Shown here: piece after piece, positions 1 through 32,000 of the stretch
Layout of the letters: each line of letters starts with the position of its first letter
Numbering within the stretch: position 1 is the first letter of the stretch
Source of the DNA: Promethearchaeia archaeon
Lineage (GTDB): Archaea > Asgardarchaeota > Lokiarchaeia > Sigyniarchaeales > SOKP01
Length of the DNA stretch: 32,000 bases
Direction of reading: 5' to 3'
NCBI GenBank assembly: GCA_046497275.1
Contig: JAWOFX010000089.1
Location: 1-32,000 of the forward strand
The notes under the pieces: model-generated
Told to the model about the DNA's origin: nothing
What the model saw: only the letters and a program-made list of their open reading frames with translations
Databases searched by the model: none
Made by a program: the position numbers and the translations under genes

Positions 1-880
1 CTTCCCGGGGGCGTGGTGCTTGCATTAAATATATGGAAATCCAAACTAAGAGTGTGAAATAACCAGAATGCCATATTAAAAAACCAAAACCCCAATCACT
101 ATACAATCTAGTAACATTTATTATTGAAAATGCATCAATTATCGCGCTTAAACCTGTTTTAATAGCAGGTATCCCCGTTTCTATTTGATTAATTGCGTCA
201 GCCCAGATTCCCGGTAAATTAAGGAATACCATAAAAATACTATAAATTATACACCAAATAAAAATTATCAAGGTGGATACCCGTAGCATTTTAATTTTTT
301 CTGCTTTTTCTTTATCTTTTATCGATAAAACGCGGCGTAGCTGTAATATTACAAGTGGGAGGATTGAAATGAAACCAACCAACCATAAAGTCTCTTCAAT
401 TGCGAATAAAAGTTCTGATTTGGTGATTAATCCACTAGTAGCAAAGAACTGTGCTAGAAAGATACAGATTACTAAAATATATGGACTTTTTGTGTTTATA
501 AAGGATGTTAATTTATTTTGACGAGTTTTTTTCGCAGGGGGTAAATAATTGTTAAATTTTATCATTGCGAATGCAATTAACCCACTAAATGAAAGTTCGG
601 CTGCCATAGCAAATAATCGTACCAAGAGAGCACTATTCATTATGAGATCAAACCAAGCGAGTTGAGGACCATATTTTGAGACAAAAACCGATCGATAAAG
701 CCCGACTAACGTAAATATTACTCCCATAATTCGCATCCAATTTCGATATTTTGAATCTTTCCCATCATTTGAGATTAGAGAATGTTTATAAACAATTCCA
801 CAAACTACTATATTTACCAAGTTAATAATCACCATAATGGTCCACCAAGGCCATGCCCAAAGTTCGTTTAAATCACTCAT
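1..880 (-). CDS. Uncharacterised ~7-TM integral membrane protein, 3' end runs off the window (not in the ORF track)
   Basis: Manual translation from ATG at 880 (MSDLNELWAWPWWTIMVIINLVNIVVCG...WHSGYFTLLVWISIYLMQAPRPRE) is open for 293 codons to the window edge and has seven hydrophobic segments. Confidence 0.85.
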   Translation of the reverse strand, partial: MSDLNELWAWPWWTIMVIINLVNIVVCGIVYKHSLISNDGKDSKYRNWMRIMGVIFTLVGLYRSVFVSKYGPQLAWFDLIMNSALLVRLFAMAAELSFSGLIAFAMIKFNNYLPPAKKTRQNKLTSFINTKSPYILVICIFLAQFFATSGLITKSELLFAIEETLWLVGFISILPLVILQLRRVLSIKDKEKAEKIKMLRVSTLIIFIWCIIYSIFMVFLNLPGIWADAINQIETGIPAIKTGLSAIIDAFSIINVTRLYSDWGFGFLIWHSGYFTLLVWISIYLMQAPRPRE

Positions 881-1233
881 ATTATAATACCTTTAAATTA
901 AATCTTTTTATTTCAATTAGTTAAATATTTATCTCTCAAATTATATAAATTTTTATTCGTATCTCAATAGAGGATTATAATAATGAAATTTATAGAACTA
1001 TATTCATATAAATTAGAGATTTGAAATGGATTTTTATTAATAATAATTAAAAAAACCGTATGAAATTCTTCTATAATCTCTATTATTAATTGCTATAAAG
1101 ATTCTTATTAATATCCACATACTATTTTCAGAGAAAACTTTTTAAATTAAACAATAATCATCTTCATTCAATAATTCAAAAAAAAGTAATATAATTTATT
1201 CATAGAAGAAAATCGTTTGAGGAGGTCAAGACG

Positions 1234-2373
1234 ATGTATAATACACCAATTAATATTGGAACATTGCAAGTTAAAAATCGTTTCGTGCGATCAGCAACCT
1301 TTGAAGGAATGGCCCATGAGGGAGAAATTACCAGTAAACATTTAGAATTGTATAAAAATCTCGCTGAAGGAGGTGTCGGTTTAATTATAACTGGTTATGC
1401 TTATGTTCAAAGAAGTGGTATTGCTTTTGAGGAGATGACTGGAATTAGTGATGATAAATTTATACCAGGTCTTAGAAAAATAGCAGAGATAGTTCATAAA
1501 TATGGTAATAACTGCAAAATTGTAAAACAAATCGTTCACTCTGGTCGACAATCAAGACATCTTTCAAAAACTTTAGCTCCTTCAGCTATTTTAGAGAAAT
1601 TAACTAATAAAATGCCTAAAGAGATGACTAATGAAGAAATAAAGGAGACTATAGAAGCATTTGCTCAAGCAGCACGAAGAGCAAAAGAAGCTGGTTTTGA
1701 TGGAGTTCAATTGCATGGAGCTCACGGATACCTCATTAGTGAATTTCTCTCTCCATATACGAACAAGCGGACTGATGAATATGGAGGAAATACAGAAAAA
1801 AGAATAAAATTTGTTGAGGAAATATATAATAGAACTATAGAATTGGTTGGAGAGCAATTTCCTGTCTTAATTAAAATGAATGGTTCTGATTTTTTAGAAG
1901 GAGGGCTTGAAATAGAAGAATCAAAAAAAATCGCACAGATCTTAGAAAAATTGGGATTCGCTGCACTTGAAATTAGTGTAGGGATGTGGGAAGTTTGCAA
2001 ACGCAGTAAAAAGGAACTTGGTTGGAAACCTACATTTATACCAGAGAGCCGAATGTTTGTAGGCACTAAAAATGATCCCGCTTATAATTTATGTTTTGCA
2101 GAAGAAATAAAAAAAGTGGTAGATATTCCTGTCGGTGTAGTTGGGGGAATAAATTCACTCGATCTGGTGGAAAAAATCTTAAATAAGGGAAGTGCTGACT
2201 TTATCTCGTTATGCAGACCTTTAATACGTGAACCAAATCTACCTAATAGATGGATAAAGGGAATTGGAGATCAAGTTGTTGAATGTGAATATTGTAATGG
2301 ATGTTTATCCAGTGTTGTAACAACAGGCTTACGATGTGTTAAAATATCTCCTTTAGAGAATGAGAATAAATAA
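1234..2373 (+). CDS. NADH:flavin oxidoreductase, Old Yellow Enzyme family, with C-terminal Fe-S motif
   Basis: NRFVRSAT, GGVGLIITG, QIVHSGRQ, GFDGVQLHGAHGYLISEFLSP, NKRTDEYGG, DFISLCRPLIREP; C-terminal CxxCxxC-x10-C. GAGG-type SD upstream. Confidence 0.93.
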   Translation: MYNTPINIGTLQVKNRFVRSATFEGMAHEGEITSKHLELYKNLAEGGVGLIITGYAYVQRSGIAFEEMTGISDDKFIPGLRKIAEIVHKYGNNCKIVKQIVHSGRQSRHLSKTLAPSAILEKLTNKMPKEMTNEEIKETIEAFAQAARRAKEAGFDGVQLHGAHGYLISEFLSPYTNKRTDEYGGNTEKRIKFVEEIYNRTIELVGEQFPVLIKMNGSDFLEGGLEIEESKKIAQILEKLGFAALEISVGMWEVCKRSKKELGWKPTFIPESRMFVGTKNDPAYNLCFAEEIKKVVDIPVGVVGGINSLDLVEKILNKGSADFISLCRPLIREPNLPNRWIKGIGDQVVECEYCNGCLSSVVTTGLRCVKISPLENENK

Positions 2374-2476
2374 ACAGAATATTAAATTTATACTATTTCT
2401 TTTTTAGAATATTATGGTAAACAAAGGATAAGTTAGAATAAAAAAAAAATTTATTAAGTTTAAATATTACAGAAAA

Positions 2477-2788
2477 TTAACTCTCTAATTTCTTTTTCAA
2501 TTTCATCATCAAGGGGAGTACTTTAGTTGCTTCCATAGCCGAAGCAGTTTTAATCATTTTAAACATCCCAGGTTTAGCCATCCTCCATACATTTGTACCT
2601 TGCGCTAACTGCTCTTCAGTCTCAGCTTCTTCTATAGTTATCCCCCAATAATCTGGGGAAACATACCAAGCTATTTGTTTAACACCTTCCACAGGATAAA
2701 GTTTCTTACTTATAAGATTCTGAGCAAGACTAGCCATTTCGGAGGGGTCAAAATCAGGATTCAATTCCCAATATGAAATGAAAATCAT
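2477..2788 (-). CDS. Small DUF3303/GYD-like protein
   Basis: MIFISYWEL...GVKQIAWYVSPDYWGITIEEAETEE pattern. GAGGTG SD supports the ATG at 2788 rather than the track start at 2800. Confidence 0.6.
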   Translation of the reverse strand: MIFISYWELNPDFDPSEMASLAQNLISKKLYPVEGVKQIAWYVSPDYWGITIEEAETEEQLAQGTNVWRMAKPGMFKMIKTASAMEATKVLPLMMKLKKKLES

Positions 2789-3018
2789 CTTATTGAACAC
2801 CTCTACTTTAATTTTAATAGAAATTATAAATTTTTTTTAAAAATTAGATTCCAAGAGAAAAATAAAGTCACTTAAAAATTTAAAGGTTTTCTAAAAATTG
2901 AGTTTTCATAATTTTTCTTGTTAGTTTTAATTTAAAATATAATAACTCAAAAACGAAAATTCAAACGAATAGTAAAATTATATTAACTTATAATTTGTTT
3001 TCGAACAAGGCAAGGAAA

Positions 3019-4335
3019 ATGAAACAGAAAATTAAAATAGGAGTTGTATGTTTAGCGAGAAAAACCTTTGATTACAAAGAAGCTGGTAATATTTATAAGA
3101 AAATCCAAGAAGATTTAAAAAAAATCGAAGAAGTCAAATGGAACTTCAAAAATAGGATAATTATTGAAATAGAGGACGCCCAAGTAGCTGCAAATGAATT
3201 AGCTTCGAAACAAATTGATGGTTTGGTGATTATCAGTGGAACCTTTGCTTTAGGGCATTTAGTTTTAGAACTGAATAAACATATTCAAAAACCGATTCTT
3301 TTATGGGGATTATATGAATTACCGTATGATGGAGGTAGAATACGTTTAAATTCAGTTTGCGGCGTAAATTTAAATGCTTCAAATCTTTATAAGTCAGATG
3401 TGAAAAATTTCCATGTAGTAATTGGAAATAAGATAGATGAAGATTGGATAGATGCGATCCGTATTATAAAAGCGATTTCAGAAGCGTATATTGGTGTCCT
3501 CGGCTCTAGAGCACATGGATTCTTTAATCTTGATGTGGATGAATTAGATTTATATAATGAACTAGGAGTTTTAATAGATTATTATCAACTAAGCGATGTG
3601 TTCAACCAAGAAATTGATGATTATAAACGTCCAGAAAGAAAAAGGCAACTTGAAGGGATTTTTGATCTTTCTGATCTTAACAAAAATCAAATCGAAAAAG
3701 TAGTTGAATTGATTCTTAAATTTGAGACTTTTATGGAAAATAACAATTTAACCTCTTTAGCCGTGAGATGTTGGCCTGAATTTGCTGATAAATTTGGAAT
3801 TTCCCCTTGTGCTGCCATGTCTGTATTACAAGCGGATAATAAGATATTAACATGCGAAGGCGATATATTAGGGAGCCTTTCAATGCTCGCGCATGCTGCA
3901 GTCGGCGGAAAAACTCCCTTTTTAGCTGATTTTTCTCAAGTTGACTTCAAAGAAGATTTTGCGCTTTTATGGCATTGTGGAGTCGCTGCATATAATCTTT
4001 GGGATGGTAGATGTGCTAGATCATTAGATTCATACTTTGCTGGTGGAAAGGGTGTTACAGCAGATTTTGTTATGAAATCGGGAGAATTATCACTTTTGAG
4101 ATTTGATTATGCTCTTGGAGAATACCGCATATTCATCCAAAAGGGAAAGGCGATTCCTATGGAGAAAAAATTGAAGGGAACATATGCAAAGGTAAAATTT
4201 TCAGATCATATTAAAGTAGTATTGGATAAAATAATCCAAAATGGTATTGCACATCACATCTCTGTAGTATATGGTAATTTTATAAGACCATTAGAAATAT
4301 TCGCCAAAATAATGGGTTGGAATATAATAAAATAA
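3019..4335 (+). CDS. L-fucose/L-arabinose isomerase family protein
   Basis: SGTFALG, NSVCG, AVRCWPEF, CEGDILG, WHCG and C-terminal AHHISVVYG motifs. ATG at 3019 is preferred over the TTG at 2995. Confidence 0.85.
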   Translation: MKQKIKIGVVCLARKTFDYKEAGNIYKKIQEDLKKIEEVKWNFKNRIIIEIEDAQVAANELASKQIDGLVIISGTFALGHLVLELNKHIQKPILLWGLYELPYDGGRIRLNSVCGVNLNASNLYKSDVKNFHVVIGNKIDEDWIDAIRIIKAISEAYIGVLGSRAHGFFNLDVDELDLYNELGVLIDYYQLSDVFNQEIDDYKRPERKRQLEGIFDLSDLNKNQIEKVVELILKFETFMENNNLTSLAVRCWPEFADKFGISPCAAMSVLQADNKILTCEGDILGSLSMLAHAAVGGKTPFLADFSQVDFKEDFALLWHCGVAAYNLWDGRCARSLDSYFAGGKGVTADFVMKSGELSLLRFDYALGEYRIFIQKGKAIPMEKKLKGTYAKVKFSDHIKVVLDKIIQNGIAHHISVVYGNFIRPLEIFAKIMGWNIIK

Positions 4336-4349
4336 AAAAAATAATAAAA

Positions 4350-5729
4350 TTAAAGATTTAGCTTATCTAATTCTTCGATATTTTTCTCTAATTGTTCTTG
4401 TGTAATTTTATATAGTTTCCAGAATCCTATAGTACCTAAACCCATCACCAATAAGGGAAATATAGACATATAAATCCTTATTCCTAGTTCATATCCTGCT
4501 AATATTGTAAAAACATAATAGAAAAATAGCCATACAAAATAAGATGTTCTCTGGAAAAAGACCACTATACCTCTATAAAAGCTCTCTTCACGTTTCCTAT
4601 TTTCTAATGCGGTTTTATCTACAATCGAAGAATAAACAGGGGAATTCATACTTTCTACAGCTCCATCGACTATTCCCGTTAGACTTGCAACAACGAATGT
4701 AAAGATAAACCCTGTCCACCCCGAAGGTGCAAATAAAAGAGGTATTCCCGAAACTGCTAGAAAAGCAGCACCAATAAGTAAAACTTTTCTTACTCCTAAT
4801 TTGTTGGAGATCTTATACCAAATAGGTGCACTTATAGGAACAAATATTATATAGCCTAGAAACGCTAATTCTCCTAAAGTTTCTCCCACATTTATAATGT
4901 CTTCTGCAAAAGATGTCATAACGCCCATAATGCCACCCATGGTAATTGAGTAACAAACAAAAAGTATAAGATATCCCAAAAAATCCCTATTCTTTGAAGC
5001 TATTTTCAGATCCTCTATAATGTTAGTATATTCGAACCTATCAAGTTTAATCTGTCGTTCCCGCACTTCTTTCGGTTCTCTTACTCCTGGAATCATTAAA
5101 ATAACTAAAAAGAATGATATAATTGATAAAACCACCGCTTGCATGCTATAGCCAAATACAGTCTTTCCAAAAATACCTAATATAAGACTAGGTAAGAGAA
5201 ATCCTAATGCAATTCCAATTGTGTCTAATATTGCCTCGATAAATCCCGCAAGCTTTCTCTCCTCATCAGTGATAAATTTTTTTGGAAACAATCCCCACCT
5301 ATTTACGTCCATAATAGAGAAAAAAGTATCAAACAGTATTATAAACATTAAAAACCAAACAAACATAGCAGTTTGATATCCAAGAAATGGATTCGTGAAG
5401 ATAAATATCAACATCAGAGTAAACGGAAAAGCTCCGATCATAATGAATGGAAACCTTTTCCCCCAACGTTCTACGAATCTTGTAGATCTATCACATAAGT
5501 GCCCGATAATAGGATCATTAAACATATTATAAACCGTAAAAATGGCGAATGCTGATAGAAAAAGAAGTGGATTTAAGTTTAGAACGTCTTGATTAAACTC
5601 TAAAATACGATTTCGAAACCCCTGGTTGATCATGAACCATATTAAGTTTCCAAGTTGAAACGAGGCGATTATTCCTATTGAGTTTCGCTTTTTCTTAGGT
5701 TTATCTTCATTTCTGGTAGATTCATTCAT
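4350..5729 (-). CDS. MFS transporter, GPH/MelB-like (sugar:cation symporter type)
   Basis: About 12 hydrophobic helices; NDPIIGHLCDR...RWGKRFPFI motif; second-half KLGVRK loop; YSSIVDKT...R.E.FY motif. Confidence 0.88.
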   Translation of the reverse strand: MNESTRNEDKPKKKRNSIGIIASFQLGNLIWFMINQGFRNRILEFNQDVLNLNPLLFLSAFAIFTVYNMFNDPIIGHLCDRSTRFVERWGKRFPFIMIGAFPFTLMLIFIFTNPFLGYQTAMFVWFLMFIILFDTFFSIMDVNRWGLFPKKFITDEERKLAGFIEAILDTIGIALGFLLPSLILGIFGKTVFGYSMQAVVLSIISFFLVILMIPGVREPKEVRERQIKLDRFEYTNIIEDLKIASKNRDFLGYLILFVCYSITMGGIMGVMTSFAEDIINVGETLGELAFLGYIIFVPISAPIWYKISNKLGVRKVLLIGAAFLAVSGIPLLFAPSGWTGFIFTFVVASLTGIVDGAVESMNSPVYSSIVDKTALENRKREESFYRGIVVFFQRTSYFVWLFFYYVFTILAGYELGIRIYMSIFPLLVMGLGTIGFWKLYKITQEQLEKNIEELDKLNL

Positions 5730-5935
5730 AATATAAACTCTATTTTTATTATATTTATAAATTTATGATATGTGTTGTTTTCTTTTATTTAAAAAAATTG
5801 TCTTTAATCTGAGCAATTTTTACCTTTTTAGAAATATTTGAAATATTAGTCTATTATGATTCAATTAAACTAATCCTTATCATATTTTTATTTCAAGTCT
5901 TTAGAATTAAATAAAAAGAATACTATGAATTTAAT

Positions 5936-6169
5936 ATGAAGCCCCCTATATGTTGTATTTGTCATAAAAGGATAAAGAATTTTGAAAATGCGGGATTAGT
6001 TAGTTTTAAAAAAAGGCCTTCAGATATAGAATGGGAAGAGGAAATGGAAAGGGAAGGAAAGGTTGGGCATCCTCCCTATGCGGATTGGTTTTGTGAACAG
6101 CATTATTCGAGAGCTAAAGAATTGAGCTCACTTCCTATTCATGAAGCAATAAAGAAATTTAATGATTAA
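5936..6169 (+). CDS. Small putative zinc-binding protein
   Basis: 77 aa with CCxC at the N-terminus and WFCxxH near the C-terminus; coding-like composition between AT-rich spacers. Confidence 0.65.
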   Translation: MKPPICCICHKRIKNFENAGLVSFKKRPSDIEWEEEMEREGKVGHPPYADWFCEQHYSRAKELSSLPIHEAIKKFND

Positions 6170-6288
6170 ACATTTTTAAAATACTTCTTAATTTTGTCTT
6201 ATAAAAAAAGGAGTAAGGAGAAAAGTATACCAGATTATTTATAAATATTTTCTTGTCCTATTATATCAAATAATTTAAGTGGATATTT

Positions 6289-9036
6289 ATGAAATCATTG
6301 AAAAAATCTTTGTTTTTCAGTATCATATTAAGCCTATTTCTTTTATCTAGTTCCATATTTTTTAAGAGTTTCTCAAATAATTTTAATAATCTTGATTGGG
6401 ATAAGAGTATAGATATAGCAGAATTATCTTACAATATAGAAAAAGAATTTTTTAATGGAACTGGGTCTAATTTAAACGTATCTCTTTTTGGTAATAGAAC
6501 TCAATCTTTTGAAAATTTAAATATTAAAAATGATAATCTTCTAATTTCTAATGAAATTAGTGGGTGGAATCTTTCACAATATAAATTGAATTTTTCTGAA
6601 ATTAAAGCGGAAAAAGAATATGTAAAATTTGAAACGAGGAATGATGGCTCCTTAGAATTCTCTAAACAAAATATATTCTATGCTATGTCTTTTAGAATTC
6701 CAAATACATGTCTTCTTGAAAATCTGTCGATTTTTCTTCAATATCCAGGTGGTACAGGTCCAGGTGGTTTTAATGCGGATTCAACTTTTAAAGTCACAGT
6801 ATATAATTCAACGAAAAATTTAGGATATTTAGAGCCTCATGTACCAATTCATCAATTAGAGGATGAAGTAAATTTTGATCTGTCGGATAAAAATGTTACA
6901 CAACCAGCTAAATGGTATCAAGCAAATTTTAAAAATAGAATATTAAATATCTCAAAAACAGACAATAATACTTTTTTCGCCGTCTTTCAGTCATTAAAAT
7001 ATCCAAGTGGAATTTTTGGAAGTCCGGGCGCTTATATATATTATGCTGAAGAACAAAAATCTGATAAGTATAATATTACCTTCTATGAGAAAACTAGTTT
7101 ATTTTCAAGCTGGGATTTAATTGATCAAAAAAATGGAATGTTTAAAGTGAATCTTGCGCCTTTAAATACAATTGCTAAACCTCAAGAAATAAATTTGACT
7201 GTATTTAATAAACCAGTTAAAAATGATGGAATATACAATAATGGATCTTTTTTCCCCCATTTGAACAATGAGTTTCATGTTCCGATTCATTCTCCTTGGT
7301 TTGGAAATGTTATAGTTAATATGAGTTTTGAAGGCAAATTTCGATTTGATACTAAATCAACTAATTATTTTAGAGCAGTAAACGGATCCGATGTGTTATG
7401 GAATTCTACTTTAGAAATACAAGAATATAATACAGATTTTTACAATAAAACGGCAAAATTCTACAAACCTAATTATTGGATTTTTCAACAAGCTTACAAT
7501 AATTCAAACATATCTAATACCGCAAGAGTTTTTTCCAAATATATTGAAATTAAAGATATCTCTAACGATAAATTGATAATACTTTATAATCAAAGGAATA
7601 ATATTATAAATCCTACTTATTTTGCTTCACCAGATAAAAAAAATTGGGAAAATTTTGAGGAAAAAGAGTTTATAAACGCATCTGATTATATCAATATTAC
7701 ATCAACCTTCAATAATTCAAATGGAGTTGCTCTACTGTACGTTTATTTAGGAGATAATAATCAGGAAAGTTTAGCAATAAATCAAGATTTAACCGAGAAT
7801 TTCCTTAATTTTCCTTTATGGCGACCAAAGTATAATACTTCAATTTTAGAGAACAATACTATTACAAAAATTAATATCATGACAAATAATGGTACAATGG
7901 CGGGTATTTTATCAAAAACGGTGAGGATACATCTATATAAAAATCAAACAAATCTTCAGCTAACTTCAAATCTTAAGACTTCATATGTTTATGGTGAGGA
8001 ACTCAACATAGAAGCCATACTGACAAGTGATCAAAATCCAATAATTGGTGAAATCATTCATTTTAAAATAATCGAGACTTATTCAGGAGGAATACAAAAT
8101 GAAATAATCATAAATGATACAACGGATGATGAAGGTTTAGCACGAATCAGTTATTCAATCAAGAATAATCTGGAATCTATTAGATTAAGCGCATATTATT
8201 ATGGCAATATTGATTATGAGACTGCTGAATTTTCAATTTCTCCATTAATAATAAGATCCCAACTAGAACAATTTTTTATAGATTTTTTACCATTTTTCAT
8301 TATCTTCATTGGTGTAATCGTGGGTTTGGTGTCATATTTTACCATTAAAAAGCATAAATTCAAAAAGAACATGGAGATATGGGAGAAAAAAACACAATTA
8401 TTTGCTGATGTATTAAAAATTGATTTAATTCTGGTAATTCATAAGCTAAGTGGCTCTACGCTTATTCAGAAAAGTTTTGGCGATATTCCTATTGATGGAA
8501 ATTTAATAAGTGGCTTTTTACAAGCAGTTAGTTCATTTAAATACGAGATTAAGAAAGAAACAGAAAAATCAGAGCAAGAAACTATTTTATTGGATTACCA
8601 AGATTATAATATTCTTTTAAAAGACGAAGAATTTATCAGAGTTGCTTTAATTCTTAATTCAGAACCATCAAAAAATTTAAAGAAGTCGCTTAATGAATTT
8701 ACTATTGATTTCGAAAAAAAATATTATAAGGATTTGAAACAGTTTAGAGGAAAAATTACTCCTTTCCAAGAATACTTCATGGAATTAGTTAACAAGCATT
8801 TTGAAATGTCATTCATTAACCCCCACAAAATCAATGAGAATCCTCCGAATATTTCTATAAATTCATTTCAAAATAGAATTTTGAATGTAGCAAAAACTTT
8901 ACAGAGTGAGGCAGGAGATTTTTATATAAGTCGCCTTTTAAATTATTTGATTTCTGCAAATCCAGATGAACCTAAAGAACGATTTATCGCAAATATTTAT
9001 GATTTAAAAGAATATGGATTTATGGAGTCTATTTAA
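6289..9036 (+). CDS. Large single-pass surface protein: signal/anchor, Asn-rich ectodomain, TM helix, cytoplasmic longin-like domain and probable winged helix
   Basis: Hydrophobic N-terminus, about 27 N-x-S/T sequons before the TM (FLPFFIIFIGVIVGLVSYFTI). Cytoplasmic part LILVIHKLSG...LISGFLQAVSSF..EI...LDYQDYNILL.....IRVALIL...L.EF...FE..Y fits the longin-like pattern. Confidence 0.75.
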   Translation: MKSLKKSLFFSIILSLFLLSSSIFFKSFSNNFNNLDWDKSIDIAELSYNIEKEFFNGTGSNLNVSLFGNRTQSFENLNIKNDNLLISNEISGWNLSQYKLNFSEIKAEKEYVKFETRNDGSLEFSKQNIFYAMSFRIPNTCLLENLSIFLQYPGGTGPGGFNADSTFKVTVYNSTKNLGYLEPHVPIHQLEDEVNFDLSDKNVTQPAKWYQANFKNRILNISKTDNNTFFAVFQSLKYPSGIFGSPGAYIYYAEEQKSDKYNITFYEKTSLFSSWDLIDQKNGMFKVNLAPLNTIAKPQEINLTVFNKPVKNDGIYNNGSFFPHLNNEFHVPIHSPWFGNVIVNMSFEGKFRFDTKSTNYFRAVNGSDVLWNSTLEIQEYNTDFYNKTAKFYKPNYWIFQQAYNNSNISNTARVFSKYIEIKDISNDKLIILYNQRNNIINPTYFASPDKKNWENFEEKEFINASDYINITSTFNNSNGVALLYVYLGDNNQESLAINQDLTENFLNFPLWRPKYNTSILENNTITKINIMTNNGTMAGILSKTVRIHLYKNQTNLQLTSNLKTSYVYGEELNIEAILTSDQNPIIGEIIHFKIIETYSGGIQNEIIINDTTDDEGLARISYSIKNNLESIRLSAYYYGNIDYETAEFSISPLIIRSQLEQFFIDFLPFFIIFIGVIVGLVSYFTIKKHKFKKNMEIWEKKTQLFADVLKIDLILVIHKLSGSTLIQKSFGDIPIDGNLISGFLQAVSSFKYEIKKETEKSEQETILLDYQDYNILLKDEEFIRVALILNSEPSKNLKKSLNEFTIDFEKKYYKDLKQFRGKITPFQEYFMELVNKHFEMSFINPHKINENPPNISINSFQNRILNVAKTLQSEAGDFYISRLLNYLISANPDEPKERFIANIYDLKEYGFMESI

Positions 9037-9802
9037 ACTCAAAGCTAGTCTTTATCAATTTTTTTTTATTTATAACGAAATTCCTACTAAAAAGTTTACT
9101 AGAATCCTTGAATACATATCGAATAAATAACCATAACCAACTAAGAATTATTAACATCCAAAGCCATTCCAGATATACAAATGAAAAAATCACATTTACA
9201 TTTAAAGAAAGATAACTAATTAAGATGAATAAAGAAGATACAATCCCATAAATTCCTAGTTTTGCGGGAATTTCTATTTCATATCTAATTATCAACCAAC
9301 TTATGAAAAACGTTAAAAATATAAAACCACCTAAGACTAAGGTTGCAGAGATATCGTGCATATATAAGGGATTCCAGCTCATATTGAAAAGCCCTAAACC
9401 AACAAATCCAGTACTACCAATTAATCCAGAATAAAAACCGAAATGATTAAATAATCTAAAAAATCTTCCATTTTTTAAATAATCCAAAGAATTCTTTAAT
9501 ATTTCATCTCCCTTATAGCGTAGAAAGAAAAAGAAAGGAATTAATAAGATACCTGTAATTATACATGCAGAATTAAATATTATTGGAAGAGGCGTATATT
9601 TAGAAATGCCTAATTGACTGATTAAATTACGAAAAAAGATAAAATTCTTGTTTCCAAAAAGAAAAGCTATAATATTTGCCAAGAAAAAGAGACTTATGAA
9701 AATCTTTATGGCATAGCGGGAGGTTTTTTCTACAAAATAAATATTTCTTATTGCCTTACTAGTTCTAATTTTAATTTTTTCAAGAAAATTTAAAAATTTC
9801 AT
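9029..9802 (-). CDS. DUF998-like multi-pass membrane protein
   Basis: ISQLG....P.PIIFN..CI..G motif; GFVGLGLF; MHDISA; final EWLW helix; ~6 TM. Confidence 0.7.
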   Translation of the reverse strand: MKFLNFLEKIKIRTSKAIRNIYFVEKTSRYAIKIFISLFFLANIIAFLFGNKNFIFFRNLISQLGISKYTPLPIIFNSACIITGILLIPFFFFLRYKGDEILKNSLDYLKNGRFFRLFNHFGFYSGLIGSTGFVGLGLFNMSWNPLYMHDISATLVLGGFIFLTFFISWLIIRYEIEIPAKLGIYGIVSSLFILISYLSLNVNVIFSFVYLEWLWMLIILSWLWLFIRYVFKDSSKLFSRNFVINKKKLIKTSFEFK

Positions 9803-9915
9803 GAAGAAAACCTTTGAAGATCGCTTATCGAATTTAGGTTTTTAAATTATTTATCAAATAAAAAGAAAATGTCTATAATTGACAAACTAAATGAATATGT
9901 AATTTGATTCGAATA

Positions 9916-10629
9916 CTAATTTCTTTTCATTATCGAATATAGAAAGGTATATAACCATATGGTTAGACATATATGGGCAATCCACTCACCGAAAACAAAC
10001 TCCACGTCTATAGAGACAAATATTATCATCGAAATGAAAATTATAATTGTAATATAAAAACCATATAATCCAATTATTTTATTTAGATTGAGTTCAAAAA
10101 ATAAAACTAATGAACCTATCAAGAATGCGGACAGATAGTATCCAACAAAAAGAAAAGATGCGAATAAAAAATGTATATTATCAGAATTTTGGTCTAAAGG
10201 AAATGTTCCTATCCCTATAAACCCAATATCTCCAAGTATTCCAGACAAAAGTATAATATATAAGATGATATTAAATATTTTTTGATGATCTGTCGTTTTA
10301 TTAAGTTTATATCTAATATAACGGAAGATGTAAAGAGATGTAGAAAAAGAGAGAATCCCAGAAAGGATACATCCAAAATTAAATATAAAAGGAGTGGGGG
10401 AATACTTACTGCTTCCCAAGTCGCTTATTAAATTATTAAAGGGGGAATAATTAAAATCACCAGTTAACCCAATAATAATGAGATTAGTAAAAAATCCTGT
10501 CCAATACGCAATAATCGCACAAAAAGTTATAATTCGTGCTTTTTTTCTTTGAGTCAAATTCTCAAATAAAAATAAAAATGAATTTTTTAACTGATAAAAA
10601 TCTGCCATCTGGATCTTTCTAATTATCAA
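9916..10629 (-). CDS. DUF998-like multi-pass membrane protein (paralogue of the neighbour)
   Basis: ISDLGSS..SP.PFIFNFGCILSG; GFIGIGTFP; IHFLFA; EWIAH helix. Confidence 0.72.
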   Translation of the reverse strand: MIIRKIQMADFYQLKNSFLFLFENLTQRKKARIITFCAIIAYWTGFFTNLIIIGLTGDFNYSPFNNLISDLGSSKYSPTPFIFNFGCILSGILSFSTSLYIFRYIRYKLNKTTDHQKIFNIILYIILLSGILGDIGFIGIGTFPLDQNSDNIHFLFASFLFVGYYLSAFLIGSLVLFFELNLNKIIGLYGFYITIIIFISMIIFVSIDVEFVFGEWIAHICLTIWLYTFLYSIMKRN

Positions 10630-10728
10630 TCTATGAATTTTATTATAAATTAAAAAGAATTTTTTTATTTTAATCTATCCAAAACATATCAAATTGCTAA
10701 ATTTTATAAATCAGATTATGGAAAAAGG

Positions 10729-10770
10729 ATGATTTATTTCATGTTTAAAATCAAAAAGGAAATAGATCAT
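10729..10770. terminator. Inverted repeat downstream of the Hdr cluster, possible terminator or stability hairpin
   Basis: ATGAT-T-TATTTC...GAAATA-G-ATCAT, 12-bp arms with one wobble/mismatch, about 20 nt past the mvhD(Cys) stop. Confidence 0.3.
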
Positions 10771-10791
10771 TATTTAATGATTCAAAAGGGA

Positions 10792-11229
10792 TTAATGAGA
10801 TCTAATCGGTCCTAATTCCTTTATTTTATTAGTAAACTCAGTAATTAAATCAGCAAACTTACGACCTTCAGATGCACTTACCCATTCAAGCCTTATACGC
10901 TCCGGATTAATTCCAATTTGCTTGATTATGACATCAAAAAGTCTCTTAAATCTATCTCTCGTATATTCATTACCAGAGATATAATGACAATCCCCAATAT
11001 GACATCCTGTTATTAGAACTCCATCAGCACCATCATTTATAGCTTTGAGAATAAAAGAAGGATCAACTCTCCCCGAACACATTACTCTAATGATTCTTAT
11101 ATTTGGAGGATATTGAAATCTTGAAACTCCAGCTAAATCTGCTCCAGCATAGCTACACCAATTGCAACAAAACACTAATAAAGTGGGTTCAAAATTAGAA
11201 TTCTTTCCTTTTTTTTGAGTTTTTGACAT
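10792..11229 (-). CDS. mvhD: MvhD/FlpD [2Fe-2S] subunit, cysteine form
   Basis: [49 protein letters not shown]. Confidence 0.96.
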
Positions 11230-11233
11230 AATT

Positions 11234-14200
11234 TCACTCCGTATATGGTTTTTCTAATAAATAAGAATCTATCATAACTCCAATTTGTTTAAAATCGTAA
11301 TGCTTAACTGAAATCGCTCCAACTGGACAGGTTGCTGCACATGTTCCACATCCTTTACATAATGCAGAATTAACAGTAGATTTTTTAACCTTTATGCTAA
11401 TATCCTCAAATTCAAGGAGTGTCTCTTTCAATTCAATCGCATTATATGGACATACACTTTCACACTTTCCGCATCCGATACAGTCTTCTGTTTTTACTTC
11501 AGATATTAACCCAGATGTTTTTATTTCTCCTACACTTAAAAATCTACTGGCTCTCCCAGCAGCACCGTGAGCTTGAGATATTGAATCTTGAATATTTTTC
11601 GGCCATTGGGCACAACCACATAAGAATATTCCATCAGTGGCAAAATCTAACGGTCTTAGTTTCACATGAGCTTCTAAGAAGAAACCATTATGATCAAGTG
11701 GTACTTTAAGCATTTTTGCTAATTCATCAACATTATCAGCGGGGATTAGAGGAGTAGAAAGAACTATTAAATCAGAATTCAATGATATCTTTTCTTGTAA
11801 ATTTATATCAAATACATCAACTTGATAACTTTCTTTATCTTTGTTCTTTTTCGTAATTTTTGGAACCTTATCTAAACTATATTTTAGAAAGATGGCGTCC
11901 TTTCTATGAGCTCGATAAAAATCTTCAAATTCTTTTTTAGCCATTTGCATATCTCTATATAAAACTATGATTTCTAATTCTGGTTTTAATTCTTTTAAAA
12001 ATGCGACATTTTTTATAGAACTGCCACAGCATATGTTAGAACAATAAGAAAATCCTTCTTTTTGTCTAGAGTTTACACATAAAATGAATATTGCTCGATC
12101 TATTTTTTTTAGCCATTCAGCGTTTTTTTCCTTCAGTTTCCGCTCTAATTCTTTGAGTGTTATTACATTCTGGTTTTCTTTAGAATATTCGAAAATTCCA
12201 GTTGGTTTAAATTCTTGAGCACCAGTAGCAACAATTATCGTTCCAATTTTTAAGTCTTTAGGTTTCTCTTTTGAAGTAGAAATTGAGACTTCATAATTTC
12301 CAATATACCCTTTAATATTGTCTATTTTTGATTCTAGGTGTATATCAATATAATCATTATTTTTTATTTTTTCAATGTAATCGTTTAAGAAATCATCTGC
12401 TTTCATTTCATTAAGGTAGAGAATATTAAGATCCCGAACTAATCCTCCTAATTGCTTTTCTTTTTCAACTAAATGTACTTTAAAATTTTGATTAGCTAGA
12501 TCTAAAGCGGCAGTCATTCCAGAAATACCTCCACCAATAACCAATGCGATTGGTTCAACTTTCAAATTTTCCTCATCCTGTGGTTGCAAAAGTCTCGACT
12601 TAGAGACAGCCATCCTAATTAAATCCATTGCTTTTTGGGTTGCTGCCTCCTTTTCATTCATATGTACCCATGAACATTGATCTCTTATATTGACCATTTC
12701 AAAAAGATACTTATTTAAACCAGCTTCTAGACATGTCTCTTGAAATAATGATTCATGAGTTCTTGGAGTGCAAGAAGCTACAATAAATCGATTTAAATTA
12801 TTTTCTTTAATTAATTCTTTTATCCTTTCTTGAGAATCGCTTGAGCATGAATAAAGATTATCTTCACAGTGAATAACATTAGGTAATGTGCTAATATATT
12901 CAACTACTTTAGGTACATCTACATATTTTCCAATATTAATACCACAATGACAGATTAATACCCCAATTCTGGGTTGATCTGTAATTTTTACTTCTTTTTC
13001 AGGTGTTTCAATAACTTTTTCTTTTATTTGAGAAAACTTTTCAGAATTGAGGAGCATTGCGATTTGAGAAGCAACCCCACTAGCATTTGCGACTGTTTCA
13101 GGTATGTCCAAGGGTCCTTGACAAAATCCAGACAAAAATATTCCTTTACGAGTAGAAGCTGCTTTATTAAAATAAGAATCTTCTTTGAAGAAGTTATAAT
13201 CATCCAATTCAATATTTAAAATTTTTGCTAAATCCTTGCTACCTTTAGAAGGCACTAAGGGACTAGCCAAAACGACGAGTTCTGCTTCAAATTCTTCTAA
13301 TTTTCCCGTCATTAGATCTTCGTAGTGAATTAATAAATTATTAGTTTTAGGATCTTCAGTAATTTTACTTATTTTTGTTTGATAATACGTGACTCCATAT
13401 TCATCTTCCGCTCTTTGAGTAAATTCATAAAAATCTTTCCCATATGCTCGAAGATCATGCCGAAATACAAAACAATCAGAATTTTCAGAATGTTCCTTTG
13501 TAATTATTGCTTCTTTCGCCGTATACATGCAACACACACTTGAACAATATGGAACTCCTTCTTGAAGGTCTCGTGAACCCGCACATTGAATGAATGCTAT
13601 TTTTTTTGGTTCTTTCTCATCACTTGGTCTCAGCACATGACCACCAAATGGTCCTGATGCACATAAGATTCTTTCATACTCTAATGCGTTAATGACATTA
13701 TCAAATTGATATCCCCATCTTGTGGATAATTCTTCTCCATACATATCAAATCCAGTGGCTAAAACAATCGCACCAACATTTATCTCGAAATGTTCTGGTT
13801 TCTGCTCATAATCAATCGCCTCTGCTTTACAAACTTTACTGCATACTCCACATACATCTTTAGTCAATTTCAAACATAAATTAGGGTCAATAAGATAAAC
13901 TGGTGGAACTGCTTGAGGGAATGGAATATAAATTGACTTTCGCTTTCCTAAATTCATATCGAATGCATTTGGGACTTCAATCTTAGGACATTTTGCAGCA
14001 CAATCACCACATCCCTTACATTTTGTCTCATCGACATATCTTGGTTTCTTTAAAAGAGTTACCGTAAAATTACCCGCTTTTCCTGATACTTTTTCTACTT
14101 CATGATAAGTTAATAATTCTATATTGGGATTCCTAAAAACTTCCACCATTTTAGGTGCTAAAATACACAAAGAACAGTCATTTGTTGGGAAAGTCTTATC

Positions 14201-14332
14201 TAATTGCGCCATACGCCCTCCTATAGAAGGAGACTTCTCAACTAAATATACTTTAAATCCTAATTCTGTTAAATCTAATGATGTTTGAATTCCCGCTATA
14301 CCTCCTCCTATAACTACAACAGCTCCTTCTAT
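11234..14332 (-). CDS. hdrA: Large (~1030 aa) HdrA-like flavoprotein with two FAD-binding regions, cysteine form; start uncertain
   Basis: The frame stays open 40 codons upstream of the track ATG (14212) and encodes [21 protein letters not shown]...[27 protein letters not shown]. Also [31 protein letters not shown], a second GGGISG and C-terminal 2x[4Fe-4S]. The only candidate start is ATA at 14332. Confidence 0.9.
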
Positions 14333-15600
14333 TTTTCCTCACTTCCGCTTTTATTCTTTTTGTCAATTTGAACTAAATTAACAATAAAATCTGTAAAATC
14401 TAAAATTTCTATTGAAGAAATATCATCATAATCATTTTGGAGACAAGAAAAGTGCAAAATACATTTTGGGCAGGTGGTAACCATCATCTCACCAGCATCT
14501 TTTGCCTCTAAAAGACGTTTATATCTAAGAGCCTTGGATCTTTCATTACAATTCATCCAACTACTAACACCACAACATAAAGAATCGCTTTTATTATGTT
14601 TCATTTCAGCAAATTTATATCCTAATTTTTCCAAATAATAAAATATTTCCCTAACTTTTTCCATAATCTCGTTATTCTTCGGTAAAAATCTACTAATTCT
14701 ACAAGGATCATGGAATGTGAATGTTAATGGTTTATCTAAATCTTTATCTGATTTAAAAGAGATATCTCCCTTCTTCCATTTCTCATAAATATATTCAATA
14801 ATATGCTTTACTTCAAATCGCTCACTGAAACCATCAAATATATTCGGGTAATCGATCTTGAAGGTGCGATATCCTTCTGCGCAAGTAGTTATAATAGTTG
14901 AGATCCCAGCATTTTCAAAATTGTTTATGTTTTTCTTAGCTAATTTTATGAATTCCTCTATTTTCCCCTGACCCCAATATAAATCATGACCGCAACAATA
15001 TTCATTCTTAAGCACCACAATAGGACCCTCCTCAATCTTTGAAAGGATTTTTATAGCACTCACAGGAATACTATTTAATTCGTCAAATTCGAATTTAAAA
15101 AATGGAATACAACCTACATGGTACAGTATTTCACCTTTACTTGAAACTTCACAATCCTTTGGAATCCAACTTAAATCTCTATTAGGTTCAATGGACTCAT
15201 TTGAAGTTATCTCTGATATTAGAGTATATATTCCCTTATGGGCTATATAATCCTCGGGGGTTTGCTGATATTGATTAATCATTTTATATTTGGCCACCCT
15301 TACAACATCTGCAAAATTTATATCTTCTGGGCAGTTTTGAAGACAACTATTGCACATTAAACAATCCCAAAGAATACCGCTTTCTAGTATTTTATCTTCA
15401 AATCCTTCTAAAATCTTTTGAATTATTCTACTTGGACGGAAATTTTGAACTTTACTTATTTGACAAACTCCAGTACATCTCGCACATTGATAACATCTCT
15501 TTAATAAATTCCTCAATTTCGACTGATGTATTTCACGTATAGATTTGTTTTCCTTATATTTTCCCTCATCAAAATCTTGTTTTTTTTCTGTTTCTGTCAT
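14329..15600 (-). CDS. hdrD: HdrD/GlpC-like Fe-S oxidoreductase (2x[4Fe-4S] plus two CCG domains)
   Basis: CYQCARCTGVC, CLMCNSCLQNCP; YHVGC..CCGH..TTCAEG and FHDPC..CCGV..TTCPKC. Confidence 0.85.
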   Translation of the reverse strand: MTETEKKQDFDEGKYKENKSIREIHQSKLRNLLKRCYQCARCTGVCQISKVQNFRPSRIIQKILEGFEDKILESGILWDCLMCNSCLQNCPEDINFADVVRVAKYKMINQYQQTPEDYIAHKGIYTLISEITSNESIEPNRDLSWIPKDCEVSSKGEILYHVGCIPFFKFEFDELNSIPVSAIKILSKIEEGPIVVLKNEYCCGHDLYWGQGKIEEFIKLAKKNINNFENAGISTIITTCAEGYRTFKIDYPNIFDGFSERFEVKHIIEYIYEKWKKGDISFKSDKDLDKPLTFTFHDPCRISRFLPKNNEIMEKVREIFYYLEKLGYKFAEMKHNKSDSLCCGVSSWMNCNERSKALRYKRLLEAKDAGEMMVTTCPKCILHFSCLQNDYDDISSIEILDFTDFIVNLVQIDKKNKSGSEEK

Positions 15601-15620
15601 ATTCGTTTAACTCCTCACCT

Positions 15621-16730
15621 TCATAAGGTTTTCATAAATTCTTCTTTACGCTTAATTTTTTTCTGAGAATACTGAGAAAGCAAATTGTATATTCGTTGCT
15701 TTTCTTCTTTAGATAAATCTCTACATTTAATTAACCCAGCATCTATAACTTCTTGAAATAATTTTCTTCCTTTTTTTGTTCTAACTACCACCGTAGTAAA
15801 TTTTTCTGGAGAACCCAGTCCACCAAAAGAGATATCTGCATACATATTAGTAAAATCATTACATGCTTTACATGCAACCCGCATATACTTATTTAAATGG
15901 TTAAATGGTATATGAAATGTTTTTTTAGTTCCCGAACCATCATTCATGTAAAAAATTAAATCTTCTTTAATGTTGATTTTTTCAATATCTTTAAATTTAA
16001 TATTAAAGTCTTTCTCGAATTTATCTATTTCAGATTTATCAAAAAGAAAATTTTCATAACAGAATAATCCTAAGCATACTTCTACATTTTCGGAGGGAGT
16101 GACTCCTAAATCTTGCATACATCGAATTGTATATATCTGACATGGTGTTCCAACAACTGCTAACTTTTTAAATTTATAATGATTCAATTCGGGTATGGTG
16201 TGTGTATAAGTTGAGAATTTTTGTAATTCTTCTAAATGAGGAGAGACATCTAATTGTGTCCCTGAAGAATTTATCAACTCTTCTTTACTATTAGCATAAT
16301 TAGCTTCTCTTAGAAAAGGTTGTTCTGTTTTCGAAACTATTGACCCATTAATTTTATCATTTTTAATTAGAAAATTAATTATAGTATTAACAACCCCTCC
16401 ATCGGTGCCACATTTTAAAAAATCAGCATCATTAGATTGACAAGAATAAAGTTCCTGATAATACCCAATAGGCATGGATTTAAATCCTTCAAATTGGTAT
16501 TCGTTATCTAACTCTTCATCCAAAACATGAGTTTGAGGACAAATATAGTAACAAATTCCACATTCAAGACAATTGTCTTTATTTATATATTGTGGGGGTG
16601 AGTAAGGATCTATAAAATTAATAACGTCATAATCAGCGGCGCTACAAAAACTTACACAGCCTCCACATTCTTGACATATCCCTTTCTCATGAACTTCTTT
16701 AATTAAATCTTCGAAAGTTTTACCACTCAT
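15621..16730 (-). CDS. Coenzyme F420 hydrogenase/dehydrogenase beta subunit family (FrhB/FdhB) with N-terminal ferredoxin domain
   Basis: CQECGGCVSFC, CLECGICYYICP, DGGVVN, VVGTPCQ, GLFCYENF, CKACNDFT..YADISFGGLGS. Confidence 0.9.
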   Translation of the reverse strand: MSGKTFEDLIKEVHEKGICQECGGCVSFCSAADYDVINFIDPYSPPQYINKDNCLECGICYYICPQTHVLDEELDNEYQFEGFKSMPIGYYQELYSCQSNDADFLKCGTDGGVVNTIINFLIKNDKINGSIVSKTEQPFLREANYANSKEELINSSGTQLDVSPHLEELQKFSTYTHTIPELNHYKFKKLAVVGTPCQIYTIRCMQDLGVTPSENVEVCLGLFCYENFLFDKSEIDKFEKDFNIKFKDIEKINIKEDLIFYMNDGSGTKKTFHIPFNHLNKYMRVACKACNDFTNMYADISFGGLGSPEKFTTVVVRTKKGRKLFQEVIDAGLIKCRDLSKEEKQRIYNLLSQYSQKKIKRKEEFMKTL

Positions 16731-16738
16731 TTTTTTAC

Positions 16739-18241
16739 TTAGGTTTCTTTTAATTCAATAGATTTACATTTATTTCTTTTAATACCAGCAATTTTTTCCA
16801 CAAGGAATTGTCCAGGCTTTACTTCAGTTAATTTTTTGGATTCAAGTAAACCCTCTTCTATAGCTGCTTTATAAAGCTCTTCACCTTCCTGCGTTCTTGT
16901 TATTACTGAAGACCATCCTGCTTGTGAACCTATAGACCCGACTGAGATATCTGCATAATCTGAAGTTAGATCTTCACAATAATGACACGTATCTCTGGCA
17001 TAAGATTGAATTTCCTTTAGAGGTACGGTTAATTCTTCACCATTTTTTAAGTTGATGATAAATTTACCTTTATCAATATTCATCTTTACAACTTCATCGA
17101 TTTCTTTCTCAAATTTTTCCTTAACTAATTTGATAATGTTCTCATATGAAAAGGATTCCATACAAAATAAGCCAATTTTATATTTTATATTATTAAAAAA
17201 TGGGTGACCGCTTGGGAAAAAGGAGCCTTTTTCTATTGCCTTCATCATACATGGAACTCCAACGACAGCTATACTGTTAAAATCTTTAGCTTTATCCAAA
17301 ACGGATAATGATGCACAATTCGCATATTTAGTTCCTGCTGTTTTATATAGATCTTCCACATTATCAATAATAACCCCCTTTGGATTCCATAATTCATCAG
17401 AATGTTCAACAGCAACAATTGCATCAACTTTTTTACTATTCAAGAGATATTCCAATAATGAGGTGACCACTCCTCCATCTTGACAGACTTTTTTAATTTC
17501 ATCTGTCGATGTACTTCCACTATAGGTATTAATATAGGCACCTATTTTTTTTGAAAATTGTAAAGACTTATCAACTTTGCTAATACTTTCATAAAAACGA
17601 TCTATAGAAAAAGATCGAGGACATACGGAAAAACATAATCCGCATTTGAAACATTTTTCCTCATCTATCTCTAAATTATCTGAACTGACTGAAATAGCAT
17701 TTACAGGACAGATAGCAGAACACCAACCACAATTACAACAGACTCCATTTTCATAAACAAGAGATACAGGTTCAAAATAATGCTCCAAACTCTCGTTAAT
17801 CATATTCTTAACTTGATATCTGTAAATATATTCTTTTTGTTCAATCTCCTTCTCTTCTCCGTCAACTGTTTTTTTAATTACTTTTGTTTTCACTTCAACA
17901 ACTTCTTCTACATATCCTTGTTCTTTTAAATAAAAAATATCTCTAATTAGATTGATTGGATCTATCTCTTTGAATTTTTTAATAATTTTTTCTATAGTTA
18001 AAGGCTCCTTAAAGCTCTTTAGTTTTTTTAATACTAATTGTCTTTCGGTTTCAGCATCAATAAGAGCATCTAATATGTTATAAAATTCTTCTTCATTATA
18101 TTTTCCTACCTTTATTATATCTTCCTTAGCTTCAAAAAATGCTCTTACTTGAAAATTCTTAGAGGCTAAATAGGTAGCATCTAATAATTCATTTGGAGAA
18201 AATTTCTCAAGTTCTTTACTCTTCATTAACTGTCCCATCAT
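16739..18241 (-). CDS. FrhB/FdhB-family protein with ~150-aa N-terminal helical/winged-helix extension and ferredoxin domain
   Basis: CCNCGWCSAICP, CFKCGLCFSVCP, QDGGVVTSLL, VGVPC, GLFCMESF, CHYCEDLTSDYADISVGSIGS. Confidence 0.9.
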   Translation of the reverse strand: MMGQLMKSKELEKFSPNELLDATYLASKNFQVRAFFEAKEDIIKVGKYNEEEFYNILDALIDAETERQLVLKKLKSFKEPLTIEKIIKKFKEIDPINLIRDIFYLKEQGYVEEVVEVKTKVIKKTVDGEEKEIEQKEYIYRYQVKNMINESLEHYFEPVSLVYENGVCCNCGWCSAICPVNAISVSSDNLEIDEEKCFKCGLCFSVCPRSFSIDRFYESISKVDKSLQFSKKIGAYINTYSGSTSTDEIKKVCQDGGVVTSLLEYLLNSKKVDAIVAVEHSDELWNPKGVIIDNVEDLYKTAGTKYANCASLSVLDKAKDFNSIAVVGVPCMMKAIEKGSFFPSGHPFFNNIKYKIGLFCMESFSYENIIKLVKEKFEKEIDEVVKMNIDKGKFIINLKNGEELTVPLKEIQSYARDTCHYCEDLTSDYADISVGSIGSQAGWSSVITRTQEGEELYKAAIEEGLLESKKLTEVKPGQFLVEKIAGIKRNKCKSIELKET

Positions 18242-18259
18242 TTTTCTTTCTTATATTTT

Positions 18260-18267
18260 TTTAAAAA
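18260..18267 (-). promoter_or_regulatory. Possible internal TATA box (TTTTTAAA) for a leaderless transcript of the downstream FrhB-family gene
   Basis: Ends 18-19 nt before the ATG at 18241. The context is AT-rich, so a chance match is possible. Confidence 0.3.
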
Positions 18268-18279
18268 TTTTTAATCCTC

Positions 18280-18296
18280 CTCCCTTCGCAAGGGAG
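18280..18296 (-). other. GC-rich 7-bp hairpin directly 3' of the SECIS
   Basis: CUCCCUU-GCG-AAGGGAG on the minus strand, a perfect stem in an otherwise AT-rich spacer. Confidence 0.7.
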
Positions 18297-18331
18297 TCAA
18301 CTTATAACTATTATTTTTTTATAAGTCTCAT
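18297..18331 (-). promoter_or_regulatory. Eukaryote-type SECIS element (AUGA/GA core, 9-bp helix II, A-rich apical loop)
   Basis: AUGA-GACUUAUAA-AAAAAUAAUAG-UUAUAAGUU-GA, starting at the first base after the stop of a gene with in-frame UGA codons. Confidence 0.9.
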
Positions 18332-18787
18332 TCAATTGGAGGCTTTTGTTGGTTCTTTTTCTAAAATTTTGTTATTATTCTTATTGATTGGGTTATGTCC
18401 TTCCATTTTAACCTTTTCATATGCATCTTCAACGCTCTTTACGAATTTTTCCGCTTCTGCTGAACTTAACATATACATATTAACACGCATACTTCCAAGA
18501 CCTCTTCGCTCTAAAATTCTATTGGCCAATTCAACATGTCTTTGCGCGTTAAAATTGCCTGATTTAAATTGACACTCATTCGGACGTCATCCTACCACCA
18601 TAACTCCATCACACCCATTTTTAATGGCATAGAGGATATGTTTCACATCGATCCTTCCAGTACATCTAACTTTGACGATTTTAACTGAGGAAGTATATTT
18701 CATGCGAGATACTCCGGCTAAATCTGCGGCAGAATATCCTCATTTAAGACAGGCAAAACAGATTATATAATAATTATCTTCAGTCAT
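18332..18787 (-). CDS. mvhD: MvhD/VhuD selenoprotein, 151 aa, Sec at codons 16 and 67
   Basis: [28 protein letters not shown]...VRCTGRID...DGVMVVG-U-RPNECQF. TGA at 18740-18742 and 18587-18589 align to CNWC and GCH of the Cys paralogue. GGAGG SD precedes ATG 18787. Confidence 0.93.
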
Positions 18788-18789
18788 GT

Positions 18790-20730
18790 TTAACCTCCTG
18801 ATAAAATTCCTTCGATTTCAGCATATATTTGTTTATCTCTAAAATATCTGATATCAATAGCCTGCGTTGGACAGCAAGAAGCGCAAATGCCGCAACCATC
18901 ACAATTTATATCGTCTATTTGTGCGTTTTTACCTTCTTCTACTTTAATTGCTCCTTTTGGACATTCTTTTTCACAGCGATGACATAATATACATCTTTCT
19001 TCGTCAACTTCAGCCACGATTAATTCAAGATCTATTTTCCCAGCAGATGTTAATTCAGCTACTTTGCTTGCTGCTGCTCTTGATTGAGACACAGAATACG
19101 CAATATCTTTTGGTCCTTGCGCAAAACCCGCAATAAAAATCCCCTTGGTTTTCGTTTCTTGGGGCATTAATCCAAAATGCGATTCAGTTAAAAATCCGTT
19201 TTTATCAACGTCCAAATTCATAACCTTAGCAATTGATTCTGTACCTCTAGAAGGTAACGCAGCAGTTGATAAAACCACTAAATCGGCGCTAATATTAATT
19301 ATCTCATCCGTTAAAGAAGAATATACTCTTAATTTTACATCTTTTGTCTCGGGATCTTCTTCCACATCTCCAACTTTTCCTCTAATAAGTCTGATATTGG
19401 AATCTTTCGCACGTTGGTAATATTCCTCAAATCCTTTCTCATTTGTTCGCATATCGATATAACAGATTGTTATATTCGCGTCTGGAAATTCTTCTTTTAA
19501 TAGTTTTGCATTTTTTAATGCCAGCATACAACATACATTACTGCAGTAAGTTCTTTCCGTGCATCGGCTGCCAACACATTGAATGAAGACTATTTCTTCT
19601 GGTTCTTTATCATCTGAAACTCTTCTGACATGACCAGCTAAAGGACCGTTTGGAGCGAGCATGCGCTCTAATTGAGCTTGATTGATTACATTTTCATACT
19701 CACCATATCCATATTCACCAAAAGGCTCATAAATATCCCAACCCGTAGCGATAATTATTGAGCCAACTTTGACTTGGACATCTTCTGGCGTTTGTGAGAA
19801 ATCAATCGCATCTAGCTCGCATTCAGCAACGCAGCTAAAACATTCTACACAAGAATCACGTGCAATATCATAAAGAAATGGAACTGCCTGACCAAAAGCA
19901 ATATCGATAGCTTTTCTCGTCCCCAAATTTTCATCAAAATAATTTGGAATATAAATTGGACACACTTCTGCGCAGGCTCCACATCCATTACAATCCTCTG
20001 TTATGAACCGTGGTTTCTTTTCTATAGTAACTTCATAATTTCCAACGTATCCTTTTACATCTTTAACTTCTGCGTAAGATATTATCTCTATGTTCTCACT
20101 TCGATTTACTTCAAGCATTTTTGGTCCGCAAATTCAGATGGCACAATCATCTGTAGGAAACGTCCGATCTAATTGGGCCATACGCCCGCCTATTGTTGTG
20201 TTTTTCTCAACAAGGTACACTTTAATATCTTGATTCGCTAGATCTAAAGCAGCGTTCATTCCAGCAATTCCACCTCCAATAACTAATGCCGATTTGGTTA
20301 CTGGAACTGTTTTAATCGGAACTGTTTCCAAAAGTCTCGCACGTTCTAATCCACTTTTTACCAAGATTTTCGCCTTTTCCGTTGCCTCTTTGAGATCATC
20401 TGTACACCAACTACAGTGTTCTCTCACATTTACCATTTGGTAATAATAAGGATCTAATCCTGCTTTTGAGAGAGTATCTCTATAAATCGGTTCATGCGTT
20501 ATAGGTGTTCAAGCGGACGCAACAACCCGTGTTAAGTTCTTTTCTTGAATATCATTCATTATTTCATTCTGACCACTTTCAGTGCATAGAAAAGGATGAG
20601 TTTTAGATATAACCACATCATCAAATTTTTTCGCAAAATCTACTAATTCTCCGCAATCAACTTTACTTTTAATATTTATGCCTCATTGACATGCATAGTA
20701 CCCAATCCGTTGCATATTAGATTTTTCCAT
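18790..20730 (-). CDS. hdrA: Heterodisulfide reductase subunit A selenoprotein, 646 aa, Sec at codons 16, 74 and 199
   Basis: Single frame of 647 codons from ATG 20730. TGA at 20683-20685 (YACQ-U-GINI), 20509-20511 (ASA-U-TPITHE) and 20134-20136 (FPTDDCAI-U-ICGPKM). GGGIAG FAD motif, CVGSR..YCSNVCC and four CxxCxxCxxxC motifs. GGTGA SD upstream. Confidence 0.93.
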
Positions 20731-20807
20731 GTTTTTTTTCACATCACCTTTTACTTTAAAAAAATATATCAATTAACTTGTTTTAATTATAGATTACTAC
20801 TAAATTC

Positions 20808-20820
20808 TATAAAAATCTTT
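20808..20820 (-). promoter_or_regulatory. Putative BRE/TATA promoter of the hdr operon
   Basis: AAAGATTTTTATA on the minus strand, about 80 nt upstream of the hdrA ATG. Confidence 0.4.
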
Positions 20821-21068
20821 AATGGTGTATTATATTTTAACTATTTTACTCTTAATTGATATTGTTGTTAAAAACATTATTGGACTTCACATTTAAAATT
20901 CTTTCTCTTTATTCAAATAACTAAAGTTATTATTAAGAGCGACATAATTCGTGAATTTTTTTCTATTACTGAAAATTGGAAAGAAGAATAATTTTTTAAT
21001 CTAAATGATCATAAATAATTATAATTAAAATTCTAAAGAATTAGATCTGAAAATCATCGATATCATAC

Positions 21069-22661
21069 ATGTCAAACAAAAAATTTACCCCTTTAGAAGT
21101 TTATAATAATCGGCAAAAATTGGGTATAACAAATTCAGTTCATATGCTTATTGATATTATAAATGAAGATAACCCAACGCCCGTGAGAGTAGACGCTATT
21201 AAATACTTAGGTTCGATAGAGAATATTCCTAATGATGTAAAAAATGAATGCTTTGAAACTTTAGAGAATATTTTAATATCGGAAAAAAATAATGAACTAA
21301 AATGTCAAGCCGCTAATTGCATGGGCAAAACAAAGTTGGAGAAATCACTTGAACCAATGAAATGGTATTTAGAAAATTGTGAAGTCGATTATAAAACGGA
21401 AAAAACAATATTAAAGGCAATTAGTAATATTAGATTTGAAAAACCAGAAATAGAATTGTTCATTCAATACTTAGATTCCCAATATAACTCAATAAAACAT
21501 CTTGTAAGCGATCAATTATTAAAATTAGTTCCTAATAAAGCGATCAAAATTCTTTTAGAATCATTTGACAATAATATTTCTAATATCTGTAAAAAAGAAA
21601 TTATCAGGTTGGTTGGCTATTATATAGAAAGTTTAAACGTAAGTTTTGCTGATTCTAGTTATCTAAAAGTGAAACATCCTGAAATTATAACCACTCTCTC
21701 CGAAAATATTGATAACTTCATTTCTATCTTATCCTTTGTAGATGAGGAAGACGAGAATTTAATGGAAAAAATAACAACGATTTTCAAACTTTTAGAAGAA
21801 AAAGCTGAAAAAAAATTGATTTCCATCGTAGAAGATGAAGATTTTATCGCAAAAGAAAATGCAATTTACTTAATTGGAAAGCTAAAACTCAGAAGTGCGA
21901 TGCAATTATTATTAGAAAACATCGATAATTTTTATAGTGATATAAGTATTGCCTCAATTAGAGCTCTGGCGAATATAGGAGACATTTCAATCATACCAGA
22001 ATTATTGAATACATTAGACGTCGAAGATATTGAATTTGAATATATAGATATGGATATGAAGTGGTATATCATTGAAACTATAAAAAAGATTTATCTTAAT
22101 GATAAGAGTGTTACATATGATACATTAATAGAAGAATTAGAACAATCGAATGAAATCTTAAAGGAAAGTATCGCATACATTATGGGTGAGATCGGGAAAG
22201 ATGCATTCGTAGATCCTTTGCTCTCATTGCTGGATAAAAAAGAGAATATTGATATTAAAAAAAATGCAGTTATCGCACTAGGAAAAATTGGCAATATTAA
22301 AGCAATTGATCCCTTATTGAATTATATCGAAGATCCAAGAGAATATTGGCTTTTAAAAAAGATAATTATTGATGCGATATTTAATATTTTTAACGAAAAT
22401 TGGTATAAAATCAAAAAAGATGAGGAGACTCGGAGAATCTTATTTATGAAGCGAGCATTTCTGATGGATCATCTAAAAAGCAAAGAAAAAGAATGTTTTA
22501 AGGTGAAACTCGGAATAATTAAATTTTTAGAAAAATTTGGTGATAAAACCGCGATTGATGTTCTTTTTCGGTTCGTGAACGATTTTCATAGAATTGTGAA
22601 GATTTCTGCTCAAAATGCTATTAAAACAATTGGTAAACGATTAGAAGAGGAAAATGATTAA
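21069..22661 (+). CDS. HEAT-repeat (PBS-lyase/HEAT_2-like) alpha-solenoid protein
   Basis: Repeated units AIKYLG, AANCMGK, AIYLIGKL, SIRALANIG, IAYIMGEIG, AVIALGKIGN..AIDPLL. Confidence 0.85.
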   Translation: MSNKKFTPLEVYNNRQKLGITNSVHMLIDIINEDNPTPVRVDAIKYLGSIENIPNDVKNECFETLENILISEKNNELKCQAANCMGKTKLEKSLEPMKWYLENCEVDYKTEKTILKAISNIRFEKPEIELFIQYLDSQYNSIKHLVSDQLLKLVPNKAIKILLESFDNNISNICKKEIIRLVGYYIESLNVSFADSSYLKVKHPEIITTLSENIDNFISILSFVDEEDENLMEKITTIFKLLEEKAEKKLISIVEDEDFIAKENAIYLIGKLKLRSAMQLLLENIDNFYSDISIASIRALANIGDISIIPELLNTLDVEDIEFEYIDMDMKWYIIETIKKIYLNDKSVTYDTLIEELEQSNEILKESIAYIMGEIGKDAFVDPLLSLLDKKENIDIKKNAVIALGKIGNIKAIDPLLNYIEDPREYWLLKKIIIDAIFNIFNENWYKIKKDEETRRILFMKRAFLMDHLKSKEKECFKVKLGIIKFLEKFGDKTAIDVLFRFVNDFHRIVKISAQNAIKTIGKRLEEEND

Positions 22662-22867
22662 TTTAATAACAAATTTGAGAGATTGAATTTAAGAGGGTTT
22701 GCTCTTCTCAAACTCATACTAATAACATCAATTCTTTCAAAAAATAGTAAAAAAACTCTCTTTCCTTTTATGATAACTTAATAAATTTTTTTTAATTAAT
22801 TCCATATAGTTAATTAGTTTTATAATTTAGATTTATAAATTTCAATAGATTCAAGTCAAAGAAAAAA

Positions 22868-24358
22868 ATGACAGAAAATAATACCGAAACTGCACGGAAA
22901 AAATATGAATATTCTTTTGATTACATCCAATCCAAATTAGAAGGAAGTAAAGATTCCTTTGGAAAATTAATGAAAGAAATTGTTAGAACGGGTGTATGTA
23001 CCGAATGTGGTACTTGCGCTGCTGTATGCCCAGTCTTAGAATGGGATCATTTGGTTGGGCAGCCTAAGCTGGTCGGTAAATGTACTGGGTGTGGTATATG
23101 TTATAATCAATGCCCTAGAACGATCACCGACCCAAACGAACTTATGGGAGAATTTAAAACAGGGTATGTAGCGAACACAAACATTCCAGAAATAATAGGT
23201 GGACAAGATGGAGGCACAGTCACCAGCCTTCTCTGCTACTTATTTGATGAACATTTAATTGATGCAGCAATAGTCACTATGACAGATCCTGAACATCCGT
23301 GGTTTCCAGTGCCTCAAATTATCACGACCAAGGATGAAGCGATCAAAGCCTCTGGGTCAGTCTATTGCCATTCTCAAACTATCGAAGCTTTAATGGACGC
23401 AGTTCGAGAAGATTATCGATCTATAGCGTTCGTTGGAACTCCATGTAATATTAGTGCTGTGAAGAAAATGTTTAATTCCCCAGCAGGAATGTTAAAATAT
23501 TTTATGAGAGCCAATATTCTCACAATAGGACTTTTCTGTATGGATTCTTTTGCTCCTGAAGCATTATATCCATTTTTTGAAAGAGAAGGGATTGATTTGA
23601 AAAAGGTAGAAAAGATGGATATAAGTAAAGGTAAATTCCACTTATATTATGATAAAGATGATGAACCCGTTAAATCCTATAAAATCAAAGATTTAGATAA
23701 ATTTAAGTCCTCAAGCTGTAATTTTTGTACCGATTTAACTGCGGAAGAAGCAGATATCTCGGTTGGATCCGTAGGAAGTGGAGCTAATAAGAATACCGTT
23801 TTTGCGAGAACGGGAATCGGCGCTGAAATTATCGAGGATGCCGGGAAAAAAGGATATTTAACTATTGAACCGTTTAATGCGATTAATTTGAATTCTGTTC
23901 TTTTCCTCGCTAAACTGAAAAAAGTAAGTCAATATAACATTCAAAAACGAAAAGTGTTTATTGTACATGAGAGAGAAGAAGAGGAACCGAAAATCGAATC
24001 TAAACCAGAAGAGGGACAAAAACCATCATTCGATATTAAACCAATCATCGATGCTCGAAGAGCTCTTAGTGTCAAAAGAAATGTGAATGAAGTGGATAAG
24101 ATTTTGGAACTCTCGATAACCAACACTATCGGATTTATTTTGGAAGACCTCAAAATTCGAATAGCTATGGTTGATGATTTATTTGAAAAAAATGTGTGGA
24201 ATACCAAAATAAAGGAATTATTCCCTTATGAAGAAATTGAGGTCAATTATCCATTAGAAGAAAAAGATGGAGAATTACAACTTGCTGAGGTACTCATAGA
24301 AGCCACGACTCAGAAATATGGAAAAATCTATTCAAAAACTTACAAATTGAAAAAATAA
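22868..24358 (+). CDS. FrhB/FdhB-family protein with ferredoxin domain and C-terminal beta-rich extension
   Basis: CTECGTCAAVCP, CTGCGICYNQCP, QDGGTVTSLL, FVGTPCN, GLFCMDSF, CNFCTDLTAEEADISVGSVGS; acidic linker then ~110 aa extra domain. Confidence 0.9.
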   Translation: MTENNTETARKKYEYSFDYIQSKLEGSKDSFGKLMKEIVRTGVCTECGTCAAVCPVLEWDHLVGQPKLVGKCTGCGICYNQCPRTITDPNELMGEFKTGYVANTNIPEIIGGQDGGTVTSLLCYLFDEHLIDAAIVTMTDPEHPWFPVPQIITTKDEAIKASGSVYCHSQTIEALMDAVREDYRSIAFVGTPCNISAVKKMFNSPAGMLKYFMRANILTIGLFCMDSFAPEALYPFFEREGIDLKKVEKMDISKGKFHLYYDKDDEPVKSYKIKDLDKFKSSSCNFCTDLTAEEADISVGSVGSGANKNTVFARTGIGAEIIEDAGKKGYLTIEPFNAINLNSVLFLAKLKKVSQYNIQKRKVFIVHEREEEEPKIESKPEEGQKPSFDIKPIIDARRALSVKRNVNEVDKILELSITNTIGFILEDLKIRIAMVDDLFEKNVWNTKIKELFPYEEIEVNYPLEEKDGELQLAEVLIEATTQKYGKIYSKTYKLKK

Positions 24359-24474
24359 CTTATATAACAATTTCTTTATATAATTAAAAATTAAGAATAA
24401 ATGAGAAATACGAAAAATAAAGAATTATTAATTACTATTTGAAATAGCTAAAATAAAAGAGGAGTTTGAAAAAT

Positions 24475-25383
24475 ATGAAAATTTCACTTGTTGGACTTTC
24501 AGGTTGCGGAAAAACCAGCCTCTACAGTGTAGCGTTTGCGGCTAAAAGTCCGGAAGATACGAAGTCATTAAGCCCAACTATTTTATATGAAACAAGAAGG
24601 CATCCATTTTTGGGACTCCAAGTTGGAATATTTGATTTTGGTGGCCAAGAACAGTACCGAAAGGAATACATGGAAAAACCCGAAGTATTTCGAGGAACTG
24701 ACATACTAATTCCTATTGTCGATCTCCATGATCCTAAAAGTTTTGAAGAATCAAAACAATATTTTGAAGGACTGTTAGATATTTATCGGAAAAATAACGA
24801 GAAACCGAAAATTTTTCTATTTTATCATAAATATGATACTGAGGATTATGAGAAGGAGCTTTTAGATACGAATGTAAAGAAAGCACGAGAAATTTTTGAG
24901 AATATGTTCGAGAATTATGAATCTAAGTCATATCTTACGAGTATTTACGACCAGGATAAATTGGCGAAGATTTTTAGAGATATCTTGATCTCATCATACG
25001 AGGAACTTAAAACCCATGTGGAAAAAGCGGAGAAAAAATTAGAGGAAATTGGAGCAAAGATTATCATTTCAGATATTTCGGGAAATGTAATTGTTCATAA
25101 TGTGAAGGGAGTTAGCAGCGGATTGACTCTGAGAGGGGATTTACGAGATTTTATCAATGCTTGCAACACGGTTAGAGAAAATATCTTCATGTCAGATTCT
25201 GCCATGTTTAAAGGCCGTAATGAGGATGGAAAAGAAGTTGAATTACACATCTTTAAATATATCATTTCTGTACTCATTATGAAAACTGGAGAAATTGAAA
25301 TGGAATCACAGGATAAGATCAACACCCTATTAAACGATATGAAGCTTTTTGCAGATCTAATCATTTCTGCGCATACAGAATAA
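24475..25383 (+). CDS. Rag/Gtr-like small GTPase with C-terminal roadblock-like domain
   Basis: G1 GLSGCGKTS, G2 PT, G3 DFGGQ, G4 HKYD, G5 TSIYD. GAGGAG SD favours the ATG at 24475. Confidence 0.8.
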   Translation: MKISLVGLSGCGKTSLYSVAFAAKSPEDTKSLSPTILYETRRHPFLGLQVGIFDFGGQEQYRKEYMEKPEVFRGTDILIPIVDLHDPKSFEESKQYFEGLLDIYRKNNEKPKIFLFYHKYDTEDYEKELLDTNVKKAREIFENMFENYESKSYLTSIYDQDKLAKIFRDILISSYEELKTHVEKAEKKLEEIGAKIIISDISGNVIVHNVKGVSSGLTLRGDLRDFINACNTVRENIFMSDSAMFKGRNEDGKEVELHIFKYIISVLIMKTGEIEMESQDKINTLLNDMKLFADLIISAHTE

Positions 25384-25525
25384 TCAAAAAAAGGATTAAT
25401 TTATTTTTTACTTTTCACTCTTTTTTCAGATTTAAATTAATTTATAAAATAATAACATAACATTTGAAATTAGTTCGAATGCTTTTATCCATGAAGAGTT
25501 TTAATTAATGTGGATAAAATATAAA

Positions 25526-25560
25526 TATGTAGATAATCTACATAGATATGTGATACATAT
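25526..25560. promoter_or_regulatory. Two tandem palindromic operators in front of the antitoxin gene
   Basis: TATGTAGAT-A-ATCTACATA (25526-25544) and ATATGT-GAT-ACATAT (25546-25560), ending immediately before the ATG. Confidence 0.7.
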
Positions 25561-25827
25561 ATGGCTTCTAAAAATATTTCTATTAGATTAGATCTATATA
25601 AAAAATTGAAGAAACTCAAAGAAAAAGATGAAAGTTTTTCGGATATCATAGAAAAGTTGTTGAACGAAGGTTTACTGGGTACTCCTTCCCGTTTAATGAA
25701 ACATTTCGGTGCGTGGAAAGATCTTCCAGAAAATTTTGATGACATTGTTGAAAAATTCCGTGACTCCGTTAATAAAGATACAGAATCAAGATTAAAGGAG
25801 AGAATGGATGATATTTCTGGACAGTGA
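25561..25827 (+). CDS. vapB: Archaeal VapB-type antitoxin (DUF217-like)
   Basis: KNISIRLDLYKKLKKLK..DESFSDIIEKLL N-terminal DNA-binding pattern; overlaps the PIN gene by 20 nt. Confidence 0.85.
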   Translation: MASKNISIRLDLYKKLKKLKEKDESFSDIIEKLLNEGLLGTPSRLMKHFGAWKDLPENFDDIVEKFRDSVNKDTESRLKERMDDISGQ

Positions 25828-26239
25828 TTCTGTGATAGCTTTCTTACGAGGGAAGCCAAACATAGCAAGATTTTTCGCGGAACATAAAAATTCAATATTT
25901 GCAATACCAGTTCCAGTTCTCTATGAAATTTATTATGGATTTTATTTTCCTCCTTTATCCACGAATTTTCAAAAAGATATAGGTTTCTTGGAAAAATTAA
26001 GAAACGAAGAAAAAAAACTAATTCGTTTATTAAAGGATATAAAAGTTTTTGATCTCACCTTACCCGCTATAAAGAAATCTGCTGAAATTAGTGCTACATT
26101 AGATGTTAAAGGAAAATCAGTTGGAAAATTTGATGTATTAATTGCGGGAATAATACTAGCTAATGGATATAATGAAATATTAACAAATAATTTTTCCCAT
26201 TATGAGAATATTTCTGGTTTGATAATTCATACGTTTTAA
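25808..26239 (+). CDS. vapC: VapC PIN-domain toxin
   Basis: IFLDSDSVI, LYEIYYG, GKFDVLIAG, ILTNN.SHY: the PIN acidic/Asn residues are present. Confidence 0.9.
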   Translation: MIFLDSDSVIAFLRGKPNIARFFAEHKNSIFAIPVPVLYEIYYGFYFPPLSTNFQKDIGFLEKLRNEEKKLIRLLKDIKVFDLTLPAIKKSAEISATLDVKGKSVGKFDVLIAGIILANGYNEILTNNFSHYENISGLIIHTF

Positions 26240-26519
26240 CCATATTTTAGAGAAAATTTTAGAATTACAATTTTCATTATCTAAAAATAACAAAAAGATT
26301 TTATCTTCTACAGTTGGATTCCAGAAGTAATTTTTTTGGTTCTATTTTCCTTTGATCTAGAGGTAATCCTCTCTAAGCTCAGCTATAATCTTTTTCTTTT
26401 CATTACTTGATGTCCAAAATCTTAAAAACTTCCTCAATTTTATATAACAATTAAAATCATTTCTACTTAAAAGGAAATATAAAAGAACATAATAATGCGC
26501 ATATTATAATTTAGAATAG

Positions 26520-27224
26520 TTATAGAAGTTGTTTCAAATCAGAAAGAGTTCCTTTGTAATTTGGCTCAGGAGTCTCTGGTTTGAGATTTGTATTTGAACT
26601 TGTAATTAAAAAAGTTTTACATCCAATATTGGCTGCTACCATATCCTTATCTTCATCCCCAACCATTATACATTTCTCTAAGGGAACATCAATGATTTGA
26701 GAGATCTCCTTATAGTAAAGGAGATTGGGTTTTGTTGCGGATACATGCTCAAAGCTAGTAATCAAATCAAAATCAAAAGCACTTACTCCTGCCCATTCAA
26801 GACGTTGCTTTATAGCAACTTCAGGAAGAACTGGTGTGGTTGCAATTACAACTTTGTATCCTTCATTGAAAGCTTTTTCAACAGTAGAATGGGCTTCAGG
26901 TTTTATTTTAGCAAATTTCTTTAATTTGGGAAATTCATTTTCATAAAACTCATCAAAAACCGGTTCTAAATCTTCTCTCAGATAACCTTCAAGAGGAAAA
27001 AAATAATCAGCAAAGACATTTTCATTAGTATCCGTCCCATCGTTTTCCTCCACCATTTTAGATACTTTTAAAAGTCGGGGTATAAACTTTTTTGGTGATA
27101 CATAATCCTTCACATAATTACTTAAATATAACACATAATTTTTAACAAAAGCATCAATATTAATATCTATTAGCGTTCCGTCTAAATCAAACAATACCGC
27201 GTTAATAATCTTCCTCAAACTCAT
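26520..27224 (-). CDS. HAD-superfamily hydrolase
   Basis: Motif I FDLDGTL, motif II IATTP, motif III KPN, motif IV MVGDEDKD. Confidence 0.92.
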   Translation of the reverse strand: MSLRKIINAVLFDLDGTLIDINIDAFVKNYVLYLSNYVKDYVSPKKFIPRLLKVSKMVEENDGTDTNENVFADYFFPLEGYLREDLEPVFDEFYENEFPKLKKFAKIKPEAHSTVEKAFNEGYKVVIATTPVLPEVAIKQRLEWAGVSAFDFDLITSFEHVSATKPNLLYYKEISQIIDVPLEKCIMVGDEDKDMVAANIGCKTFLITSSNTNLKPETPEPNYKGTLSDLKQLL

Positions 27225-27554
27225 ATAAAATAAAATATGCGTAAAACTATAAACTTAATGAAGGTATAACTATTTTTTGATATTTTTTATGATATCTTAA
27301 ATCTCTTGAATTCCTCTCTTCAATCAATAATTCAAAAACTATTGAAATTCGATAATAATATCAACATAGTTAATAAAATATGATAAGAAGAAACAATACA
27401 ATATTGAAAAATTAAAAAAAGGGATTTTTATTTTATAATAATTATACCTCTTTAATCCTATAAACCAAAAATAAATATTATTAAAATTCCATACATTTTT
27501 TTATATAGTTATATCATAAACTTCATAAAATTTTATAAACTTCATTCCATAATT

Positions 27555-28760
27555 ATGAAATTAAAATTAATCCCGCTTAAAAAATCGGTTATTGTGGGAG
27601 ATAAATTGCCCATACAAGCGATTTTCAACTTTGAGGAACAAACAGATTTATTTTGGAGCGGGATTCGTTTACTTACATCCCCGCCTTGTAGTAAAAATCT
27701 GCAAATTACTAAAAAAGAGATTTTCTCTAAAGGTCTTTTTGAACCCGGAGAGTATATTAGGGAAAAAGCAATCACGATTAAAAATAATGTAGTTCCAACG
27801 ATAGAGAAGCGAAATTTGGACTACAGAATTGAATTATTATTAAGAACACCAAATCCAGTTAATCCAGATGAAGATATTATTATTAAAAAAAATGAAGACA
27901 TTAAAATTAAGCCTAAAAAAACAGACACTAAGAAAAAACCTAGTCCTCTCTCATTCTCAATTTCTGGATTGAATGTTAATTTAAGGAAAGATGTATTTAA
28001 ACCAGGAGAAACTATAAAAATAAATTATACTTCAGAAGGATTAAGAGAAATTGAATTTAGACTCCTTCAAGAAGCAAATTTAATTTGTCATTGTGAACAA
28101 TACGGAAAAAATTGTCAACAAGTTGAAAATTTACCTCCAGCGATTGCGGGGGATGTGAAGACAAAATCAAATACAGAACAAGGATATCTTCTGTTGAAAG
28201 TGCCCGAGGTTGCGGAACCAAGTCACAACTATTTATGGGAGCCTTCTGAAAAAGAGCACTGGGGTGTAAAATATGGAGATTATTCTAAATGGTCCTTATT
28301 AGTAATCGGAAGAAAAATGTCAGGAAAAGAACCTATAAAATTTGATTTACCGATAACTATCAGTTCTGAAATTGTAGAAGAGGAAGAAGCTGAAGCTGAT
28401 TTATTTTCAGGAAGTCCATCTGAAGCTCCCTCTGTTTTTGAGAGTATGTCATCTAAATTGAAAAAAGATTTTCAAATAGATTCAATTGATTTAGTAAGTG
28501 CAGAAGATCATGAGATAAAAAAGTATAAAGTATTAATTAAAAATAATTCAAATGAAGATCTTGAAGGCGCCACTGTAAAATTAACCGGACTTCAAGAAGG
28601 ATTGTTTGAAACGGCCCCCTATTTATTTGGATATAATAAATGGAAAAGTGGCAAAGAAAATGAGATCATGTATGAAACAAAGCAAGAAATCACGGCACTT
28701 GTCGCAAATATAGAAGATAATTCTCAAAAGAAAATTAGACTTCAAAAACCTATTAATTAA
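27555..28760 (+). CDS. Arrestin/Vps26/Spo0M-like beta-sandwich protein with a third C-terminal domain
   Basis: Two beta-rich halves with arrestin-like motifs (PGEY...VPT...Y; LRKDVFKPGETIKI...L.Q...L.VP...PS...W.L.V...LPITI), then an acidic linker and an extra domain. Confidence 0.55.
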   Translation: MKLKLIPLKKSVIVGDKLPIQAIFNFEEQTDLFWSGIRLLTSPPCSKNLQITKKEIFSKGLFEPGEYIREKAITIKNNVVPTIEKRNLDYRIELLLRTPNPVNPDEDIIIKKNEDIKIKPKKTDTKKKPSPLSFSISGLNVNLRKDVFKPGETIKINYTSEGLREIEFRLLQEANLICHCEQYGKNCQQVENLPPAIAGDVKTKSNTEQGYLLLKVPEVAEPSHNYLWEPSEKEHWGVKYGDYSKWSLLVIGRKMSGKEPIKFDLPITISSEIVEEEEAEADLFSGSPSEAPSVFESMSSKLKKDFQIDSIDLVSAEDHEIKKYKVLIKNNSNEDLEGATVKLTGLQEGLFETAPYLFGYNKWKSGKENEIMYETKQEITALVANIEDNSQKKIRLQKPIN

Positions 28761-28941
28761 ATTCTTGCGATTAATAGATTAACACACTAATTTTCATCTA
28801 AATTATTTTGTTTATTATATGTAAAGACAGAAATATGAAATCTAGGACTTCTACTATTAAGTAAATGGTTTAAATCCCGATTGATATATGATATAATTTT
28901 GTAAACAGAAGAAATTTATTTCTCTATTCTCTATAATAACT

Positions 28942-29760
28942 ATGTCGCAGAAGATAGATAAAGATTTAATGTATTCTTATTACCTAGAAGATCCTAAAAT
29001 TCAATCTATTGAGCGAAAATTGGATCAAATCAAAGTCCAATATTTTTATTTTAATAAGAGTTTGGAGATTTCAACTAAATCAAATGAAGTTTTAAATGGG
29101 TGTTTATTAGAAGGCGCTACTAAACTCAAATATGAAAAAGAATCTTATGATTTTAGCCGATTCGATTTCTTTTTTTTACCTCCCGAAAAAAAATTAAGAA
29201 TAGAAATAGAGTCAGATTCCCATAAAGATAATAAAATCTGTTTAGTTTATAGTAAAATCAAAAAAAAAAGAGAAGTTGAGTTTGAATTAAAGCATTTTGA
29301 TTTAACTAATTTTATTTCCAGAGGTGAATTAGCATCATCAGATAGAATTGCAACTTATAGAACTGTTTGGACTGCAATTAAGAATGGATATTATATGTCA
29401 GGATTTACAAATATCCCAAATAAAGCTTTAAAACAAGGAGTATTAACTAGTGTAAATCTTGTTGAGAATAAATCAGGGGAATTAGAAATATATCCTCATA
29501 TTCATCCAGGATTTCCAGAAGTCTATATTTATTGTATATCCAATGAGAAAGTTGCTATAACTCAATACATAATAAATGAGAATGGCTTTTCTATTTGCCG
29601 AGATCTAAGAAATGGGGATGGGCTTTTTTTTCCAGGTAATTATGGGCACATAAATTTTGCTAAACCCGTATATAAAGAATTAGAATTTTGTATGTACATG
29701 TGGATAATTCCAACCTTAGGACTGAAAGATAATATCGAACCAATAACTCTTAGAATCTAA
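28942..29760 (+). CDS. Cupin-fold protein, probably IolB/KduI-like sugar-acid isomerase
   Basis: YPHIHPGFPEVYIY metal motif, FFPGNYGH second His and DFFFLPP in a first cupin-like half. Confidence 0.55.
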   Translation: MSQKIDKDLMYSYYLEDPKIQSIERKLDQIKVQYFYFNKSLEISTKSNEVLNGCLLEGATKLKYEKESYDFSRFDFFFLPPEKKLRIEIESDSHKDNKICLVYSKIKKKREVEFELKHFDLTNFISRGELASSDRIATYRTVWTAIKNGYYMSGFTNIPNKALKQGVLTSVNLVENKSGELEIYPHIHPGFPEVYIYCISNEKVAITQYIINENGFSICRDLRNGDGLFFPGNYGHINFAKPVYKELEFCMYMWIIPTLGLKDNIEPITLRI

Positions 29761-30357
29761 TTAAGCTGGATTTGCCACTAAATTTCTACGATACAAACTC
29801 TCTAAAATCATTTTTAAGTTATCTTCAAATGTATCTAATATTCCTTCAGAGCTTATTGCAATAGTATATTTCCAGTCAATATTATCATATCGTCTATAAT
29901 TAATTTCTTCCAAAAATTGATTAGAATCAAATTTTTCTGGTAAATCCTGCTTATTGAAGGTGATAATTTTAGCTATTTTATTAAAAGATTCTATATCAAA
30001 ATAGCTAAGTAATTCTTTCCAAGAAATTAAATTTCTATAATACGCTTTTTTTTGAGAATCTACAACAAAAATAATTCCATCAACAGCTCTTAGTACTGTG
30101 GGACGAGTGACTAAATAAAAATCTTGCCCAGTCGTGGTATAGAGATAAATTTTTAAAGCCCATTTTTCATTTTGAAAAGATATCGTCCCAAAATCAAAAT
30201 ATAGGGTTCTTCCTATAGTACTTTCAATACTTTTTACATTCGCCTTTTTTCCGAAATGATTAAACAGAGCTTTTAAGGATGTCGTTTTTCCTGACATCGC
30301 AGGTCCGTAATAAACGATTTTAATTTGGATATTTTTTTCAAATTGATTAATTATCAT
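29761..30357 (-). CDS. mglA: MglA-like small GTPase
   Basis: KIVYYGPAMSGKTT, RTLYFDF, TTTGQ, L...DGIIFVVDSQ, NKQDLP. Confidence 0.8.
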   Translation of the reverse strand: MIINQFEKNIQIKIVYYGPAMSGKTTSLKALFNHFGKKANVKSIESTIGRTLYFDFGTISFQNEKWALKIYLYTTTGQDFYLVTRPTVLRAVDGIIFVVDSQKKAYYRNLISWKELLSYFDIESFNKIAKIITFNKQDLPEKFDSNQFLEEINYRRYDNIDWKYTIAISSEGILDTFEDNLKMILESLYRRNLVANPA

Positions 30358-30465
30358 TTTAAATATATTTGATATTTTATAATAGATTTTGACTAATCTA
30401 TAAAAATCCCACCGAATCAGATTAAAATTAAAAAATAATAATAAAAAAAGTAAAAATTTAGTTAA

Positions 30466-31059
30466 TTATACTTCTCTCCATTTCTTACGCAAATAATAGA
30501 TTCCTGCGATTAATGCGGGGATGCCTATTATAATTAATATCCAAAATGCTGACCATAATATCTTTTGAATCCAGTATACATATGGAAGAGCTCCAATATC
30601 CGTCCAGAGATTTCCTTCAATGGTGATAATTATTAAGAATGCTATAAAGACAAAAAGTCCAAAAGCTCCGCTTGCGGCTCCTCCTTTGTCTTTTATTTTC
30701 TCTTCTCTCCTTTCTCTTTCTCTAAATTGCTCTTTTTCCGATTCATCAAGTAGCAGCCCCCACCAAATTCCCCAAGTAATACCCATATAAGCTATTGTGG
30801 GAAGTATGACAATCAAAAACTCCCATAAGGCTACCGTTAAAAACCATAGAATAATATCTCCTATAGAAAAATCGCCTATTGACGCTGATCCATAGTTGCC
30901 GATTGCTGATTTCTCGATTACAAGAAAAAGTGTTAGAATAATACCAATGATTGCCCCGATTATTCCAAGTATAAATACGAGTCCAACTTTCCAATGTTTT
31001 TTCAGCATTAGTTTAATAAATGTCCAATCTTCTTTTTCGATTTCGCTCATTTTATTCAC
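30466..31059 (-). CDS. Hypothetical 4-TM membrane protein
   Basis: Four long hydrophobic segments with a highly charged central loop (ESEKEQFRERERREEK). Confidence 0.75.
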   Translation of the reverse strand: MNKMSEIEKEDWTFIKLMLKKHWKVGLVFILGIIGAIIGIILTLFLVIEKSAIGNYGSASIGDFSIGDIILWFLTVALWEFLIVILPTIAYMGITWGIWWGLLLDESEKEQFRERERREEKIKDKGGAASGAFGLFVFIAFLIIITIEGNLWTDIGALPYVYWIQKILWSAFWILIIIGIPALIAGIYYLRKKWREV

Positions 31060-31204
31060 TTATTAAATTTTTTTTTAATTTATTTAAGATTTATTGGAAT
31101 GCATTAAGATTAAAGTTTCTTTGATAAATAAAAATTGTTTATTAAAAAGATAAGTGGAGACCGAATTTTAAATATGTAGAAAAATATAGCTATGAAAAAT
31201 TAAC

Positions 31205-31585
31205 TCATTGGAAAATTAATGAATCATTTTCTATTTTGTAAGGAATTTTATTTCTTAGAATAAGTAATTCGATTTCCCTTCTTAAAATTCCCGGCTTAAG
31301 GGTGATGTTTTGTTCCTTTTCTAAAATCTTTGATAATTTATCAAACGTTATTGAACCTCTTTCTTTAGATGTATCATCTAAAACCTCTAATACCCGAGTT
31401 TGATTAAGTAAAGACTCCGAATTAGAAATTAATTGGTATAATTTATGAGTTAACGAATAATCAAATTCACCTTTTTTTTCAATCTCCTTTAGTTTATATA
31501 AAATATTCAGAGCGTCCACATATTTTTCTTCTGCCATTAGATCTTGAGCTTTTCCTAAACGCTCAATAAATTCTTTAGAATCCAT
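31205..31585 (-). CDS. Small helical-hairpin plus winged-helix protein, PCI-like
   Basis: TPR-like N-terminal helix pair; C-terminal SITFDKLSKIL...EIELLI....I..KI....L.F pattern. Confidence 0.5.
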   Translation of the reverse strand: MDSKEFIERLGKAQDLMAEEKYVDALNILYKLKEIEKKGEFDYSLTHKLYQLISNSESLLNQTRVLEVLDDTSKERGSITFDKLSKILEKEQNITLKPGILRREIELLILRNKIPYKIENDSLIFQ

Positions 31586-31789
31586 TTTTAGGCTATAATT
31601 TACTTGTTTTTTTTATATTGAATATGTATGCGTAATTCAAGAGTGTTTTAATTTTTATAATATTAATTAAATCACAAATTATATTGATATAAATAACTAT
31701 TTTGAATAAATATTCCATATTATATAAATAAAAGATTTAAAGTGTTGTTTAATTTAATTTAATTAAATAATAAAAAGTTGTGATTTAAA

Positions 31790-32000
31790 ATGGTAAATAA
31801 AGAAAAAGTAAGAGAAGTTATTGATAAGATAAGACCTTCTTTACAGAGAGATGGTGGAGACGTAGAATTGTTAGAAATAACTGATGATGGAATTGTCAAA
31901 GTACGTCTACAAGGAGCTTGTCATGGTTGTCCTCATGCAACAGTAACATTAAAGCAAGGGATCGAACGCGCTATAAAAACTTACGTTACAGGAATCAAAG
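31790..32000 (+). CDS. NifU C-terminal/Nfu-type Fe-S carrier, 3' end runs off the window (not in the ORF track)
   Basis: [27 protein letters not shown]...[22 protein letters not shown]: RP.L..DGGD and GACxGCP hallmarks. Confidence 0.93.

Follow-up and report, generated by a model that had tools for sequence, protein, structure and literature searches.

Results

Selenoprotein genes at the locus

The DNA analysed here, a stretch of 32,000 nucleotides to which we refer as the window, is contig C109 of an assembly of 3.85 Mb that has a G+C content of 30%, is 98.9% complete and has MAGs of the Promethearchaeia (Lokiarchaeia) as its closest named relatives. Two genes with in-frame UGA codons follow each other on the minus strand of the window:

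18790..20730, minus strand: HdrA selenoprotein gene, with UGA at 20685-20683, 20511-20509 and 20136-20134 and the stop codon TAA at 18792-18790
18332..18787, minus strand: VhuD/MvhD (FlpD family) selenoprotein gene, with UGA at 18742-18740 and 18589-18587 and the stop codon UGA at 18334-18332

When TGA is translated as U, the first gene becomes one HdrA frame of 660 residues, with FAD/NAD-binding and 4Fe-4S domains (Pfam) and a match to the HdrA of PDB 9sfi_A at E=6e-202; its start is uncertain, the ATG being either at 20730 or at 20715, and its length is accordingly given as ~645-660 residues. The third of its UGA codons, which is at the canonical UGA position of HdrA, aligns with a non-standard residue, X, of 9sfi_A, and the first two align with Cys. 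The product of the second gene, 151 residues long, matches PF02662 (FlpD) at E=1.7e-41, and the homologous chain PDB 9sfi_K has an X at exactly the two positions of its UGA codons. Of 61 related genomes, 60 have a VhuD orthologue, which in most cases shares both TGA codons. Since the in-frame UGAs are kept across relatives and fall on Sec or Cys residues of solved homologues, they are Sec codons and not lesions; there are five of them, three in hdrA and two in vhuD, and the stop codon of vhuD is a sixth UGA.

The preliminary description, made from the sequence, had placed a SECIS element in the only non-coding gap behind these genes, and the gap is the only one there of any size: the TAA of HdrA is separated by 2 nt from the ATG of VhuD at 18787, while the stop codon of VhuD at 18334-18332, a UGA that directly abuts the AUGA of the SECIS core, is followed by the next ORF only at 18241. 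The element lies 35-100 nt 5' of that start codon. Further downstream come two FrhB-like genes, one gene for an HdrD-like CCG protein and then a Cys-type HdrA-like/MvhD-like pair without UGA.

Structure and conservation of the hairpin core

The hairpin at the centre of the element reads, on the minus strand from 18331 to 18297, AUGA / G-ACUUAUAA / AAAAAUAAUAG / UUAUAAGU-U / GA. The complete element, which includes a lower helix and a second hairpin, spans 18342-18276 on the minus strand and consists of the following parts, with positions in the core numbered in kink-turn nomenclature (Wang, Daldrop, Huang, Lilley 2014, PMC4005666):

18338..18342, minus strand: 5' strand of the lower helix H1, CCUCC, within the last VhuD codons; seen in the RNAfold minimum-energy and centroid structures, by covariation and by flank-swap
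18332..18337, minus strand: junction strand J1, AAUUGA, which holds the VhuD stop codon; G18333 as -1b, the putative closing position of the C stem, and A18332 as L1
18328..18331, minus strand: AUGA core; A and U as loop positions L2 and L3, G as 1b and A as 2b of the putative tandem sheared G.A pairs
18327-18319 with 18307-18299, minus strand: helix II (H2), 9 bp with a basal G.U; RNAfold and compensatory changes
18318-18308, minus strand: apical loop AAAAAUAAUAG of 11 nt, AAAAA...AG
18296..18298, minus strand: GA and the following C; G as 2n, A as 1n, and C18296 as -1n, the partner of G18333
18281..18295, minus strand: hairpin H3, UCCCUU-GCG-AAGGGA, inserted in the non-bulged 3' strand
18276..18280, minus strand: 3' strand of H1, GGAGG, adjoining H3 (J3 of 0 nt)

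The sequence and the RNAfold prediction agree with the AUGA...GA core, the 9-bp helix II and the apical loop opening with A residues that had been proposed. In a context of 104 nt, RNAfold gives a stem of nine pairs, eight of them Watson–Crick and the basal one G.U, closed by a loop of 11 nt; the z-score of this context is -2.9, and an equally good fold was found in none of 200 shuffles. The bare motif, with pairing ignored, occurs once in the window against an expected 0.10 copies, and pairing at nine positions out of nine contributes, by hand arithmetic at the local base composition, a further ~1e-3 to 1e-4.

Conservation was assessed in 32 loci with VhuD orthologues. The strict form of the hairpin, defined as AUGA, a 9-bp stem with a loop of 10-13 nt and a final [GA]A, is present 3' of VhuD in 24 of them (the window's own copy and one duplicate included), and most of the remaining loci have variants of it; that of one genus, for example, is type II-like. 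AUGA does not vary among 23 aligned elements; the dinucleotide at the 3' side of the core is GA or AA in the orthologues, and a C directly 3' of GA is found in 22 of 24 loci. The preliminary description had proposed to look for covariation across orthologous loci and held that an unconserved or non-covarying stem would tell against a SECIS; the stem turned out to be conserved, with compensatory changes in eight of its nine pairs and with 94% of cells paired in the alignment fitted to the structural model (A2). The signal is also seen when no structure is imposed: on an unfitted MAFFT alignment, RNAalifold recovered eight pairs of H2, seven of them with compensatory changes. Such conservation across VhuD loci excludes chance as the origin of the element.

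Across the 24 loci, the stop codon of VhuD is found from -17 to +1 with respect to AUGA, and in nine of them it is the UGA within AUGA itself. The coding sequence of VhuD thus often runs into the 5' strand of H1, as it does here with the codons Ala-Ser-Asn-stop.

A lower helix and a second hairpin

Helix I had been thought weak or replaced and the element, by consequence, a minimal version useful for defining the ancestral core. Our analyses do not support this. A 5-bp, G/C-rich helix, CCUCC/GGAGG, is conserved, four of its five pairs covary, and cognate flanks outdid swapped ones in 5000 of 5000 permutations. It was overlooked because H3 sits between the GA of the core and the 3' strand of H1; with H1 (18342-18338 with 18280-18276) enclosing both the SECIS hairpin and H3, the element is larger, not smaller, than the published core.

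At nearly every locus there is a G/C-rich helix with its 5' strand 4-7 nt before AUGA and its 3' strand beyond a second hairpin, the spacing between H3 and H1 being 0-2 nt. The sequence of this helix varies widely, and we found CCUCC/GGAGG, CUCCC/GGGAG, AACCCC/GGGGUU, CACCCAA/UUGGGUG, GAUUAUU/AAUAAUC and CCCCCAU/AUGGGGG. The loop of H3 is of the GCAA/GCGA type in orthologues, and a GNRA motif is present in the H3 region of 24 of 28 elements, compared with 12.6 expected.

RNAalifold on the unfitted MAFFT alignment did not recover H1 or H3, since variable junction lengths shift these helices out of register, and for this reason we relied on a model-fitted alignment and on alignment-free tests. 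When the flanks were swapped among loci, the duplex energy rose from -11.0 kcal/mol for cognate pairs to -8.4 for swapped ones, and an energy as low as the cognate one was seen in none of 5000 permutations. With the core forced, 21 of the 28 elements fold to the junction, as opposed to 6.5 +/- 2.2 (maximum 13) when the flanks are shuffled and 10.4 when the tails are swapped; in seven of the 28, the minimum-energy fold is an alternative, extended pairing of the flanks. A2 has 88.7% of its cells paired, a value that none of 500 shuffles reached (74.7% in these); its covariation score of 0.472 drops to 0.09-0.14 when partners are slid, and both sides have changed in four of the five pairs of H1. 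As A2 was fitted to a three-helix model, the formal counts of H1 and H3 pairs lean towards that structure. Among close orthologues there is hardly any variation in the CC/GG core of H3, so that the covariation of H3 comes mostly from paralogues and distant loci, where it was judged by eye.

The paralogues within the genome are instructive in this respect. A genome scan for the hairpin alone found elements that the three-helix model had missed, one on contig C124 and two on contig C185, and these have the same layout built from unrelated helix sequences: H1 AUGUGU/ACACAU goes with H3 AAAUGG/CCAUUU, and H1 UAUGGA/UCCAUA with H3 GACGG/CCGUU. Chance hairpins of like geometry have neither H1 nor H3, nor the loop signature. 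In another Asgard family, weak full-length matches of the model lie behind VhuD genes and show the same architecture, with H1 CUGCUGC/GCGGCAG, a GCGA-looped H3 and an AUGA_AA core; the sequence of H3 is wholly different in the paralogues and in the distant families. Sequence and secondary structure thus give good support to an architecture of three helices that resembles a k-junction and has a covarying closing pair.

Two other explanations were considered for parts of this structure and set aside. H3 is not a relic of a euryarchaeal SECIS, as it has no GAA_A bulge, and the GGAGG at 18280-18276 is not the ribosome-binding site of the next gene, its distance to the ATG being 35 nt and its bases covarying with those of the 5' strand.

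The core as a probable kink-turn and its likeness to a k-junction

The standard kink-turn layout consists of a C-stem pair, a 3-nt loop and tandem G.A/A.G pairs. In the element, the base two positions 5' of AUGA pairs with the base after GA (G18333-C18296), and the whole core can be laid out as this C-stem pair, a 3-nt loop A-A-U, the pairs G.A and A.G, and a variable 3b.3n pair, here G.U. The closing pair is G-C in 24 and A-U in one of 25 aligned orthologues, and in the paralogues of this genome it is A-U twice and U-A once. By its sequence, then, the core can be read as a canonical kink-turn whose loop has 3 nt. An assignment to a C/D-box sRNA was rejected, since guide and C'/D' features are lacking and Rfam returned no match.

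Kink-turns can be elaborated to three-way junctions, the k-junctions, known for example from TPP riboswitches (PMC4005666). The likeness of our element to these is one of secondary-structure topology only, the hallmarks of a k-junction in three dimensions being its cross-strand hydrogen bonds and the coaxiality of the T and C helices. As in a k-junction, the NC helix (H2) begins with tandem G.A/A.G pairs that lie 3' of a short loop, the loop is preceded on its 5' side by a paired element, and GA-C is followed on the 3' strand by a third helix (H3), a placement common to orthologues, paralogues and the distant family. The J3 of 0-2 nt would be compatible with a coaxial stacking of H3 on H1, again as in a k-junction. 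There are also differences: the element has four extra unpaired nucleotides between H1 and the closing G-C pair, and its role would be recoding, whereas that of the known k-junction is ligand sensing.

Distribution of the element and the host's Sec machinery

The genome holds seven copies found with the three-helix model and three more found with the hairpin scan. They follow three other HdrA-VhuD pairs with UGA codons (contigs C24, C171 and C124), VhuU (C44), two small ORFs with a U..C motif (C185), a 70-residue membrane ORF with one UGA (C100) and a 160-residue ORF with GC-UGA-UGA (C118). Nine of the ten copies follow ORFs with in-frame UGA, whichever gene lies downstream, the tenth being that on C167 (SelD's own element is left out of this count). 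Among the 12 VhuD-like genes, the element is found after all four genes with two UGAs and after none of the eight of Cys type (Fisher p ~0.002, computed by hand); one such Cys-type pair lies in the window itself, at 10792-14212, with no element after it.

All 36 genomes of the same family have matches to the model, with two to eight copies each. In the sister family (f2), the three-helix model has no matches in 14 genomes. We had expected these genomes to be without tRNA-Sec, but the expectation was wrong, as tRNA-Sec is present in 12 of the 14; the missing matches reflect a diverged SECIS or a different set of selenoproteins and not a loss of the trait.

The host is equipped for the use of Sec. 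Its tRNA-Sec scores 49.4 bits, over the Rfam threshold, and adjoins a gene for SepSecS (E=5e-114), and a SelD gene with one in-frame TGA is present; the host is, like those of the known lokiSECIS elements, a member of a Sec-using Asgard lineage with the Sec machinery in its genome. Eukaryotic SECIS elements are bound by SBP2 through its L7Ae domain. The genome has only two ORFs with an L7Ae domain, at C43:14995-15243 and C83:5725-5994, ~126-128 aa in length and presumably L7Ae and L30e, and an SBP2-like protein is not evident in it; SBP2 has not been reported from Asgard archaea (PMC4989117, PMC11227280).

Discussion

Relation to the known classes of SECIS

Taken together, we are highly confident that the element is the SECIS of a bicistronic hdrA-vhuD selenoprotein operon of a Lokiarchaeia-type Asgard archaeon, that it belongs to the published lokiSECIS class and that its core is, by sequence and secondary structure, a canonical kink-turn in a k-junction-like topology. 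It probably directs the insertion of Sec at UGA.

Both the type of element and the HdrA-VhuD arrangement are already published (2016, 2024), and the preliminary description rightly stated that such elements had been reported from Lokiarchaeota: the element matches the published lokiSECIS in every listed feature (PMC4989117, PMC11227280). As described by Mariotti 2016 (PMC4989117), lokiSECIS consists of AUGA before a 9-bp stem, a loop of 11 nt and GA after the stem, and lies near the stop codon; the first five bases of the loop prefer A, and the last is an "ultraconserved" G that usually follows an A. HdrA-VhuD pairs have one lokiSECIS after VhuD that apparently serves up to six UGA over ~2 kb, and the HdrA of such pairs always ends with UAA or UAG (PMC4989117). 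The class was later extended to more than 400 Asgard genomes under the name of Asgard type I eSECIS-like elements, with a model that allows a stem of 7-15 bp with at most two mismatches and a loop of 8-20 nt (Huang, Xiao, Zhang 2024, PMC11227280). All the published features are found here, the AUGA, the 9-bp stem, the A-rich 11-nt loop ending in AG and the GA; shared as well are the placement by the stop codon, the single copy in the window, the TAA stop and several Sec codons of HdrA, and the stop codon of VhuD, which in the class may be UGA and is so here. From the published core there is no difference; what the conserved unit adds to it are the lower helix, the GNRA-type hairpin and the covarying closing pair. 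In the literature consulted, the supplementary figures of the 2016 study excepted, we found no description of a three-way junction or k-junction for a SECIS, and Huang 2024 (PMC11227280) cites the k-junction paper for the GA_AA pairing only.

The element had also been called eukaryote-like and unlike the GAA_A-bulged SECIS of Methanococcales, and both the core and the A-rich loop are as claimed. With the eukaryotic SECIS (type I) it shares the AUGA...GA quartet, the tandem G.A pairs, the unpaired apical A residues, a helix I below the core and a position in the 3' UTR, from which it would similarly act at a distance on several UGA codons. It differs in having a shorter helix II (PMC4989117) and in the junction: the core of the eukaryotic element is a two-stranded internal loop, while here H3 on the 3' strand makes a three-way junction, and the C after GA pairs with the G before the 3-nt loop, as in a classical kink-turn, and not in a quartet of the U.U type. 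The proposed search with eukaryotic SECIS covariance models came out empty. No Rfam SECIS family matched anywhere in the window at the gathering score, or even at E<=10 within 18150-18450, where there were two meaningless weak matches only; the elements of the 2016 study itself likewise were not detected by the Rfam SECIS models (PMC4989117).

The VhuD SECIS of Methanococcales and Methanopyrus has an "extra stem" flanked by AUGA and GAC (PMC4989117), and our element resembles it in its place behind vhuD, in its AUGA (5') and GA-C (3'), and in an outer closing stem. It lacks, however, the asymmetric GAA_A bulge that in the euryarchaeal SECIS separates a lower stem rich in G/C from an upper stem made of consecutive G-C pairs, and it lacks such an upper stem as well; its helix II is A/U rich and uninterrupted, and its outer stem encloses two hairpins, not one.

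What the lower helix and the second hairpin may be for

A bolder proposal is that the functional Asgard SECIS is a k-junction, for which H1, the GNRA-capped H3 and the closing pair are all needed in folding and in the recruitment of a factor, and that a three-helix ancestor of the eukaryotic SECIS later lost its third arm; we see the chances of this as evenly balanced.

The alternative closest to the data grants that the element is a SECIS but confines it to the published hairpin, so that H1 and H3 would form a separate 3'-end module, for stabilization or termination, that merely travels along. Published models need only the core, the upper stem and the loop, and, consistent with two modules, RNAalifold on the unfitted alignment sees H2 only and the near-invariant core of H3 covaries little among close orthologues; a U-rich tract often follows H1 (11/24 loci). 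Yet the strands of H1 lie 5' of the core and 3' of H3, and H1 cannot for that reason be an independent downstream hairpin, while the covarying G-C pair links the base before the loop to the base after GA and so ties the flanks to the core. The same layout is kept, with unrelated helices, behind other selenoprotein genes and in another Asgard family. Termination in archaea, moreover, relies on oligo-U and not on a hairpin, and the U5 tract of the window, 9 nt past H1, is not directly at the foot of a hairpin. On balance, we find a separate module unlikely.

More doubtful still is the reading that L7Ae or L30e binds the kink-turn in a role unrelated to Sec, with the element controlling translation of the FrhB-like gene downstream, for instance, or acting like an sRNA. 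A core that reads as a canonical kink-turn, the L7Ae-family proteins encoded in the genome and a location 35-100 nt 5' of the next start codon would all suit such a role; against it stand the nine of ten copies in the genome that follow ORFs with in-frame UGA whatever lies downstream, the eight Cys-type VhuD genes without the element, the conserved A-rich loop ending in AG, which a plain kink-turn site does not require, and the lack of C/D-box or guide features and of any Rfam sRNA family at the site. We regard this as very improbable. Finally, although a loose geometric scan of this 30% G+C genome returns 52 matches to AUGA-hairpin-[GA]A, most of them plainly due to chance, it is scarcely credible that the element is a chance A/U-rich inverted repeat behind pseudogenes with UGA lesions, as its position and shape are kept in 24 of 32 loci with compensatory changes, the chance matches are without loop signature, H1 and H3, and 60 relatives share the UGA positions, which align with Sec or Cys in solved structures.

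A model of recoding and its consequences

By analogy with the eukaryotic SECIS, a plausible course of events is the following. The folded kink-turn junction in the 3' UTR, with H1 and H3 as the scaffold of canonical helices on which the kink-turn depends for folding, would bring in the archaeal Sec elongation factor and its Sec-tRNA(Sec), by direct contact or by way of a kink-turn-binding adaptor, and the Sec-tRNA would be delivered to ribosomes pausing at the five UGAs, 258-2354 nt upstream and across the stop of hdrA and the start of vhuD. The sixth UGA, the stop codon of vhuD, poses a different problem. A ribosome with a stop codon in its A site covers the next ~12-15 nt; at the end of vhuD, it would cover H1, the core and part of H2, and the signal would be unfolded. 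We infer that this is why the terminal UGA is not recoded: at the moment it is read, the signal would not exist as a structure. The idea agrees with that of a minimal distance put forward in Mariotti 2016 (PMC4989117).

In itself, the element is one more instance of a published class and brings no new biology. If H1, H3 and the closing pair are functional, however, the published search models and the archaeal-to-eukaryotic SECIS "roadmaps" rest on a truncated element, and if the junction is functional, the Asgard SECIS-binding factor must recognize a k-junction and not a simple kink-turn hairpin. A three-helix ancestor, if true, would bear on which protein recognizes the SECIS in organisms without SBP2. 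The stop codon inside the junction would offer a simple physical reason for a SECIS-adjacent UGA stop to escape recoding, and the junction supplies concrete targets for mutation in reporter systems.

A minor feature of the locus concerns the end of the transcript. A tract of five U residues is found at 18263..18267 on the minus strand, 9 nt beyond the junction, and from its sequence it is a possible archaeal oligo-U terminator of the hdrA-vhuD transcript; a run of at least four U within 15 nt after H1 occurs at 11 of the 24 orthologous loci.

The Cys-type pair and a possible transcript end

The gene cluster that holds the Sec pair, the UGA-containing HdrA-VhuD genes, also contains a paralogous pair of Cys-type:

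11234-14212, minus strand: HdrA-like protein, 992 residues, Cys-type
10792-11229, minus strand: MvhD-like protein, 145 residues, Cys-type, after the HdrA-like gene

Across this pair (10792-14212, minus strand of the window) there is no in-frame UGA, and no SECIS follows it, which makes it an internal control for the Sec genes. At 18250-18267 of this strand, a U5 tract comes first and then a TATA-like stretch rich in A/T, the latter ~10-25 nt before the ATG (18241) of an FrhB-like gene. This hints that the hdrA-vhuD transcript would end here and that the FrhB-like gene would have its own promoter and a very short leader.

Selenocysteine machinery and further candidate genes

Our search of the window's own genome with the three-helix SECIS model (lower helix, SECIS hairpin and second hairpin) and for tRNA-Sec gave the following features on other contigs:

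C100:58450-58527, minus strand: three-helix model match, strong, 59.7 bits
C118:75921-76006, minus strand: three-helix model match, 28 bits
C167:603-681, minus strand: SECIS-like element, 42 bits
C33:11-129: tRNA-Sec
C165:63-181: tRNA-Sec

The C100 match begins 6 nt after a hydrophobic ORF of 70 residues with a single in-frame UGA (...GEPSG-U-AY...), a candidate small membrane selenoprotein. Just upstream of the C118 match ends an ORF of 160 residues carrying two consecutive UGA codons (Gly-Cys-UGA-UGA); this ORF may encode a selenoprotein in which two Sec residues stand side by side, or it may be a read-through tail. In the C167 element the lower helix is weak and made of A/U pairs, and no UGA-containing ORF can be clearly recognised upstream of it. 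The two tRNA-Sec matches have identical scores, lie each at a contig end and span 119 nt versus the 91 positions of the model. The gene thus probably holds an intron or insertion, and the contig end is probably duplicated or overlapping. On C33, SepSecS is found 2 kb from the tRNA-Sec copy.

Variation among relatives

In the sister family f2 (e.g., G044, G050 and G055), tRNA-Sec is present in 12 of the 14 genomes, the three-helix model has no match in any of these 14 relatives, and most of their listed VhuD copies have no UGA. The SECIS form and selenoprotein set of f2 must be different. In genus g8, the SECIS downstream of VhuD (loci L022-L024 and L026) is a variant with a longer, mismatched stem and an apical region of 19 nt able to form a mini-stem (type II-like); the same lower helix is present (CCCCCAU/AUGGGGG), and the second hairpin is kept, with the loop GCAA.

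Follow-up and report, generated by a model that had tools for sequence, protein, structure and literature searches.

We analyzed a 32,000-nucleotide stretch of Promethearchaeia DNA (the window) and found on its minus strand what is very probably an Asgard (Promethearchaeota/Lokiarchaeia-type) hdrA-vhuD selenoprotein gene pair, in which one eukaryote-like, kink-turn-type lokiSECIS behind vhuD would also serve the upstream hdrA cistron. The idea of a shared SECIS for hdrA and vhuD is already published and is not new: the single-lokiSECIS arrangement was described in Lokiarchaeota by Mariotti et al. 2016 (PMC4989117), and the shared-SECIS arrangement was extended across Asgard archaea by Huang et al. 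2024 (PMC11227280). The initial annotation of the window had proposed that one SECIS serves five UGA codons in two cistrons. This proposal was supported by our finding of no more than one element per locus in 83 related loci, by the avoidance of UGA at the hdrA stop and by RNA contigs that bridge both genes. The features of the locus are as follows.

18790 to 20730, minus strand: hdrA, heterodisulfide reductase subunit A-like flavoprotein, 646 aa with 3 predicted Sec (start ATG 20730, stop TAA 18792-18790)
20683 to 20685, minus strand: hdrA Sec-UGA 1, residue 16, GYYACQU, 2354 nt upstream of the SECIS AUGA
20509 to 20511, minus strand: hdrA Sec-UGA 2, residue 74, ASAUTP, 2180 nt from the SECIS (alignment with paralogues and related loci)
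20134 to 20136, minus strand: hdrA Sec-UGA 3, residue 199, DDCAIU, canonical HdrA Sec position, 1805 nt from the SECIS
18332 to 18787, minus strand: vhuD/mvhD (FlpD family), 151 aa with 2 predicted Sec (ATG 18787-18785, stop UGA 18334-18332)
18742-18740, minus strand: vhuD Sec-UGA, residue 16, aligned to Cys
18589-18587, minus strand: vhuD Sec-UGA, residue 67, aligned to Cys
18793 to 18798, minus strand: GGAGGU Shine-Dalgarno of vhuD within the final hdrA codons (read from the sequence)
18297 to 18331, minus strand: lokiSECIS core with AUGA, 9-bp stem, 11-nt loop AAAAAUAAUAG and GA (RNAfold, pattern scan, covariance model R1)
18276 to 18342, minus strand: extended element made of the core, a lower helix and a side hairpin (RNAfold, compensatory changes, shuffles)
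16739 to 18241, minus strand: FrhB/FdhB-like gene, 500 aa, without TGA, next on the strand and beginning 56 nt behind the SECIS
20739 to 20770, minus strand: putative promoter and 5' end, with TATA-like AUAUAUUUUUUUAAA around 20769-20755 (sequence, RNA contig ends)

The hdrA product matched NCBIfam NF040770 (HdrA2) with 768 bits over positions 1-640 of 777 and NF041891/NF041778 (HdrA) with 612/598 bits, all below the strict curated cut-offs of 1100-1400, and contained Pfam Fer4 and FAD/NAD-binding domains. Judged by its sequence, it is an HdrA homologue, and the host is a non-methanogen. Orthologues in Promethearchaeota MAGs were 75-81% identical. The vhuD product scored 141.7 bits against PF02662, above the curated cut-off of 22.3, and 157.6 bits against NF045873 (VhuD), under its cut-off of 215. 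Cys-type hdrA/mvhD copies were found 4-8 kb away in the same window. The two genes are in different reading frames and are spaced by 2 nt (AC) on the minus strand; these coordinates agree with the earlier statement that the hdrA TAA lies 2 nt ahead of the mvhD ATG, leaving hdrA without a UTR of its own. The GGAGGU inside the hdrA end is, as read from its position, a predicted signal for coupled translation of vhuD, and the conservation of synonymous codons was raised in the final ~14 codons of hdrA (z about 3.5; synonymous-site test, 22 orthologues).

All five TGAs of hdrA and vhuD matched Cys columns of the paralogues and of 80 related loci. In the alignment, the column of the first hdrA UGA held Cys or TGA in 4 own-genome paralogues and in most of the 80 related loci, while that of the third, termed the 'canonical position' in PMC4989117, was TGA in 80/80 related loci, Methanococcales included. 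A sixth TGA (18334-18332) directly abuts the AUGA of the SECIS and is likely the vhuD stop. The first UGA lies 2354 nt from the AUGA, with a stop codon and a second ORF between them, as the initial annotation had it at about 2.35 kb.

Within the SECIS core, the AUGA lies at 18331-18328, the stem is formed by 18327-18319 with 18307-18299, the loop AAAAAUAAUAG occupies 18318-18308 and the GA lies at 18298-18297. The stem (GACUUAUAA/UUAUAAGUU) had zero mismatches, and the apical loop is A-rich and starts with consecutive A's. Counted from first base to first base, the AUGA follows the vhuD stop by 3 nt, with a like placement in 59 related loci. Among 47 related elements, the AUGA and GA columns were invariant or near-invariant (GA or AA being allowed 3'), and compensatory changes occurred in 7 of the 9 stem pairs (47 sequences). 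Covariance model R1 was built from these 47 elements, the window's own copy among them. With filters off, it scored 18331-18297 at 58.1 bits (E 5e-10), a value obtained partly by construction because the window copy is one of the 47 training sequences; orthologous elements scored 46-68 bits. The element exceeds chance. The Rfam SECIS families gave no match to the window at the gathering score or at E<=10, with three chance hits only, and the likeness of the element to eukaryotic SECIS is one of motifs. As to the eukaryote-like 3'-UTR mechanism proposed earlier, the shared eukaryote-like SECIS was supported but a location in a terminal 3' UTR was not, since the FrhB-like gene follows 56 nt behind at 18241 and RNA contigs enter it.

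A search of both strands of the 32-kb window with R1 (filters off) gave one match. The runner-up at 27505-27549 on the minus strand (16.2 bits, E 0.18), in an unrelated intergenic region, was rejected as chance; it has no upstream minus-strand UGA-ORF and sits before a plus-strand gene. Scores over hdrA and its upstream region (18336-21070) topped out at 11.5 bits, and none exceeded 9 bits over 20731-21068, 5' of hdrA. Only the known site was thus recovered from 18300-21070, coding sequence included, and the covariance model and the synonymous sites both agree with the earlier report of no second SECIS-like motif upstream of hdrA. R1 detects loki-type elements only, so that a second element of other architecture would escape it, and with default filters it missed an own-genome paralogue element on C124 that the pattern scan detects. 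Applied genome-wide, the loose pattern scan gave much noise (60 matches versus 17-29 in shuffles), and the covariance model was therefore used instead. No excess conservation of synonymous sites was detected over 25 codons behind any UGA (hdrA test: 22 orthologues). Constrained synonymous stretches were limited to the beginning of hdrA, its junction with vhuD and the end of vhuD, the last of which is the lower helix of the SECIS.

In the 83 related loci (704 kb, both strands), R1 identified 59 matches at E<1e-3, at most one per locus. All 59 shared the strand of the genes and stood at the stop of vhuD or, if no vhuD follows, at that of hdrA; the 24 loci without a match include some truncated ones and some with divergent SECIS types. 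The genome itself carries 4 Sec-type hdrA-vhuD pairs, each with AUGA-stem-loop-GA right behind vhuD, whereas its Cys-type pairs had no R1 match nearby and no TGA. A TGA stop was used by hdrA in 1/68 loci versus 25/68 for vhuD (Fisher 6e-8), an avoidance to be expected were a UGA in the stop position of hdrA subject to recoding. The hdrA genes without a close vhuD had their own SECIS within about 25 nt of the stop (12 loci). Where the hdrA-vhuD gap was at least 105 nt (8 loci from Methanococcales, Jordarchaeum, Helarchaeota and others), it held a structured hairpin, with AUGA..GA in 5/8 (pattern scan); the 60 loci with a gap of at most 54 nt had no room for a gap element.

RNA contigs from 4 metatranscriptome runs in 2 studies were 100% identical to the window and bridged hdrA, vhuD and the SECIS, reaching unbroken from 17870/17932/18123 to 20728/20739/20740. 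Contigs from hdrA entered the FrhB-like gene, to 17870-17932, and contigs were nearly absent from the divergent neighbour gene; contig depths are no basis for ranking genes or for seeing a fall in coverage past the SECIS. The two genes are probably transcribed as one mRNA. The hdrA-mvhD co-transcription raised in the initial annotation was backed to the extent that the contigs bridge both genes and the SECIS, but assembled contigs are no proof of a single transcript or of its ends, and DNA can be present in RNA libraries. Adapter-bearing contig ends occurred at 20739, 20740 and 20754 (runs X2 and X3, one study). Since the end of a contig is no proof of an RNA end, those at 20739/20740 give no more than a weak hint of an hdrA 5' leader of about 10 nt.

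The genome encodes a tRNA-Sec (RF01852, 49.4 bits; gathering score 47), SepSecS (PF05889, 381 bits) and a SelB-like factor that scored 234 bits, below the bacterial cut-off of 242, and adjoins the tRNA-Sec gene. Aragorn reported few tRNAs overall and no tRNA-Sec in the genome, while the Rfam tRNA-Sec model does detect the latter. For hdrA-vhuD we infer Sec insertion, cis action over 2.35 kb and a binding factor. The folded SECIS, probably protein-bound, would recruit Sec-tRNA(Sec) together with the Sec-specific elongation factor to the ribosomes of its own mRNA, and the five upstream UGAs, 258 to 2354 nt off, would be decoded as selenocysteine. Neither the TAA of hdrA nor the coupled restart of translation at the vhuD ATG would stand in the way, since the signal would act via the mRNA and not via the ribosome's path. 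The sixth UGA, abutting the AUGA, would be too near the element and would act as the vhuD stop. The first hdrA UGA is 45 nt into the ORF, where a ribosome trailing the polymerase meets it before the SECIS is made, so that productive Sec decoding would be expected on finished transcripts. Asgard archaea have no known SBP2 homologue (PMC4989117, PMC11227280). The minimal Loki vhuU SECIS gave background activity only in a Methanococcus maripaludis reporter (PMC11881835), a host that may lack the right factor for the Loki SECIS.

We consider it unlikely that the hdrA UGAs are served by a second element of other architecture, such as bacterial-type hairpins behind the UGAs, a GAA_A element of the Methanococcus type or an element in the 5' leader like that of methanogen fdhA, with the lokiSECIS serving vhuD only. 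The restriction of R1 to loki-type elements leaves room for this reading, one 5'-UTR SECIS exists in methanogens (PMC11881835), and the long-gap lineages do provide hdrA with its own element. However, synonymous sites were unconstrained behind all three hdrA UGAs, the 2-nt gap leaves no intergenic room, and the region 5' of hdrA combines low R1 scores with a leader of about 10 nt as suggested by the RNA contig ends. Furthermore, Mariotti et al. 2016 (PMC4989117) reported no additional RNAz hit across hdrA and 200 nt to either side, and the UGA avoidance at the hdrA stop fits action from a distance.

SECIS-independent routes in prokaryotes have been discussed in a 2026 review (PMC13188914), and Sec could in principle enter HdrA with no cis element on the same mRNA, through a SECIS acting in trans or through context-driven or SECIS-independent decoding. 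This seems very unlikely here, given that hdrA without a close vhuD keeps its own SECIS, that Cys-type paralogues lack one, and that UGA is used as an ordinary stop, for example in vhuD and in 25 of 68 vhuD homologues. The hdrA UGAs could also be true stops, in which case hdrA would be a gene in decay or in fragments, with its function taken over by the Cys-type HdrA paralogues of the same cluster; table-11 ORF calling does give pieces of 100 and 442 aa, and the Cys-type copies do lie nearby. This reading is hardly credible, as the full-length frame is conserved at 75-81% identity in many MAGs, its TGAs keep to fixed Cys columns and it contains no further stops, the RNA contigs cover the whole gene and the Sec machinery is present in the genome. 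A single lokiSECIS shared by hdrA and vhuD is the reading that we prefer.

RNAfold predicted two further helices around the core of this element. In the lower helix, CCUCC (18342-18338) pairs with GGAGG (18280-18276) and encloses the core and a side hairpin, UCCCUU-GCG-AAGGGA (18295-18281), located 3' of the core. The three-helix structure was 94% paired, with compensatory changes in every helix (23 sequences, one in-register group), and per-sequence folding predicted both flanking helices in 83% of 58 real elements versus 12% of flank-shuffled ones. MAFFT with RNAalifold recovered the main stem alone from a mixed 52-sequence alignment because the flanks of two paralogue groups were out of register. 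We tentatively raise the possibility, doubtful as it is at present, that the functional Asgard SECIS is a three-helix element larger than the published AUGA-stem-loop-GA core. The lower helix would then be formed from the last codons of the selenoprotein gene, a small GC-rich hairpin with a GCR-containing loop would stand directly 3' of the GA, and factor binding or action at long range might depend on the flanking helices. Ribosomes completing vhuD would in that case melt the element at each pass, and this could help explain the failure of the minimal Loki SECIS in the heterologous reporter. The lower helix and 3' side hairpin are a possible addition to published work, being absent from the text of PMC4989117 and PMC11227280.

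The locus resembled the HdrA-VhuD pairs of Lokiarchaeum and other Asgard archaea in gene order, strand, minimal gap and hdrA stop (TAA/TAG), in an HdrA with several Sec at Cys positions, the canonical one among them, and a VhuD with two Sec, and in an AUGA, 9-bp stem, 11-nt A-rich loop and GA placed behind vhuD and touching its UGA stop. There was no essential difference from the published pairs; the present case comes from a different MAG and from salt-lake samples. Methanococcales and Methanopyrus, whose SECIS is of the kink-turn-like GAA_A type, have the same two selenoprotein genes in the same order, with two vhuD UGAs on one element and AUGA..GA at the vhuD and hdrA elements too (PMC4989117). 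Their hdrA, however, is followed by an element of its own in a gap of 134-226 nt before vhuD (loci L067, L069 and L083) and encodes only one Sec, whereas the present pair has a 2-nt gap and no hdrA element. Eukaryotic type I SECIS (e.g. that of selenoprotein P, with its many UGAs) share the AUGA..GA kink-turn-type core, a helix of ~9-12 bp, unpaired A's in the apical loop, kilobase reach over several UGAs and a minimal-distance rule for UGAs close by. The present element differs from them in lying on a polycistronic mRNA with a stop/restart between target and element, in having no known SBP2 and no Rfam match, and in abutting coding sequence with the next gene 56 nt on. Bacterial SECIS (SelB-bound hairpins 3' of the UGA within the ORF) likewise direct UGA to Sec in polycistronic prokaryotic mRNAs, with one element per UGA within about 11 nt. 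Unlike these, no conserved structure was indicated behind any UGA here by the synonymous-site test.

Beyond the published Asgard work, our analysis adds the bridging RNA contigs, the stop-codon statistics, the synonymous-site test and the flanking helices. The published shared-SECIS case is purely computational, and the present locus is a clean test object, with a 2-nt gap, Sec- and Cys-type modules in one cluster, abundance in metatranscriptomes and a defined extended structure. With Asgard archaea now culturable, it is a good basis for reporter, ribosome-profiling and RNA pull-down work. Serving five stop codons in two cistrons over up to 2.35 kb, this would be the longest-range and most multi-target Sec signal proposed in prokaryotes, and the shared Asgard SECIS is a key argument for an Asgard-archaeal origin of the eukaryotic SECIS system.

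We re-read the sequence and found the genes, the in-frame TGAs and the parts of the SECIS element at the positions and in the numbers that the initial annotation had claimed. All the genes relevant here are on the minus strand.

20730 to 18792-18790, minus strand: hdrA, ATG to TAA, 646 aa with TGA read as Sec
20685, 20511 and 20136, minus strand: in-frame TGAs of hdrA (residues 16, 74 and 199)
18798-18793, minus strand: GGAGGU Shine-Dalgarno sequence of vhuD, within the last hdrA codons
18787 to 18334-18332, minus strand: vhuD (mvhD), ATG to stop TGA, in a frame different from that of hdrA
18742 and 18589, minus strand: in-frame TGAs of vhuD (residues 16 and 67)
18331-18328, minus strand: AUGA of the SECIS, immediately after the vhuD stop
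18327-18319 with 18307-18299, minus strand: perfect 9-bp SECIS stem
AAAAAUAAUAG, minus strand: 11-nt apical loop
18298-18297, minus strand: GA of the SECIS
56 nt behind the SECIS, minus strand: start of the next gene, FrhB-like

The first product is an HdrA homologue (NCBIfam HdrA2, 768 bits) with Fe-S and FAD domains and the second is MvhD/VhuD (PF02662, 141.7 bits); the two are collinear with fused HdrA2 proteins, vhuD covering model positions 646-770. Only two bases (AC) separate the genes. The first UGA is 2354 nt and the nearest Sec-UGA 258 nt from the AUGA. The element was indeed found behind vhuD, but the proposed 3'-UTR placement does not hold for a terminal 3' UTR; since the FrhB-like gene begins 56 nt further on, the SECIS is intergenic.

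We gathered 80 related hdrA loci, mapping hdrA, vhuD, TGAs and stops in each, and an AUGA-stem-loop-GA element followed nearly all of them. Forty-seven in-register elements had compensatory changes in 7 of the 9 stem pairs and 94% of stem cells paired, versus 40-57% with the partners slid; as these elements were chosen by their pairing pattern, the covariation rather than the percentage is informative. A covariance model built from them (R1), run over the entire window with filters off, identified a single site at 18293-18335 (minus strand; 58.1 bits, E 5e-10) and no match above 11.5 bits inside or upstream of hdrA, which bears out the earlier claim that no second SECIS-like motif occurs there. 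The runner-up (16.2 bits, E 0.18), in an unrelated intergenic region at 27505-27549 (minus strand), was judged a chance match because it has no selenoprotein ORF upstream and precedes a plus-strand gene at 27555. A search of both strands of 83 loci (704 kb) with R1 gave 59 matches at E<1e-3, at most one per locus and all on the gene strand; they lay at the stop of vhuD or, if no vhuD came next, at that of hdrA.

Four independent lines (stop codons, locus contrast, synonymous sites and transcripts) lead us to infer that hdrA depends on the downstream SECIS, and they support the long-range recoding of an upstream cistron across a stop and restart that the initial annotation had proposed. TGA terminated hdrA at 1 of 68 loci versus vhuD at 25 of 68 (Fisher p 6e-8), as expected if Sec were inserted at a UGA closing hdrA but not at one touching the element. 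Where hdrA lacked a close vhuD (12 loci), the SECIS lay no more than ~25 nt from the hdrA stop. With an hdrA-vhuD gap of 105-253 nt (8 loci; Methanococcales, Jordarchaeum, Helarchaeota and others) the gap held a structured hairpin, with AUGA..GA in 5 of the 8 by pattern scan, and none of the 60 loci whose gap was 54 nt or less had such a hairpin. Among 22 orthologues, codon conservation did not rise over the 25 codons after any of the five UGAs (0.37-0.60 versus a mean of 0.49-0.51, sd 0.07), which argues against bacterial-type hairpins within the ORFs. Constraint at synonymous sites was confined to three stretches in these orthologues: the opening codons of hdrA, its final ~14 codons and the final ~12 codons of vhuD. 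The second (18793-18835, minus strand) is the vhuD ribosome-binding site, and its conservation around GGAGGU (z about 3.5) is consistent with translational coupling over the 2-nt gap.

The sole locus of the 68 with TGA as the first stop behind hdrA is L073, from a Freyarchaeota MAG (3448-3472), where hdrA and vhuD apparently overlap by ~48 nt. It is possibly an exception to the rule that hdrA never ends in UGA, or a case of Sec read-through.

In eight metatranscriptome runs (salt-lake samples from two studies) 84-90% of the sampled words were present. The four runs mapped yielded single contigs identical to the window at 17932-20740, 17870-20739, 18123-20728 and 18556-20784; all four bridged the hdrA/vhuD junction, and three bridged the SECIS and ran on into the next gene. 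A second contig (17930-18585) covered the SECIS in one run, X1. RNA contigs were nearly missing over the divergent neighbour gene beyond 20926, an argument against plain carry-over of DNA. At 20739, 20740 and 20754 contigs were followed by adapter, ~26 nt behind a TATA-like AUAUAUUUUUUUAAA, which hints at an hdrA leader of some 10 nt that would not accommodate a 5' SECIS. Assembled contigs do not prove one transcript or its ends, and these are taken as supporting evidence for, not proof of, hdrA-vhuD-SECIS co-transcription.

The window's own genome (3.85 Mb, 30% GC), whose closest relatives are Promethearchaeota (Asgard/Lokiarchaeia-type) MAGs with 75-81% HdrA identity, encodes a tRNA-Sec that scores above gathering (49.4 bits), SepSecS (381 bits) and a SelB-like factor (234 bits) whose gene adjoins tRNA-Sec. 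One tRNA-Sec match appears at two contig ends, C33:11-129, adjoined by SepSecS (C33:2270-3427), and C165:63-181, adjoined by the SelB-like gene (C165:3461-4498); these contigs are probably continuous with each other and form a single Sec-machinery cluster. Four hdrA-vhuD pairs are of the Sec type (contigs C109, the window's own, C124, C24 and C171), each TGA falling on a Cys column, and several further pairs are of the Cys type, without TGA. R1 matches in this genome were confined to Sec-gene contexts, with none at Cys-type pairs. One Cys-type pair is within the window (10810-14323), so that Sec and Cys versions neighbour each other in the same cluster.

14323-13034 and 12982-11258, minus strand: hdrA-like pieces of the Cys-type module, no TGA
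11181-10810, minus strand: mvhD of the same module, no TGA

This module comes after two FrhB-like genes and an HdrD-like (CCG-domain) gene. At 13930 and 11338, RNA contigs from several runs depart from the window; their loose ends, 90-255 nt long, are identical between runs. One contig has 33 other letters in place of 16366-17098. These departures, in the part of the cluster with the Cys-type genes, possibly reflect strain variants or chimeras of paralogues. On contig C118 (about 75955-76500, minus strand) R1 scores a SECIS-like element at 27 bits behind an ORF in which two in-frame TGAs are adjacent (…SGCUUEKV…); this ORF possibly encodes a selenoprotein with two Sec codons in tandem.

The SECIS core sits inside a larger conserved fold, a three-helix junction (18276-18342, minus strand).

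18342-18338 with 18280-18276, minus strand: lower helix, CCUCC in the last vhuD codons with GGAGG about 20 nt behind the GA
18295-18281, minus strand: GC-rich side hairpin UCCCUU-GCG-AAGGGA with a GCR-containing loop, between the GA and the lower-helix strand

The three helices were 94% paired, with compensatory changes in each, in 23 in-register sequences from a different paralogue group, and the orthologue group had quite different helix sequences (e.g. CUCCC/GGGAG, ACCCC/GGGGU). Both flanking helices were predicted for 83% of 58 real elements versus 12% of flank-shuffled controls. Lower helix and side hairpin likewise lie behind vhuD in the related loci L004-L081. For most other candidate selenoprotein genes of this genome, too, the SECIS candidate is followed by a similar side hairpin (CCUUGCGAAGG and alike). 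The main texts of two earlier studies (PMC4989117, PMC11227280) mention a lower stem and do not mention the side hairpin; the novelty of the hairpin is uncertain.

The mechanism is best read as already published. From its place on a polycistronic mRNA, a SECIS of the kink-turn type would bring the Sec elongation factor to any ribosome upstream on that RNA, and neither the stop of hdrA nor the coupled restart at vhuD would interrupt its reach; the UGA abutting the element would be out of range and would end vhuD. The first UGA comes after 45 nt of its ORF and transcription reaches the SECIS 2.35 kb later, too late for a polymerase-coupled ribosome, so that from this geometry productive Sec decoding would have to occur on completed transcripts. 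No SBP2 homologue is known in Asgard archaea (PMC4989117, PMC11227280). A minimal Loki vhuU SECIS in Methanococcus maripaludis gave 21 mU/mg versus 22 mU/mg for the no-SECIS control (PMC11881835).

Precisely this shared-SECIS arrangement of hdrA and vhuD was described by Mariotti et al. 2016 (PMC4989117), who found that HdrA always ends in UAA or UAG and explained UGA stops at the element by a minimal-distance rule, and the same arrangement was reported in hundreds of Asgard genomes by Huang et al. 2024 (PMC11227280). The present finding is therefore a correct rediscovery: the observation is confirmed, we infer the sharing of the SECIS, and systems of this kind were known before. The biology behind the shared SECIS is still remarkable.
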